A stretch of 51,135 nucleotides of DNA from a virus (lineage: Duplodnaviria > Caudoviricetes), in IMG/VR virus record IMGVR_UViG_3300045093_000075, positions 1-51,135 of that record; one strand, given 5' to 3'. This document shows positions 1 to 51,135 of this stretch, piece after piece (within the stretch, counting starts at the first letter, position 1; each line of letters opens with the position of its first letter). The notes under the pieces were generated by a model, which ran no database searches, was not told the DNA's origin, and saw only the letters and a list, made by a program, of their open reading frames with translations. Position numbers and translations under genes: made by a program.

Positions 1-1932
1 CTAATTGGTATAAACTGCGTTCGAGAATGTGACGAACTTGTAGTTCTTCGTCGTCGGCTGGTTTCCAGAACCGCTAACCTCGACGCCACCGAATGACGAG
101 TTCTTGAGGTTTCCGACAGACGTTCTCCCTCCTGAATTGTCTACGCGGAAATCTCCTGCGATGTTAGAGTTCATGATGTCGAACACGCAGCTGCCCCCCG
201 AACTGGTTTGAATGACCGACCCGGAAGTGTTCTCTCCGGCAAGAACAATGCAGTTTCGCAGAGAGATGCCCCGGCTTTGAGTGCCGGAGGAGCCAACGTT
301 CAAGGTCTGCAAAAAGGTTGACTGACGGGCGATAACGTCGTGAACGAACTGCGCTGCCGGCGTCGATATATCCATCGACGGAACTTTCACTCGCGCATTC
401 TCGAATTCGACGCCTCGAATGCCAATGTTGCCGGTGCTGTCCACCAGATTGATATCACCGGAGAAGATATTTGGCCCTAGCCCTAGTTGGGTCGACGTCC
501 ACCCCCCGATGAAATTCTCAATTCTGTTGTTTCCGTTAAATCCGCTTCCGGTTTGATGGCAATTAACAATTCCATCGACGTTCCGGTAGATGTTCCCCGA
601 ATTCACCACACCGATCAGCGTATTGGCGTCCGAGGTAATCTGAATAGTGCCGCGAGTGACTCTGTCAGAGCCTCTCGTGAGAACCTGATTGAACACGCAA
701 TCAGTGTTATCGCGCAGCTTAATATGATAATTGCTGCCGAGGTATTGGTCTGCGTACACAACCATGGACTCGACTGTCGTGCGCAAGCACCCTTTCAGAT
801 AGATGCCATGATCGCCGCTGGTCGAGTGCTCGTAGGAAGGGTCCTGATCGGTGGTCAGGCTTCGGATATACCCGTCCTCGATGTTGTACTCGGCGACTGT
901 TGAGTTTCCCGCGAAACCATAGCCAAGTGACACGTAGCCCGTCACGAGGAAATCGCCCAACGTAGGCCTTTTCAAAGTGTTGAAATAAACACCGTGGCCC
1001 ACGCCCTCGGGATCGTTGCAATGAACATGGACCAGACCGGAAATCTGTAGCCCATAGCTGGGTCGCAGGATTAGACCGTAAACCCCTCCCCCTTCTGCAA
1101 TAATATCGAGGTCGCCAATGCGATTGTTACGGCTGCGGTTATCAAAATTCGGCCCGCCGAACTGCATGAACCCGCGCACCTTGGCATAGCCGACGCTAGC
1201 CCCGTCACCACCTAAGATGAATGTTCCAGTTCCACCCCCAACCACAAGCTCCACGCCTGGAAGAGTGTCGAGGGTGTAATTGCCTAGCCACGTGAAGCTG
1301 GAAGCATGGATCGTATGTCGAAGGACGTATTTGGATGGAGGCATGCGCGAGACGGCATCAGTTCCCGTCACCTCATCCTCTGGAACAGCGCCATAATCAG
1401 TCGCGCACAGCGGCCCTTCAATGATGCGCTTCCAGCGGCCACTAGCGGTGTCGGCAGCCTCGAACACGCGCCCGCCATCTGCTGTCTCCGCGCTAGCCGC
1501 GTCCCAGAAGAACCGCCCTCCACCGATGCCGGGACTGGAGGCATGGTATCCCGGAACGAAGACAATAATGCCATTTGGAAGGATGCCAGTCGGAAGGGTG
1601 GACAGGGCGGAAATACTAGCAACCGTCGCAACGCGGTTGGGATCAGATGCATCCCATGCTGCACTCGCTGTATTGGCGGCGGATTCGGCCCGATCTGCCT
1701 CCTGCTCCGCCTTGTCGGCTTCTTCTCGCGCGCGATCGACCTCAGCCCCGGCCCCTTCGAGAGTGGACTTCATAGCCCTGCGCAGGTTCTTTTTCTTGGG
1801 GTTCCATACGCCAGTGTCTGGATCACCCACAGGCAACGGCGCGTTGACCGGCTCACCAGGCAACCCGTCACCGGTATAGCGTTTGAACTCGCGAAGCTCG
1901 CGATTGACGATCTCCTGCGGTGTATCGGCCAT
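1..1932 (-). CDS. Tail spike / receptor-binding protein, probable beta-helix depolymerase (643 aa)
   Basis: ATG 1932 with GGAG RBS; GGGRFFWD...DGGRVF...GRWKR...TDYGA adapter motif typical of tailspikes, then G/N/S/T/I/V-rich beta-helix-like region; follows tail tip gene. Confidence 0.8.
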   Translation of the reverse strand: MADTPQEIVNRELREFKRYTGDGLPGEPVNAPLPVGDPDTGVWNPKKKNLRRAMKSTLEGAGAEVDRAREEADKAEQEADRAESAANTASAAWDASDPNRVATVASISALSTLPTGILPNGIIVFVPGYHASSPGIGGGRFFWDAASAETADGGRVFEAADTASGRWKRIIEGPLCATDYGAVPEDEVTGTDAVSRMPPSKYVLRHTIHASSFTWLGNYTLDTLPGVELVVGGGTGTFILGGDGASVGYAKVRGFMQFGGPNFDNRSRNNRIGDLDIIAEGGGVYGLILRPSYGLQISGLVHVHCNDPEGVGHGVYFNTLKRPTLGDFLVTGYVSLGYGFAGNSTVAEYNIEDGYIRSLTTDQDPSYEHSTSGDHGIYLKGCLRTTVESMVVYADQYLGSNYHIKLRDNTDCVFNQVLTRGSDRVTRGTIQITSDANTLIGVVNSGNIYRNVDGIVNCHQTGSGFNGNNRIENFIGGWTSTQLGLGPNIFSGDINLVDSTGNIGIRGVEFENARVKVPSMDISTPAAQFVHDVIARQSTFLQTLNVGSSGTQSRGISLRNCIVLAGENTSGSVIQTSSGGSCVFDIMNSNIAGDFRVDNSGGRTSVGNLKNSSFGGVEVSGSGNQPTTKNYKFVTFSNAVYTN

Positions 1933-1947
1933 TGCTTGCTCCAACAG

Positions 1948-1969
1948 AAAAAACCCGCTCGGGAGCGGG
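1948..1969 (-). terminator. Intrinsic terminator after tail tip gene
   Basis: Minus strand CCCGCT-CCCG-AGCGGG followed by T6. Confidence 0.7.
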
Positions 1970-1994
1970 CGGACAGTGACAAACTTCGTTTCGG

Positions 1995-3728
1995 CTATTC
2001 TTCCGGCTCGGGCACCGGAATGGTGATCTCGGCCAGCGGGAAACTCCAACCGCTCACCACGTTCTGCGGCCCCAGCCAGCGCGCCTGCGCCTGATAGGCT
2101 CCATCGGCAAGCTGGGTTTCCCGTGCCGTGGTCTGGCTTTCGGTATCCATGGCGACCCAATTGGAGCCCGCCCCTGCCCTGATTTGGACTTCCAGCGTCA
2201 GGCCCTCGCGGCCCGGTTCATCGACAGCGGCAAGAACCACGCCCGGAGCGGGATTGGAAAGCGTCAGGTTTTGCGGAATCGGGAATTCGAGATCGGGCGA
2301 GGTATCCTGCGGAATGGGCGGGTTCTCTCCCTCCTCCGCCGTAGTCCAGCTATAAGCGGCTTGGTTGATCGACAGCACATCGATCTCGACGCTGGCGAGG
2401 TCGGGCGAAGGCTTGATGCCCGCGACATAGAACGCTTCGTCAATCTCGAGCTCGGGAAGGATGGACCGCACCGTCCGCTCACCTAGGGCGTTGAGGCCAG
2501 ATATGTTCTGCTGCTGCTTGCCCTTCCAGCGCGGGTTCGCCTTTGCCTGGTGAATTTTGGCCAGTCGGCGCCCCTGTGTCGGACTGGGCACGAAGTCGAG
2601 ATCAAAATCGGATACGATCGGCCCGCGTTCGGCTTGATCGGCAAGATCGATCCACGCCGTAGCTTCCATCGTCTGATAGTCGTGCTGCGGCGAGGTGTAC
2701 ATGATCTTGAGTTCGTTGAACGCGGCGAAACGGTTGTTCCCCTGGTCCATCGAATGGCCGAGATTGTCATTGGCCTCCAGCGTGACGGTCGGCGCTTCCC
2801 ACTTGCCGCCCCGGATCGCCACCTTGCCTTCAGGCGTCTGGTAGATTTCCCCGTCGCAGGTGTTGAGCATCTTGCGCAGGACAGCGTGCGGCTCCTCGGT
2901 GAGCTGATACACGCCCCACAGCCGATAGCGTTTTTCGCTGCCGCCGGCCGCCAACGGCACCTGCTCGTCGCACAGGTTGGCGAAGGCCGCAAAGCTCGGA
3001 ATGTCTATATCGTCTCGGGTCAGGCGATACCCGTCCGCATGGGTCAGATAATCGAGGATGCAGAGCGAGGAATTATCGCTCCAGGCCGTGGCATCATTGC
3101 GCGGGTCCCAAACCTTCGAGAGCCGGCACAGCCCCCGCACGGGCGTGTTGTAGCTCTCGGGGAAAACCTTCGCGACTTCGCTGGTCGAGCGAAACCTGAC
3201 AACCGAATAGGCGATGCCGCGCAGACGGTGGGCGCTAGTCCATTGCGGCCAAACACTCGTCATGAGGCTGTCCGCCGCCTGGTTAGGCGAGCCCAGATGC
3301 GAGCGGATGCGTACATTCGAGGTGCTGGTGACGAATTCGCTGTTGGTTACGTCGCCATTACCATCCAGCGAGACGATCCGATCCCCGACCCGGAAGTGCT
3401 CGACGGAATCGATCTCCCCGTGGTGCATCATAATCACCTGGTAGAGGTAGCCATCCTTGGTATCGAAAAAGGCTCGGGTGCCGCCGAGCAGCGCACGGCC
3501 ATAGCCCCGCACACGCGGCCCCACCGACTGGTTGAGAACCGCCTGGGCCTGTGGCGTCTTCATCGACGGCGCGGCCGCACGTGCAAACAGCGTGTAGCCG
3601 CCGATGAACGCCGCCCCGAGCACGACATTGGCAAAAGCCGTCGCGGCCGCCCATCCCGCCGCCGTCGCGCCAAAGATGTGTAGGCCGACGCCAATGAGCG
3701 CCGAGGAAATCGCAGAGAAGACCGCCAT
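1995..3728 (-). CDS. Tail tip / host-specificity protein (gpJ-like, 577 aa)
   Basis: Hydrophobic N-terminus, YGRALLGG, HRLRGIAY and WDPR...WSDNSSLCILDYL motifs; position in tail module. Confidence 0.85.
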   Translation of the reverse strand: MAVFSAISSALIGVGLHIFGATAAGWAAATAFANVVLGAAFIGGYTLFARAAAPSMKTPQAQAVLNQSVGPRVRGYGRALLGGTRAFFDTKDGYLYQVIMMHHGEIDSVEHFRVGDRIVSLDGNGDVTNSEFVTSTSNVRIRSHLGSPNQAADSLMTSVWPQWTSAHRLRGIAYSVVRFRSTSEVAKVFPESYNTPVRGLCRLSKVWDPRNDATAWSDNSSLCILDYLTHADGYRLTRDDIDIPSFAAFANLCDEQVPLAAGGSEKRYRLWGVYQLTEEPHAVLRKMLNTCDGEIYQTPEGKVAIRGGKWEAPTVTLEANDNLGHSMDQGNNRFAAFNELKIMYTSPQHDYQTMEATAWIDLADQAERGPIVSDFDLDFVPSPTQGRRLAKIHQAKANPRWKGKQQQNISGLNALGERTVRSILPELEIDEAFYVAGIKPSPDLASVEIDVLSINQAAYSWTTAEEGENPPIPQDTSPDLEFPIPQNLTLSNPAPGVVLAAVDEPGREGLTLEVQIRAGAGSNWVAMDTESQTTARETQLADGAYQAQARWLGPQNVVSGWSFPLAEITIPVPEPEE

Positions 3729-4159
3729 TAGATTGCCTTAGCCCAAGCAACTTCGGATACGAAAAAGCCGCGCCTCCCGAGGATTTGCGCGGCTCGCTCA
3801 TTGTGCGGCGGGGTGCTCATCCGGACGAACCGGCACCCCCTCGATTTCGCCCAGCGCTCATAGAGAACCAACAGGCGCAGACCAGCGCCTTTCGCCTCTG
3901 GTCCAGCCCACCATCCAAGCTCCATACCGACCTGCTCGAACGATATCGGCGTCACGCCTACGGTGGCGGCCAGAAAACCCTTCGCGGCACCATCCGCCTC
4001 GGCAACCAGCAAAAGCCCGTCAGCGGAGCCGACAAGGCGCCGCAGCAAGCCCATTGTCGCAGCAGGATCGATCTCCAACGCCATCTTGGTCGAAGCGTGA
4101 AGATCAGTCACCATGTCCAGCACGGCGGGCAGGTCGTCGAAAGTCGCCGCCCTGATCAC
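3728..4159 (-). CDS. GNAT-family acetyltransferase within tail module
   Basis: GTG start overlapping upstream TGA; IRAATFDDL, WWAGPEAKGAGLRLL...YERWAKSRG and RRGF motifs. Confidence 0.75.
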   Translation of the reverse strand: MIRAATFDDLPAVLDMVTDLHASTKMALEIDPAATMGLLRRLVGSADGLLLVAEADGAAKGFLAATVGVTPISFEQVGMELGWWAGPEAKGAGLRLLVLYERWAKSRGCRFVRMSTPPHNERAAQILGRRGFFVSEVAWAKAI

Positions 4160-4725
4160 AGCACGGGCCACCGGGTTGTTTTCTGCACAAGATCGACCAC
4201 CTGCTCCAATCCACGATCGCCGGGATGGCGCGAGTTCTGGTCGCGGTCGGTCAGAAAGCCATAGGGCGGGTTCTTCCGGTTCACCCACACGCTTTCGGCG
4301 GTGAGCTTTACCGAGCGCATACTGGCGCCCTGGGCGGAATAACTCATCTGGTCCATTTTCCCCGACCAGATCGCATAGGGCTGATCGAGCGGGATCATGT
4401 CGGTCAGGTCCCAGAAATTCACATAGACCGTGATGCGCCGATCCTTCACCCGGTTGGAGGCCTGCCGCGCCATCTGGACGATAGTGGCATCGACGCCCGA
4501 CAGCGTCAGCGTGGTCTTGGGCGCTACCGTACCGTTCGGCTGCTCAAGTCCGTCGATGGCCACCCACTCGCCAACACCAAGCCAATCCTCACCTCCGAGG
4601 CGCACAGTGCCGAAGCCGTTCCACCAGCGCCGGGGTGTCTCACGGAACTGCGCATATGTCAGCAATGCCGCCGCCACCTCTCGGCCAGCGAGCTTGGCCT
4701 CGATGGTTTGGGAGAAGTAGCCCAT
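4156..4725 (-). CDS. Tail hub / minor tail protein (gpL-like position)
   Basis: ATG 4725; WNGFG...WLGVG, LTLSGVD and DQNSRHPGDRGLE motifs. Confidence 0.75.
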   Translation of the reverse strand: MGYFSQTIEAKLAGREVAAALLTYAQFRETPRRWWNGFGTVRLGGEDWLGVGEWVAIDGLEQPNGTVAPKTTLTLSGVDATIVQMARQASNRVKDRRITVYVNFWDLTDMIPLDQPYAIWSGKMDQMSYSAQGASMRSVKLTAESVWVNRKNPPYGFLTDRDQNSRHPGDRGLEQVVDLVQKTTRWPVL

Positions 4726-4742
4726 TCGGAATCCTGCGCATG

Positions 4743-4763
4743 AAAAAGCCGCCCGAAGGCGGC
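4743..4763 (-). terminator. Intrinsic terminator
   Basis: Minus strand GCCGCC-TTCG-GGCGGC-TTTTT. Confidence 0.8.
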
Positions 4764-4826
4764 GATGGAACAATCTGCGTGGTATCGAATTTCAAGGATC
4801 ATCCACAGACAAAGGGGATATATCCG

Positions 4827-4946
4827 ATGACGCAGATGAACCAGCCTGCTGGAAAGAACGTCAATGATGCGTCATCTCGCATCAGCGCAGTGGTGCGCAT
4901 CCTTGAGCAGTACCAAAGCCGCTCGCCCAGCAAAAAAAGGATTTAG
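4827..4946 (+). CDS. Small hypothetical moron protein (39 aa)
   Basis: AAAGGGGA RBS upstream; in insert between tail genes. Confidence 0.35.
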   Translation: MTQMNQPAGKNVNDASSRISAVVRILEQYQSRSPSKKRI

Positions 4947-4958
4947 TGGCGCCGTACC

Positions 4959-5402
4959 ATGCCCTACTTAATCCCACACGAAATCGAGAAGCGCGTTCGT
5001 ATCCGCACTGTCGATGTACGCCCCTACGCTCGGAGCTTCGCCTTCACGATTACCTGGCAGGACCAAGCTGGCGCCCGCTACCCCGATAATACGCAGGTGG
5101 AATTGGCTTATGCTCCACCGGGCGAGGACTTTGTTGCACGAGCCAACAGCGCGCATATTTTCGAAATCCGGCTTGAGCTTGAGAGGTCAGGCCCCACACG
5201 CGCTAAACAACTCGGCATAAGTTTGGATGCCTATTATTCGGCGCTTGACGGGTGGGACGGTAGAGTCACCATTCTTACCGGCAAGGACTTCACCACGCCT
5301 CAACAAATTCCAAACCGCCATTTCCCCAGCGGCCCGTATCAAGCTCAAGTTCACCAGTCTGGTCCTGCGCAAACCGCATCAGACAAACCGGACGATCTAT
5401 GA
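4959..5402 (+). CDS. Hypothetical moron protein
   Basis: 147-aa ORF filling the gap between tail genes; 3' end overlaps the distal tail gene antisense by 113 nt. Confidence 0.55.
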   Translation: MPYLIPHEIEKRVRIRTVDVRPYARSFAFTITWQDQAGARYPDNTQVELAYAPPGEDFVARANSAHIFEIRLELERSGPTRAKQLGISLDAYYSALDGWDGRVTILTGKDFTTPQQIPNRHFPSGPYQAQVHQSGPAQTASDKPDDL

Positions 5403-5997
5403 TCACTGTCCCGCCGGCCGCGACGTCCTCGCGCAGCCATGGCGTGAACCTGATCTGGGTCGGCTCGCCCTCTTCCTCTTGCCAGGTCTGCGTCACCATG
5501 TAGAGCCGCAGCCCGATGCCGAAGTATTGACCCGGACGCACACCGTCGATCCCCGGCGCATAGGTGACGGCGATCTGGGTGGCATTGAGCGCGGCGGGCT
5601 CTGCAAGCGTGGCAAAGACCGGCGTATCATCTTGCCCCCAGCCGGATAGGTCGAAAGCGACACCCTCTTGATCGATATCGCCACCCCAACGCGCCGCTGA
5701 CTTCTCATCTAAGCGCCGCCCATTGGCGTCACGGGCGCGGAACACGTTCCATGTCGGGACGAGCACCGTCCCTGCTCTGCCGCCCATCCCGCCAACAAAA
5801 GAACGCCAATCGAGGATAGTGCGCTCATTCATAGCTGGGATCGTCAGGCGAGCCTTCCAGCGGCCGGAAGGCGCCACCGTGACCTGTTCGTTGCCGAGGA
5901 TCGAAACCCCGCCTGTGCGGCTCTGGTTTTCAAGCATGAAGTCCGATCGGCTGGGCCAGAGGTGAACGGGCCATGTCGCTGCGCTGAGCACCATCAC
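5290..5997 (-). CDS. Distal tail protein (Dit-like)
   Basis: Directly follows tape measure gene with 4-nt overlap; GGMGGRAGTVLVP and LEFVEAW motifs. Confidence 0.75.
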   Translation of the reverse strand: MMVLSAATWPVHLWPSRSDFMLENQSRTGGVSILGNEQVTVAPSGRWKARLTIPAMNERTILDWRSFVGGMGGRAGTVLVPTWNVFRARDANGRRLDEKSAARWGGDIDQEGVAFDLSGWGQDDTPVFATLAEPAALNATQIAVTYAPGIDGVRPGQYFGIGLRLYMVTQTWQEEEGEPTQIRFTPWLREDVAAGGTVIIDRPVCLMRFAQDQTGELELDTGRWGNGGLEFVEAW

Positions 5998-8435
5998 CCG
6001 TTCCTCATCTGGTATTCGGTCTGCATGTTGCCGAAGTTGCGTTCGACCGTCTTCATGCCCTGGGCAACACCCTCAGCAACCATCCGCTGAACTTCTGCAT
6101 TTCCAGTCGCGCCGTTGACGTTGATCGTGACCTGGACCTTTTGATTTTGGTTCGCCGAACCGCTATTCCCATTGGCCGGAATGACCCGTTCGCCGCGCTC
6201 AAGGATCGCCGGCACCTCATTGGGCTTGAGACCCGCGATGCCGCCATTGTGGTAACGCGGTGCACTGGCCCAGATCGTTGCGGGGAAGGCTCGGCTATGA
6301 CCATAGCCATGCAGGCCGGCAATTCCTCCATCGTGGAGGATGCCAGGAATTATCATCCCGCCGAGAAGGCCGCCTCCGCCACCCCCAATGCCCCAGCCCA
6401 AGCCGCCAGCCGCTGCGGGCGAAAAGAGCGTCTGAAAGGCCTGATTGATCAGCAATTGCCCCAGAGACCGAAGTAGGTCTCCAATTCCCTCCACAGCGCT
6501 CTTAGAGCCGTCGAGGATGCCCGTGAACAGGCTGGAGAACCCGCTGGCGAGTTGGCTGTTGATCTGGGTCGCCTGCTGCTGCTGACGGGCCATCATCTCA
6601 AGTTGAACCGTTGCGGCGGCATATTCCGACGACATGGAATTGATTTGATCCGTCACGGTGGCCGTGATCGGAATGCCGGCCTGCTTAGCCTGGTTCAGAA
6701 GATCGAACGCGGCCTGCTGGCGGGCGACCTCATATGTGGACTGGCCGAACAGCTCGATTTCGAGATGAAGCTGATCGATGCGCTGCTGGAAGTTGTCATT
6801 GGCCGAACCCCAACGATCAGTTGGCGATTGCCCCCTTGCGGAGCGGCTGGCCTCGCGTCGGGCGGTGAGGATGTCCGTATTCCGCACGAACTGATCGAAC
6901 GCCTCCTGGGCCTGATCTCTGACGGCTGCTGACGGGCTGTTTAGGGCTTCGGCCAGCAAATCGGCTGCCACCTCCTGCTGCGTCCTGATCTCCGGCACCA
7001 TGCCCTGGATTTTCTCCATGGCATCGATCGGCGCCTGTAGCGCCGCTTCTAGCCCGGCATTGGTGAAATCGCCGCTTCCGAGCATGTCGAACGATGCGCG
7101 CAGATTGGCCATGCGGGTGGCGGCAATGGCCGCCTCATCGGAAAGCCCGGCCAAGGCCATCTGTGCTCCGCCGATCCGCGCCTCTAGTTCAGCAGCCTCA
7201 CGGGTGGCATTATAAAACTCCCCTGCGATCCGACGAACTTCCGCATCGACGTTGTCATTCATCTGGATCAGTTGGAGCTTTTGGGCAAACTCCTCGGCCG
7301 AAATGATGTTGGCGTCAAACTCGCCCTTGATCTGGCGAAGTACGGCCAGGTCTTCGTTGATCGAGCCGAAGGTCAGGAATGCGTCATCGCGAATGCGGAA
7401 GTTCTCGATCCGGTTTTGCACCATTTCGAGTAACCGCAGGTCCTCAGCAATCTGTCCGCCGATCTCTAGTCGAGCCAGTGATGCAGGAAGACGACTTGCC
7501 TCCTCGATATAGTCCCGAACGGCATTTTCCAGCTCGTCGTAGCCGCGCAACAGCTCACTCAACCAAGCAACGTGATCCTCCAACGTGCGCGTGGCATCCT
7601 CGCCGCTATTCAGCATGCCTACGAAAGCCTGCACGCCGGCAGCGCCAAGCCCGATGGCGGCAATAGTGGCAAGATTGAGCGGATTGAGCAGCCCCATCAC
7701 AGCACCGCCAAGGGCTTGGACGATCTGTCGGCTGTTCCCGATCTGATGGAAAACCCCGCCGACCTGTGTGCCTTGCTGCATCGCAAGCATCATCGGGTTC
7801 TGTCCCATGGCCGTCATCATGGCAATGTCTTGCGCCTGGAACAGGAGGTTCGTGGTGTGCGCTGCATTGACTGTTCGAGCAGCCGTCGCGGCTGCTTGGT
7901 TGGCACGCAGCGAAGCGGTTAGCCCATCGTAAGCCGCTTGCTCGCGCATGACTGCGGCCGTCGCCTCATCGGCCGTTATGGCGCCGAGGCGTTGCGCCCG
8001 GTTGATTTCGGCCGTGGCGGATTCAAAGCGCTGTTGGGCCGCGAATAGCGGGTTAAAACGTGCGCGCATCCGGTCCAGCTCATCGGATACATTGGCGAGG
8101 GGACCTTCCCATTGAGCCGTTGCGCGCGCGACGCCAGTCTGCCGTTCAATAAATCGCTGCATTACTAGGTCGGCCTGGCCATAAGACCGGGTGGCCATTT
8201 CGGTAGCCTTTTGTCCCCGTTCCATGGCCGAGGCCGTTGCACTGGTGTGACGCTCGATATTTGCGAGTACTGCGGTCACCGATCCGATAGCAGCTGCCAT
8301 CTCTCGAGAAGCCCGACCGACACCTTGGGCACCGCGCTCTGCTTTGCCAGCAGAGGCCACGAACTGATCCATATCCGCAGCTGCGGAAACCGCCTCCTGC
8401 GATTGAATGCTCAGCCCGAGTGTCGGTCCAGCCAT
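5994..8435 (-). CDS. Tape measure protein (813 aa)
   Basis: Ala/Gln-rich helical; QAQDIAMM...GQNPMMLAMQQGTQ and LHDGG...PNEVPAILERGERV motifs. Confidence 0.92.
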   Translation of the reverse strand: MAGPTLGLSIQSQEAVSAAADMDQFVASAGKAERGAQGVGRASREMAAAIGSVTAVLANIERHTSATASAMERGQKATEMATRSYGQADLVMQRFIERQTGVARATAQWEGPLANVSDELDRMRARFNPLFAAQQRFESATAEINRAQRLGAITADEATAAVMREQAAYDGLTASLRANQAAATAARTVNAAHTTNLLFQAQDIAMMTAMGQNPMMLAMQQGTQVGGVFHQIGNSRQIVQALGGAVMGLLNPLNLATIAAIGLGAAGVQAFVGMLNSGEDATRTLEDHVAWLSELLRGYDELENAVRDYIEEASRLPASLARLEIGGQIAEDLRLLEMVQNRIENFRIRDDAFLTFGSINEDLAVLRQIKGEFDANIISAEEFAQKLQLIQMNDNVDAEVRRIAGEFYNATREAAELEARIGGAQMALAGLSDEAAIAATRMANLRASFDMLGSGDFTNAGLEAALQAPIDAMEKIQGMVPEIRTQQEVAADLLAEALNSPSAAVRDQAQEAFDQFVRNTDILTARREASRSARGQSPTDRWGSANDNFQQRIDQLHLEIELFGQSTYEVARQQAAFDLLNQAKQAGIPITATVTDQINSMSSEYAAATVQLEMMARQQQQATQINSQLASGFSSLFTGILDGSKSAVEGIGDLLRSLGQLLINQAFQTLFSPAAAGGLGWGIGGGGGGLLGGMIIPGILHDGGIAGLHGYGHSRAFPATIWASAPRYHNGGIAGLKPNEVPAILERGERVIPANGNSGSANQNQKVQVTINVNGATGNAEVQRMVAEGVAQGMKTVERNFGNMQTEYQMRNG

Positions 8436-8449
8436 ATCAAAACCTCAGT

Positions 8450-8788
8450 CTATGACCACAGGGCGTCGAATAATTCGGTCGAAAGCTCGCGCTGCGACAC
8501 TGCTCGTTCGCTGGGCTCGGTACTGCTCTCCTTAGCCCAAATCCCGATCCGGACATCGTCCATCAGTAGGAGGGCCAGGGTTTCCCATTCCTCAGGCCGG
8601 TCACCGAAGGCCGACCTGATGTCCACATAGGTCAGCCGGTTGGGGCCATACCCATTGCCGTTTCGGGTCCGGTCGAGTCGCCAGAACCATTCCCATACAC
8701 GTTCAGCCGCTGGCGGGAGGCGGACACGGCGACCCGCCACCCGGTCCCTTACGCCATGTTTTAGGCGCTCGGTGAGCTGGTCAAAAAA
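8450..8788 (-). CDS. Tail assembly chaperone frameshift extension (gpGT-like C-terminal part)
   Basis: The -1 frame is open from the slippery site to the stop at 8450; WEWFWRLDRTR...GPNRLTYVDI motif. Confidence 0.8.
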   Translation of the reverse strand, partial: FFDQLTERLKHGVRDRVAGRRVRLPPAAERVWEWFWRLDRTRNGNGYGPNRLTYVDIRSAFGDRPEEWETLALLLMDDVRIGIWAKESSTEPSERAVSQRELSTELFDALWS

Positions 8789-9234
8789 GCGGCACGGGTA
8801 TCCGCCTTGGTCTGCACCTGCTGGTAGATGAAGCGGAAGCGCTGATAGAGCTTGGCCGCATTTTCTTCCGAGAATGGCAGCGGAGCCCCGTCGAGCTTAA
8901 TCGCTACATCGGGAACGGTGCCGTCTGTGCGTTTGTCAGGCACGAAATCGAGCGTGACCTTTGCGAAATAGCGAAGGCGTCGCTGAGCGATATCGCGGGC
9001 GCTAGCAGACTCCAACGATGCCTGTTCGACAAGCTCCGCCTGGATCGCGTCGAGAGCTTCCTGAGCCTTCTCGCTATCCGGTCCTGCAACCTTGATGCTG
9101 AACCCAAGGGAAGATCGCCCGTCCGGTCCCTTGATCGGCACAAGAATGCCTTCCTCTTGGCGCTGCACCATGTCATCGAACCCAGAGAGGTCAATCGGCC
9201 CTTCAGCAGCGGTTTCAGTCTTTTTCGTCGCCAT
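8761..9234 (-). CDS. Tail assembly chaperone (gpG-like)
   Basis: Between tail tube and tape measure; IKVAGPDS and FSEENAAKLY motifs. Confidence 0.85.
   Translation of the reverse strand: MATKKTETAAEGPIDLSGFDDMVQRQEEGILVPIKGPDGRSSLGFSIKVAGPDSEKAQEALDAIQAELVEQASLESASARDIAQRRLRYFAKVTLDFVPDKRTDGTVPDVAIKLDGAPLPFSEENAAKLYQRFRFIYQQVQTKADTRAAFLTSSPSA
8782..8788 (-). other. -1 ribosomal frameshift slippery site T TTT TTG
   Basis: GCT TTT TTG in frame near end of chaperone gene; -1 frame joins ORF 8450-8740 without a stop. Confidence 0.8.
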
Positions 9235-9244
9235 AAGTCTCTCC

Positions 9245-9739
9245 TTATGCGCCCGCTGCGGCAGCGACGCGGACGATATTGGAATTCACCTCGACCGTGC
9301 TCTGCATCAGCTGCGCGGTGTTGGCCGAGCCTCCCTGCTCTGGGACACCCATTACAAGGCCGAGGAACAGACGCTCGGATGGCGTCGGGGCGCTGCCGAC
9401 GGCAGGTGCATCATTCCCCACGATACGGAAGGGGTAATTGTGGTTGGTCACCGACGCGGCGATGAGCGCGATCTGGCCGGGGTCGTCACGAATGATCGCG
9501 AAGTTGTTCTGCATCGATCCGGCGTTGCGCGTGCCCTTCTGCTTAATGTCCCGCCCGCGGTTAATGAGCGGCGTGGTGATAAGCGCCGCAGCATCGCCAA
9601 TAGCGCCGTGCGTCTCCCAACCATCGATCTCGACCCATTCGATGTCGTCGAAATCGGCAGCCGTCATGTCGTCGTCCGGCAGTTCCATAGCCGGGCCGAT
9701 ATAGATCCGCTGCCCGGCAACGGGATAGAGTGTGGGCAT
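9245..9739 (-). CDS. Major tail (tube) protein
   Basis: RGRDIKQKGTRNAGSM...DDPGQIALIAA motifs; position. Confidence 0.85.
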   Translation of the reverse strand: MPTLYPVAGQRIYIGPAMELPDDDMTAADFDDIEWVEIDGWETHGAIGDAAALITTPLINRGRDIKQKGTRNAGSMQNNFAIIRDDPGQIALIAASVTNHNYPFRIVGNDAPAVGSAPTPSERLFLGLVMGVPEQGGSANTAQLMQSTVEVNSNIVRVAAAAGA

Positions 9740-9794
9740 ATCGCCCTCCTATGTCTGAGAGCCCTTGCCGAAGGGGCGCGGAACGGCCGGAGTG

Positions 9795-10199
9795 CTAGGC
9801 GTAGCACTCCCATTCGATCATCACCGGGACCTGAACGCGGTCCTCCTCGATAATCATGTCTGAAACGTTGGGCCGCTTGGTGATGCGCACGCCGATCTCG
9901 CCTAACCGGAGGTCGGTCGGGAAATGTGCGGCCACCTGCCCCGCCGCTTGCCGCACCGAATGCTCGCCCCAAATCAGCTTGTCGTAAGCGCTGATCTGCA
10001 ACAGTCCAAGATATTGGTGCGGATCATCCGAGCCGATGAAGCGCCGATTTGTGGCGTTCGGCACGAACTGGACCCGGAGAAAGCGACCATCCGCTGGCCG
10101 AGTGAAGCTCACATTGGGCCAAGCTATCGGCGGCGCATTGGGCAAGGTCATGATGCGCGCGAACAGCGCCGCCATAACTGCTTCCGTTGGATCGGCCAT
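9795..10199 (-). CDS. Tail terminator-like protein (DUF4128-like)
   Basis: IAWPNVSF...GLLQIS...VAAHF motifs; directly before tail tube. Confidence 0.75.
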   Translation of the reverse strand: MADPTEAVMAALFARIMTLPNAPPIAWPNVSFTRPADGRFLRVQFVPNATNRRFIGSDDPHQYLGLLQISAYDKLIWGEHSVRQAAGQVAAHFPTDLRLGEIGVRITKRPNVSDMIIEEDRVQVPVMIEWECYA

Positions 10200-10218
10200 T
10201 CCTATACGCTCCTGGCCG

Positions 10219-10443
10219 ATGGCCAATCAAAAACCTATGTCAGACGACGAAGTCGAAACGCTGCTGCACGACGTCATGCGGCAGATCGCCGACGCACGTT
10301 ACCAGCGAGGCACGGAAACCGAGCGCGGGGCCGAGGCCTTGAGGTTGGCTATGGTCGGCCCCTACTCGGCCCTATTGAGGCTGGAGAAGATCAATTCAGG
10401 CCCAAGCGAGCCATTGTCTCCGCCTCGACCTCCTGCACGATGA
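10219..10443 (+). CDS. Possible small antisense moron protein
   Basis: Helical-looking ORF (MANQKPMSDDEVETLLHDVMRQ...) filling a 190-nt gap; overlaps neighbour by 53 nt. Confidence 0.3.
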   Translation: MANQKPMSDDEVETLLHDVMRQIADARYQRGTETERGAEALRLAMVGPYSALLRLEKINSGPSEPLSPPRPPAR

Positions 10444-10816
10444 TCGGCCAGCGCTGGGCCGCCATCATCACCCAAGGGCGCCCTGCCATCCTTGACGTTC
10501 CGTAGTGGACGTGGCCGCCGTATTCTGCGGTATATCCAAGGTAGATCGTTTCACCGATCTGGGTTCCAGCTATTACCAGCGATATCTCGGCTTCAAACCT
10601 CTCATCGGCCTTGCCGGGATTGGGCCGAACCAATTCCGGCATTGCGCTTGCCGAGGCTTGTAGCGAAGACCGCAGGAAGGCGGTATTGCCAACAGGGACC
10701 AGCGTGTTGAGCTCAGTCACCAGGCGCTGCACGCTCTCGCGAAATATCGCCTCGTGCACTCCTTTTACGCGCTCCACCCAATCGCCGACCGCTGCAGCAA
10801 AGGTATCGGCCATCAA
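10391..10816 (-). CDS. HK97 gp10-like tail completion protein
   Basis: PVGNTAFLRSS, YTAEYGGHVHYGTSRMAGRPWV motifs. Confidence 0.8.
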   Translation of the reverse strand: MMADTFAAAVGDWVERVKGVHEAIFRESVQRLVTELNTLVPVGNTAFLRSSLQASASAMPELVRPNPGKADERFEAEISLVIAGTQIGETIYLGYTAEYGGHVHYGTSRMAGRPWVMMAAQRWPIIVQEVEAETMARLGLN

Positions 10817-11856
10817 GACGCTCGGCGCTGCTCGACCAACTGGCCGATGTAATCCACCCTATATTCAACGAGGCATTTGCAGCCGACAGTGTGATGAGCG
10901 GGCGCCCTCGGATCGTGAGGGAAAGCCATCCGCGTTCCGTCCGGCATCACGAACGGCTCATTGTAAGGCACCGATTGCCCCGACATGATCGTGTGCTGCA
11001 TCCGAGGATGCTCTGCCGGCGATCGGCGCCAGTGCTTCGTCACGAACCGGGCATCGACCTTGCCCGAAGCAATGGCTTGGCTCATCGCGTCGTCTCGCGC
11101 CTTACCCAAGGCATTGAGCGTTTCCGTCCGTCCGAGCATTTCGCCCCGGAGCGCTAACAGCCTATCGGCATAGCGGCCAGAAATGCGTTGCACCGTCTCT
11201 GCCGGCAGCGGCTTTCCTTCACGGATCGCTTTAAGCACTGTGGCGTCGAAGCGCTTGTCTCGCCGCGCCCGGCCCAGGTAATTCCGAAGCATCGCAAGAT
11301 CGCCAGAAAGCAGCTCTTGCCGGGCGGAAGTGACGAAGCGCTCCTGCTGGGTCGTGAGGCCGATGATGCCACCCTCGCGAGCGTTTGTGGCCCTGTTCGT
11401 GCGCCCCACGATGTTGAGCGCCGTGATTCGCGGGTTCTGCCCGGCGGCCAAACCTTCCGTCAGGGCAGTGCGGAGGGATTCGCGCTGATCATCGACGATG
11501 CGGGTCACCAGCGATGAGGAATGCTCACGAAGCCATGCCTCCCCCGCCTGATTGCGAACACCGAAGCGGAACACGATGCGGTTGCCCTCGGGATCGCGCA
11601 ATCGCAAAGCGTCGGCTTGGGCGATCCCGCCGGAGTTATATGCCTCCCCGATCAGAAGTTCGAAACGCCCGAAGGCTTCCCGCTCGATCTGGAGCACGTC
11701 CAAAGCGCCTTGAATATCACCGCGTTCCAGGCGATCAACGAGCAGGCGCAGCGTCACGGAGGACTTGATCTCGATGATCGCCTCGAGGAAGGCATCGCGA
11801 AGACGGGGCTCGAACCGGGCGGCAAGAGCCTCGAATATCTGGCGTTGTGTTGCCAA
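10813..11856 (-). CDS. Head morphogenesis protein (SPP1 gp7 / Mu F-like)
   Basis: TTG start with GGAGG; RTETL, K-x-W, R-x-x-H and FPHDP...CKC C-terminal motifs. Confidence 0.85.
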   Translation of the reverse strand: MATQRQIFEALAARFEPRLRDAFLEAIIEIKSSVTLRLLVDRLERGDIQGALDVLQIEREAFGRFELLIGEAYNSGGIAQADALRLRDPEGNRIVFRFGVRNQAGEAWLREHSSSLVTRIVDDQRESLRTALTEGLAAGQNPRITALNIVGRTNRATNAREGGIIGLTTQQERFVTSARQELLSGDLAMLRNYLGRARRDKRFDATVLKAIREGKPLPAETVQRISGRYADRLLALRGEMLGRTETLNALGKARDDAMSQAIASGKVDARFVTKHWRRSPAEHPRMQHTIMSGQSVPYNEPFVMPDGTRMAFPHDPRAPAHHTVGCKCLVEYRVDYIGQLVEQRRAS

Positions 11857-11910
11857 TGTCGTTAGCCTCCTTTATCGCTTTAAACGCTGCAATAGGATTC
11901 GAGGGCACCG

Positions 11911-12108
11911 GTGATGACCGAAGAAAAGCCGAAAGTTGTTTCTGAACAGCAGGTTATCATTAAAGCCCAGACGAGAGTTCATCTCGGGAAGCCGTTTGCT
12001 GGACTTGGGTCGTCAGCTACGACTTCGAGCGGAGCCCCAGCTCCGGAAACTACGGCTGGCGTCAGCGCAGCGAGCCGAGGTAGTTCTGAGAAGCCGCCCA
12101 GGGAATGA
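11911..12108 (+). CDS. Small hypothetical moron protein
   Basis: GAGG RBS; stop one base before the next ATG. Confidence 0.4.
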   Translation: MMTEEKPKVVSEQQVIIKAQTRVHLGKPFAGLGSSATTSSGAPAPETTAGVSAASRGSSEKPPRE

Positions 12109-12109
12109 C

Positions 12110-12556
12110 ATGGAGTTCTGGGCGCAATTGGCAACGCTGGTGGGCGTGCCGGTTGGCGCAGCCTCCCTCCTCTATACTGCTTCCCAAAGCCGTCAAAGTA
12201 GAAGGGCGACTTCTGCTGCTGCGGCCATAGCCTTATCCGATACCTTCATCGGAGCATGGGATCGCTATTTCAGGACCGCAATAGACTCGCACGAACGAAT
12301 GGTTGCATTCGGAGACCTGTGCAATCTGATCGAAACTGCCGCCGCCATTCAAAGGGACCGATTGCTGAACGGCGCGTCCGGGCAATTGGTTGAGGATTAC
12401 GTCATAGACATGCTCGAACTCATCAATGAAAGCGATGAGGCGCGCGAGGCATATGCGAGATTGCTGAGAACCGACGATACCTTCAAAAACACTCACTGGT
12501 TCATTCGACACATCCGCAAACGCCGGAAGGATTTCTTTCGGCAGCTTACCCCTTAA
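12110..12556 (+). CDS. Membrane-anchored moron protein (N-terminal TM plus helical domain)
   Basis: MEFWAQLATLVGVPVGAASLLY hydrophobic start; opposite strand to structural operon. Confidence 0.65.
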   Translation: MEFWAQLATLVGVPVGAASLLYTASQSRQSRRATSAAAAIALSDTFIGAWDRYFRTAIDSHERMVAFGDLCNLIETAAAIQRDRLLNGASGQLVEDYVIDMLELINESDEAREAYARLLRTDDTFKNTHWFIRHIRKRRKDFFRQLTP

Positions 12557-12911
12557 TAATGAGCCGCCACGCCACAACAGTGCCGGCGGCCGGTATCCGC
12601 ACGACCTCGATGATCGTCGCGGGCCGGCCGTCGATTTCCATCTGGTCGGCGGGATCGGGATCAGCACCGAATACAGCCGAGACAATCTCGATATCGGTGG
12701 CAACGATCGTGGTGCCGTTGATGAATTCCTCGCTTACCGGCTTGGCCGTTGCGTCGAGAGGATATGTGACCTCGACCGGCTCGCCCGGTATCCACGGCGT
12801 GGATGGATCAGGCTCGCCCGGCACGGTCTTAGTCAGAGTGATCACGCCCTGTTTGAACTCGGCCAGAATTTCCGAAGCGATACCGGCCATCTCTCCGTAG
12901 AAATCGGACAT
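12546..12911 (-). CDS. Head closure / head-tail adaptor
   Basis: AEFKQG...PWIPG...INGTTIVATD motifs; position. Confidence 0.75.
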   Translation of the reverse strand: MSDFYGEMAGIASEILAEFKQGVITLTKTVPGEPDPSTPWIPGEPVEVTYPLDATAKPVSEEFINGTTIVATDIEIVSAVFGADPDPADQMEIDGRPATIIEVVRIPAAGTVVAWRLIIKG

Positions 12912-13414
12912 CAGAACCTCGCCAGCGTCGTGACGCTCGTTCCCCCCGGCTTGGCCAGCAGCAGATCGACAAGAATGCCGTCCACCATTCCGAACACGGG
13001 CTGCATGTCCCTCGCCGGGTTGGAGCCTACGGCATAGGTGACCGAGACTGCGCCAGAGACCGCGACCGACTTCTTGACCGAGCCTGGCGTCACGTCGGGC
13101 AACACCGAATTGGGCCGCACCAGTTCGCGCAGAGCCAGTTCATAGACGGCCCTCACGATCGGAGCCGGCACGATATCGTCGGCCAACTCAGTCCCGCGCC
13201 ACACGACGTCCTCACGCGGCCAGAGAAGGTACTGGTCGGCCGAAGCGATCACGCCGGGATATCGAGCGCCATAGAGTGCATCGAGGGCCTGAGAGCCCCG
13301 AATAAGCGCGGAGGTTCGCTGATCGTCGGTGACGGTTTCAGCAGTCCAGGCCGCGTTGCCACGCGCCTCGTGATATTCGAGTGCGTCGAGCAGTTCACCG
13401 TAGTGGTCAGACAT
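12911..13414 (-). CDS. Head-tail connector (DnaT-like family)
   Basis: YHEARGN...ALIRG...LD, QYLLWPR and VYELALRE motifs. Confidence 0.8.
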   Translation of the reverse strand: MSDHYGELLDALEYHEARGNAAWTAETVTDDQRTSALIRGSQALDALYGARYPGVIASADQYLLWPREDVVWRGTELADDIVPAPIVRAVYELALRELVRPNSVLPDVTPGSVKKSVAVSGAVSVTYAVGSNPARDMQPVFGMVDGILVDLLLAKPGGTSVTTLARF

Positions 13415-13527
13415 TTTCATCCTCACGCGAACCGAAAGCCTATGGGCGATGCTCCACAAAGGAGCCACTTAATCGTCTCGTGATCGTCCCATTCTTTGGT
13501 CACGGTCCTTCGAATGAGGGTCGGACC

Positions 13528-13917
13528 ATGAAAAGAACGTTGGCATTACCGTTCGCTTTGAGCCTCATAGCGCTCGCGGCCTCTGGCTATGCGCAAGAGG
13601 ACGAACTGGAGGTCGTCGAAACGAGATCGCAGATGGAGATCGTGCTCATCGACGCAGATTTCGTGCGCCCTGAGGACCCGTCGACCTCAATATTCGGAGG
13701 CACGACGCAATTTCTCGACAGCGAGCCGATATTGATTGAGCTTGTGCTGAATGAACCAATCAGCTCAGAGCAGTTGACTGCCATGAAGGAGGCAGACCCA
13801 GACGGCGCAACGCACTTCCTTTGCGACCAAGCGACCCTGTATCTTGCGAACGACACTCACGTTGGCCTTGGCGAGGGCTGCTCGCCGACTAACGGCTCGG
13901 AAGACGATGCACAATGA
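13528..13917 (+). CDS. Secreted acidic moron protein
   Basis: Signal peptide MKRTLALPFALSLIALAASGYA; GAGGG RBS; two Cys. Confidence 0.7.
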   Translation: MKRTLALPFALSLIALAASGYAQEDELEVVETRSQMEIVLIDADFVRPEDPSTSIFGGTTQFLDSEPILIELVLNEPISSEQLTAMKEADPDGATHFLCDQATLYLANDTHVGLGEGCSPTNGSEDDAQ

Positions 13918-13976
13918 TGGTCCGCTTGGCTGTGATTAGTCCGCGCCACATTCTTCAACGAAGAACCAGCCATCGA

Positions 13977-14276
13977 TCAATCCGCCCAATCGCTTGAGAT
14001 TGCGCCGCATCGACGGCACATCGACCCGTCTGGGGTCAGCCAGAAGAGAGTTTCGCTACAGTTGCAGCGCCAAAAAGCAACCGGCGGCACAACCGCGTGT
14101 TTGGCGGCGCCCCAATGACGGTGACAGTTGGGGCATTCGAGATGATCTTCGTTCCCTACGGGCGCAACCCCCTGCCATTCATGGCCGCAGGCACCACAAA
14201 GACACTCCCCCGACCAATGAGGCTCACGCGGTCCCTCGTCCTTCGCGCGATCAGCTAAGGACACGATCTCAGCCAC
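13977..14276 (-). CDS. Small Cys-rich zinc-ribbon protein
   Basis: GTG start overlapping upstream stop; CGAC, CPNC, CNC and CRRC pairs. Confidence 0.7.
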   Translation of the reverse strand: MAEIVSLADRAKDEGPREPHWSGECLCGACGHEWQGVAPVGNEDHLECPNCHRHWGAAKHAVVPPVAFWRCNCSETLFWLTPDGSMCRRCGAISSDWAD

Positions 14277-14412
14277 GAGCGGATCGACAGTCACTGACGA
14301 AGAACCAATGATCCTTGATCCGACATATCGCCTTGCCTTGGGGGTCGACGGACACGGCATCAACGATGCCAGAAAAGCCCGAACGGGCGTGCATAAGGTT
14401 CATGCCGATCAT
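14269..14412 (-). CDS. Small hypothetical protein (47 aa, not in ORF track)
   Basis: GGAGG RBS; MIGMNLMHARSGFSGIVDAVSVDPQGKAICRIKDHWFFVSDCRSARG. Confidence 0.55.
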   Translation of the reverse strand: MIGMNLMHARSGFSGIVDAVSVDPQGKAICRIKDHWFFVSDCRSARG

Positions 14413-14474
14413 GGCGACCTCCAATGATTGAGGGGGCCGGAGGCGCGCGCGTCTCCGGCTATATCGGTCGCCGC

Positions 14475-14654
14475 TTATTCAGCGGCGTCTTCGAGAGCCT
14501 GGATACGGGTGGCGAGCGATTGAAGCGCGTCCTGAACCGTTCCAGCGGCGAGGCCATCGGTGCCGGCAGCCACGGTCTGCCCTTCGGCATCCGAAACCTT
14601 GGCGATGGCCTCATTGACCTTGCGTGGCGTCACCGCGCCTTTGATCCGGCTCAT
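14475..14654 (-). CDS. Small virion-associated protein (59 aa, not in ORF track)
   Basis: ATGA coupling to upstream gene; ends in VQDALQSLATRIQALEDAAE coiled coil. Confidence 0.65.
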   Translation of the reverse strand: MSRIKGAVTPRKVNEAIAKVSDAEGQTVAAGTDGLAAGTVQDALQSLATRIQALEDAAE

Positions 14655-15223
14655 TTCGCGGCCCGACGCTTCAGTTCAGCCTCGATCGCGGCATTGGCCT
14701 GCTCACCATTGGAGACGGGATCGTCGGTGAGCTTGGAGGCCAGCGAGCGCCGCTCCTGCCATGTCATGCCCTGCCAGTCGGCCGGGATGGACACGGCGGC
14801 ACGCGTCTCATCGGTCTCAGCGATCCGGCTTGTCGCAGCCGTACCGACCGGCTGATCGCCGACGATCTTCTGAGCGCCTTCGGTCACGGCCACGCCGGCC
14901 TGATCGATGGTCTGCGCCGGCTCGCCAGTCGAGACATCGGTGTTGCTGGCCTTGATGCCGATACCACCAACTGCGGCGACATCGGCATTGGCGGCAAAGT
15001 TGCCCTCGCTATCGGCGAGATGTTGGGTGGTGCCCTCGGGGTCGGGATGGACTTCAGGCAGACCAGCAAGACGACGGGACGCGTTCTGGGCTTCACGTTC
15101 GGCTTTATCGGCCATCTTGGCATAGGCCGGGTTGGTGGCCGCCTTGGAGCGGAGGATTTGGGCGCGCGACTCCGCCGCCCGGGCAACGGCCTCAGCCATT
15201 GCCGGATCGTTCTTGTTCGACAT
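14651..15223 (-). CDS. Hypothetical protein downstream of capsid
   Basis: GAGG RBS; Ala-rich with C-terminal IPADWQGMTWQERRSLA helical domain. Confidence 0.75.
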   Translation of the reverse strand: MSNKNDPAMAEAVARAAESRAQILRSKAATNPAYAKMADKAEREAQNASRRLAGLPEVHPDPEGTTQHLADSEGNFAANADVAAVGGIGIKASNTDVSTGEPAQTIDQAGVAVTEGAQKIVGDQPVGTAATSRIAETDETRAAVSIPADWQGMTWQERRSLASKLTDDPVSNGEQANAAIEAELKRRAAK

Positions 15224-15280
15224 CGGAATGTCCTCGCGAATGGGGGAAGGAAAGAGCGGGTGGGGCCGTGGCCCCTGCCC

Positions 15281-16285
15281 TTAGCCGTTGGTCGTCACGG
15301 CCACCATGCGGATCAGCTTGGGATCGTACACGCGGGTCCAGTTGTCGCCGTCGGCCAGTTCGGTGTCGGTGACACCAGAAGCCGAAGCCGGCGTGCCGGT
15401 GAAGGCAACGCCACGCGGATGCATGACCCAATGCCGGCGATACCAGACCGTCTCGATGCCCTCACCGTTACCGGCCGAGGCTACGCTGTCGATCTCGACG
15501 GGCTTCTTGGGCCCGCCTTCACCGGTCGCCTCGGCATAACCAAGGGCGCCGTTGCCGAACAGGTACGAGGTGTACTTGTAGCCGGAGGTGTCGCCCGCCT
15601 CGCGGGGACACTGGTCGGACACGAACACGTCCTTGCCGTCCCAGCGCGTGAAGTCGAGCCCGGTCACGGGGTCTTTGCCATATTCGATGGCGCGGGCCGC
15701 ATGCAAGTTCCAGAACACGCGGGAGTGCATCAGCACCGCCGAGAGCGACTGACCATATTCGCCGAGCAGCGCGTAGGCGTTGGCGGCGACTTCGGCGTCG
15801 AAATAAACGGGCGTCACCGCGCCGTCTTCGGATGCGACGTCGAGCACGTTGCCCGCCATGCCGGCGGATTCGAACACGCCACGCATCTGCTCGCCCATGA
15901 TCCGCTGTTCTTCGCGCACCCAATACTCAGCGATGAGCTGGGCAACGGCATCGAGCGGGTCTTCCGCGAGCATCGAGGCAACGAGGTTGGCGGACTGCCA
16001 GCCATTGTTGCGCCGAATCTTGCGCGCCATGTCCTGACCCTGGGTCAGCTTGTTGGGCGTGGCGTTCTGGGCCGGGTCGTCGGTCGAGACATTCGAGTTG
16101 CCCGTCAGATCGTTCCAGAACGGCATCTGGACGAGATCGCCGGGACCATTAGCGAAGCGCTGCAGCTCCGCGTCGGTGGAAACGATCGGCGAATTGCGGA
16201 TGCGGGAAAGCTGGGCAATGCGCTGGATCGTGGTGGGAAGAAAGAGCGGGCCATAGATGACGTCGCTCAGGCGAGTGGTAGCCAT
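15281..16285 (-). CDS. Major capsid protein (334 aa)
   Basis: MATTRLSDVI, MPFWNDL, DPLDAVAQLIAEYW, LMHSRV and RRHWVMHPRG motifs. Confidence 0.93.
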   Translation of the reverse strand: MATTRLSDVIYGPLFLPTTIQRIAQLSRIRNSPIVSTDAELQRFANGPGDLVQMPFWNDLTGNSNVSTDDPAQNATPNKLTQGQDMARKIRRNNGWQSANLVASMLAEDPLDAVAQLIAEYWVREEQRIMGEQMRGVFESAGMAGNVLDVASEDGAVTPVYFDAEVAANAYALLGEYGQSLSAVLMHSRVFWNLHAARAIEYGKDPVTGLDFTRWDGKDVFVSDQCPREAGDTSGYKYTSYLFGNGALGYAEATGEGGPKKPVEIDSVASAGNGEGIETVWYRRHWVMHPRGVAFTGTPASASGVTDTELADGDNWTRVYDPKLIRMVAVTTNG

Positions 16286-16395
16286 GAGAGATATCCTTTG
16301 ATGAAGGGATGATTGGAGAGTTGGTCAGCCATCCCGTCGGGCCCGGCTGCTTTGGCGTGGCGTCATCGACGCCGGAGATGACGGCAGGCCTTAGC

Positions 16396-17175
16396 CTACC
16401 AGTAGGGTTTCACGCCGGCGGCCTGCGCCATCTGGCGGGCCTTGGCGTCATTGGCAGCAATGAGTTCCTGCTGCTTGGTGAGGTTCGGGTTCTTCGGATC
16501 GAAGGGGTTGTCGGTAAACTTCTGTCCGTTGCCGCCGGTGGCATCGCCGCCGGTGGGCTTCTTGACGTAGATCTTGCCTTCGTCGCCGCCGGCCCAATCC
16601 TTGACGTAATTGGAGAGCGGCATCGGGCCCATATCGGTTTCGACCTGGGCTTTGAACTCGCCGTCCTCCTCGACCAGCTTCACAGCGCCCTTGGACTTCA
16701 GCAGTGCCATAGCCCCGGGCTTGAAGGCGGGATCAACCCCGGCCTCATCGAGGGCCTTGGAGAGGCCATCGTCGATCGTGGCCTTGGTCACTGCACTTTC
16801 GAGGGTGCCGATCCGCTCGTCCTTCTTGGCGAGCTCGGCTTGATGTTTGCGTTCAAGCTGCTGGCGGACCTGGGCGACCTGCTCGTCGGTCTTGGGCGGT
16901 GTCTTGCCTTCGGCCTGCTGGACCAGAGCCTCGTAGGCGTCGGCATCAAAATCATCGGGCAGACCTTCGAGGCGGGTCTTTGCGGCCTGCAAGTCCGTCG
17001 TGAGCGTGCGGTTGGTCTGCTTCTGACGCTCATGGGCCGTCTTGAGGTTCACGACTGTCGGATGGGCGTCGATGCCCTCCAGATCGAGGACGAACTTGCC
17101 GTCGACCTCCTTATATTCCGCGTGAAGCGCCTCCGGAACGTCGTCCAGAGTATCGAGAATGGTCTTGAGGGCCAT
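16396..17175 (-). CDS. Capsid scaffolding protein
   Basis: MALKTILDTLDDVPEALHAEYKEVDGKFVLD start, coiled coil, NPF...NLTKQ end. Confidence 0.88.
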   Translation of the reverse strand: MALKTILDTLDDVPEALHAEYKEVDGKFVLDLEGIDAHPTVVNLKTAHERQKQTNRTLTTDLQAAKTRLEGLPDDFDADAYEALVQQAEGKTPPKTDEQVAQVRQQLERKHQAELAKKDERIGTLESAVTKATIDDGLSKALDEAGVDPAFKPGAMALLKSKGAVKLVEEDGEFKAQVETDMGPMPLSNYVKDWAGGDEGKIYVKKPTGGDATGGNGQKFTDNPFDPKNPNLTKQQELIAANDAKARQMAQAAGVKPYW

Positions 17176-17214
17176 CGGCCGTCTCCTGTGTTGGAAGCCC
17201 GAATCTCGGGCATG

Positions 17215-17240
17215 AAAAAGCCCGGCACTGTGGCCGGGCT
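17215..17240 (-). terminator. Intrinsic terminator after DUF2171 gene
   Basis: Minus strand AGCCCGGC-CACAGT-GCCGGGCT-TTTT. Confidence 0.75.
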
Positions 17241-17263
17241 ACGCAAACGCGCTGGATACTGGT

Positions 17264-17521
17264 CTAGGCAACGCCGCCGCCTTCTTCCTCCTCGAAAGTC
17301 ACCGCAACATCTGCATCCGCCGAAAGGCGCACCTTGTCACCTTCAATGCCGGCGACGAGCCCCATCGAAATGTAGTGGTGATGCCCCTTGTGGGAGCCCT
17401 CTCCGCTGTCTTCCTTGGTCAACTTGATCCGGTCGCCTTCAACCCGATCGACCTTGCCGACGTGAACCCCATCAGCACCGATGACTTCGGCGTGTTCCTT
17501 GATATCTTCCGCTTTGACCAT
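17264..17521 (-). CDS. DUF2171 family small protein (moron)
   Basis: IKEHAEVIGADGVHVGKVDRVEGDRIKLTK...HHHYI...V...KVRLS signature; AAGGAGAAGG RBS. Confidence 0.9.
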   Translation of the reverse strand: MVKAEDIKEHAEVIGADGVHVGKVDRVEGDRIKLTKEDSGEGSHKGHHHYISMGLVAGIEGDKVRLSADADVAVTFEEEEGGGVA

Positions 17522-17597
17522 TGTCCTTCTCCTTGGTTGGGACAACGGTAAACGCCCGCGTAGTCAATTGGCTGCGATTGCGCGGCTCGCAGACATG

Positions 17598-17618
17598 AAA
17601 AAGCCGCCCTGAGGCGGC
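17598..17618 (-). terminator. Intrinsic terminator after portal region
   Basis: Minus strand GCCGCC-TCAG-GGCGGC-TTTTT. Confidence 0.75.
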
Positions 17619-17657
17619 GGAATATGTGGGATTAATCTTTGATTCCGGAGACCGACG

Positions 17658-17849
17658 ATTCCAAGCGATACCTATCCCCTGATTGCCATCGCCGTGGCGG
17701 CTCTTGTCCTTTGGTTGGTGTTCTCGGTGTTCCGAAAGCTATTCGGCCTCGCCCTGCTTGCGGCTATCGTTCTTTGTGCATGGCTACTCTGGAGCAATCC
17801 GGAAATGCTCCAGTCCTTAACCAACGTCCTGAAGACGAAATTCGGTTAA
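17658..17849 (+). CDS. Two-TM small membrane protein with ATT start (not in ORF track)
   Basis: GGAG 7 nt before ATT; (I)PSDTYPLIAIAVAALVLWLVFSVFRKLFGLALLAAIVLCAWLLWSNPEML...; stop overlaps portal stop. Confidence 0.55.
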   Translation: MPSDTYPLIAIAVAALVLWLVFSVFRKLFGLALLAAIVLCAWLLWSNPEMLQSLTNVLKTKFG

Positions 17850-19234
17850 GCGTCTGGGAGCAGCCCTGCCTCATCCGTGGCCAGGCCTCGGTCAACGTCC
17901 TCTTTGTCGATCTGCCCAAGTTCACCCTCGTGATCCCGCTCGGCCGATGCAATCTCGCCCCGTTGCAAATTCTCATAGAGCGTCTGGTACGAGATTGCGC
18001 CTGACTGCCACACCCGCACCAGCGCCTCGGCTTCGGCCGGGCTGAGAGTGGCATCGACAAACGATAGGTTCGGCTTGACCGTGACCTTTTCCGGGTCCTG
18101 CCCGATCATCACCGCGATGTGCCGCAGCGCCTTCTCCAGCCCCTGGGCACTGGATTGGGCAATGCTGGTCAGCGTGGCAGTCTCGGCCGCGAACCGGATG
18201 CGCAAAGCATCACCGCTCTCCGCCGTCCGGCTCTCGGCGCTGTTGAAAAGCCTCGCGCCCGCCTGGGCCGCGTTCTGCCTCTCGTCCTGCATGGCGACGC
18301 GATGGGCCTCAATACCTGTTCCGGCGGGACCGACATACTTCACATCGGGCCGGGCTGCCTCGTCACCGCTGCCCTGCTTGATCGCAATAACGGCCCCTGC
18401 CCCGACGGCCTCGGGCGCGTCGCCGTTGATGACAACAAGCGTTTCCTGGCCCGTCATGAACAACTGCCAGCGATAATCCGCCGAGAGCTGATAAAGCGCG
18501 ATCGATGACCGCGCCACGCCGGTCAGCGGCGGAACTTCGGGAGCCAGAGACAGATCTTGTGCGCCGATCACCACGAATGGAATCTCGGACAGCTTGGCAT
18601 TGCCGCGCCCCGAGGGCGTCAGAGCCTCGCCAGCGGCTCTTTCCGTCCCGGTGTAGGTCTGGACCGTGTAGTGCCCTTCCCGCATCTCCAGCACGCGGAA
18701 ACGCTGCTCCTGTTCCCACCGGAAGCCCTCGCGTTTCAAGCCGCTTTCATCGAGGACGAACAGAGAGCGGTCATCGGCCCAATTGATCAGCGCCTCGGCG
18801 GTGTACCCTGCGAGCCAAGGCAGATCGCTGCCCTCGGTCGCGGCATCTGCCAGAAGCGAGTAGCGGCCCTGGGTCAGCAACTCGGCGGTGATCCGACGAT
18901 GCAGAGCCTCGAGCGGCAGGCCATCCTTGGTCGCCTTCTCCCACAACGGCTCCATCGCCTTGGGCATTTCGATCTGAGCCTCGGTGCGATGGATCACGCC
19001 CACCATGCCCCGGATCGTGGGCTCGGCGATCTCGGGGAACTGAGCCCGCTTCTGATACGCCTCATACAGCGCCCGGCCGCCGTCCTTCTGTGCGGAGAAG
19101 CCGGAAGGCTGGGGCAAATACTTGGTTCCTGCCTCCTTGACCACCGTTTCCCCGGCCGTCGTGTCGCGCATAAGCTCCCACTTATCCGCCATCGCGGTCC
19201 AGAGAGGGTGCTTGGTATCAACGGCGTCGGTCAT
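17846..19234 (-). CDS. Portal protein (DUF4055-like)
   Basis: HP...W...RD...GE..VK...YLP, AEALINW, IPFVVIG and LYQLSADY motifs; follows terminase. Confidence 0.9.
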   Translation of the reverse strand: MTDAVDTKHPLWTAMADKWELMRDTTAGETVVKEAGTKYLPQPSGFSAQKDGGRALYEAYQKRAQFPEIAEPTIRGMVGVIHRTEAQIEMPKAMEPLWEKATKDGLPLEALHRRITAELLTQGRYSLLADAATEGSDLPWLAGYTAEALINWADDRSLFVLDESGLKREGFRWEQEQRFRVLEMREGHYTVQTYTGTERAAGEALTPSGRGNAKLSEIPFVVIGAQDLSLAPEVPPLTGVARSSIALYQLSADYRWQLFMTGQETLVVINGDAPEAVGAGAVIAIKQGSGDEAARPDVKYVGPAGTGIEAHRVAMQDERQNAAQAGARLFNSAESRTAESGDALRIRFAAETATLTSIAQSSAQGLEKALRHIAVMIGQDPEKVTVKPNLSFVDATLSPAEAEALVRVWQSGAISYQTLYENLQRGEIASAERDHEGELGQIDKEDVDRGLATDEAGLLPDA

Positions 19235-19354
19235 GGTCGAGACGGCCCCAATTCAGCATAAAATCGCCTCTTCGAGGCCGGGTCCCTGCCCAACTTCACT
19301 GGTAACAGCTCCGTGATCCGCATGGATCGCAACTGGAAACAAAGTGGGACAGCT

Positions 19355-19534
19355 ATGAAGAAATATCTGATGCTTCCGGTCATGCTTGTGATGACCGTTT
19401 CGATCGCTGCTTGCAGCAATACCGGTACCGACAATCCGCAAGCAGACTTCGCGGCACCGCCCCCGCCACCTCCCAGCGTGGACCCGATGGCCGCCCCAGC
19501 CGGAGATCCGATGGCACCGGCACCGGTAATGTAA
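19355..19534 (+). CDS. Pro-rich small lipoprotein (moron)
   Basis: Lipobox IAAC; poly-Pro tract; followed by terminator. Confidence 0.75.
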   Translation: MKKYLMLPVMLVMTVSIAACSNTGTDNPQADFAAPPPPPPSVDPMAAPAGDPMAPAPVM

Positions 19535-19539
19535 AATTC

Positions 19540-19567
19540 AGCCCCGCCAATCGGTGGGGCTTTTTTT
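19540..19567 (+). terminator. Intrinsic terminator
   Basis: AGCCCCGCC-AATC-GGTGGGGCT followed by T-run. Confidence 0.8.
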
Positions 19568-19637
19568 GGGCGGCCGCAGCGGATTGACTCCCCGGCCCGC
19601 TATGTCATCCTCCCATTGTCTTTGGGGGGACATCATC

Positions 19638-19829
19638 ATGAAATTGCTATTGGCTACGGCCATGTTTGCCTTGCTGTGCACCGGCTCCGCTCTGGCCCAG
19701 CGTGATATGGACTGCTCGGACTTCCGCACATGGCGAGAAGCCCAAGAATTCTACGAGCGCAGCGGACCAGGCGATCCGCACAGGCTCGATGCTGACAACG
19801 ACGGCATTGCTTGTGAAGCGCTGCGGTAG
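19638..19829 (+). CDS. Secreted excalibur calcium-binding domain protein
   Basis: Signal peptide; DCSDF...EAQ...GDPHRLDADNDGIACE signature. Confidence 0.88.
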   Translation: MKLLLATAMFALLCTGSALAQRDMDCSDFRTWREAQEFYERSGPGDPHRLDADNDGIACEALR

Positions 19830-21401
19830 TCAGTAGAGCCCGCGTACCGTCGTTGTGGTCGTTTCAGCTTGCCGATTGCCGACCAGCCGACCGAAGGCAC
19901 CGGAACTGGCATCAACCTGATCCTTGAATGCGCCGCCCGGGAATAGGCACAGCTCGTCCAGATACGCCTCATTCCATCCGCCCTGAACGAGATAGACATT
20001 TCCGGCCTCGCACTGGACCGAAAACGGCTCGGCCCTGGTCACCTTGTCGCCCGTCTCCGGGTCCGCACGAACAACCCAGCCGGCCAGCATCGCCACCATA
20101 TCGGCCTTTTGCACCTTGCCGGCCTGTCCTGGGTCCTGCGGCAGGCTGATGGTCACATTGGCGCCATCAGCTTCGGCCGTGGCCTTGATGAGCCGGCGAA
20201 CCGCATTGCCTTCGTCCTGGGTCGTGACAACGTGCCCGACGACATAGGAGCCATCAGGAGCCTTCCCGAGCTTCACGCCGGCCGTTCTGGCAGCCGTTAC
20301 CTTCTTCGTGGCTGCAAGGTCCCAATGGCGTACCCAGCGCGTCCCCGGAGGCGCTTGCCGGATGATCTTGCCCTCGAACCATTGCCGCTTGAACAACCCG
20401 CCTTCGCGCGCCGTAGGGCGCTGCTGATATTGGCCTGCATAGCCGTAGGAGCCCTTGACCACCTTGAGCGCTTCCACGGCCTCCCGGCTGAAACGCTCCG
20501 GCAATAGAAGCTCGCCGTCCGTGGTTCGCGGATCGACAAAGCCTATTCGTGTCGGCTCTTGCGGATCGATCATCCGACCACTGGTCTTATACGGCTTCGG
20601 ATCGTACTCCATCGGCAAGTTGAGATGCACATAAGGCAGCCCGAGCTTGAGGATGATCCCGGCGACGTCGTTCTCGTGCAGTCGCTGCATGATGACAACG
20701 ATGGCCGACCGCTCCAGATCGTTGAGGCGGTCCGAGATGGATTCGCGAAACACGCGCACCGCATTGGCACGCTCGACATCGCTCTCCGCCGTTTCGGTCG
20801 AGTGCGGATCGTCGATGATCACCCGATCCCCACGGCCGCCGGTCATGGATGCAAACGGCCGCCCTTCCCGACCACCCGACTTCGTGTTCTCGAACTTGCC
20901 CTTGGCGTTCTGATCGGACCTGAGCTGCACTTCCGGCCAGAGCGAGCGATACCACTCGCTTTCCACCAGCCTGCGCATCTTCGTGTTGTCGCGCATCACG
21001 TTGTCCTGGGAATAGGACGACGCCAGATAGCGCATATGGGTCAACTCGGCAGGTCCCCACTCCCATGCCGGCCAGAGCACGGAATGGAGCAGCGACTTCA
21101 TCAGACCCGGCGGGCAATTGGTCAGGAGCCGCGTGATCTCACCCCGGCTTACCGCCTCGAGATGATCAGCCATCGCTTGGAGCGGCCAGCCCCAGACCAG
21201 ATGGGCCTTGGGCTCAAGGATCGGCCAGGCATGGCGGACAAACCCGGCCAGTGTCCGGCACTCCTCTCGAATGCGCTCGGCGTTCTGCTCTACATCACGT
21301 CGTTGCTTTTCAGCCCTACGCCTCTCCCTCTCCGCCCTGATCTCCGCCAGCGAGGGCAAGCGGACCGAGGATGGATTCGAGGCGGTCGAGTTCATCTTCA
21401 C
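19830..21401 (-). CDS. terL: Terminase large subunit (start uncertain)
   Basis: Walker A NCPPGLMKS, TGGRGDRVIIDDPH, IMQRLHEND; nuclease WDLAA and DQVDA. Confidence 0.95.
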   Translation of the reverse strand: MKMNSTASNPSSVRLPSLAEIRAERERRRAEKQRRDVEQNAERIREECRTLAGFVRHAWPILEPKAHLVWGWPLQAMADHLEAVSRGEITRLLTNCPPGLMKSLLHSVLWPAWEWGPAELTHMRYLASSYSQDNVMRDNTKMRRLVESEWYRSLWPEVQLRSDQNAKGKFENTKSGGREGRPFASMTGGRGDRVIIDDPHSTETAESDVERANAVRVFRESISDRLNDLERSAIVVIMQRLHENDVAGIILKLGLPYVHLNLPMEYDPKPYKTSGRMIDPQEPTRIGFVDPRTTDGELLLPERFSREAVEALKVVKGSYGYAGQYQQRPTAREGGLFKRQWFEGKIIRQAPPGTRWVRHWDLAATKKVTAARTAGVKLGKAPDGSYVVGHVVTTQDEGNAVRRLIKATAEADGANVTISLPQDPGQAGKVQKADMVAMLAGWVVRADPETGDKVTRAEPFSVQCEAGNVYLVQGGWNEAYLDELCLFPGGAFKDQVDASSGAFGRLVGNRQAETTTTTVRGLY

Positions 21402-21657
21402 TCAGCTTGGTAAGGTCATAGGTGCCGATGGAGCCGGAGTGCTTCATGGCTTGTGGGGCCTTGCCATAGCCGCGATCAAGAATGGAATTGGCCGCCGAAA
21501 CCCGAGCCGCTTCACTCTCACCCTTTTTGGCGATGGTGATGAGCACCTGGAGCGCATCGCTGGCGTGTTCCTTGGCCAGCGCCGCCAGTTCACGCTTCTG
21601 CTTTGATACGGCGCCCGGTTTACGTCCTGCACCGGGCCTCTTCCCGCCGCGCGGCAT
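21316..21657 (-). CDS. Probable terminase small subunit
   Basis: RGGKRPGAGRKPG start, ARVSAANSILDRGYGK; directly upstream of terL. Confidence 0.75.
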   Translation of the reverse strand: MPRGGKRPGAGRKPGAVSKQKRELAALAKEHASDALQVLITIAKKGESEAARVSAANSILDRGYGKAPQAMKHSGSIGTYDLTKLSEDELDRLESILGPLALAGGDQGGEGEA

Positions 21658-21697
21658 CTATGATTTCCTTTGATTGTTAAATGGTGGGGGAATCACT

Positions 21698-21874
21698 ATG
21701 GCCGATACCTTTAAGCCCGGCGATGTTGTTGAACTGAAATCCGGCGGGCCGAAAATGACCGTGACCCAGGTGGGCGAGAACTGGGGAAAAGAAACCGTTT
21801 GGGTTGCGTGGTTTGACGGCAGCAAGGAACAGCACGGAACTTTTGTCCCGGAAGCGCTTAAGATTGCAGATTAA
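21698..21874 (+). CDS. YodC / DUF2158 family protein
   Basis: FKPGDVVELKSGGPKMTV...WF...F-x-x-EAL signature. Confidence 0.9.
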   Translation: MADTFKPGDVVELKSGGPKMTVTQVGENWGKETVWVAWFDGSKEQHGTFVPEALKIAD

Positions 21875-21958
21875 GCCCTGATAATGCTTGGGCACCCCAG
21901 CGTTGCCGTCTTGCCCTTGGCGAGAGCCTGGGCGAAGCTCTCATGACATTGGTTTGAG

Positions 21959-22168
21959 ATGGCGGACATGGCTGACGTCAAATTCTTTTATAAGTTCCGC
22001 CAAACCTCACCAACACCGGCTGGCCGATGGGTGGTTTGCGGCCCCTTTGACACCCGTGAAGCTGCGGAGATTGATCGCCGACGTAGCAAGGCGTGGGATT
22101 GCGAACTCACGACCCCGTTCGCAGCAATCTCGAAAGAAGTGGCCGAAGATGAGCCGCCTACGAATTGA
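21959..22168 (+). CDS. Small hypothetical protein
   Basis: Contains GPFDTREAAE motif. Confidence 0.55.
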   Translation: MADMADVKFFYKFRQTSPTPAGRWVVCGPFDTREAAEIDRRRSKAWDCELTTPFAAISKEVAEDEPPTN

Positions 22169-22225
22169 AGGCGCATATGCTTTGCGTTCTTGAGTGCCGC
22201 CATAGGTCTGCTTCAAGTTGGTGGG

Positions 22226-22369
22226 TTAAAGGCCGACGATTTGGACGTGATTGACCACAAACCAGATTGCGAACCCAATACCACCGACTATCATCAGCGC
22301 GAGAGCAGCAATACCGATCAAAGCGAGATAGAACAGTGGCCGAAGGTCAGGGAAATTGTACGGACCCAT
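22226..22369 (-). CDS. Single-TM small membrane protein (47 aa, not in ORF track)
   Basis: AGGAG RBS; MGPYNFPDLRPLFYLALIGIAALALMIVGGIGFAIWFVVNHVQIVGL. Confidence 0.6.
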   Translation of the reverse strand: MGPYNFPDLRPLFYLALIGIAALALMIVGGIGFAIWFVVNHVQIVGL

Positions 22370-22491
22370 CTCGCTCTCCTGTGCTCATAAAAGAATCCTG
22401 CCGGCCAACCAGCCATCTGCGCGGAGGCGGATAAATCGGGGCTGGCGCATGGCCCCTGTCTCTCTGTGAATGGGGCTAGCGAACGACAACG

Positions 22492-22516
22492 GGAACGAGC
22501 GTGCCTCCACGCGATT
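22492..22516 (+). promoter_or_regulatory. EcfG/RpoE2-like promoter
   Basis: GGAAC-N16-GATT about 50 nt upstream of ATG 22569. Confidence 0.5.
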
Positions 22517-22568
22517 GTTGATGAAGGTGCTGCGCGACAGTGCCTCAACCATCCAGCAGGAGGAACGC

Positions 22569-22949
22569 ATGTCTTTCAAAACTCTCATATCACCGATTGC
22601 CTTGGCGGCCGCTATGACGCTCAGCACTGGCGCGCTCGCTCAGACCATGGTCGGCGACCAAGCCGTCACTGACGAAGACCTTCCCGCCGTGTCAGATCAT
22701 TGCCAGATGCTGGCCGCAGAGGGCGAAGATGCAGCAGGGGCTGATGCGGCTACCGACGGTGCAGCCGAGGATGATGCAGCCGCTGACGACGCGAATGATG
22801 ATGGCGATGCAGCCGAGGACGACACTGCCACCGACGGCATGGCAACCGATCCAGAAATAGCAGCGCCGGGCGACACGATGGCCGGCGATGCAACCATCGA
22901 CTTTGACGCCATAACACTCGCAGAGTGCGCCGAGGCTGGGCTGATATAG
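22569..22949 (+). CDS. Secreted, highly acidic low-complexity protein
   Basis: AGGAGG RBS; signal peptide; AAEDD repeats bracketed by two Cys. Confidence 0.8.
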   Translation: MSFKTLISPIALAAAMTLSTGALAQTMVGDQAVTDEDLPAVSDHCQMLAAEGEDAAGADAATDGAAEDDAAADDANDDGDAAEDDTATDGMATDPEIAAPGDTMAGDATIDFDAITLAECAEAGLI

Positions 22950-22964
22950 TCTCTGACAATGGTG

Positions 22965-22988
22965 AGGCCGCCCCGAGGGGCGGTCTTT
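22965..22988 (+). terminator. Probable intrinsic terminator
   Basis: AGGCCGCCC-CGAG-GGGCGGTCT-TT. Confidence 0.6.
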
Positions 22989-23030
22989 GATTGTGAGGGA
23001 TCGAGCTTTCAAAGACGTTGGTTTGGGAGA

Positions 23031-23291
23031 ATGGGTATGCGTTTCAGCTTCCCGTATAGCCATGCTTTCCATGGAGGACGGATCGGCGTTCATGACGATG
23101 GCCAACCGGGCCCCACCTGTACCGTCGAATTTAGCGACGGCTCGGCGGTTATCGGCCAGTACGCCTCTGAGGGCGAAGACTTGATACTCTCCGTGCCAGA
23201 ATACAGAACAGCCAAGGGGACGACAGTCAGAGCACGGACCTGGAAGATCGCTGGGTCGAGCGATGGTGTCTGGCGAACGATGCGGACGTGA
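23031..23291 (+). CDS. Hypothetical protein
   Basis: GGGAG RBS; beta-rich small domain (VEFSDG...YRTAKGT); start 23031 or 23037. Confidence 0.6.
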   Translation: MGMRFSFPYSHAFHGGRIGVHDDGQPGPTCTVEFSDGSAVIGQYASEGEDLILSVPEYRTAKGTTVRARTWKIAGSSDGVWRTMRT

Positions 23292-23399
23292 ACCTCTCAT
23301 CTCTACCAGCGCAGCATAGGAAGGCACGGAGATGGATTTCTGATATACCAACCAAGGTCTTTTGGCGTCGCGGCGTCCTATGCAGCGAAGGAGAACACG

Positions 23400-23719
23400 A
23401 TGTCCCGCTACATGATCGCCTTAATCGTCGCGATGTCCGCTACCACAGTCCATGCTCAAGACTTCAACTTCACGCCAGGCTGGGCAAACACCTACAACTT
23501 CAACCGGCTGAACTCAGGAAGCGGTGGAGATAGTGAACCGCCAGAGCTTGAGCTTTGCCGTTTCGATATGCTCCCCAAGCTGAGCAGGAGCGCCTTCATG
23601 AGAATGCGCTTGCGCTGATCGCCGAACACGGGGAGGAAAAGGCAGCACCTCTCCTCGAGCAGCAGTCAATCGAAGCCATCGCGCAGATGGTCGAAAATGG
23701 GTTGTGTCGAAGCGAGTAA
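23400..23719 (+). pseudogene. Secreted protein with single-base frameshift
   Basis: Signal peptide; one extra C in the C4 run at 23573-23576 restores a 106-aa ORF ending GLCRSE. Confidence 0.55.
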
Positions 23720-23787
23720 CTTGAGGACGAGCCGTTGAGCCCAAGTGAGCTTCTTGCCTCTGGGTAGGCCATAAATGGAGAAATTTA

Positions 23788-23901
23788 ATGATCTTCGGCG
23801 TGGTTGGCTTCTTTGTAGTGGTGGTCGTCCCATCTGTATTCGCAACGCTGCCGGTGGCTTTGGAGCCACTCGTGATGCCTGTAGTCTTGCTGGTGGGTTA
23901 A
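23788..23901 (+). CDS. 37-aa hydrophobic peptide
   Basis: GGAG RBS; MIFGVVGFFVVVVVPSVFATLPVALEPLVMPVVLLVG. Confidence 0.35.
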   Translation: MIFGVVGFFVVVVVPSVFATLPVALEPLVMPVVLLVG

Positions 23902-23936
23902 GCGACCGCCCTCGCCCGTCGCCTCAAACTGAATCG

Positions 23937-24077
23937 CTACTGCTTTGCCGCGCCCTTGCCGACACACACCGGCCGGCCATCTACCCAGCCACAATAGCTG
24001 AGCACTTGGTCGCCGTGCTTCTGGCCGAAGGCCGCACCCTCGAAACCGCATACCTCACAGAAGTATATCGGCGCCAT
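23937..24077 (-). CDS. Small Cys-rich protein
   Basis: FCEVCG...AAFG...YC...C pattern; start uncertain. Confidence 0.55.
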   Translation of the reverse strand: MAPIYFCEVCGFEGAAFGQKHGDQVLSYCGWVDGRPVCVGKGAAKQ

Positions 24078-24178
24078 GGGCGTTACGGTTTCATTGCCTC
24101 GCGTCATTGCGGGGCCACAGGGACGAAATTCAGTAGGCATGGCGAATGCCATAGCATGAGTCTTTCCCATTTCACCGA

Positions 24179-24204
24179 GGAACGAACGCTACCGACGCAC
24201 GATT
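24179..24204 (+). promoter_or_regulatory. EcfG/RpoE2-like promoter
   Basis: GGAAC-N17-GATT about 50 nt upstream of ATG 24252. Confidence 0.5.
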
Positions 24205-24251
24205 GATCTTGTGCTGCCACATGGCAGTTCAGTTCTCGGAAGGAACGCAAG

Positions 24252-24401
24252 ATGCCCAACCAGGATAAACGCGGCGACCACAAGCAAGATGGCAAATCCG
24301 GCCAGCAAGGCCAGAGGGGTACCGAAACCCAGCAGGGCAAGGGTCGCGACGACAATAATCAGGGCGGCAAGCAGGACGACAAGGGTGGTCAGCGGCGCTG
24401 A
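24252..24401 (+). CDS. 49-aa G/Q/K/D-rich hydrophilin-like protein (not in ORF track)
   Basis: GGAAGGA RBS; MPNQDKRGDHKQDGKSGQQGQRGTETQQGKGRDDNNQGGKQDDKGGQRR. Confidence 0.65.
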   Translation: MPNQDKRGDHKQDGKSGQQGQRGTETQQGKGRDDNNQGGKQDDKGGQRR

Positions 24402-24546
24402 TTTACCCGTCCTTGGAGGGTCGCCCTCGACCCTCCATCCAGCGTGTGGGCGTTCTTGGTATAGCTCCAGATAAATCGACAATCGCAACGCATTTTAGCG
24501 ATTGTTTTCGGACCGGGTTAATGACTGCGGTGCTATCGGCCGCGCT

Positions 24547-24798
24547 ATGCAATCAATGGTTGAACGACGATCTGAACAGCGGGAAAATCCCGTATTACGA
24601 GGCCCCGCAGTGATTATTGCGGGATCAGTCAGCGTCGAGATCTCCATTTTGAATACTTCTCGCGAAGGGCTGATGATCCGGGTGCCGGCGAATGCCGCCG
24701 TCCCCGCAACCTTCACCCTAAAAATTGGCGATTACCTGCAAGCCTGCCAGTTGGTCTGGAGGCACGGGAAGCTCCTGGGCGCACGCCTCGCAGTCTGA
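24547..24798 (+). CDS. Stand-alone PilZ domain protein
   Basis: RSEQR (RxxxR) and NTSREG (D/NxSxxG) c-di-GMP motifs; CQLVWR...LGARL end. Confidence 0.85.
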   Translation: MQSMVERRSEQRENPVLRGPAVIIAGSVSVEISILNTSREGLMIRVPANAAVPATFTLKIGDYLQACQLVWRHGKLLGARLAV

Positions 24799-24888
24799 GC
24801 TGGTGCCGGACCTCCGCCGCCCGTCTGGCATCTGCTTGTTCATTGCAGAGGGCTCCGCTATGTTCCTACCGAAACGGGGGCCATACAC

Positions 24889-25077
24889 ATGCCGAACAAA
24901 AACCGATCAGTTACCGTCACCATCCGATCCGGCAAGGACGGTCATTGGGTCGATTGGTCCAAGGACGGCGAAACCGGGTCGCTTGGACCTTATCAAGAGG
25001 TTCGGATGGCCGAAGACGTCAGAGAAGCCAAAGAGCACGAGCTGACGGAAAACGAAGGCCACATAGACGAAGTGTAG
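24889..25077 (+). CDS. Small hypothetical protein
   Basis: GGGG RBS; 62 aa. Confidence 0.55.
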   Translation: MPNKNRSVTVTIRSGKDGHWVDWSKDGETGSLGPYQEVRMAEDVREAKEHELTENEGHIDEV

Positions 25078-25091
25078 CCAACGCGATGGGT

Positions 25092-25283
25092 TCACTCTGC
25101 GTTGGCAGAACTGCGGCTGGCGGCTATGAGTTGCCTAATCTGCTTCATTAGCAAAGGGCCGGTCAGCGAGGCTGTGGAATAGCCCTCGTGATGGAGCGCT
25201 TGCTTTATCTCGCCGAGGGTCGCATAGCGACCGGTCTTTGCCAGATCAAAAGCTCGCTCAAGTGCTGTAGGTCTGAGTGTCAT
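25092..25283 (-). CDS. Small hypothetical protein
   Basis: TALERAFDLAKTG...IKQAL..EGY pattern. Confidence 0.65.
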   Translation of the reverse strand: MTLRPTALERAFDLAKTGRYATLGEIKQALHHEGYSTASLTGPLLMKQIRQLIAASRSSANAE

Positions 25284-25451
25284 ACCCGCAGTGTAGCAAT
25301 ATACTGGCGCACAACACCAGCTTGCCTATGCACTACCCTGATTTGGCCCGTTTGCAAGCGGGCCAGGTCAGGCCAGCTCCCTCATCTTCACAGGATTACC
25401 CTCGTCATCACGAACGATCTTTAGCTATAGCACGAGTCTGCGAAGCCCTGC

Positions 25452-25806
25452 TCACTTCGGCTTGGTTGCAGCCCATTCAAGAAACGCATCGAGCGCCGGG
25501 CAAAGCGCCTGCCCCCATTCTGATAGACGATACTCAACCCGAGGTGGAACCTCGGGATAAACAGTCCGCCTCCATCTGCCGGAGTTGCTGCGAGAGCATT
25601 TTCTGCGAAATCTCGGGGATACCTCGCTCAAGCTCGGAAAAGCGCATCACCCGGCCGCCGAACAGGTGAAAGAGGATGACCAACTTCCAACGGCCCTCGA
25701 TCAGCTTTAGCCCGGCCTCCACCCCCGCGGCGGCGGTTTCAATGGTATAGCGATCAGGCGCCTTACCGGTAGGTGCGTACCCCACTTTGTCGTGCGTTCT
25801 TGTCAT
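25452..25806 (-). pseudogene. HxlR-family wHTH regulator disrupted by internal deletion
   Basis: GRWKLVIL...RFSELER.IPEISQKMLSQQLRQMEAD in one frame; TVYPEVPPRVEYRLSEWGQALCPALD in another. Confidence 0.85.
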
Positions 25807-25859
25807 AACCGGAGCTTAGCCGCAGATATTTGCGACCACAACGCAAACCGAGGCCCGAG

Positions 25860-26174
25860 ATGACACACAACCTGCCACAGCCCGTTGCCCGATATTTCGC
25901 TGCAAGCTCACCTCAAGAGATTGCCGATTGCTTCACCGACGACGCCGAGGTCTTCGATGAGCGGCGCACCCATCATGGCCGGCGCGAAATCCTTCAATGG
26001 CGAGAAGAGGTCGCCAAGGTCAGCTTTGACCAAGAAATCATATCTGTCCGCAGCGACGGCGCCACATACTTGGTGAAGTGCCAGGTTTCGGGCGCTTTCC
26101 CTGGGAGCCCCATCGAACTCGACCACTCGTTTGTCTTGGCCGGCGATAAGATCGGCTCGCTTCGCATCGAGTGA
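25860..26174 (+). CDS. SnoaL-like / NTF2 family protein
   Basis: CFTDDAEVFDE...HHGR..I..W and VSGAFPGSP motifs; divergent from HxlR. Confidence 0.85.
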   Translation: MTHNLPQPVARYFAASSPQEIADCFTDDAEVFDERRTHHGRREILQWREEVAKVSFDQEIISVRSDGATYLVKCQVSGAFPGSPIELDHSFVLAGDKIGSLRIE

Positions 26175-26235
26175 CGAAAGCATGCCTTAAACCGCGCCAC
26201 CTGAGTAGGTGACGCGGCAATTCAACCTAAATCTG

Positions 26236-26478
26236 TCAGGTGGTGGTACTTCGCGCCATGTCGAAGCGGCCAGCGGAGTAGCGATCATGCTCGAAGGCGC
26301 GGGACACGAAGGCCTTGAAGCGCTGCATGGCAGTGGGCGTCTTGGCATCGCGTGCGGCCCGGTCGAGTTCCATGCGGTCGCGATGGTCGAGCAGATCGAG
26401 GCGCAGCACTGCCGACACGAGGCCGGTGAACAGCGACACGAACAGGCCAAGGAGCGCGGCGAAACGGGAACGACGCAT
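26236..26478 (-). CDS. Hypothetical phage protein
   Basis: AAAGGA RBS; hydrophobic N-terminus. Confidence 0.6.
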   Translation of the reverse strand: MRRSRFAALLGLFVSLFTGLVSAVLRLDLLDHRDRMELDRAARDAKTPTAMQRFKAFVSRAFEHDRYSAGRFDMARSTTT

Positions 26479-26603
26479 TAGGCAGTCCTTTCGATGTGGG
26501 AGAGTTTGGCTGAAAGTTCGTCCAGCCTATCGAGAACACGCGAAGAATTGCCTGATTTGCGCAACGCTATCAAACGGATGATTGCAGGCCGTGAGAAACT
26601 GGT

Positions 26604-26894
26604 TCAAATGCCCATAGCCGTTTCGATGGCTTCGTCCCTGCACTTGGACCATGCCTGATCGAGACGGCGCCAGAGCGATACCGCGCTCAATCGTGCGGGG
26701 CTGCCCGGTGGAAGGGTCCAGTATGTTTGATATGCGGGCTTCTTCGCAATGATCTTTCGAGCCCGGCGTTTGGCGAGATTGTAGGCCGCCTTGTTCCTGC
26801 GAGAAACCTGCTGCCAATGGGTGGCGCACACCCACTCTTTGAAGCCGTGCTCCGCCTTCGTGGTGCGCCTGCACCCAGGAACGCAGCACGGCAT
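26604..26894 (-). CDS. Cys-rich hypothetical protein
   Basis: AGGAGAG RBS; CCVPGC...WVCATHW motif. Confidence 0.7.
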   Translation of the reverse strand: MPCCVPGCRRTTKAEHGFKEWVCATHWQQVSRRNKAAYNLAKRRARKIIAKKPAYQTYWTLPPGSPARLSAVSLWRRLDQAWSKCRDEAIETAMGI

Positions 26895-26902
26895 GCGCTC
26901 TC

Positions 26903-27388
26903 CTACCACGACGCCAAACCCGCACGGTTCAACTGCTTTGCGATTGTGGCCGCAGCAAAGTCCCTGTGCAAGCGGAACGTGGCCTCTGGCATGCCGAGCC
27001 ACTTCGCCACGTCCCTGCCGCTGTAGCGCCTCGCCTGCCCCTGCACGGCAGCGATGAGCACCTGTCGGTGATCGGGATATGCCTTCACCGCGCCATTTAG
27101 CCAGCCGGGCATACCGCCCGAGCCCAGCAACACGATTTCCATCCGGCTGATCTGGAGCGCTGTGGGCTTGATGATCGCCTTGAGCCGACCTTGGTGGATG
27201 TTTCCGGCCAAGCGCTGCTCGGCGATATCGATGGGCTCCAGCATGTATTCGGGCCAGGCGGCTTTCATCCGCTTGTGGCCCACCCTGCCCTGAACTGCAT
27301 TGAGAACGCGGAAGGCTTCAGCCAGCGCTTGCCGGACGGACTTGGCGTCCCACTGCTTGGTGGTGGTGCGATCGAGAACGGCGTGCAT
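26903..27388 (-). CDS. Late-gene regulator at Q position (DUF6362-like)
   Basis: W...V...L.EAF..L...AWPEY motif and C-terminal HTH; near end of early operon. Confidence 0.6.
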   Translation of the reverse strand: MHAVLDRTTTKQWDAKSVRQALAEAFRVLNAVQGRVGHKRMKAAWPEYMLEPIDIAEQRLAGNIHQGRLKAIIKPTALQISRMEIVLLGSGGMPGWLNGAVKAYPDHRQVLIAAVQGQARRYSGRDVAKWLGMPEATFRLHRDFAAATIAKQLNRAGLASW

Positions 27389-27642
27389 TACGCCTCCTTG
27401 CCGGACGCTACGCGGGCTCGGACGTCTTCCGCGTGCCTCTGCCCGCTAATCGTGAGTTGCCACACGACATGGCGACCGTGCCTCGTGAAGTCGATGTACC
27501 CGGCCTTCCGCCACTTCTGGATTGTTCGGTCAGCTACCCGGTAAATCGGGCCATGGCAGTCACCGCCATGCAGGTCTTGGAACTCGAACGGCTCGCCTGT
27601 GGCCATCCGCACTTCAACGCGTGCAATAAGTTCAGTATTCAT
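27388..27642 (-). CDS. Small wHTH-like protein
   Basis: ADRTIQKWRKAGYI motif; coupled to next gene. Confidence 0.65.
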   Translation of the reverse strand: MNTELIARVEVRMATGEPFEFQDLHGGDCHGPIYRVADRTIQKWRKAGYIDFTRHGRHVVWQLTISGQRHAEDVRARVASGKEA

Positions 27643-27654
27643 ATGATCCTCTTG

Positions 27655-28047
27655 TCATAGCTCCAAAATGGCTCGGTACATATCGTCCTGGGCGACCTGC
27701 ACCAGAACGCGCCGGCAAAGTTCCGGCATGTCGATTTCGCGATTGCGGGCCTCATCGGCCAGCATGGTTCGGTGCCGACCGGCCAGCATCACCTTGACCG
27801 GCTTGTGCGTGTGCTCGCCCTCGCTGACCTTGAAGCCCCACTCGCTGAACATGGCGGTGATCAAGTTCGGAGTGCTGCCGTCGTTTAGGGCATTGCAGAT
27901 CGCCGCCGCGGTCATGCCCTGCCCGGCCATAACGCCGATCCTGAAGGCTTTGCGGTTGCTCCAGCGCTCGGTGAACAGAGGATGCCCAAGCCGCTCCTCC
28001 TCGCGCCCGAACATGCCAAGCTGCACTTCTTCAGAACGGCGGTTCAT
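27655..28047 (-). CDS. Hypothetical DNA-binding protein
   Basis: In operon; C-terminal RHH-like segment. Confidence 0.6.
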   Translation of the reverse strand: MNRRSEEVQLGMFGREEERLGHPLFTERWSNRKAFRIGVMAGQGMTAAAICNALNDGSTPNLITAMFSEWGFKVSEGEHTHKPVKVMLAGRHRTMLADEARNREIDMPELCRRVLVQVAQDDMYRAILEL

Positions 28048-30217
28048 CTAATGCCTCCGCCAATTCGCGTTTTACGTCCGCTGGAAGCTCAGGGGCAGGC
28101 TCTGGCGCGGGTTTGACAAACACTCGGTCCTCTTTGCCCGTCCACCAGATCAGGCCCTTCTCGCCTTCCCTGAGCCCGCGCTCGTTGTCGCGATCGATAA
28201 AGCCGGCGAGCTGGAGCTTCTTCCCGGCATCGGCAACTATTCGGCGCAACTCTCCGGCACGCTTTTCAGGCTCGCTCTCCGGCGCCTGATAAGTCCACTT
28301 CTTGCCCATCTCCGCCATGAAGGCCTTCCATGAAACGACGTGGCGACCCTTGGGGCATCCGGTGACGCCTACCGGCGCCGGTTCGCCTTCCCGAGCAATG
28401 ACGTCGCGCAAAGTTTGGAGCACCAGTGCCTGATTGAGGCTCAGTCTCCCGGTCTTGGTCTGCTCGTCATCGTCACCGTCGGGCTGGTCGACCACGCACG
28501 TCGTGATGGGCCGGTTGAGATCGTCGAATCCCACCACGACCTGGCGCAGCACGAACGGGATAGACCCACCGTTCTCGCCATCCTTGTTTTTGTCGAGCCG
28601 CATGCGACGGATCTTGCGGCCGTTGCGGTCTGTCTTGTCGCCGCTCTCCACCATAATCACATTGGTCAAGTCGCCGGTCTTGGAGCCGTGCCCACGAAAT
28701 CGGCCCTGTGCCGAGAGGTGATCCACCACCATGACCGTGCATTGGCACTCTTCTGCGATCCGCTCGATCCGGTCGATGACCTTGCCCATATCGAGGCCGC
28801 TGATCTCGTTCGCCCCGCGCGTGGCCTTGTTGAAGGTGTCGATCACGATCATGCGCAAGGGCTGCTCGTAGTGCTCGGCCCAGGCCTTCGCCTCGGCAAT
28901 GAGCGTGTCCGTGTCCTTGTCGTCGACAAAGAGGTTGATCTTCTTGGGCAGGATCAGCATCGGCACGCTGGCCGGGTCTTCGATGCCCTTGTCCTGCATG
29001 TAGCCCTGGACGCGCTTCATGAAACCACGGTCGCCCTCGCCCGTCTGGTAGACGACCAATCCTTGCATCACGTCTCTGCTCCAGAACTTGCGGCCCGTGG
29101 CAACGGCAAAGGCGAGCTCGATCATCAGGAACGATTTGCCGGATTGACTGAACCCGGCGAACGCGGCCGAGCCGCCGAGCTCAATCATGTCCTGCACCAG
29201 CCATTGGTGCTTCTTGGCTTCCTGGCCGACGTTGGAGAGGGTGACGGCGCCGAGCCTTGATGCCGGCGGCTTCGGCTTCCAATCCGGTAGGCCGTCTATA
29301 ATGCGCTGGAACTCATGTGCCGTACCGCCCGCTTCCACCCAATTGCTCAGATCGTGCTTGGCCGGGAAGTTCGGGACGTGATCGGCGAAGTTAAGGATGC
29401 GGATGCGGCGGGCGATGCCCTTGAGGCTCTTCGCCTTCGCCTCGCCGGCAGCGATACCCACATCGTCGTTATCGACCGGGATTACGACGTCGGCGTCTGT
29501 AAACAACGCGGCAAGCTCTGGCGTCCAGCTTTTGGCCCCACCCGAGTTGGTCGAAGCGTCAAAGCCGAGCTCGACCGCCGTGTCCGCGTCTTTCTCGCCC
29601 TCGGGCAACAGGATCAGCCGGCCCGCTTCGATGGCGAGCTCGAGCTGCTGGTGGCGATAGATCGTGTGGCCAATGCCGTCGAGGTTCCAGACGACATTTC
29701 CGGCGGCGTCCTTGCGCCTCTGGCGAAAGGTCTTGGCGACCTGCCCGTCCTTGCCCAAGCGCCAGGAGCCGTCAGGCAGCCGCCATTGGAACCGCACGAC
29801 TTGGTACAGCGGATTTCCGTCGGCATCGGTGTAGGTGTAGCCCTTGACCGCGACCTGCTTGGCTCCATCGTCGTCAGCGGGGCCGTGTGGCGACCGCTCT
29901 GGCTCATGGCGGATCTCAGGCGCGCTGCTACGCTCTTGGCGCTCCTGCGGCTTATCACGTTCTGCGATAAAGCCCTCGCGCTCCAGCCATTCGATGGCCG
30001 CCCCTTTGTCATCGCCAAGCCCGAGTTCGTTCTGAACTAGCTTGATGGTGCCGCCGCCGGCGTCGTTTTCAAAATCGTGCCACGTTCCCTTGTCGAGATT
30101 GACCTTCTTGGAGCCGTTGTTTCCCCAGCGCAGTTCGCTCCCGCGCTTCTCAGACGGCTTGCCCCAGAATGATTCCGCGACCGTTTCGATGAGAGCGGCG
30201 AAGTCGGCGTCAGCCAT
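28031..30217 (-). CDS. Primase-helicase (Toprim plus RecA/AAA_25 helicase)
   Basis: Toprim EGEKD and DND; Walker A GFSQSGKS; Walker B IVIDT; GGAGG RBS. Confidence 0.9.
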   Translation of the reverse strand: MADADFAALIETVAESFWGKPSEKRGSELRWGNNGSKKVNLDKGTWHDFENDAGGGTIKLVQNELGLGDDKGAAIEWLEREGFIAERDKPQERQERSSAPEIRHEPERSPHGPADDDGAKQVAVKGYTYTDADGNPLYQVVRFQWRLPDGSWRLGKDGQVAKTFRQRRKDAAGNVVWNLDGIGHTIYRHQQLELAIEAGRLILLPEGEKDADTAVELGFDASTNSGGAKSWTPELAALFTDADVVIPVDNDDVGIAAGEAKAKSLKGIARRIRILNFADHVPNFPAKHDLSNWVEAGGTAHEFQRIIDGLPDWKPKPPASRLGAVTLSNVGQEAKKHQWLVQDMIELGGSAAFAGFSQSGKSFLMIELAFAVATGRKFWSRDVMQGLVVYQTGEGDRGFMKRVQGYMQDKGIEDPASVPMLILPKKINLFVDDKDTDTLIAEAKAWAEHYEQPLRMIVIDTFNKATRGANEISGLDMGKVIDRIERIAEECQCTVMVVDHLSAQGRFRGHGSKTGDLTNVIMVESGDKTDRNGRKIRRMRLDKNKDGENGGSIPFVLRQVVVGFDDLNRPITTCVVDQPDGDDDEQTKTGRLSLNQALVLQTLRDVIAREGEPAPVGVTGCPKGRHVVSWKAFMAEMGKKWTYQAPESEPEKRAGELRRIVADAGKKLQLAGFIDRDNERGLREGEKGLIWWTGKEDRVFVKPAPEPAPELPADVKRELAEALDEPPF

Positions 30218-30434
30218 TGGCCGCCCTCCGCTGGCCCTTGCCACGCAATCCACCTTCCATCTCCAGCGATTTGAGCGTCAGCGCAGCCGCATGAAGGCTT
30301 TCAGCGCGAGCCCGCGCCGATACGGCCTGTCCGTCCTTCCGCTGCTCGTGAAACCACGCGGCATCGTCGGCGCCCTGTGCCGCCTTCTCAACGGCGATCC
30401 TCTGCCATTTGATCGGGACACTCACGACCGGCAC
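30210..30434 (-). CDS. Hypothetical protein
   Basis: Overlap-coupled in operon. Confidence 0.6.
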   Translation of the reverse strand: MPVVSVPIKWQRIAVEKAAQGADDAAWFHEQRKDGQAVSARARAESLHAAALTLKSLEMEGGLRGKGQRRAANG

Positions 30435-30604
30435 CTGTCCATGATCTCGTCGCAGATGGTTTCCAGTACGTCCCGGTCCCGATCGAGGAAGGGATTGGGG
30501 CGGGCGCGGTGATGGGTGTCCAGATCGCGGTCTATCCGGCGCACGGCGCGGCGGAGGACCTGGACCTTTTCGGTGTCGTCGGGGGCGTCGAGGCAGAGCG
30601 TCAT
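30422..30604 (-). CDS. Hypothetical protein
   Basis: ATGA coupling to upstream gene. Confidence 0.6.
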   Translation of the reverse strand: MTLCLDAPDDTEKVQVLRRAVRRIDRDLDTHHRARPNPFLDRDRDVLETICDEIMDRCRS

Positions 30605-31509
30605 GCCGGCACCCTGATGCGAATCATTCCTGTGGGCACATTCGTTCCGGCCTCGGCGAAGCTCGCCACCGGCAGGTCGCGTTTCCTACGGTTGAATTCG
30701 CGCATGTAGGCGGCATTCTTCTTGAGCCGAGCGGCCCGTTCCTCTGGGGTTTCTCTCGCCCAGCGCTGGCGCCGCTTCTCGTTGTGCCGCTTGCGCCTCT
30801 CGTCTTTGGTCAGAGCCGATGGAGCCAAGGAGCGGACGTAACCAACATCGGTTTCAGTCACGACACGGAAATGCCATCCGCGCTCAGCGCAGAAGGTGCG
30901 AGCCGCTGCGAACTTGGCCACGTTGAGTGGCAAACCTGTCATTGCGGAAGGCTTGATTTCCTCAATGGCGGTCGAGCCATCCTTTGATGTGACGATGAGG
31001 TCGGGGACATAGCGTCGCACTTTTCCTTGCGGGTCGGTATATCGAATGCGATGCGGGCATCGACCCCAATGCAAAACGGCGTCGTCTGCGTCGAGCTGTC
31101 CCATGCGCAGGAACTCAAGGCTGGATTCCGCGAAGTTTCGTTCCCCGGTCTTTGCGCTCGTGTGCCAAAGCCTGGATGAGGACCGTGACCGAGAATGCCC
31201 TCTAGCAATAGCGAGGGAAGCCGCTTCACTCATGTTGCGGATCACGCCGGCGGCAACGGCCCATTCTTTTACGGTGAAGGGCTTCAGCCCCATCTTCTCC
31301 GCTGTTGCGGCCGCGCTTAGACCACCAGCATAGAGTGCTAACGCCTCCATCCGAACGCTATCTGCATAGGTCGCGCGTCGATTGCGAATTGGCACTCCCG
31401 CCGCCTTGAGCCAACGCTCGACTGTCTGCCCTGTTACGCCAGCAGCTTTCCCCGTCGCATTCATAGACGCGCCGGACTGGTAAAACTCGATTGCCTCTTC
31501 CTTACGCAT
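30601..31509 (-). CDS. HTH-HTH plus TnsA-like PD-(D/E)xK endonuclease; probable free-standing homing endonuclease
   Basis: Two HTH repeats; ESSLE, RRYVPDLIV, EEIKP and KFAAARTFCAERGWHFRVVTE motifs; C-terminus duplicates methyltransferase end. Confidence 0.8.
   Translation of the reverse strand: MRKEEAIEFYQSGASMNATGKAAGVTGQTVERWLKAAGVPIRNRRATYADSVRMEALALYAGGLSAAATAEKMGLKPFTVKEWAVAAGVIRNMSEAASLAIARGHSRSRSSSRLWHTSAKTGERNFAESSLEFLRMGQLDADDAVLHWGRCPHRIRYTDPQGKVRRYVPDLIVTSKDGSTAIEEIKPSAMTGLPLNVAKFAAARTFCAERGWHFRVVTETDVGYVRSLAPSALTKDERRKRHNEKRRQRWARETPEERAARLKKNAAYMREFNRRKRDLPVASFAEAGTNVPTGMIRIRVPA
30625..30681 (-). repeat. Copy 2 of 19-codon methyltransferase C-terminal segment
   Basis: RDLPVASFAEAGTNVPTGM; 16/19 aa identical to 31526-31582. 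Confidence 0.9.
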
Positions 31510-32821
31510 GCTTCACCACCTTCAGCATGCCGGTCGTTACATTCGTACCTGCTTCCGAGAACGAACCGACTGGTAGGTCTCGCCAAACTCCGTCAGGAAA
31601 GTCTTTGTCGATCAGGCCATGATCATATTTTGCAGTCGCGGGGAGAATGCTCACCAGCACCCCGCCGGGCTTCAGGAATGCGAAGGCGTGCTTGACGTGG
31701 CGCATGTACAATTTTCCGAAAAACGGCGGGTTCATCACAACCGTGTCGAACTCGGCGCGTGGCGGCTGTTCGAGGAAATTTCCCGTAACGACGCTATGAC
31801 CTTTTGCCTTGGCCTGGGCGGCGCGACCGGCGTGGTATTCGATGCCAAGAGAGATGTGACCACGCTTGCGCAGGGCATCGAGGATGCGACCGTCGCCACA
31901 TGACGGCTCCAGGATGCGCAACGGAGCCGGCGGGTTGTAACGCCACTCAGGCAGGTTCCAGACCCCGGCGAACTCCATGGCCGCATCAATGGCCGCGTCG
32001 GGCGTCCAATAGAACTGGAGGTCTTTAGCGACGGCAGTGCTTGGTGCTTTCTCCGGCGCGTCCGGGTCAACGTCGGGCAGGACATCGCCGTAAAACTCGG
32101 CGAGGCCACGGTTGATATCGAGCAGCGTGTGCTCATCGAAAATGACGTGGGCATTGCCGTTCTTGAACTTGCGAACCTTGAGGCCGCGCAAATCGGCCTC
32201 GCCTTCGCTCGCCGTGAAATACGCATGAAGCTTGTCGACCTCGGCAAAGTCATCATGGTCGACAAGAGGTTCGCCGCGGTAGGCGGCCAACGCATTGGCG
32301 ATATCGCGCACCTTATCTCGACCGTACGATCCATAACCGCCAAAGCCGGAAATGATGACCCGCTTGGGCAGACCTTTGACGCCGATCTTGACCTTGCTGT
32401 GGGATCGATACGCCGGATCAAGGCCGGCGAAGGTTTCAGCCAGGCCGCGCAAGATATGCTGGCGAGGGTTTTCCAGGTAGGGCCCGAAGGTAGCTCGAGC
32501 ATTGTCGAGCGTCAGCGGCGGCGGGGCCTCTATGGTGCGCTCAAACAACCGCTTATCGTTAGCGCTTGCTATCCGCTCGATCTGGAGCCGGTTATAGAGC
32601 GCCTTCCAGCCAGATTTGAGCAGGTTGCTCCGCAGGTGGCTTTCGTGGACATAGCCGCGGTCGATCGCCGACCCCACGTATGTGCCCATGACGCAGCCGG
32701 CGGTCTCGATGGCAGTCTTGGCGTCCTCGAACGCCTTGACGGCGTCAGCAACGGCGGCGTCCTTTTCCTCGTACTCTGAAATGATGTCGAGAGCGGTTCT
32801 CTGAGGGGCAATGGCGTTCAT
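31502..32821 (-). CDS. DUF4942-domain amino-methyltransferase (probably N6-adenine DNA)
   Basis: FKNGNAH DUF4942 motif; QFYWTP, LEPSCGDG (motif I), VMNPPF (motif IV). Confidence 0.88.
   Translation of the reverse strand: MNAIAPQRTALDIISEYEEKDAAVADAVKAFEDAKTAIETAGCVMGTYVGSAIDRGYVHESHLRSNLLKSGWKALYNRLQIERIASANDKRLFERTIEAPPPLTLDNARATFGPYLENPRQHILRGLAETFAGLDPAYRSHSKVKIGVKGLPKRVIISGFGGYGSYGRDKVRDIANALAAYRGEPLVDHDDFAEVDKLHAYFTASEGEADLRGLKVRKFKNGNAHVIFDEHTLLDINRGLAEFYGDVLPDVDPDAPEKAPSTAVAKDLQFYWTPDAAIDAAMEFAGVWNLPEWRYNPPAPLRILEPSCGDGRILDALRKRGHISLGIEYHAGRAAQAKAKGHSVVTGNFLEQPPRAEFDTVVMNPPFFGKLYMRHVKHAFAFLKPGGVLVSILPATAKYDHGLIDKDFPDGVWRDLPVGSFSEAGTNVTTGMLKVVKHA
31526..31582 (-). repeat. Copy 1 of 19-codon methyltransferase C-terminal segment (recoded)
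   Basis: RDLPVGSFSEAGTNVTTGM with many A/T-ending codons. Confidence 0.9.
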
Positions 32822-32822
32822 G

Positions 32823-33377
32823 CTACGCCTCCATTAGCGCCGGGCGGGCCTTAATGGCCTTCCGGTAGTCGAGTTCTGGGTTTTGCTGAGCGGCCATGTG
32901 GCACCACAGCGCCAGGGCATCGCAGCGATCGGGCTGGACATCGCCAATCGAGAGCCAGCCCCGGCGCGCCACTTCGGCCTGCACCAGTGTCTTGGGGTCG
33001 CCGCCGAAGTTGCCGCCCTTGCCGATGAAGGTCTTGCGGGCCGTGCTCGACGCAATGAGATGCGCCCTACCCGGCAACTTCGACTTCACAACGCCCCTGA
33101 GAACTCCCTGGAGGCCCAAAAGCATTGCCTGTGACGCGGAGTTGGTGAACCCGCCGCCACTGGCCTTGATGGGGGCCTCTATGGCCACGATGGCGGGGTT
33201 GAGAACCGCCATCTGCCGGTGCAGCCAGATCATGCCGGTGCGAAAAATGTCGTCCTCGGTATCGCCTTCGCGCTTCCAAGGCTCGAAACCGCTGATTGGC
33301 TTTTCGGTCGGCAGACCGAACGCCCATCCGGTCACCTTGCCGCTGACATCGAGTGCGAGGATCGACAGGCCGTCCAT
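32823..33377 (-). CDS. RuvC-like Holliday junction resolvase
   Basis: ILALDVSGKVTGWA, VAIEAP and DRCDALAL acidic residues. Confidence 0.75.
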   Translation of the reverse strand: MDGLSILALDVSGKVTGWAFGLPTEKPISGFEPWKREGDTEDDIFRTGMIWLHRQMAVLNPAIVAIEAPIKASGGGFTNSASQAMLLGLQGVLRGVVKSKLPGRAHLIASSTARKTFIGKGGNFGGDPKTLVQAEVARRGWLSIGDVQPDRCDALALWCHMAAQQNPELDYRKAIKARPALMEA

Positions 33378-33817
33378 CAGTTCAGCACCGTGCTCGACGC
33401 CATTTCCTCAAGGACAGCATTGCCCTCGGCCTGCTCGGCTTCCTCGCGCTCCTGCGCTGCTTGCTGCTCGGCCCGAGCCGCAGCTTGAGCGCTATTCTCG
33501 CCCTCTCTCGGCGTCAGAAAACTGAATTGGCCAGCGGCATCAGCCCACAGCTCGACCATCTCTTCGGGCACGCCCTGGGCGATGCGCTGCATCTGGCGCT
33601 CGAGTTTGCGCGTCTTGAGCGAGGCGTTCAAAATCTCGCTGGGGATTTTGAGCTCCTGCTTGGCCATCTTCTTCTTGCGCTTCTGCGCTTCGCGGATTTT
33701 GGAGGCTTTGCCGCGAGCCGACGCCATGATCGTTTCGATCTCGTCGTCCATGCCCTCGATCTCATCGATGACGGCCTGAAAATCTTCGTCTTCATACAGG
33801 TTTGAAAGCTGGGTCAT
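33377..33817 (-). CDS. Coiled-coil hypothetical protein (possibly GapR-like)
   Basis: ATGA coupling; acidic N-helix followed by basic helix. Confidence 0.6.
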   Translation of the reverse strand: MTQLSNLYEDEDFQAVIDEIEGMDDEIETIMASARGKASKIREAQKRKKKMAKQELKIPSEILNASLKTRKLERQMQRIAQGVPEEMVELWADAAGQFSFLTPREGENSAQAAARAEQQAAQEREEAEQAEGNAVLEEMASSTVLN

Positions 33818-34125
33818 GCCAGTTCGGGCTCCTGTGCGGGGGTGGAGATGGTGGGAAGATCGCGGCCGGCCTCGATGCAGTCGAAGCACACGATGCCGTC
33901 ACAGGTCGGATCGACCTCGTGCTTGCCCTTGGGCTCGTCGCAGCTAGAGCATTCGCCGACATAGCCGCCGGGGAACGTGGCGTAGAGTGCGGCTTGAAGC
34001 TCGTGGACGGCCATCAGAGGTTCGACGGCATCCTTGTAGGGCAAGCGTTGGAGGGCGCTGGTGACCGTGGAGATGTGCAGGAGGGCGTCTGCGGCCTGCT
34101 TGGGGGTGAGAGCGGTCTGGACCAT
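33814..34125 (-). CDS. Hypothetical protein with CxxC pairs
   Basis: CSSC and CFDC; coupled. Confidence 0.65.
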   Translation of the reverse strand: MVQTALTPKQAADALLHISTVTSALQRLPYKDAVEPLMAVHELQAALYATFPGGYVGECSSCDEPKGKHEVDPTCDGIVCFDCIEAGRDLPTISTPAQEPELA

Positions 34126-34409
34126 TACCGCCCCTCTCCGGCTTCCAGAGCCGCGAGCTGCTGCGATGCCCGAACGACGGCCCGGTGCGCTTCGCTGCGC
34201 TCGATGGCAAGGCCATTGATGTGCTGCTGAATGGCGAGCATCTGCGCCTCGCCATCATCGATTTCGGCGTCGAGACGGTCACGCTCGGCCAGCATCTCGC
34301 CGTAGGTCGTTTTTAGCGCCTCGCGCATGATCGTGCGGTCCACGCTCTCCATGACGCGGAAGGCGTCGGCATGGGCCTGGATGGTGTCGGCAGTCGTGTG
34401 GGCGTTCAT
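34125..34409 (-). CDS. Coiled-coil hypothetical protein
   Basis: GGAG RBS; coupled. Confidence 0.7.
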   Translation of the reverse strand: MNAHTTADTIQAHADAFRVMESVDRTIMREALKTTYGEMLAERDRLDAEIDDGEAQMLAIQQHINGLAIERSEAHRAVVRASQQLAALEAGEGR

Positions 34410-34609
34410 TGATCGTCTCCGATCTCGTTAGCGGCGATCCGAAGCTCGGCGGCCTTGTTGATGTGATGCGCGGCGGTCACCGCGTGGCTGCTCGCGGCCT
34501 TCCGCCATCGCGTCCGCAACCAAGAGCGCACGGACCTCGGCAAGCTGCGTCTCAAGCTCAGCAATCCGCGCCTCCAGAGCCCGATCCGCTTGAGCGTTGG
34601 TTTCGGCAT
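34406..34609 (-). CDS. Hypothetical basic protein
   Basis: AGGAGAAGG RBS, ATGA coupling downstream; overlaps 34428-34853 in another frame. Confidence 0.4.
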   Translation of the reverse strand: MPKPTLKRIGLWRRGLLSLRRSLPRSVRSWLRTRWRKAASSHAVTAAHHINKAAELRIAANEIGDDQ

Positions 34610-34853
34610 GGGCCTTCTCCTGTGCCCTGATCAGGGCTCTGATTTTCTCGACTTCCTCAAAGCGGGGCCTCGCGGTGCGCTCGCCTTCGTAGAGGGATTT
34701 GATGCGACGCCGGCCCATGCGGAGCATTGAGGCCAGCTTGTCCTTGCGCCACTCATCGGTGGTCAGTGGCCACTTCGACCGGGCAAAGGTTTTCAGTTCG
34801 ACGGCGAGAGCTTCTGTCAAATCGCCCTCCTGCAATTTGGGGGAGATACCCAA
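34428..34853 (-). CDS. HTH plus coiled-coil regulator (CII-like)
   Basis: LASMLRMGRRRIKSLYEGE HTH-like segment. Confidence 0.6.
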   Translation of the reverse strand: MGISPKLQEGDLTEALAVELKTFARSKWPLTTDEWRKDKLASMLRMGRRRIKSLYEGERTARPRFEEVEKIRALIRAQEKAHAETNAQADRALEARIAELETQLAEVRALLVADAMAEGREQPRGDRRASHQQGRRASDRR

Positions 34854-35295
34854 TTATTCGTCCTCATTTGCTGGTATTTCTTGATCCAACGAATGAGGAA
34901 CGACGAAAGGATTACGTGATGAAGCGCAGCGCACCGGACGCCAATCAGATGATGCTGCCGCTCGAGAAGTGGATTGCGGAGGAGCGCACGCGCTCCAACG
35001 CCTGCCGCCCGATAGGTGAAATCACCGCGGGTATTATCGATAAGGTCGGCCAGAGGCGCCGGGAGGTTGGGGGCAACGCCTCTGGCCTTAATCGCGGCGG
35101 GGAGGAGGAAACGCCGCGAAAGGAAACTGGTCCCAGACTGACCGGCGCCGAAACGCCGGCCAGCCATGCAGGGGCAGTCAGCGAAGGTGGGGGAACCATC
35201 GTTGACTTCCTGGCAGCGGGATTGCTGCGCAGGCGTATGGGCGCGGACGCTGGGTGCGTCATGGTCGCGTTCATATGTCTGGACAGCGAGCCGGT

Positions 35296-35610
35296 TCATG
35301 CGACCGGCTCCGGAGATGACGTTTGGATACCGTTTTGAGCGAGGCCGCTCTCGGCAATGGCCTTGAACATGGCGATGTCTTCGGCCTCTGGAATGGCAGG
35401 CCGGAAGCCGGAGGCGGAAAATTCCTCACCCGGATATTCGGCAAAGACCAGCCAAACATCCTCTTCATCAGCTTCGACCGCCGCGATAGCCAAGACGTCA
35501 CCGAACTTAGGAAGCCCAGGAACAGCGATGTCCCGCGTATCGTCGGTTTGCCAGTCGCGGCGAATGACGCACACGACGGATTGCCCGACTTGGGCCCACG
35601 GGTACTTCAT
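35296..35610 (-). CDS. Hypothetical phage protein
   Basis: VGQSVVCV...FRP pattern; ATGA coupling. Confidence 0.7.
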   Translation of the reverse strand: MKYPWAQVGQSVVCVIRRDWQTDDTRDIAVPGLPKFGDVLAIAAVEADEEDVWLVFAEYPGEEFSASGFRPAIPEAEDIAMFKAIAESGLAQNGIQTSSPEPVA

Positions 35611-35741
35611 GCCCCTACCCTCCCCATCACGATTGCCATGAGCACGACCACACAGATGCCCATGCCGAGGCCGGCGAAGATTTGGGCGCGCGTGGACCGG
35701 CGGCGGAGTTCGGAAGCGCGGGCGCGGTTATCAGCGGGCAT
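35607..35741 (-). CDS. 44-aa single-TM protein (not in ORF track)
   Basis: GGAGG RBS; fills operon gap, overlapping both neighbours. Confidence 0.6.
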   Translation of the reverse strand: MPADNRARASELRRRSTRAQIFAGLGMGICVVVLMAIVMGRVGA

Positions 35742-36069
35742 GGCCAGCCTCCATCAGCTTGCGGCCAAGGGCGGAGCGCTCAAAGATCGGGTCACCCAAT
35801 GCGCGCTGCATTGGCGTCCGCGTATCGGCCGGCACTTCCCGCAACAACCGCTCACCGTCGATCTGGGCTTCATCCCGCATGACCGAAGCGTGCTTGGATT
35901 TGCTGACGTTGTTCCGCTTCCGGGCCAGAGCGTTGCGGTGCGCGCGATATTCCGGATCGACGGCCCGACGTATGGCTTCGTGATGAAGGCCGAACTGTTG
36001 TCCTATTGCCCTCCAGGACATGCCGGAGGAGCGCATTTCATTGATGCGGGTGATCTGGGAGGGGTTCAT
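35731..36069 (-). CDS. HTH hypothetical protein
   Basis: GMSWRAIGQQFGLHHEAIRR; GDP motif. Confidence 0.7.
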   Translation of the reverse strand: MNPSQITRINEMRSSGMSWRAIGQQFGLHHEAIRRAVDPEYRAHRNALARKRNNVSKSKHASVMRDEAQIDGERLLREVPADTRTPMQRALGDPIFERSALGRKLMEAGHAR

Positions 36070-36374
36070 TGCCCGTCCCCTTCGCCTGATCCGGAGAGCT
36101 CGTACCGATTGATGTCAGATATCGCCTCATCGATCAGATCGCGCAGCGCCAAAAGCGTATTGCGGGCATGGAGGGCCGAACGACCTGCCATATACGGGCC
36201 AGCCGGCGGCAGGGCATCTTGCGGTGCCGCTTCGACATCATGGCCGCGCATACCGGTTTTGACCTCGGCGACACGACCGCCGTTGATGCCGAAATATGCG
36301 GCGATGTCATGCTGCCGGTCGCCTCGTTCCAGCATGCCTTTGACGATCGCGATTTCCTGGGTGTTGAGAGACAT
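36066..36374 (-). CDS. HTH hypothetical protein
   Basis: KGMLERGDRQHDIAAYFGINGGRVAE motif. Confidence 0.75.
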   Translation of the reverse strand: MSLNTQEIAIVKGMLERGDRQHDIAAYFGINGGRVAEVKTGMRGHDVEAAPQDALPPAGPYMAGRSALHARNTLLALRDLIDEAISDINRYELSGSGEGDGQ

Positions 36375-36378
36375 GGAT

Positions 36379-37569
36379 TCAGCCTTCCGCTTCCGCGCCC
36401 CAGGCGTCCCATCCGTCGCGCTGCGCCCGAGCGAACATCTCGAGGCGAGGCACCGTGGGGTAAAGGCGCTCAATGATTTCGTGGAATTGCTCGGGCTTGG
36501 CGCTGTGTGCACCAACCGGTGCCGATATAGCGCTCTCGGGCTGCGTTCCTGGCTCGGGCGCGGGAATCCCGCCACGGGTGCCGATCAACAAAAGCTCATG
36601 CTTGTTGCGCGCCCAATAACCAGTGCCGAGGCGATCCTTCACCCAGATCAGGTGCGACTTGTAGGTGAAGCCCCAAGCCTGCATGACGGACAGAGCTTGC
36701 GGCAACATCGGCGCAGTGGCCCAGAGGAACAGGACACAATCACTCGCCGAGGGCACCGAAAGGGCCTCGATTTCATCGAGGGTCATCGTCGGATAGTGGT
36801 TGTCTGCGGCCCGGTCCATGCCGGTGGTTCGGCTGTAGGGCTCAAAGCGCCAAGGCGGATCGGCGAGGATCACGCCATACCGCTGTTCGCCGAGGCGGGA
36901 GGCGGCTGCCCGGATATTCTCCGCAAGCGCAGCTTCCTTTTGCTGCCGGGTCTGGCCTTTGGCCGCTGCCTTCTCAGCGCGAATAGCCTTGGCCCGCTCA
37001 AGGATTTCCTTTTCGCCACGAGCAACGATCTCGACCTGTTCGGGCTTTGGCAGCGTGGCAATCTCGGCGGCTGCGGAAACCGAAGCTGTTCCAGAATCGA
37101 CGGCAGCGACCAGTTCGGGAGCGCCGTCACGCTCGACCTTCCGCGCTGTCTCGATGGAACGTTCCGAAACGCTCAATGCAGAAGCTACTTCGGAAGTCCG
37201 CAAATTTGCGGAGTTATCCTCGGCAGGCCTATGCGCCGGCATCTTGGCCAGCCTCGCCGCCACCATCGCCCGCTGGCTTTCCGTCAGATGCCGGCGCTTG
37301 AGATTGAGGCTTATGACGAGCCCGAGCGGGTCATCGCCCTCGTATTCGACGCGCGGATACGCAATGCCCAGCTCCCGCGCAGCCATGTAGCGATTGCGAC
37401 CGTCGAGGATCATGCCCTCGTGGAAAACAATAGGCTCACGGACGCCGTGCTGGCGAACGTCCTCGACCAATTCCTTGAAGGCCTCGCCCTCGATCCAAGG
37501 AAAGATGTCGGCATATGGATGCCATTTCGCGCCGTCCTGCGGGACAGATTCGTGCATTACCGCGCTCAT
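36379..37569 (-). CDS. ParB-like N-domain fused to MT-A70 family adenine methyltransferase
   Basis: ILDGRNRY..A and NLKRRHL (ParB-like); ADPPW, LFLWAT, WGFTYKS, HSAKP and LEMFAR (MT-A70). Confidence 0.92.
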   Translation of the reverse strand: MSAVMHESVPQDGAKWHPYADIFPWIEGEAFKELVEDVRQHGVREPIVFHEGMILDGRNRYMAARELGIAYPRVEYEGDDPLGLVISLNLKRRHLTESQRAMVAARLAKMPAHRPAEDNSANLRTSEVASALSVSERSIETARKVERDGAPELVAAVDSGTASVSAAAEIATLPKPEQVEIVARGEKEILERAKAIRAEKAAAKGQTRQQKEAALAENIRAAASRLGEQRYGVILADPPWRFEPYSRTTGMDRAADNHYPTMTLDEIEALSVPSASDCVLFLWATAPMLPQALSVMQAWGFTYKSHLIWVKDRLGTGYWARNKHELLLIGTRGGIPAPEPGTQPESAISAPVGAHSAKPEQFHEIIERLYPTVPRLEMFARAQRDGWDAWGAEAEG

Positions 37570-37862
37570 GCGGCTGCCCTCGCTGCTGGAAGGTCCTCGA
37601 CCGGGATGAACCGCCAGCCATGGGACAACGGATCGGACGGGATGGGATCGTGGTTGAGGCGGTAGCGGGCATAGCGACCGCCGGTGTCCTTGGTCAGATA
37701 TCCGCGCTCGGTCAGCGCCGTGATGACCTCATGGACGCGCGAAGTAGTGGCCAGCTCGAGAAGGCGCGCCAGTTGCCGCATGGAAGGCACCCTGCCCCAT
37801 TGCGCATGATGCGCGCGGATGACGGTGAGCGCCCTGCTCTGCTGTTTGGTGAGGCCGATCAT
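37566..37862 (-). CDS. LexA DNA-binding-domain protein (no peptidase)
   Basis: LTKQQ...I......G..PS.RQLA..L...TSRVH..I.AL.ERGYL. Confidence 0.8.
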   Translation of the reverse strand: MIGLTKQQSRALTVIRAHHAQWGRVPSMRQLARLLELATTSRVHEVITALTERGYLTKDTGGRYARYRLNHDPIPSDPLSHGWRFIPVEDLPAARAAA

Positions 37863-38068
37863 GCGACGGCCTCGGGTTGTAGGGCGGGACCGAAGACGTC
37901 CGGGCGAAGATCGTGCCGAGAAATCCCGGTTGCCGCCTCGACTGCCAAAACGCGATCAGCAGGCACCTGCGTCCATTGCGAAAGCGCGCTGGGCAAAATG
38001 CCAAGGCTTTCCGCAAGCTTCAGCCGCCGGCCTCTCTGTTCGTTCAACCATGTGCGAAGCGTTTCCAT
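37859..38068 (-). CDS. cro: Cro/YdaS-like repressor
   Basis: LAESLGILPSALSQW...VPADR...TGISRHDLRPDVF; divergent from cI. Confidence 0.88.
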   Translation of the reverse strand: METLRTWLNEQRGRRLKLAESLGILPSALSQWTQVPADRVLAVEAATGISRHDLRPDVFGPALQPEAVA

Positions 38069-38074
38069 GCCCCT

Positions 38075-38103
38075 AGTATTCAGTCTGACTGAAATTCAGT
38101 CAA
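38075..38103 (-). promoter_or_regulatory. PR-like sigma70 promoter
   Basis: TTGACT-N17-AATACT ending 6 nt before the cro ATG. Confidence 0.65.
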
Positions 38104-38127
38104 GATGAAATTTTCAGTGGGGCGTTA
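38079..38127. promoter_or_regulatory. OR-like operators (TTCAG-N5-CTGAA)
   Basis: 38079-38093 perfect, 38095-38109 one mismatch, half-site at 38113. Confidence 0.75.
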
Positions 38128-38162
38128 TGGCGGGTAATTTCTGCTCGATCGATAATGGTTTC

Positions 38163-38510
38163 ATGGCCCGCAGAGTCACACCGAACTTCAAACCTGAGCC
38201 CCAGCCCTACTTCTTTCGGGCCTGGCGGAAGCATCGCGGCCTGACGCTCGAGCAATTAGCTGACCGCGTGGATATGGCCCCCTCTTCCATCTCCCAGTTG
38301 GAGCGAGGCCTACAGGGGTTCACTGACAGCACTTTGGAAGCCCTAGCGCATGCACTTCAGTGCAAACCAGGAGATCTGCTATCCAAGGACCCTGCCGCCG
38401 AAGGTCAGGTCGTCGATCTCATGCGTTTGATCGAGCAAAAGGGCGCGCAGGCTAGCGTGTTGGCATTCCTAAACGCGTTGCCGGACAAGACCGGAACTGA
38501 TGGCGGATAG
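38163..38510 (+). CDS. CI-like XRE repressor without S24 peptidase
   Basis: WRKHRGLTLEQLADRVDMAPSSISQLERG HTH; divergent from cro. Confidence 0.88.
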   Translation: MARRVTPNFKPEPQPYFFRAWRKHRGLTLEQLADRVDMAPSSISQLERGLQGFTDSTLEALAHALQCKPGDLLSKDPAAEGQVVDLMRLIEQKGAQASVLAFLNALPDKTGTDGG

Positions 38511-38533
38511 CTAGGGCTTATCTGGAGGGGGGC

Positions 38534-39046
38534 ATGAAACGACTGATCTTCACAGCGGCTATGATCGCTATATCAGCGCCAGCTTATGCTCAGCAGTACG
38601 ACGACCCGGCAGTGGCCGTATGTGAATTCATGATGCTTGGCGGCCAAGTCGCACCCCCGGGATACCAGCGCACCAACACATCGATCGACGGATCAACCGT
38701 ATCCATCGACTACGAAGTCCAAGTCCTGAACATTGCGCCCCGCCAAGCTACATATGCATGCACCTTTTCGGTGAGCGAAGACGGGAAATTCAGCATTGAT
38801 CGACCCCGAAATCCTGAAGCCGATCTATGTTCCGATGGCCACGAAGCCAGGCTTGCCACCTTTCAAGCCTCGCCGGACGGTTCCGAAGAAAAATATCTCG
38901 CCCGCGCGGAGATAGAGCGCTGCCAAAGCATCATGCAAGCGGAACTCGAAGACATGCGCAGGGTGATCAGCGACGTGTTTATGCCGCTGGCCGAAATGGG
39001 GTTGATGTCCATCCGGTCAAGCGAGACGGCGCTGAGCGCACCATGA
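38534..39046 (+). CDS. Secreted protein with four Cys
   Basis: GGAGG RBS; signal peptide ending AYA. Confidence 0.8.
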   Translation: MKRLIFTAAMIAISAPAYAQQYDDPAVAVCEFMMLGGQVAPPGYQRTNTSIDGSTVSIDYEVQVLNIAPRQATYACTFSVSEDGKFSIDRPRNPEADLCSDGHEARLATFQASPDGSEEKYLARAEIERCQSIMQAELEDMRRVISDVFMPLAEMGLMSIRSSETALSAP

Positions 39047-39276
39047 CCCCTGCCCGCTACGTCCAATGCCTCGAGATCCTGCGCTGGTCCAACGAGACAC
39101 TGGCCGAGGCGCTTGGCTGCGATGAAAGCCTGACAGAAGCATGGGCGGTTGGGCTGGCCAAGGTGCCGCCGAAGGCCGGGGCATGGCTTGAGGTGTTGGC
39201 ACTGGCGCACCAGGCGGCCGAGGGTGGCAAGCCGGCCGGTCTCAAGGGGAAGCGGTTTACCGGGCGGGGCTTGTAA
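39043..39276 (+). CDS. Small HTH protein
   Basis: ATGA coupling; WSNETLAEALGCDESLTEAW..G...VP. Confidence 0.65.
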   Translation: MTPARYVQCLEILRWSNETLAEALGCDESLTEAWAVGLAKVPPKAGAWLEVLALAHQAAEGGKPAGLKGKRFTGRGL

Positions 39277-39300
39277 TCGCACTATTTGGGGAAGTGATCG

Positions 39301-39852
39301 ATGGTTGAAATCAAGAAAGTAGCGCATCCCAGCGGCTGTTCCATCTTTGTGATGGGGGAATATCATCCGTGGGGGCTGCATAAGCAGCGAGGCGGAGACG
39401 GCTCGAACTACCCAACATATAGTGGCAAAATACTCGATCTTAAGGAAGATAAGGAGCCGGCCCTTGTCTACTTTCGAGACATCCTGCGCGAGGTCATAAA
39501 GACCAAATATTTTGCCGTTTGCGTGGTGCCTTCACACGATCCGGCTAACGGGCCCGGCGGGATGGCTCACCTCGGGCAAAGGGTGGCCAATGCCATCGGC
39601 GCGCTGGACGGCACTTCCTATTTAGTGAGAACCCAAAAGGTTGAGAAGCTGGCTCACGGAGGGCCAAGAGGTATCGACATTCATCTCAACAGCATCACTG
39701 TGGAATGCCCCCGCAACCTTAGCGGTAGGCGACTGATGATTCTGGATGACGTTATGACAACCGGAAATTCGTTGGTAGCATGTCGGCAACTATTGCTTGA
39801 TGCAGGTGCAGATGAGGTTATCTGTGCCGCGATGAGCCAGACTACCTATTAA
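39301..39852 (+). CDS. Type I phosphoribosyltransferase (ComF/ShosT-like PRTase domain)
   Basis: VVPSH and PRPP-binding MILDDVMTTGNSL motif. Confidence 0.9.
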   Translation: MVEIKKVAHPSGCSIFVMGEYHPWGLHKQRGGDGSNYPTYSGKILDLKEDKEPALVYFRDILREVIKTKYFAVCVVPSHDPANGPGGMAHLGQRVANAIGALDGTSYLVRTQKVEKLAHGGPRGIDIHLNSITVECPRNLSGRRLMILDDVMTTGNSLVACRQLLLDAGADEVICAAMSQTTY

Positions 39853-40588
39853 CCCTCTCGATTACATCTTCCGGGGTTTCCAGCACGGCAACCTTAGGGA
39901 GGCCCAGAAATTTTGCTGGCCACGAGAGCTTCGGGTTTTCTGCTACCGACTTCATAATAAAAAGCCAGCGGCCGAGTCGGGTGCATTCTGCCGCTTGATG
40001 AAGCGTTCCCGAGGTATCCGATGCCTCGACAATGATGCTCGCGTCGGTCAGTTGCGCCATCAGCCTGTTTCTCTTTGGGAAGTCTGACGGGAACGTACGC
40101 TGTCCCGGCTTGAACTGCGAAACAAGCAAGTGGTGTTGCCAAATTTCCTGCTGAATATCAGCGTTCTCAATTGGGTAGCTCTTATCAAGCGGCGTGCCTA
40201 TTACGGCAATGGTCGAGCCGCCAACATCGAGCGCGCCATTGTGGGCGGCTGTATCCACACCCTTGGCGAGACCGCTTGTGACAACGATGCCGGCCTTCGC
40301 CATTTCACGCGCAATCCGGCCAGCCCTTCGGACGCCGTCAAGGGAAACGTCCCGAGCGCCGATCACCGACACACCGGGCCTAAGAAGTAAACTGGCATCA
40401 CCGGCGAGGTAGATTTCCGGCTCAGCCTCTCCGTCTTTTCGAAACAAATCGTTTTGGCCGTCACCAATTGGCCGGCCACAATAATCGAGAAGGTCGCTGA
40501 GTTTCGCGATCTGGATTTCCGAAGGTGGCGTGTAACGCGAGCGTGAACTTCGTGGTTGCGCCAACTCGGCGTGGGTGCCCAACAACAT
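39842..40588 (-). CDS. dprA: DprA/Smf (SLOG) family protein
   Basis: AAGGAGG RBS; VIGAR, VTSGLAKGVDTAAH, FPKRNRLM and IVEASDTSGTLHQA motifs; no C-terminal wHTH. Confidence 0.92.
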   Translation of the reverse strand: MLLGTHAELAQPRSSRSRYTPPSEIQIAKLSDLLDYCGRPIGDGQNDLFRKDGEAEPEIYLAGDASLLLRPGVSVIGARDVSLDGVRRAGRIAREMAKAGIVVTSGLAKGVDTAAHNGALDVGGSTIAVIGTPLDKSYPIENADIQQEIWQHHLLVSQFKPGQRTFPSDFPKRNRLMAQLTDASIIVEASDTSGTLHQAAECTRLGRWLFIMKSVAENPKLSWPAKFLGLPKVAVLETPEDVIERVNR

Positions 40589-40770
40589 CCGCGCCTCCTT
40601 CATTACCTGTCCCTCTGATTGACAATTTACCGTGATTCTGCAAACGGCGGTAGTCAAGGGATTTACGCTGATTTCCCGCATTTTCCCGCTACTGCCTCGC
40701 ATTTCCCTGCGTTTTTCAAATTCAGCTCCGGCACTAGCTCAAACTCTCGCAGCGCCCCGCCCTCCCACCG

Positions 40771-40808
40771 AAAAAAATTATGCCCGCCCCGGTTGTTCCG
40801 AAGCGGGC
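40771..40808 (-). terminator. Intrinsic terminator (possibly bidirectional)
   Basis: Minus strand 11-bp stem GCCCGCTTCGG/CCGGGGCGGGC then ATAAT7; T6 on plus side. Confidence 0.7.
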
Positions 40809-40983
40809 TTTTTTGAGCGCTAGGCAAAGAGCAAGGGCCGACCCAGCGCTTCCGCTGTGGGCGACAGTTACTGGCGCCGGCCCTACCCCAAAGCGGGACT
40901 TGTCCGCCGCAACAGGGTGATCTCGGTGTCTTGAACAAATGCGGCTGTGGTGGGGCTTCTAATCAGAAGACAGGGCCACAGTC
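40771..40983 (-). ncRNA. Candidate structured RNA upstream of dprA
   Basis: Contiguous stems, including a 14-bp G-U-containing stem (40828-40889) enclosing two hairpins; no convincing ORF; family not recognised. Confidence 0.4.
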
Positions 40984-41060
40984 TTAATTGGTAGTTAAAA
41001 TTTCCATTGCCTCTCTTGCCTGGCCATGGTTCCCTCTACGAATAAAGGTTGGGGGAAATC

Positions 41061-41402
41061 ATGAAATATCTTATCGCGACGGTCGCGCTGGCCGCCCTTG
41101 TTTCCGGTTGCGCGAAGCGGCCTGAATCCATTGCTCCGGCATATGTATCGGCCCTGCCCTATCAAAATCTGTCCTGCTCGCAACTCGCCGAGGAGATGGC
41201 TCGAGTGAATGCGGCCTATACCGTTGCGGCCCAGCAGCAGAATGACGCAGCCACTGGTGACGCTTGGGGCGTGTTCCTGATCGGCATGCCAACCTCAACG
41301 CTATCTGGTGCGAACGTGGCTGCCCAAGTTGCCAGCTTGAAGGGACAACAGGAAGCCCTGCACCAATCCGCAGTTCGGAAGAACTGCAATATGGCGGGAT
41401 AG
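41061..41402 (+). CDS. Lipoprotein
   Basis: Lipobox VSGC; YQNLSCSQLAEE...C pattern. Confidence 0.85.
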   Translation: MKYLIATVALAALVSGCAKRPESIAPAYVSALPYQNLSCSQLAEEMARVNAAYTVAAQQQNDAATGDAWGVFLIGMPTSTLSGANVAAQVASLKGQQEALHQSAVRKNCNMAG

Positions 41403-41466
41403 CCAATCCGGAAGGCGCCAGAATCATCGCTTTTTCGACACGGGCGATAGCCAGTAAGGGGGAGAG

Positions 41467-42303
41467 ATGGGGAAATTGGTCGACGGCGACGATGGCCTGC
41501 CGGCGGAGGTCGTGGGCGAATGGTTCGAGGAGAAGCGCCAACTATTATGCGACTATGTCCAGATATCGTCGGCAACCCGAAAGAAGTATCTGCCGCCACC
41601 TCAATACCGCGGCGGAGCGACTTACATCGATCTGTTCTGCGGCCCCGGTCGAGTTTTCCTAAAAGCCTCAGAGCGCTTTGAGGACGGAAGTTGCGTGGGA
41701 GCCTGGAAGCAAAGCCAGTCTAGCGGCGCGCCATTCTCGAAAATTATCATCGGAGATAACGACAGGACACGTCTTGATGCGGCGGAAGCGCGTCTCAAAG
41801 CTTTGGGTGCACCCGTGCAGGCGCTGTACGGCACGGCGGCACAAAACGCGCTTCCAGCAATTCAGAAATCAACTGGCAACGGGCTCAATTTCGCATTCTT
41901 GGATCCGTACAATCTGGCCTCGCTCGACTTTTCCATCCTCTCCACGCTGGCCAAGTTACGGCGCATAGACATTTTGGTCCATGTCAGCCAAATGGACCTG
42001 CAGCGCAACTTCGATCGGAATGCGGTTCAGGATGTTTCCGCACTAGATATTTTTGCACCAGGATGGCGAACTGGCGCGAATACCGAGCGTGCGCAGAAAT
42101 CCGCGCGCCAGGCTTACTTTCAGTATTGGCGAGACAAAGTCTCGGGCCTTGGGATCAATGCCGCAACTGATACTCGGCTCGTAACCGGTCCAGGCAATCA
42201 GCCTCTTTATTTGCTCTTATTGGCCGCGAAACACGATCTCGCGCACCGATTTTGGCAAACGGTCGCGAAGAAGGACGATGGCCAAGGTTCGCTGAGGCTT
42301 TAA
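41467..42303 (+). CDS. tcmP: Three-Cys-motif partner protein (SAM methyltransferase-like fold)
   Basis: VGEW..EK..LL..Y, YIDLFCGPG, DGS, FLDPY and PLYLLL...KH..A..FW motifs; next to DUF5131. Confidence 0.85.
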   Translation: MGKLVDGDDGLPAEVVGEWFEEKRQLLCDYVQISSATRKKYLPPPQYRGGATYIDLFCGPGRVFLKASERFEDGSCVGAWKQSQSSGAPFSKIIIGDNDRTRLDAAEARLKALGAPVQALYGTAAQNALPAIQKSTGNGLNFAFLDPYNLASLDFSILSTLAKLRRIDILVHVSQMDLQRNFDRNAVQDVSALDIFAPGWRTGANTERAQKSARQAYFQYWRDKVSGLGINAATDTRLVTGPGNQPLYLLLLAAKHDLAHRFWQTVAKKDDGQGSLRL

Positions 42304-43046
42304 AGCGTCGCCTCGGGCATTTCGTCAAAGGTTCGATCGCGGTAGGTTCTACCGGTCGCCTTCTTGTTCCTGCCACCCCACTGCTTGAAGAAAAATGCCG
42401 TACCTGCTCTGCGGCAGGCATCGTGAATCTCGTCCACCCACGCCGGGTCCATCGGCCGCGCTTGTGGTCCGCTTTCTCCACCCACGATCGCCCAATGGAT
42501 ATCCATGAGCTCGGCGCCCGCCACACTTCCAATCAGCGGCTCGAATGAGACGAAGCGGACAACCGTCGGCACCTGGCGCAACTCATCGAGGCGCCACAGC
42601 ACTCGGTCGTCCTCGACACTGGTGCCCAGCCAAACGTTCGGCAGGACCGGGAGATCGGGCACGACTTCCGCCATGCGCTCGGGCCGCTTGGTGAGTATCT
42701 GATAGGTGTGGCGCGGCGTGTCGGCCATGACCTGCCAAACTTGGGCAACAAACTCCGCCGGAACGTCGGGATGGAACAGGTCCGACATCGAGTTTACGAA
42801 GACATGGCGCGGCCTTTTCCAAGTCGCCGGCACGCCCAGCGCTTTATGGTCGAGCGCGATCTTGCCGGTCCATTTCGCCCGTCCGCCAGACTTTCGAGTA
42901 AGCCCTGCATACTTTTCGACGCCCATCGCCTCAAGCCGTGCGGCCATGCGCATGGCATAGCAGTTCGTGCAACCGGCCGTCGCAATTGCGCAGCCTGCCA
43001 CAGGGTTCCATGTCGAATCGGTCCACTCGATGGTCGTGTCAGCCAT
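42300..43046 (-). CDS. DUF5131 / Gp37Gp68 family radical-SAM-like protein
   Basis: IEWTDSTWNPVAGC-x6-CxxCYA, FVNSMSDLFH, QILTKRPER, IVGGESG and FFKQWGG. Confidence 0.95.
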   Translation of the reverse strand: MADTTIEWTDSTWNPVAGCAIATAGCTNCYAMRMAARLEAMGVEKYAGLTRKSGGRAKWTGKIALDHKALGVPATWKRPRHVFVNSMSDLFHPDVPAEFVAQVWQVMADTPRHTYQILTKRPERMAEVVPDLPVLPNVWLGTSVEDDRVLWRLDELRQVPTVVRFVSFEPLIGSVAGAELMDIHWAIVGGESGPQARPMDPAWVDEIHDACRRAGTAFFFKQWGGRNKKATGRTYRDRTFDEMPEATL

Positions 43047-43341
43047 GCCGCCCTCCTAAACCGCGAAAACGGTAATTGAGTGATGGTTAAGGTCGAGTAT
43101 CGCGCCTGTCGGCGCTTTTCTCGCGCGCGCAGCTCTAGGCACAGAGTCAGTGGATAACCTCTAGCTCCTGAGCTTGCGGAAGCGCCTACAGGCGCGCTTC
43201 CGATAGGCTTGTTCTCGTGGCCGGCTCGGCATCGGGTGAACCCGTTCGTCGATGGCCGCTATCGCGTCCATCTCCTCACTCACCACCGCTACGACATTGT
43301 CCGCACGCTAGCGCGCATGAAAGGGTGCCGTCAATCAAAAT

Positions 43342-43390
43342 TTCGGTATCACTGAAATTCAGCTTGACTGATTATTTCAGTCGTGCTGAA
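43342..43390. promoter_or_regulatory. OL-like operators and PL -35
   Basis: Three TTCAG-N5-CTGAA matches (43342, 43358, 43376), same motif as OR; TTGACT at 43364. Confidence 0.75.
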
Positions 43391-43467
43391 TTATTCCCAT
43401 CGAAGCCCACCCACGAAGACGGTTCGCCAGATCTGGGAGGGAGCAAACGAAACCGATGGGGACGGAT

Positions 43468-43779
43468 ATGTCCAAGCTCGACCACCACAAGTTCACCGGC
43501 ATCTGGGATCGCAACGGCTGGGTCGATGGCGAGATGTTCGCTGCCGATGAAACCGAAAACCTGCACCGCACCCTGGTTCACTGCGACGGCACCGTTCGCG
43601 TCAAGGAATATTGCTCCGACGAGGACAGCATTCGGGACGTCACCGAGGATGCCGTTCGGGACGCCTTCAACGATGGATGGCTTGAGGATGATCACCCGCT
43701 GGTGGTCGAGCATCTGGGCGAGGTCGAGCCTGCATACAGCGCCGCCGATCAGCGGCGCGAGCTTGGGACATGGTTCTGA
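43468..43779 (+). CDS. Acidic hypothetical early protein
   Basis: First ORF after OL. Confidence 0.7.
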   Translation: MSKLDHHKFTGIWDRNGWVDGEMFAADETENLHRTLVHCDGTVRVKEYCSDEDSIRDVTEDAVRDAFNDGWLEDDHPLVVEHLGEVEPAYSAADQRRELGTWF

Positions 43780-44021
43780 TGCGTCCGAACTATGACCCTT
43801 TTGACTACATCCGTCGCAGCTACAGCGTGCCCGCAAAGCATGGGTCTCGCGTCGAATATTCCGGCGGCGGGAAACTCAAGCGCGGCACCGTAACGGGCGT
43901 CGATGGCGCTCACCTGATGATCCGCATGGACGATGAAAAGGTCTCGCTTCCGTACCACCCGACTTGGGAGCTTCGGTTCCTTGATGGCGCGGACGAGGCG
44001 CAGAGCAAGGACAGGACATGA
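43779..44021 (+). CDS. Hypothetical phage protein
   Basis: YIRRSYSVPA..G.RV...YHPTW motif; TGATG coupling. Confidence 0.75.
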   Translation: MRPNYDPFDYIRRSYSVPAKHGSRVEYSGGGKLKRGTVTGVDGAHLMIRMDDEKVSLPYHPTWELRFLDGADEAQSKDRT

Positions 44022-44335
44022 GCGAGCAGAAGCATACGCCAGGGCCTTGGCATTATGGGCATGTCGGGACAGAGGCGCTTTGGATCGGCCCTGATTACAA
44101 CAGAACTCCGGTCGCGCATGTCGATCATGACATGGAATACGCCCGTGACAATTCCAGAGCCAACGCCCGCTTGATCGCGGCCGCTCCGGACCTTTTGGAA
44201 GCGCTGAATAGCCTTGTGGCTCTGAATAATGAGCACTCCCCGTTTGGCGGTGAGTTCTATCAGGATCGCCTTGACCGCGCATGGGACGCAGCTCTCGCCG
44301 CCATCGCCCGTGCCACCGGAGGCGACCATGCGTAA
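44018..44335 (+). CDS. Hypothetical phage protein
   Basis: HTPGPW...ANARLIAAAPDLLEAL common phage motif. Confidence 0.8.
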   Translation: MSEQKHTPGPWHYGHVGTEALWIGPDYNRTPVAHVDHDMEYARDNSRANARLIAAAPDLLEALNSLVALNNEHSPFGGEFYQDRLDRAWDAALAAIARATGGDHA

Positions 44336-44450
44336 CCACGTCCTCGCCGCCCTCACCCTTGCGCCTGCCCTAGCTCTGGCGTTTGCATGGGCCGTAGAGC
44401 AGCGGTTCGACATGCCGATATTGGACGCCCTCGCGGCGCTGGTGGCGTGA
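44328..44450 (+). CDS. 40-aa hydrophobic protein
   Basis: GGAGG RBS; coupled on both sides. Confidence 0.55.
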   Translation: MRNHVLAALTLAPALALAFAWAVEQRFDMPILDALAALVA

Positions 44451-44821
44451 TGGCTGAGATGCAATGCCCCGCCTCCATGTGCCCGCTGATCGCCAAGGAC
44501 GGCTCGCCATGGACCGGCCAGTACGCGGCACTCTGCCCCGGCCACGACGACATGGCAACCGGCGGCTGTCCTTGGTGGTCGATGGCCTGCTCCGTTGGCG
44601 GAATTCAGCATCAGGTTGACGAGGCCGAGGATCGGGGCGGCATGCACGCGGTCGCGGGACCGAACCAAGTTCGGCGGCTGGCAGGAAAGCCCCGATCCTA
44701 TGACTGTGAGAAGGCCAGCGTTTGCCGGTGGCAAGAGCAGGCCGAAGCCGCCGGGCGCAAGCTCTGCCCGCCCCGTGATGCCCTATCGCGAGGGCTCGAC
44801 CCCCGCGTGACGCTCTTCTGA
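44450..44821 (+). CDS. Cys-rich hypothetical protein
   Basis: TGATG coupling; eight Cys. Confidence 0.65.
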   Translation: MAEMQCPASMCPLIAKDGSPWTGQYAALCPGHDDMATGGCPWWSMACSVGGIQHQVDEAEDRGGMHAVAGPNQVRRLAGKPRSYDCEKASVCRWQEQAEAAGRKLCPPRDALSRGLDPRVTLF

Positions 44822-44829
44822 GGCCCGCC

Positions 44830-44955
44830 ATGAAACCTCAACCCAAATGGACCATCGAGCGCGGCCAATGGGTCCAGCGCCCCATGATCCTCACCACTAA
44901 CCCATTCAAGGAAAACCCCGCCTCCCCAGGTGCGGCCAAAACCGGAGAAGGATGA
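44830..44955 (+). CDS. 41-aa hypothetical protein
   Basis: GAGG RBS; fills operon gap. Confidence 0.4.
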   Translation: MKPQPKWTIERGQWVQRPMILTTNPFKENPASPGAAKTGEG

Positions 44956-45665
44956 TGACGACAGACACATTGGCACGCGAAGCTCCGGCCCACGGCAAGA
45001 ATATTTCGCCGTTCGAGGAAATCGTTTTCGAAATCGATGAGCTTTATGCTGAGGCAGCGAATTGGGCCGACGGCACCCCAATCGAGAACCAGGAGCAGTG
45101 CGATGCACTGGACGCCCTCGATAAGGCGCTGCTCGCCGCCGACAAGAAGCGCGAGGCGCTGCGCAAAGCCGAAGTCAAACCGCTCGACGATGCCAAGAAG
45201 GTCATTCAGGCCCAGCACAAGCCTGTCGAGGCCAAGGTTGCCCGCGCCCGGGACGTGCTGAACGGGCCGCGCTCGGAATGGAAAGCCAAGATTGAGGCGG
45301 AGAAACGCGCCCGAGCCGAACAGGCAACCCGTGACGCGGAGGAAGAACGCGCCAAGGCACTTGCGGCCATGCAGTCCAGTTCCGGCGATCTGGAGGCTCG
45401 GGAGCGGGCCGAGGAGCAGCTTGAGCTTGCCAAAGAGGCCGAGGCGTTCGCCAAGCGCGAGCAGAAGCGCGCCGATACGGGCAATGGACTGCGGACCTAT
45501 CACCGCGCTGAACTGACCGATCTTCGTACAGCCATCGGCCACTACTGGAAGGCCCAGCCCCACGCTTTCGAAGCGTTGGTCAATGACCTCGCCGCCAAGG
45601 ACGTGCGCGCCGGCAAGCGCGAAATCCCCGGCTTCAACATCATCACCGAACAGAGGGCCATCTAG
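44952..45665 (+). CDS. Coiled-coil recombination-module protein (Gam/Gp157-like position)
   Basis: Long coiled coil, VKPLD..K and C-terminal G.REIPGF motifs; upstream of bet. Confidence 0.7.
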
Positions 45666-45667
45666 CC

Positions 45668-46567
45668 ATGTCGCACGCAGTTGCCACCATCGAGCAGGGC
45701 CGCGCCGTTGCGTCGCCGGCCACCACGTTCTCGAACCAGCAGGTTGAGCTTATCAAGCGAACTATTGCGAAGGGATCATCGGACGACGAGCTCCAGCTTT
45801 TCCTCCATCAATGCAAGCGCACCGGCCTCGATCCATTCGCGCGCCAGATTTACGCGGTGAAGCGCTGGGACGCCCAGGCCAAGCGCGAGGTCATGTCGGT
45901 GCAGACCAGCATCGACGGCTTCAGGCTCATTGCCGAGCGGTCAGGCGTCTATGCCGGCCAGGTCGGGCCTTTCTGGTGCGGTCCAGATGGTCAGTGGGTC
46001 GACGTGTGGATCGATGACAATCCGCCCGTCGCCGCTAAGATCGGCGTGCTGCGCTCTGACTTCTCGGAACCGTGCTTTGGTGTGGCCCGGTTCAAATCCT
46101 ACGCTCAGACAAAGAAAGACGGCGGCCTGACCCGCATGTGGTCGGTGATGCCGGACGTGATGATCGCCAAGTGCGCCGAAGCCTTGGCATTGCGCCGCGC
46201 CTTCCCGCAGGAACTTTCCGGGCTCTACACTGCCGATGAGATGGCACAGGCCAGCAATGGCCGGGAAGAAGCCCAGGAATCGCAGGAAGCTGCGCAGAAG
46301 TCCAAGGCTGCGTCGCGGGCCACGTATGAGCGCATCAGCAAGGCAAACCGCGCCTGTGAGACGCTGGACGCTTTCAACAAGCTGTGGGGGCATCCTGCCA
46401 CCGAAAAGGCCGTGATGGAGCTTCCGAACGACTGGCAGCGCACCATCCTCGACGAGAAGGCCGACAAGTTCTCGGAACTGTCGCCCCCCGAGCTCGAGCA
46501 GGTCGAATACGAAACGGCAGGCGCGGACGATTTCCCGTTCGGCGATGACTTTCCCGGAGACAGATAA
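45668..46567 (+). CDS. bet: Phage recombination protein Bet (ssDNA annealing)
   Basis: [27 protein letters not shown] and [16 protein letters not shown]...GLYTADEM. Confidence 0.93.
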
Positions 46568-46623
46568 CCGCGCAGGGCGGGTCGGGCGGCTAACAACTCC
46601 CGGCCCGGGCGCCGGAGGATAAC

Positions 46624-47019
46624 ATGGGCAGAGCAACGCTGATTTTGGTGAACGACAGGCTCCGGGCGAAGGCCTTGGATTGGGTGCGCCGCGCCCCTTC
46701 CGGCACACGCATCGAGTTCAAAACCTCGAAGCGTTCGACGCCGCAGAATGATTTGATGTGGGCGAAGCTGACTGAAATCAGCGGTCAGGTCGACTGGTAC
46801 GGCCAGAAGCTCTCCCCTGAGGACTGGAAGGACATGTTCACGGCATCGCTGCGCAAAGCGCGTGTGGTGCCCGGCCTAGACGCAGGCAGCTTCGTTCCGC
46901 TTGGCATGCGCACCAGCGACATGACCAAGGACGAGATGTCCGACCTTCTCGAATTGATCTCGGCATTTGCGGCAGAAAGAGGCGTGGTGTTCAGTGATGA
47001 CGAAAGGGAACTGGCATGA
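46624..47019 (+). CDS. ninB: NinB family recombination protein
   Basis: KRSTPQNDLMWA.L..IS.QV.W, DWKDMF and RTSDM motifs. Confidence 0.9.
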   Translation: MGRATLILVNDRLRAKALDWVRRAPSGTRIEFKTSKRSTPQNDLMWAKLTEISGQVDWYGQKLSPEDWKDMFTASLRKARVVPGLDAGSFVPLGMRTSDMTKDEMSDLLELISAFAAERGVVFSDDERELA

Positions 47020-47222
47020 ATATTCCCCGCCACATCAAGCGCGCCATTCGATCATGGATGGCCTGGAGGCGCCGCAAGCAGTTCATGCGCGAGCTCGGCG
47101 TCGAAGACACGATCACCAAGTTTGCAGCCGCCAGGCGTCAGCACAAGCCCACAAAGGCATTGCAGCGGAAAATTGCTGCGGCCTGCCGAGCACAACTCGA
47201 ACGCGAGGTGCGCCATGGCTGA
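47016..47222 (+). CDS. Hypothetical protein
   Basis: ATGA coupling. Confidence 0.65.
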   Translation: MNIPRHIKRAIRSWMAWRRRKQFMRELGVEDTITKFAAARRQHKPTKALQRKIAAACRAQLEREVRHG

Positions 47223-47231
47223 TGTATTGCT

Positions 47232-47399
47232 TCAGCGCGGTGCCGGCGGATCGGGGAACTGCACGTCCGGGTCTGGCGCCGGTGGCGTCAGCGGGACGTC
47301 GTTCTCGGGCTCGACGGGCGGCTCAACCGGCTTGGGCTGCTCCGGGCGTGGATGGGGTTCTGGAGGCGGCGGGCTGTACGGCGGTTCGGGATCGCTCAT
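47232..47399 (-). CDS. 55-aa Pro/Glu-rich antisense moron protein
   Basis: GAAAGGAG RBS; MSDPEPPYSPPPPEPHPRPEQPKPVEPP...; own ECF promoter. Confidence 0.7.
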   Translation of the reverse strand: MSDPEPPYSPPPPEPHPRPEQPKPVEPPVEPENDVPLTPPAPDPDVQFPDPPAPR

Positions 47400-47430
47400 A
47401 GGGAGGCTCCTTTCGGGATTGCTTGGAGCC

Positions 47431-47455
47431 AACGAGAGCGGCCGGGCGGAGTTCC
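47431..47455 (-). promoter_or_regulatory. EcfG (sigma-T/RpoE2) promoter
   Basis: Exact GGAAC-N16-CGTT 31 nt upstream of ATG 47399. Confidence 0.75.
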
Positions 47456-47482
47456 ACATCATCATGAGTGCGGAGGCCTAAA

Positions 47483-48184
47483 ATGTCTGATCTCCCGATT
47501 TCCTTCTCCGGGCCGATGGTGCGCGCAATCCTGCGTGAGATCGAGCACCCCGGCACCGGCAAGACGCAGACGCGGCGGGTCTTAATGAAGACGCGAAACG
47601 GAACGCCCGTTGAAATGCACCCATCCGGGGACGCAAACCGCCACCCTTTCAACGACCCCGATCAATGGGGCTTCCCATACTATGATCGGAGCACAGATAG
47701 CACCGAAATAATGCGGCTATCGGATTACGCGCGGCGGCGATACGCGCTTGGCGACCGCCTCTATGTCCGAGAGCATTGGCGGGCCGAGGAGGATTTTGAA
47801 GTGGTCGCGCCGCGCGACATGCTTCCTGATACGCCTATTGCCTACGAGGCCTCGCCGTCCGTTGCTCACATGGCAATGGGCCGCTTCCGCCAAGCCATGC
47901 ACATGCCGAAGTGGGCGAGCCGGATCACGCTTCTCGTCACCGATGTTCGCGTCGAGCGGCTGCAGGACATCGGGACCGGGGACGCGATGGCGGAGGGCAT
48001 AGCTCATGAAGGGCCAGGATATGCCGCTCCCGGCATGTCTTGGGTTGGTTCGCCAGAACTGGCGTTCCGTTGTCTCTGGCAGGCGATCAATGGCGATGGC
48101 TCTTGGGATGCGAATCCGTGGGTTGCCGCCTACAGCTTCAAGCCCGTCCTCGGCAACATCGATCAGGTCGGGGAGGCCGCATGA
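47483..48184 (+). CDS. ASCH-like phage protein
   Basis: FSGPMVRAIL...KTQTRR, GDRLYVRE, HMPKWASRITL.V..VRVERLQDI and WDANPWV. Confidence 0.8.
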   Translation: MSDLPISFSGPMVRAILREIEHPGTGKTQTRRVLMKTRNGTPVEMHPSGDANRHPFNDPDQWGFPYYDRSTDSTEIMRLSDYARRRYALGDRLYVREHWRAEEDFEVVAPRDMLPDTPIAYEASPSVAHMAMGRFRQAMHMPKWASRITLLVTDVRVERLQDIGTGDAMAEGIAHEGPGYAAPGMSWVGSPELAFRCLWQAINGDGSWDANPWVAAYSFKPVLGNIDQVGEAA

Positions 48185-48618
48185 TCCGCTCCCGCAAGAT
48201 CCTCCGGCACGCCAAGGGCCAGCCGTGCCAGTTGCGTCTCCCCGGCATCTGCAACGGCGATCCCGAAACCACCGTCTGGTGCCACCTCAATGGTCACGGC
48301 AAGGGCATGGGGATCAAGACCCATGATGTGCTCGGCTTCTTCGGGTGCTCTGCGTGCCATGCAGCCTATGACCAAGGCAAAGGCCGCGCCGAACTCATTC
48401 CGGCAGTTCTGGACGCTGTGTGCGCCTCGTGGGTGGTATTGATCCGCGACGGCATCATCTTCGTGCCGCAGGACGACGAGAAGCCCTCTCACAAACGCCC
48501 CGTGAAGCCCCGCAAGCCCAAGGGCGAGCGAACGCCGATCCAATCGCGGAACGATTGGCCGTCCGGCCGCAAACTGCAATCCCGAAACACCCTCAAGCGG
48601 GAAAGGACTGACGCATGA
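48181..48618 (+). CDS. DUF1364 family putative nuclease
   Basis: AKGQPCQLRLPGIC...ETTVWCH...GMGIK..D...CSACH. Confidence 0.85.
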   Translation: MIRSRKILRHAKGQPCQLRLPGICNGDPETTVWCHLNGHGKGMGIKTHDVLGFFGCSACHAAYDQGKGRAELIPAVLDAVCASWVVLIRDGIIFVPQDDEKPSHKRPVKPRKPKGERTPIQSRNDWPSGRKLQSRNTLKRERTDA

Positions 48619-49196
48619 CCGTGGAATCGTACCCGCTGCACTGGCCCGCCGGTCGGCCGCGCACGCCGCGCAATCAGATATCTTATTCCCGCTTCTCGCC
48701 CGGCAATCGGGCCCAGGAAGTTCGGAGCGTGCAAGACGAACTCTGGCGCCTCGGGGCCAAGAACGTAATCGTCTCGACCAATGTTCGCCTCCGCCGCGAC
48801 GGTCTGCCCTATGCAGGCGACAAAGCCCCCGACGATCAGGGCGTGGCGGTCTATTTCGACTATCTCGGCGGCCAGAAGTGCTTTGCCTGTGATCGATGGG
48901 AAACCGTCGAGGAGAACCTGAGGGCGATCTTCAAGAGCATCGAGGCGATCCGTGGCCTTGATCGCTGGGGCAGCAAATCATTTGTCGATGCCGCCTTCAC
49001 CGGATTCGCGGCCCTGCCCTCACCCGAGATGCAGAAGCCGTGGTGGGAAGTGCTTGGCATCGACCGGCACGCCGGCAAGGACGAAATACGCTCTGCCTAT
49101 CGGCGCAAGTCGATGGAGCTGCATCAGGCCGGCGCCAGCGAAACGGCCCAAGTCGACCTCAACATCGCGCGTGATCGCGGATTGGAACAAGCATGA
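48615..49196 (+). CDS. Phage protein with degenerate C-terminal J-like domain
   Basis: YPLHWP.G.PRT, VSTN, DQGVAVYF, ACDRW, FTGFAALP and WWEVLG; HPD replaced by HQA. Confidence 0.8.
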   Translation: MTVESYPLHWPAGRPRTPRNQISYSRFSPGNRAQEVRSVQDELWRLGAKNVIVSTNVRLRRDGLPYAGDKAPDDQGVAVYFDYLGGQKCFACDRWETVEENLRAIFKSIEAIRGLDRWGSKSFVDAAFTGFAALPSPEMQKPWWEVLGIDRHAGKDEIRSAYRRKSMELHQAGASETAQVDLNIARDRGLEQA

Positions 49197-49465
49197 GCGA
49201 CTTCATCGCTACCGCCATATCAATTGCCTATGGCACTCGATGCCCCGAGAAGGTTGCCGGCTGCCCTTGCTGCGATGCCTGGGCGCATTATGACGCTCTG
49301 ATGGCTGGTGGCGGTAACCGCCGGGGACAGAAATTCGCCATTGATCACGACGGCTTTGCTGGACAGATCATCGGGCACTACACGACGCTGGAAGGGAAGC
49401 CAGGAATAGTCGGACAGCTCGACGGAGCTAGCGTTGTCCATGTGTACGGGGAGAAGTGGCTGTGA
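49193..49465 (+). CDS. Hypothetical protein
   Basis: ATGA coupling; YGTRCP...GCPCC.AW motif. Confidence 0.7.
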   Translation: MSDFIATAISIAYGTRCPEKVAGCPCCDAWAHYDALMAGGGNRRGQKFAIDHDGFAGQIIGHYTTLEGKPGIVGQLDGASVVHVYGEKWL

Positions 49466-49671
49466 CGCCCGAGACGTTCATCGCGTATTTCCGCGCCCGT
49501 CATGATTGGTGGTCCAAGCCCGGATCGGCCATCCACAAAGACCTGACCGCGTTCGCGAAAGAACATGCTGACTCGCCGGATAGCCTTGATGACCTCTACC
49601 TGATTTTCTGCACTCTGCATGGGATCAAGCCTAAGCCCGAACGGGGCGGCAAGATGGAGGAACAGCTGTGA
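49462..49671 (+). CDS. Hypothetical protein
   Basis: GTGA coupling. Confidence 0.65.
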   Translation: MTPETFIAYFRARHDWWSKPGSAIHKDLTAFAKEHADSPDSLDDLYLIFCTLHGIKPKPERGGKMEEQL

Positions 49672-49835
49672 GCTACATCGCGTGGGTATTCCGTTGGGCC
49701 TGCTATCGCTGGTATCTCGCAGCGCCGATAACCTGGCGCCTGAGCAGGGCTGCGCTGCCCTACGCAGGGGATTACGCGTATCAGTCGTTTGAGGCGTTCT
49801 GTGAGCGCCGACGGGCCGCCAAGGAGGGCAAATGA
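49668..49835 (+). CDS. 55-aa hypothetical protein (not in ORF track)
   Basis: GGAGG RBS, GTGA coupling. Confidence 0.55.
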   Translation: MSYIAWVFRWACYRWYLAAPITWRLSRAALPYAGDYAYQSFEAFCERRRAAKEGK

Positions 49836-49924
49836 CCGCGCTTGCCCGCGTCCTCGCCATCGCTGGCTGCCTCGGTGTCGTGCTCAGCCTCGTGCTGACC
49901 GCGCGACCGCTGTTCGGGTGGTGA
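49832..49924 (+). CDS. 30-aa hydrophobic peptide (not in ORF track)
   Basis: AAGGAGG RBS, ATGA coupling; MTALARVLAIAGCLGVVLSLVLTARPLFGW. Confidence 0.5.
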   Translation: MTALARVLAIAGCLGVVLSLVLTARPLFGW

Positions 49925-49925
49925 G

Positions 49926-50129
49926 ATGAGCCGATCAAAAGCCCGCATTGCCGACCTCAAGAACACGCTCATGACGCTTCGCGAATTGGGCATGAAGCCG
50001 TGCGCGCTCGATACGTTGCCTGACGGGACTCACCGTTGGCACTTTACGCCTCCCGCCCCTCATGATGAAGATACCCTCGATCGCGAACTGGAGGCGTTCG
50101 AGGCAAAACATGGTCATGGTCGAGCTTAA
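49926..50129 (+). CDS. Probable excisionase / recombination directionality factor
   Basis: Small ORF overlapping integrase start; call is mainly positional. Confidence 0.55.
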   Translation: MSRSKARIADLKNTLMTLRELGMKPCALDTLPDGTHRWHFTPPAPHDEDTLDRELEAFEAKHGHGRA

Positions 50130-51135
50130 GGGCCTGCACATCGTCCGATCGAAGGGACGAGAATATATCTATGCCTGGCGTGGAGGCCCGCGCGTCAAAG
50201 GCATACCGGGAACGCCCGAATTTCAGGCGAACTACAACCGGGCAGTCGAAGAACATCGGACGCCCGACAACAACAAGTTCCACACTGTCGTGATCGCCTA
50301 CAAGGCGAGCAAAGACTATGAGAAGCTGGCCGATACGACAAAGCGCAACTGGGCGCGATGGCTCGACCGTATCCGCGACCATTTCGGGGATCTAAGCATC
50401 AAGCAATTCGATCGGCCCGAGAAAATCCGCCCCATCATCCGCCGCTGGCGCAACGGCTATGAGGCAACGCCTCGCGCCGCTGACTATGGGATGCAGGTGC
50501 TTTCGCGTGTCCTGTCATACGCGGTCGATCCGATGTCCAAGATTGCGTCGAACCCATGCGAAGGCATCAAGGGCATCTACTCGAACAACCGCGCTGAGAT
50601 CATCTGGCTCCCGGCCGATATTGAGCAGTTGCGACAGCATGCATCGCCCGAGGTAATGCACGCTGTCGATTTGGCAGCACATACCGGCCTGCGCGTCAGT
50701 GACCTCATTAGGCTGTCCTGGTCGCATGTGGGAGAGGACGCCATCATAATGACGACCGGCAAGAGCCGGCACAGGCGCGAAGCGATTATCCCGCTCTACG
50801 ATGATCTACGAGCGCTGCTCAAACGCATCCCGAAGCGATCGACAGCAATCCTCACCAGCACTCGCAAGACGCCGTGGAAGGAGGGAGGGCTGAATAGTTC
50901 TCTCGAAACACCGATGGAGAAATCCAGGCTGGCCGAGCGCGATCTGCATTTTCATGACTTACGCGGAACCGCCGCGACGAAGTTTTATATCGCTGGTCTG
51001 TCGATCCGAATGATCGCGGAAATCATGGGATGGGACGAGGAGTACGTGGAGAAAATTATCCGCCGATATGTGGACAGGCAGGCGGCGCTCAAGGCCGCCA
51101 TTCGACAGATTGATGAAGCCAAAAAGGGAACATAA
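50110..51135 (+). CDS. int: Tyrosine recombinase (phage integrase)
   Basis: TGLR, K, HDLR, MGW and terminal Y catalytic residues; LKGLH...Y.YAWRGG arm-binding N-terminus. Confidence 0.95.
   Translation: MVMVELKGLHIVRSKGREYIYAWRGGPRVKGIPGTPEFQANYNRAVEEHRTPDNNKFHTVVIAYKASKDYEKLADTTKRNWARWLDRIRDHFGDLSIKQFDRPEKIRPIIRRWRNGYEATPRAADYGMQVLSRVLSYAVDPMSKIASNPCEGIKGIYSNNRAEIIWLPADIEQLRQHASPEVMHAVDLAAHTGLRVSDLIRLSWSHVGEDAIIMTTGKSRHRREAIIPLYDDLRALLKRIPKRSTAILTSTRKTPWKEGGLNSSLETPMEKSRLAERDLHFHDLRGTAATKFYIAGLSIRMIAEIMGWDEEYVEKIIRRYVDRQAALKAAIRQIDEAKKGT

Follow-up and report, generated by a model that had tools for sequence, protein, structure and literature searches.

The window (the whole stretch of viral DNA that was analysed, 51,135 nt) holds, on its minus strand, an adenine methyltransferase gene followed by a nuclease gene that ends in a second copy of the methyltransferase tail. 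These and associated features are given below; methyltransferase alleles are called occupied or empty according to the presence of the nuclease, and L020 is a second, unrelated prophage whose occupied allele was verified as DNA.

31502..32821, minus strand: host gene, a DUF4942 and M.TaqI-like N6-adenine DNA methyltransferase (439 aa), apparently a chimera of a host body (residues 1-367) and an element-borne 3' end.
31718..31735, minus strand: MNPPF-F, catalytic motif, putative left crossover and probable target half-site; the best-conserved DNA block among empty alleles.
31703..31717, minus strand: GKLYM in place of the usual GRHYV, a putative immunity patch; 15 identical bases in the window and L020.
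31502..31720, minus strand: element-borne replacement 3' end (residues 368-439), which holds copy 1 (31526-31582); the tract forms a clade at 97/93 across unrelated bodies.
31502..31509, minus strand: 8-nt overlap ATGCGTAA of the methyltransferase stop with the nuclease start; also present in L020.
30601..31509, minus strand: nuclease gene (302 aa; Pfam PF08722 and HTH_28, Foldseek TnsA), with HTH domains at residues 2-35 and 51-83, a TnsA-like PD-(D/E)xK domain at 142-219, basic helices at 235-278 and the captured tail at 277-302.
30601..30681, minus strand: copy 2, a native-type methyltransferase tail in frame with the nuclease and putative right homology arm; one residue off the end of the empty allele P0032.
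30422..30604, minus strand: downstream 60-aa ORF (from the ORF list), ATGA-coupled to the captured tail; the family scan assigned it to no family.
44952..46567, plus strand: prophage exonuclease and RecT/Bet-like annealing protein (PHROG 10477, E 1e-44; PHROG 2780, E 8e-78), candidate repair machinery outside the mobile unit.

The methyltransferase is assigned to Pfam DUF4942 (E 2e-32), and the best fold matches of its structural model are to M.TaqI. A SAM-binding motif (LEPSCGDG, residues 304-311) stands ahead of the NPPF/Y motif (NPPF, 364-367), and this order, together with the seven-stranded fold of the model, identifies the host gene as a predicted M.TaqI-like N6-adenine methyltransferase, the modelled reading frame of which is complete without splicing. 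The replaced part begins directly after the catalytic NPPF. The coordinates 30601..31582, which a sequence-only reading of this DNA had given for the insertion, are thus too narrow, since the methyltransferase sequence brought by the element begins near 31720 rather than at 31582, and what had been taken for a synonymous tail of 19 codons is a replacement of about 72 codons that alters the protein (YGRHYV to FGKLYM, and more). In the model, the final two strands of the methyltransferase fold (E412-415 and E430-436) come from the tail, and it is for this reason that a replacement 3' end would be needed. In comparison with the empty-type P0013, the window methyltransferase is 81% identical over the body and just 68% over the tract, and the patch residues are rare (L371 in 5 and M373 in 6 of 206 methyltransferases). 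As read from the sequence, the unit comprises the ~72-codon replacement 3' end of the DUF4942 N6-adenine methyltransferase together with the HTH-HTH-TnsA-like nuclease and its native-type tail.

The architecture earlier proposed for the nuclease is borne out by Pfam, which recognizes two HTH domains and a TnsA-like domain (HTH_28; PF08722, E 8e-17), and by Foldseek, in which the best matches of the nuclease model are Tn7 TnsA (E 2e-5). Residues E128, E132, P169-D170 and E183-E184-x-K186 are invariant in all 11 nuclease sequences, and this apparently intact catalytic motif, combined with two HTH domains, is the make-up expected of a homing endonuclease. In Tn7, TnsA nicks a single strand, and for that reason a double-strand cut by its relative is not assured. 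The captured tail is modelled with pLDDT below 50 over residues 279-302. The nuclease stop overlaps the start of the next ORF as ATGA (30601-30604), so that copy 2 does keep the coupling to the following gene that had been noted previously; an ATGA or GTGA ending is found in 68 of 117 empty methyltransferase alleles. A sigma-70 promoter scan of 30300-32200 found none. The region 29000-33500 is identical in two DNA-run assemblies that span it (and that may be the source of the window itself), and four read runs covering the region contain no variants and no joints. One contig from an RNA library spans 29200-32860 unspliced; such contigs may derive from DNA, which makes it uninformative on splicing and expression.

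Copy 1 consists of methyltransferase residues 414-432 (RDLPVGSFSEAGTNVTTGM, 31526-31582) and copy 2 of nuclease residues 277-295 (RDLPVASFAEAGTNVPTGM, 30625-30681). The duplication seen by the sequence-only reading is real: the copies agree at 16 of 19 residues, 5 of 19 codons and 38 of 57 bases. Because the full methyltransferase, used as a query within the window, recovers copy 2 at E 3.4e-5, and because methyltransferase tails end 8 of the 10 non-self nuclease homologues, the match is not due to chance; a repeat search did not detect the two copies as a DNA repeat. The tails differ between the homologues. That of P0006 equals the last 19 residues of the empty allele P0116, the sister nucleases P0003 and P0004 (100/99) bear different tails, and those of P0003, P0005 and P0006 start further in, without 3-7 residues of DLPVGSF. 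A methyltransferase tail is absent in two of the ten close homologues (P0010 and P0011) and in a relative at L019, and no duplicated tail of an upstream gene was found behind the nuclease at L019, L021, L022, L023 or L024 (the last of which ends inside the nuclease). Relatives of the nuclease occupy many unrelated contexts without a methyltransferase.

The proposed check of the two copies came out in favour of copy 2 as the native one, empty alleles resembling it more than copy 1; among 235 methyltransferases, the empty allele with the nearest end is P0032, one residue off copy 2 over 26. Codon identity to empties at the two loci known as DNA is 0.295 and 0.26 for copy 1 and 0.40 and 0.43 for copy 2, with values as low as those of copy 1 in 5 of 96 empties (0.295) and in none of the 96 (0.26). 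At L020 both copies end in ESGTNVPTGY, and copy 1 is therefore not always purely element-derived. The suggestion that copy 1 had been deliberately recoded with synonymous codons loses force, since codon agreement in the block is just as poor in 16 of 78 pairs formed among empty alleles, and GC3 is just as low in 20 of 96 empties; the six codon pairs cited for it are all correct, but they are a selection, three other positions being reversed (GGA, ACA and GGA in copy 2 versus GGT, ACC and GGC in copy 1). A foreign, low-GC origin of the tract likewise found no support (GC3 of 0.67 and 0.70 versus 0.71 in empties).

Occupied loci were seen as DNA in two cases, the window and L020, which have the 8-nt overlap and the duplicated tail in common and between which DNA homology is confined to the methyltransferase and nuclease (the nuclease is the better conserved, with 202 of 276 residues identical versus 190 of 343 in the methyltransferase body; synonymous sites are saturated); their downstream genes differ. 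Apart from the self match, the 3' end in the window is matched best by P0045, P0132 and P0133. Their longest contigs (14239, 4277 and 25019) are equal in size to those of the nucleases P0006, P0004 and P0002, and it is these equal sizes that link P0045 and P0132 to nucleases. In IMG/VR, the pattern FGK[LW]YM retrieves one locus, which is occupied, and YG[RK]HY retrieves 120, none with a nuclease match, 75 of which have at least 1000 nt downstream; with the window included, the nuclease lies downstream in 2 of 2 FGKLYM-type and 0 of 75 YG[RK]HY-type loci (Fisher p 3.4e-4, the loci not being independent). The unit is scarce, at 2 of about 140 IMG/VR alleles. A single-sequence nuclease search of viral contigs gave no matches, annotated phages and plasmids held no full-length match, and neither 401 genomes of one alphaproteobacterial order nor four genomes with empty alleles returned a match to the nuclease. 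The scan of one metagenome returned L019 alone, scans with P0225 and P0007 revealed no further occupied locus, and no empty allele nearly identical to the allele in this prophage came to light (the nearest body is 81% identical, and the four runs contain no joint).

The methyltransferase body and the 3' tract have discordant histories. In the body tree the five occupied rows require four origins, a single clade being rejected (AU p 2.6e-41), whereas in the tract tree these rows and P0135 group at 97/93, a result from 45 columns that is partly circular in that three rows were retrieved by their likeness to the tract. The five occupied rows alone form a clade in 1% of IQ-TREE bootstraps of the tract, because P0135, which has most of the tract and no known nuclease partner, nests inside them. 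The sister of the P0045 body is the empty-type P0116 (87%, 100/98), yet the end of P0045 resembles that of the window. Such patchy occupancy, incongruent with the host gene tree, is the distribution expected of a homing gene, and the unit appears to recur in several unrelated methyltransferase lineages of related phages.

Comparison of alleles also bears on the cut site, for which NPPF-YGRHYV, about 200 bp upstream, seems likelier than RDLPV. Occupied alleles read FGKLYM where empties read YGRHYV, and the 15 bases of GKLYM are identical in the window and L020, against 4 identical codons of 26 synonymous ones in the rest of the tract. The MNPPF-F block is the top conserved 24-nt window among 13 empty alleles (mean pairwise identity 0.934), and the end of P0069 is of the empty type except for the patch, a pattern that fits cutting at this position and short conversion. 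The captured fragment begins at or after RDLPV and the replaced tract ~140 bp earlier. The earlier placement of the insertion before RDLPV has less support: NPPF-YGRHYV is favoured as the protected site, but the shortened DLPVGSF tails would also fit a cut near RDLPV.

We consider it probable, with good though not complete confidence, that the unit is a homing element free of splicing, intron and intein, whose nuclease is fused to a native-type methyltransferase tail and would cleave empty alleles. This reading draws on the anatomy, the recurrence in unrelated prophages, the discordant body and tract phylogenies and the variation of the tail between elements, all of them visible in the sequences compared. 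The core of the sequence-only reading, a mobile nuclease gene that brings a 3' end of its own to repair the host gene and takes up the native tail in frame, is upheld by the match of copy 2 to empties and of the P0006 tail to the P0116 end. Translation of the nuclease would be coupled to the methyltransferase stop, and the enzyme would cut empty alleles in phages that reside in the same cell or superinfect it, most probably in the conserved NPPF-YGRHYV about 200 bp upstream of the nuclease start. The phage exonuclease and annealing protein, candidates for this role, may repair the break, with a left crossover in the conserved VVMNPPF block and a right crossover within the 60-80 bp of tail that the nuclease carries. 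The recipient would acquire the 3' end and nuclease of the element, and its own last codons would become the new nuclease tail, retaining the ATGA coupling to the following gene. The tail would thereby act as a portable homology arm, permitting homing between mosaic phages that have no downstream gene in common.

A variant of this explanation, which we think unlikely but which takes an appreciable share of the overall probability, keeps the same kind of element and places its target at W-RDLPVGSF, as in the yeast WHO elements. Copy 1 would then resist cleavage through synonymous changes and copy 2 by having lost its upstream half; hitch-hiking co-conversion alone would account for the rest of the tract up to NPPF. 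Consistent with this are the greater distance of copy 1 than of copy 2 from empties at both DNA loci, the in-frame losses inside DLPVGSF in three nuclease tails, and the statement in PMC7282813 that WHO fragments begin at the cut. However, GKLYM is kept in 4 of 4 occupied lineages despite an intervening conserved block (LKPGG/SILPATA) that would be expected to permit crossovers; copy 1 of the window and of L020 share 4 of 14 synonymous codons, which indicates no common resistant sequence, while GKLYM is identical over 15 bases; and RDLPV does not rank in the top 8 when DNA windows of empty alleles are ordered by conservation.

Two further explanations dispense with homing. The adjacency of the nuclease to an adenine methyltransferase, the recombination genes of the prophage and the rarity of the unit (2 of about 140 IMG/VR alleles) would suit a restriction-modification-like cassette or useful moron spread by ordinary recombination at conserved blocks, its tail being no more than a leftover from a single old insertion; we regard this as improbable, given that the last 72 codons travel alone without the N-terminal body, that the local host gene provides fresh tails (the P0006 tail equals the P0116 end), and that nuclease relatives are found in many unrelated settings lacking a methyltransferase. 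Least credible, and very improbable, is a remnant of a Tn7-like element or insertion sequence with the duplication as its target-site duplication, or a spliced intron or intein. Although TnsA is the name given by both Pfam and Foldseek, no terminal repeats were found, the copies are undetected as a DNA repeat, and TnsB and TnsC are absent among the neighbours scanned (part of the window ORFs). An intron finds no Rfam match (one sub-threshold match to a speF leader lies outside the unit), no intein or Hint family is present on the nuclease and no intein family on the 20 relatives scanned, and the methyltransferase is complete without splicing.

If true, the homing reading would bring TnsA-like proteins into the range of homing-endonuclease folds, suggesting that many free-standing phage genes annotated as 'TnsA N-terminal domain' are selfish nucleases; it would also account for the within-gene mosaicism of phage methyltransferases and for the spread of homing genes among temperate phages without common flanking genes. 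Its predicted targets are short and open to direct test.

Among known systems, the free-standing Seg and Mob endonucleases of phage T4 are a case of intronless homing (PMC2988022, PMC13565253). They resemble the present unit in being phage nucleases outside any intron or intein, in cutting hundreds of bp away in a conserved neighbour (here predicted), in co-conversion (here proposed) and in promoter-less coupling to the upstream transcript; unlike it, they are GIY-YIG or HNH enzymes, intergenic, and need conserved genes on both sides. The fold here differs, as do the downstream genes of the window and L020, and the available excerpts of the two papers contain no mention of a duplicated host tail. 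The ShiLan HNH insertion in actinophage methylases (PMC11855218) is internal and read through in frame, with the HNH out of frame and the end not replaced. The window nuclease belongs to the PD-(D/E)xK superfamily, as do I-Ssp6803I, I-Bth0305I and Tn7 TnsA; in the excerpts of the survey PMC3424549, PF08722/TnsA figures solely as a transposase subunit and I-Bth0305I as intron-encoded, and the PD-(D/E)xK enzymes known to act in homing come from other families.

Homing by replacement of the 3' end without splicing, which the sequence-only reading had proposed here, is known from yeast and from fungal mitochondria. In Allomyces atp6, Glomus atp6, atp9, cox2 and nad3, and Ophiostoma rps3 (PMC3630166, PMC4019555), a mobile endonuclease ORF likewise brings a foreign 3' end and leaves the native C-terminus downstream, and the native copy, unlike the inserted one, matches relatives. 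Those elements are organellar and encode LAGLIDADG or GIY-YIG enzymes, some fused to the host gene upstream, and in the tabulated cases the native tail stands separately after the ORF, whereas here the nuclease stands apart from the host gene on its upstream side and continues into the native tail at its downstream end. We found no published description of a 3'-end-swapping homing element in phages, and the arrangement is not described in the available excerpts of PMC6221350, PMC10448965, PMC12724721, PMC10448857 and PMC5512222.

The closest counterpart is provided by the yeast WHO elements at FBA1 (PMC7282813; bioRxiv 10.64898/2026.08.13.744650), which consist of a resistant 3' part of the host gene and an endonuclease gene and have been described as a third, rare class of homing element (bioRxiv 10.64898/2026.08.13.744650). 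As in WHO, a replaced 3' part lies upstream and the displaced native 3' fragment downstream as a homology arm (here putative), the 5' and 3' trees are discordant, no splicing is involved, and the target overlaps active-site codons (here predicted). WHO is distinguished by a nuclear LAGLIDADG/zinc-finger protein, an untranslated displaced fragment of ~400 bp that begins at the cut, and tandem clusters; the present unit resides in a prophage, has a TnsA-like nuclease, a 45-80 bp tail translated in frame and a duplication shorter than the replaced tract, and no cluster was seen. It would work like WHO without being a member, having an HTH and TnsA-like nuclease and a methyltransferase as host gene, and, if the homing reading is true, the strategy would have arisen independently in bacterial viruses with an unrelated nuclease fold. 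Whether it is also the first prokaryotic WHO-like element, the type of a TnsA-like homing family that cuts the codons of a catalytic motif, replaces all that lies downstream and carries a renewable, translated tail as its arm, with sister branches that insert in frame into giant polyvalent proteins, is a proposition to which we give even chances.

The provirus record of 51 kb that constitutes the window carries terminase, portal, capsid, tape measure, integrase and an exonuclease/RecT pair, as well as the two genes of the unit:

31502-32821, minus strand: DUF4942 methyltransferase, 439 aa
30601-31509, minus strand: HTH-HTH-TnsA-like protein, 302 aa

The methyltransferase stop and the nuclease start overlap by 8 nt, and an ATGA overlap joins the nuclease end to the next ORF. 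The duplicated end described in the sequence-only reading is confirmed: the terminal 19-residue blocks of the two genes agree at 16 residues, 5 codons and 38 of 57 bases. Two DNA-run assemblies, possibly the window's own source, cover the region without a single difference. No DNA repeat was detected between the methyltransferase's own end (copy 1) and the tail fused to the nuclease (copy 2), no terminal repeats and no intron or intein family were found at the unit, and the neighbor genes scanned include no TnsB/C. The window also contains a ParB-like/MT-A70 methyltransferase fusion (36379-37569, minus strand; the second methylase of the prophage), an HNH endonuclease (PHROG 131; 48040-48618, plus strand) near the recombination genes and, two genes downstream of the unit, a Toprim-like/AAA_25 primase-helicase fusion (28031-30220, minus strand), similar to a gene directly behind the empty (nuclease-free) methyltransferase at locus L003.

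In the methyltransferase model, to which M.TaqI is the nearest structure, the duplicated block supplies the last strands (412-415, 430-436), so that the fold should not survive its loss. Low model confidence for the block in the nuclease (pLDDT <50 over 279-302) is consistent with its being a passenger there. The core of the nuclease resembles Tn7 TnsA (E 2e-5), and E128, E132, D170, E184 and K186 are invariant in all 11 aligned nuclease sequences.

At 16 methyltransferase loci (13 distinct) no nuclease is present in the next ORFs, as read by eye; the next ORF begins at an ATGA overlap at 9 of the 13, and several of these empty alleles end in ...IRVPA or ...IRSAA. An IMG/VR scan for the common NPPF-YG[RK]HY pattern yielded 120 of an estimated ~140 loci, none of which had a nuclease match (at 75 of them the downstream sequence runs to 1000 nt or more). 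ATGA or GTGA is the ending of 68 of the 117 loci with a stop. The agreement of empty-allele ends with copy 2 (the best match among 235 methyltransferase ends, P0032, has 1 residue different over 26) identifies copy 2 as the native-type end.

Methyltransferase tails, differing from one another, end 8 of the 10 non-self nuclease homologues and 2 more of 150 distant representatives, namely P0225 and the fragment P0270. The more distant P0225 has a longer tail, whose match is to another methyltransferase subfamily; here the same motif may have been captured independently. An otherwise unrelated prophage, L020, shows the same arrangement and overlap, its DNA likeness to the window (67%) being limited to the methyltransferase and nuclease genes. 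The three best non-self matches to window residues 366-439 each equal a nuclease match in the length of the longest contig (P0045/P0006, 14239; P0132/P0004, 4277; P0133/P0002, 25019); the first two pairings are inferred from these equal sizes only, and the P0133/P0002 pair is nearly identical to the L020 genes.

Copy 1 had been proposed to be a recoded tail, and its codon identity to empty alleles over common residues (0.295 in the window, 0.26 in L020, as low in 5 and 0 of 96 empties, respectively) does lie below that of copy 2 (0.40 and 0.43). However, the 4 of 15 codons common to copies 1 and 2 are equalled by 16 of 78 empty pairs, and only 4 of 14 codons agree between copy 1 of the window and copy 1 of L020. 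The GC3 of copy 1 (10/19) is equalled by 20 of 96 empties. Ordinary synonymous saturation explains most of the divergence, with some selection against homology, for resistance or against nuclease deletion between repeats, as a possible addition.

In all four occupied lineages YGRHYV after NPPF is changed to [FY]GKLYM, and these lineages have further marks in common as far as the tryptophan that precedes RDLPV. Of 206 methyltransferases, 5 have L371 and 6 have M373. In FastTree analyses of the 207 rows that reach 400 aa, with 4 shorter rows left out, the occupied rows are scattered in the tree of the body (residues 1-367) and joined at 0.90 in that of the tract (368-439). With 30 chosen rows (occupied rows, nearest neighbors and outliers), the body tree requires 4 origins and rejects a single clade (AU p 2.6e-41), a test that is not circular; the short and partly circular tract tree places P0135 together with the five occupied rows at 97/93, and a clade of those five without it appears in just 1% of bootstraps. 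The clearest case is P0045, with empty-type P0116 as its body sister (87%, 100/98) and an end resembling the window's (...MLKVVKHA), and nuclease P0006 ends in exactly the last 19 residues of P0116. Together with the different tails on the sister nucleases P0003 and P0004, the P0045 case and the discordant trees argue for a cargo of ~72 codons and a nuclease tail renewed from the recipient. The replacement end proposed earlier is upheld, with its length and nature revised to ~72 codons with the [FY]GKLYM change. P0135, a divergent methyltransferase, carries the greater part of the element tract, and its ending is of the INTT type, as in the tail of nuclease P0007; it would be either an occupied allele of its subfamily or the product of nuclease loss between repeats.

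The sequence-only reading took RDLPV as the target; comparative evidence points more to NPPF-YGRHYV, which lies 208 nt before that start codon of the nuclease, as the probable cut site. The most conserved 24-nt window of 13 empty alleles covers VMNPPFYG (0.934), the YVKHV stretch directly after it ranking third (0.85), and GKLYM has 15 identical bases in the window and L020, against 4 of 26 matching synonymous codons in the rest of the tract. FGK[LW]YM occurs in IMG/VR at one locus besides the window, L020, and methyltransferase P0069 bears the FGKLYM patch alone, its end being otherwise empty-type; it may be a resistant allele that arose by conversion without the nuclease. A cut at W-RDLPV is the less probable alternative, roughly half as likely, to which in-frame losses within DLPVGSF in three nuclease tails, and the start of WHO element fragments at the cut, lend some weight. 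L020 contains a cluster of three methylase-like genes; a second, small upstream methyltransferase-like gene matches VMNPPF DNA at 21/22 positions (L020:2425-2446) and also reads NPPFF.

Anatomy, recurrence, incongruence, tail turnover and intact catalytic residues are established for the unit, which we consider quite probably an instance of homing with 3' replacement. The nuclease, presumably translated by coupling to the methyltransferase, would cut in an allele-specific manner; repair crossovers would fall in VVMNPPF on the left and in the short tail on the right, with help from the prophage's exonuclease and annealing protein, and the frame would be retained owing to the coupling between the stop of the tail and the gene that follows. 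Such proteins tolerate short, diverged homology. This reading is tempered by the tail-less nuclease relatives P0010, P0011 and L019, by P0135, which has the tract without a known nuclease partner, and by a local ending common to both L020 copies; moreover, DNA-verified occupied loci number two only, and no near-identical empty allele of this prophage was found. With the cargo and the likely cut site corrected, the feature is real and better supported than sequence alone had allowed.

Related nucleases also occur in other contexts. The nuclease core is found in 138 distant relatives (P0226-P0363; see also L021:3643-5994), and in 27 of these it lies in frame within a protein of 700-5200 aa, in many cases a polyvalent protein (LPD, ART-PolyVal, Strawberry-notch domains); no intein family was found in 20 nuclease relatives scanned, 17 of them long. 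Similar sequence just upstream of the core in eight embedded relatives suggests in-frame insertion at a common site. Two further loci, L022:2962-4939 and L024:2751-4480, have a related nuclease immediately after a phage gene; the two phage genes are homologous, end near HNFCQC or HPWCGC, have no Pfam match and are reminiscent of head morphogenesis proteins. This gene is a possible second target, and no duplicated tail was found behind the nuclease at either locus.

The novelty of phage 3'-end-replacement homing with a TnsA-like nuclease is provisional: in a search of mainly open-access papers we found no literature on a TnsA-like homing endonuclease or end replacement in phages, and a PD-(D/E)xK survey lists PF08722 as transposase only (PMC3424549). 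The unit would work like the yeast WHO elements, which home at FBA1 (PMC7282813; bioRxiv 10.64898/2026.08.13.744650), and like fungal mitochondrial mobile ORFs with foreign C-termini (PMC3630166, PMC4019555), but it is a member of neither, because its nuclease belongs to another family and its displaced tail is both short and translated. Phage methylases are targeted by another route in ShiLan (PMC11855218). With T4 intronless homing the unit has in common a distant cut site, which is here a prediction, but unlike that system it would need no conserved downstream gene (PMC2988022, PMC13565253).
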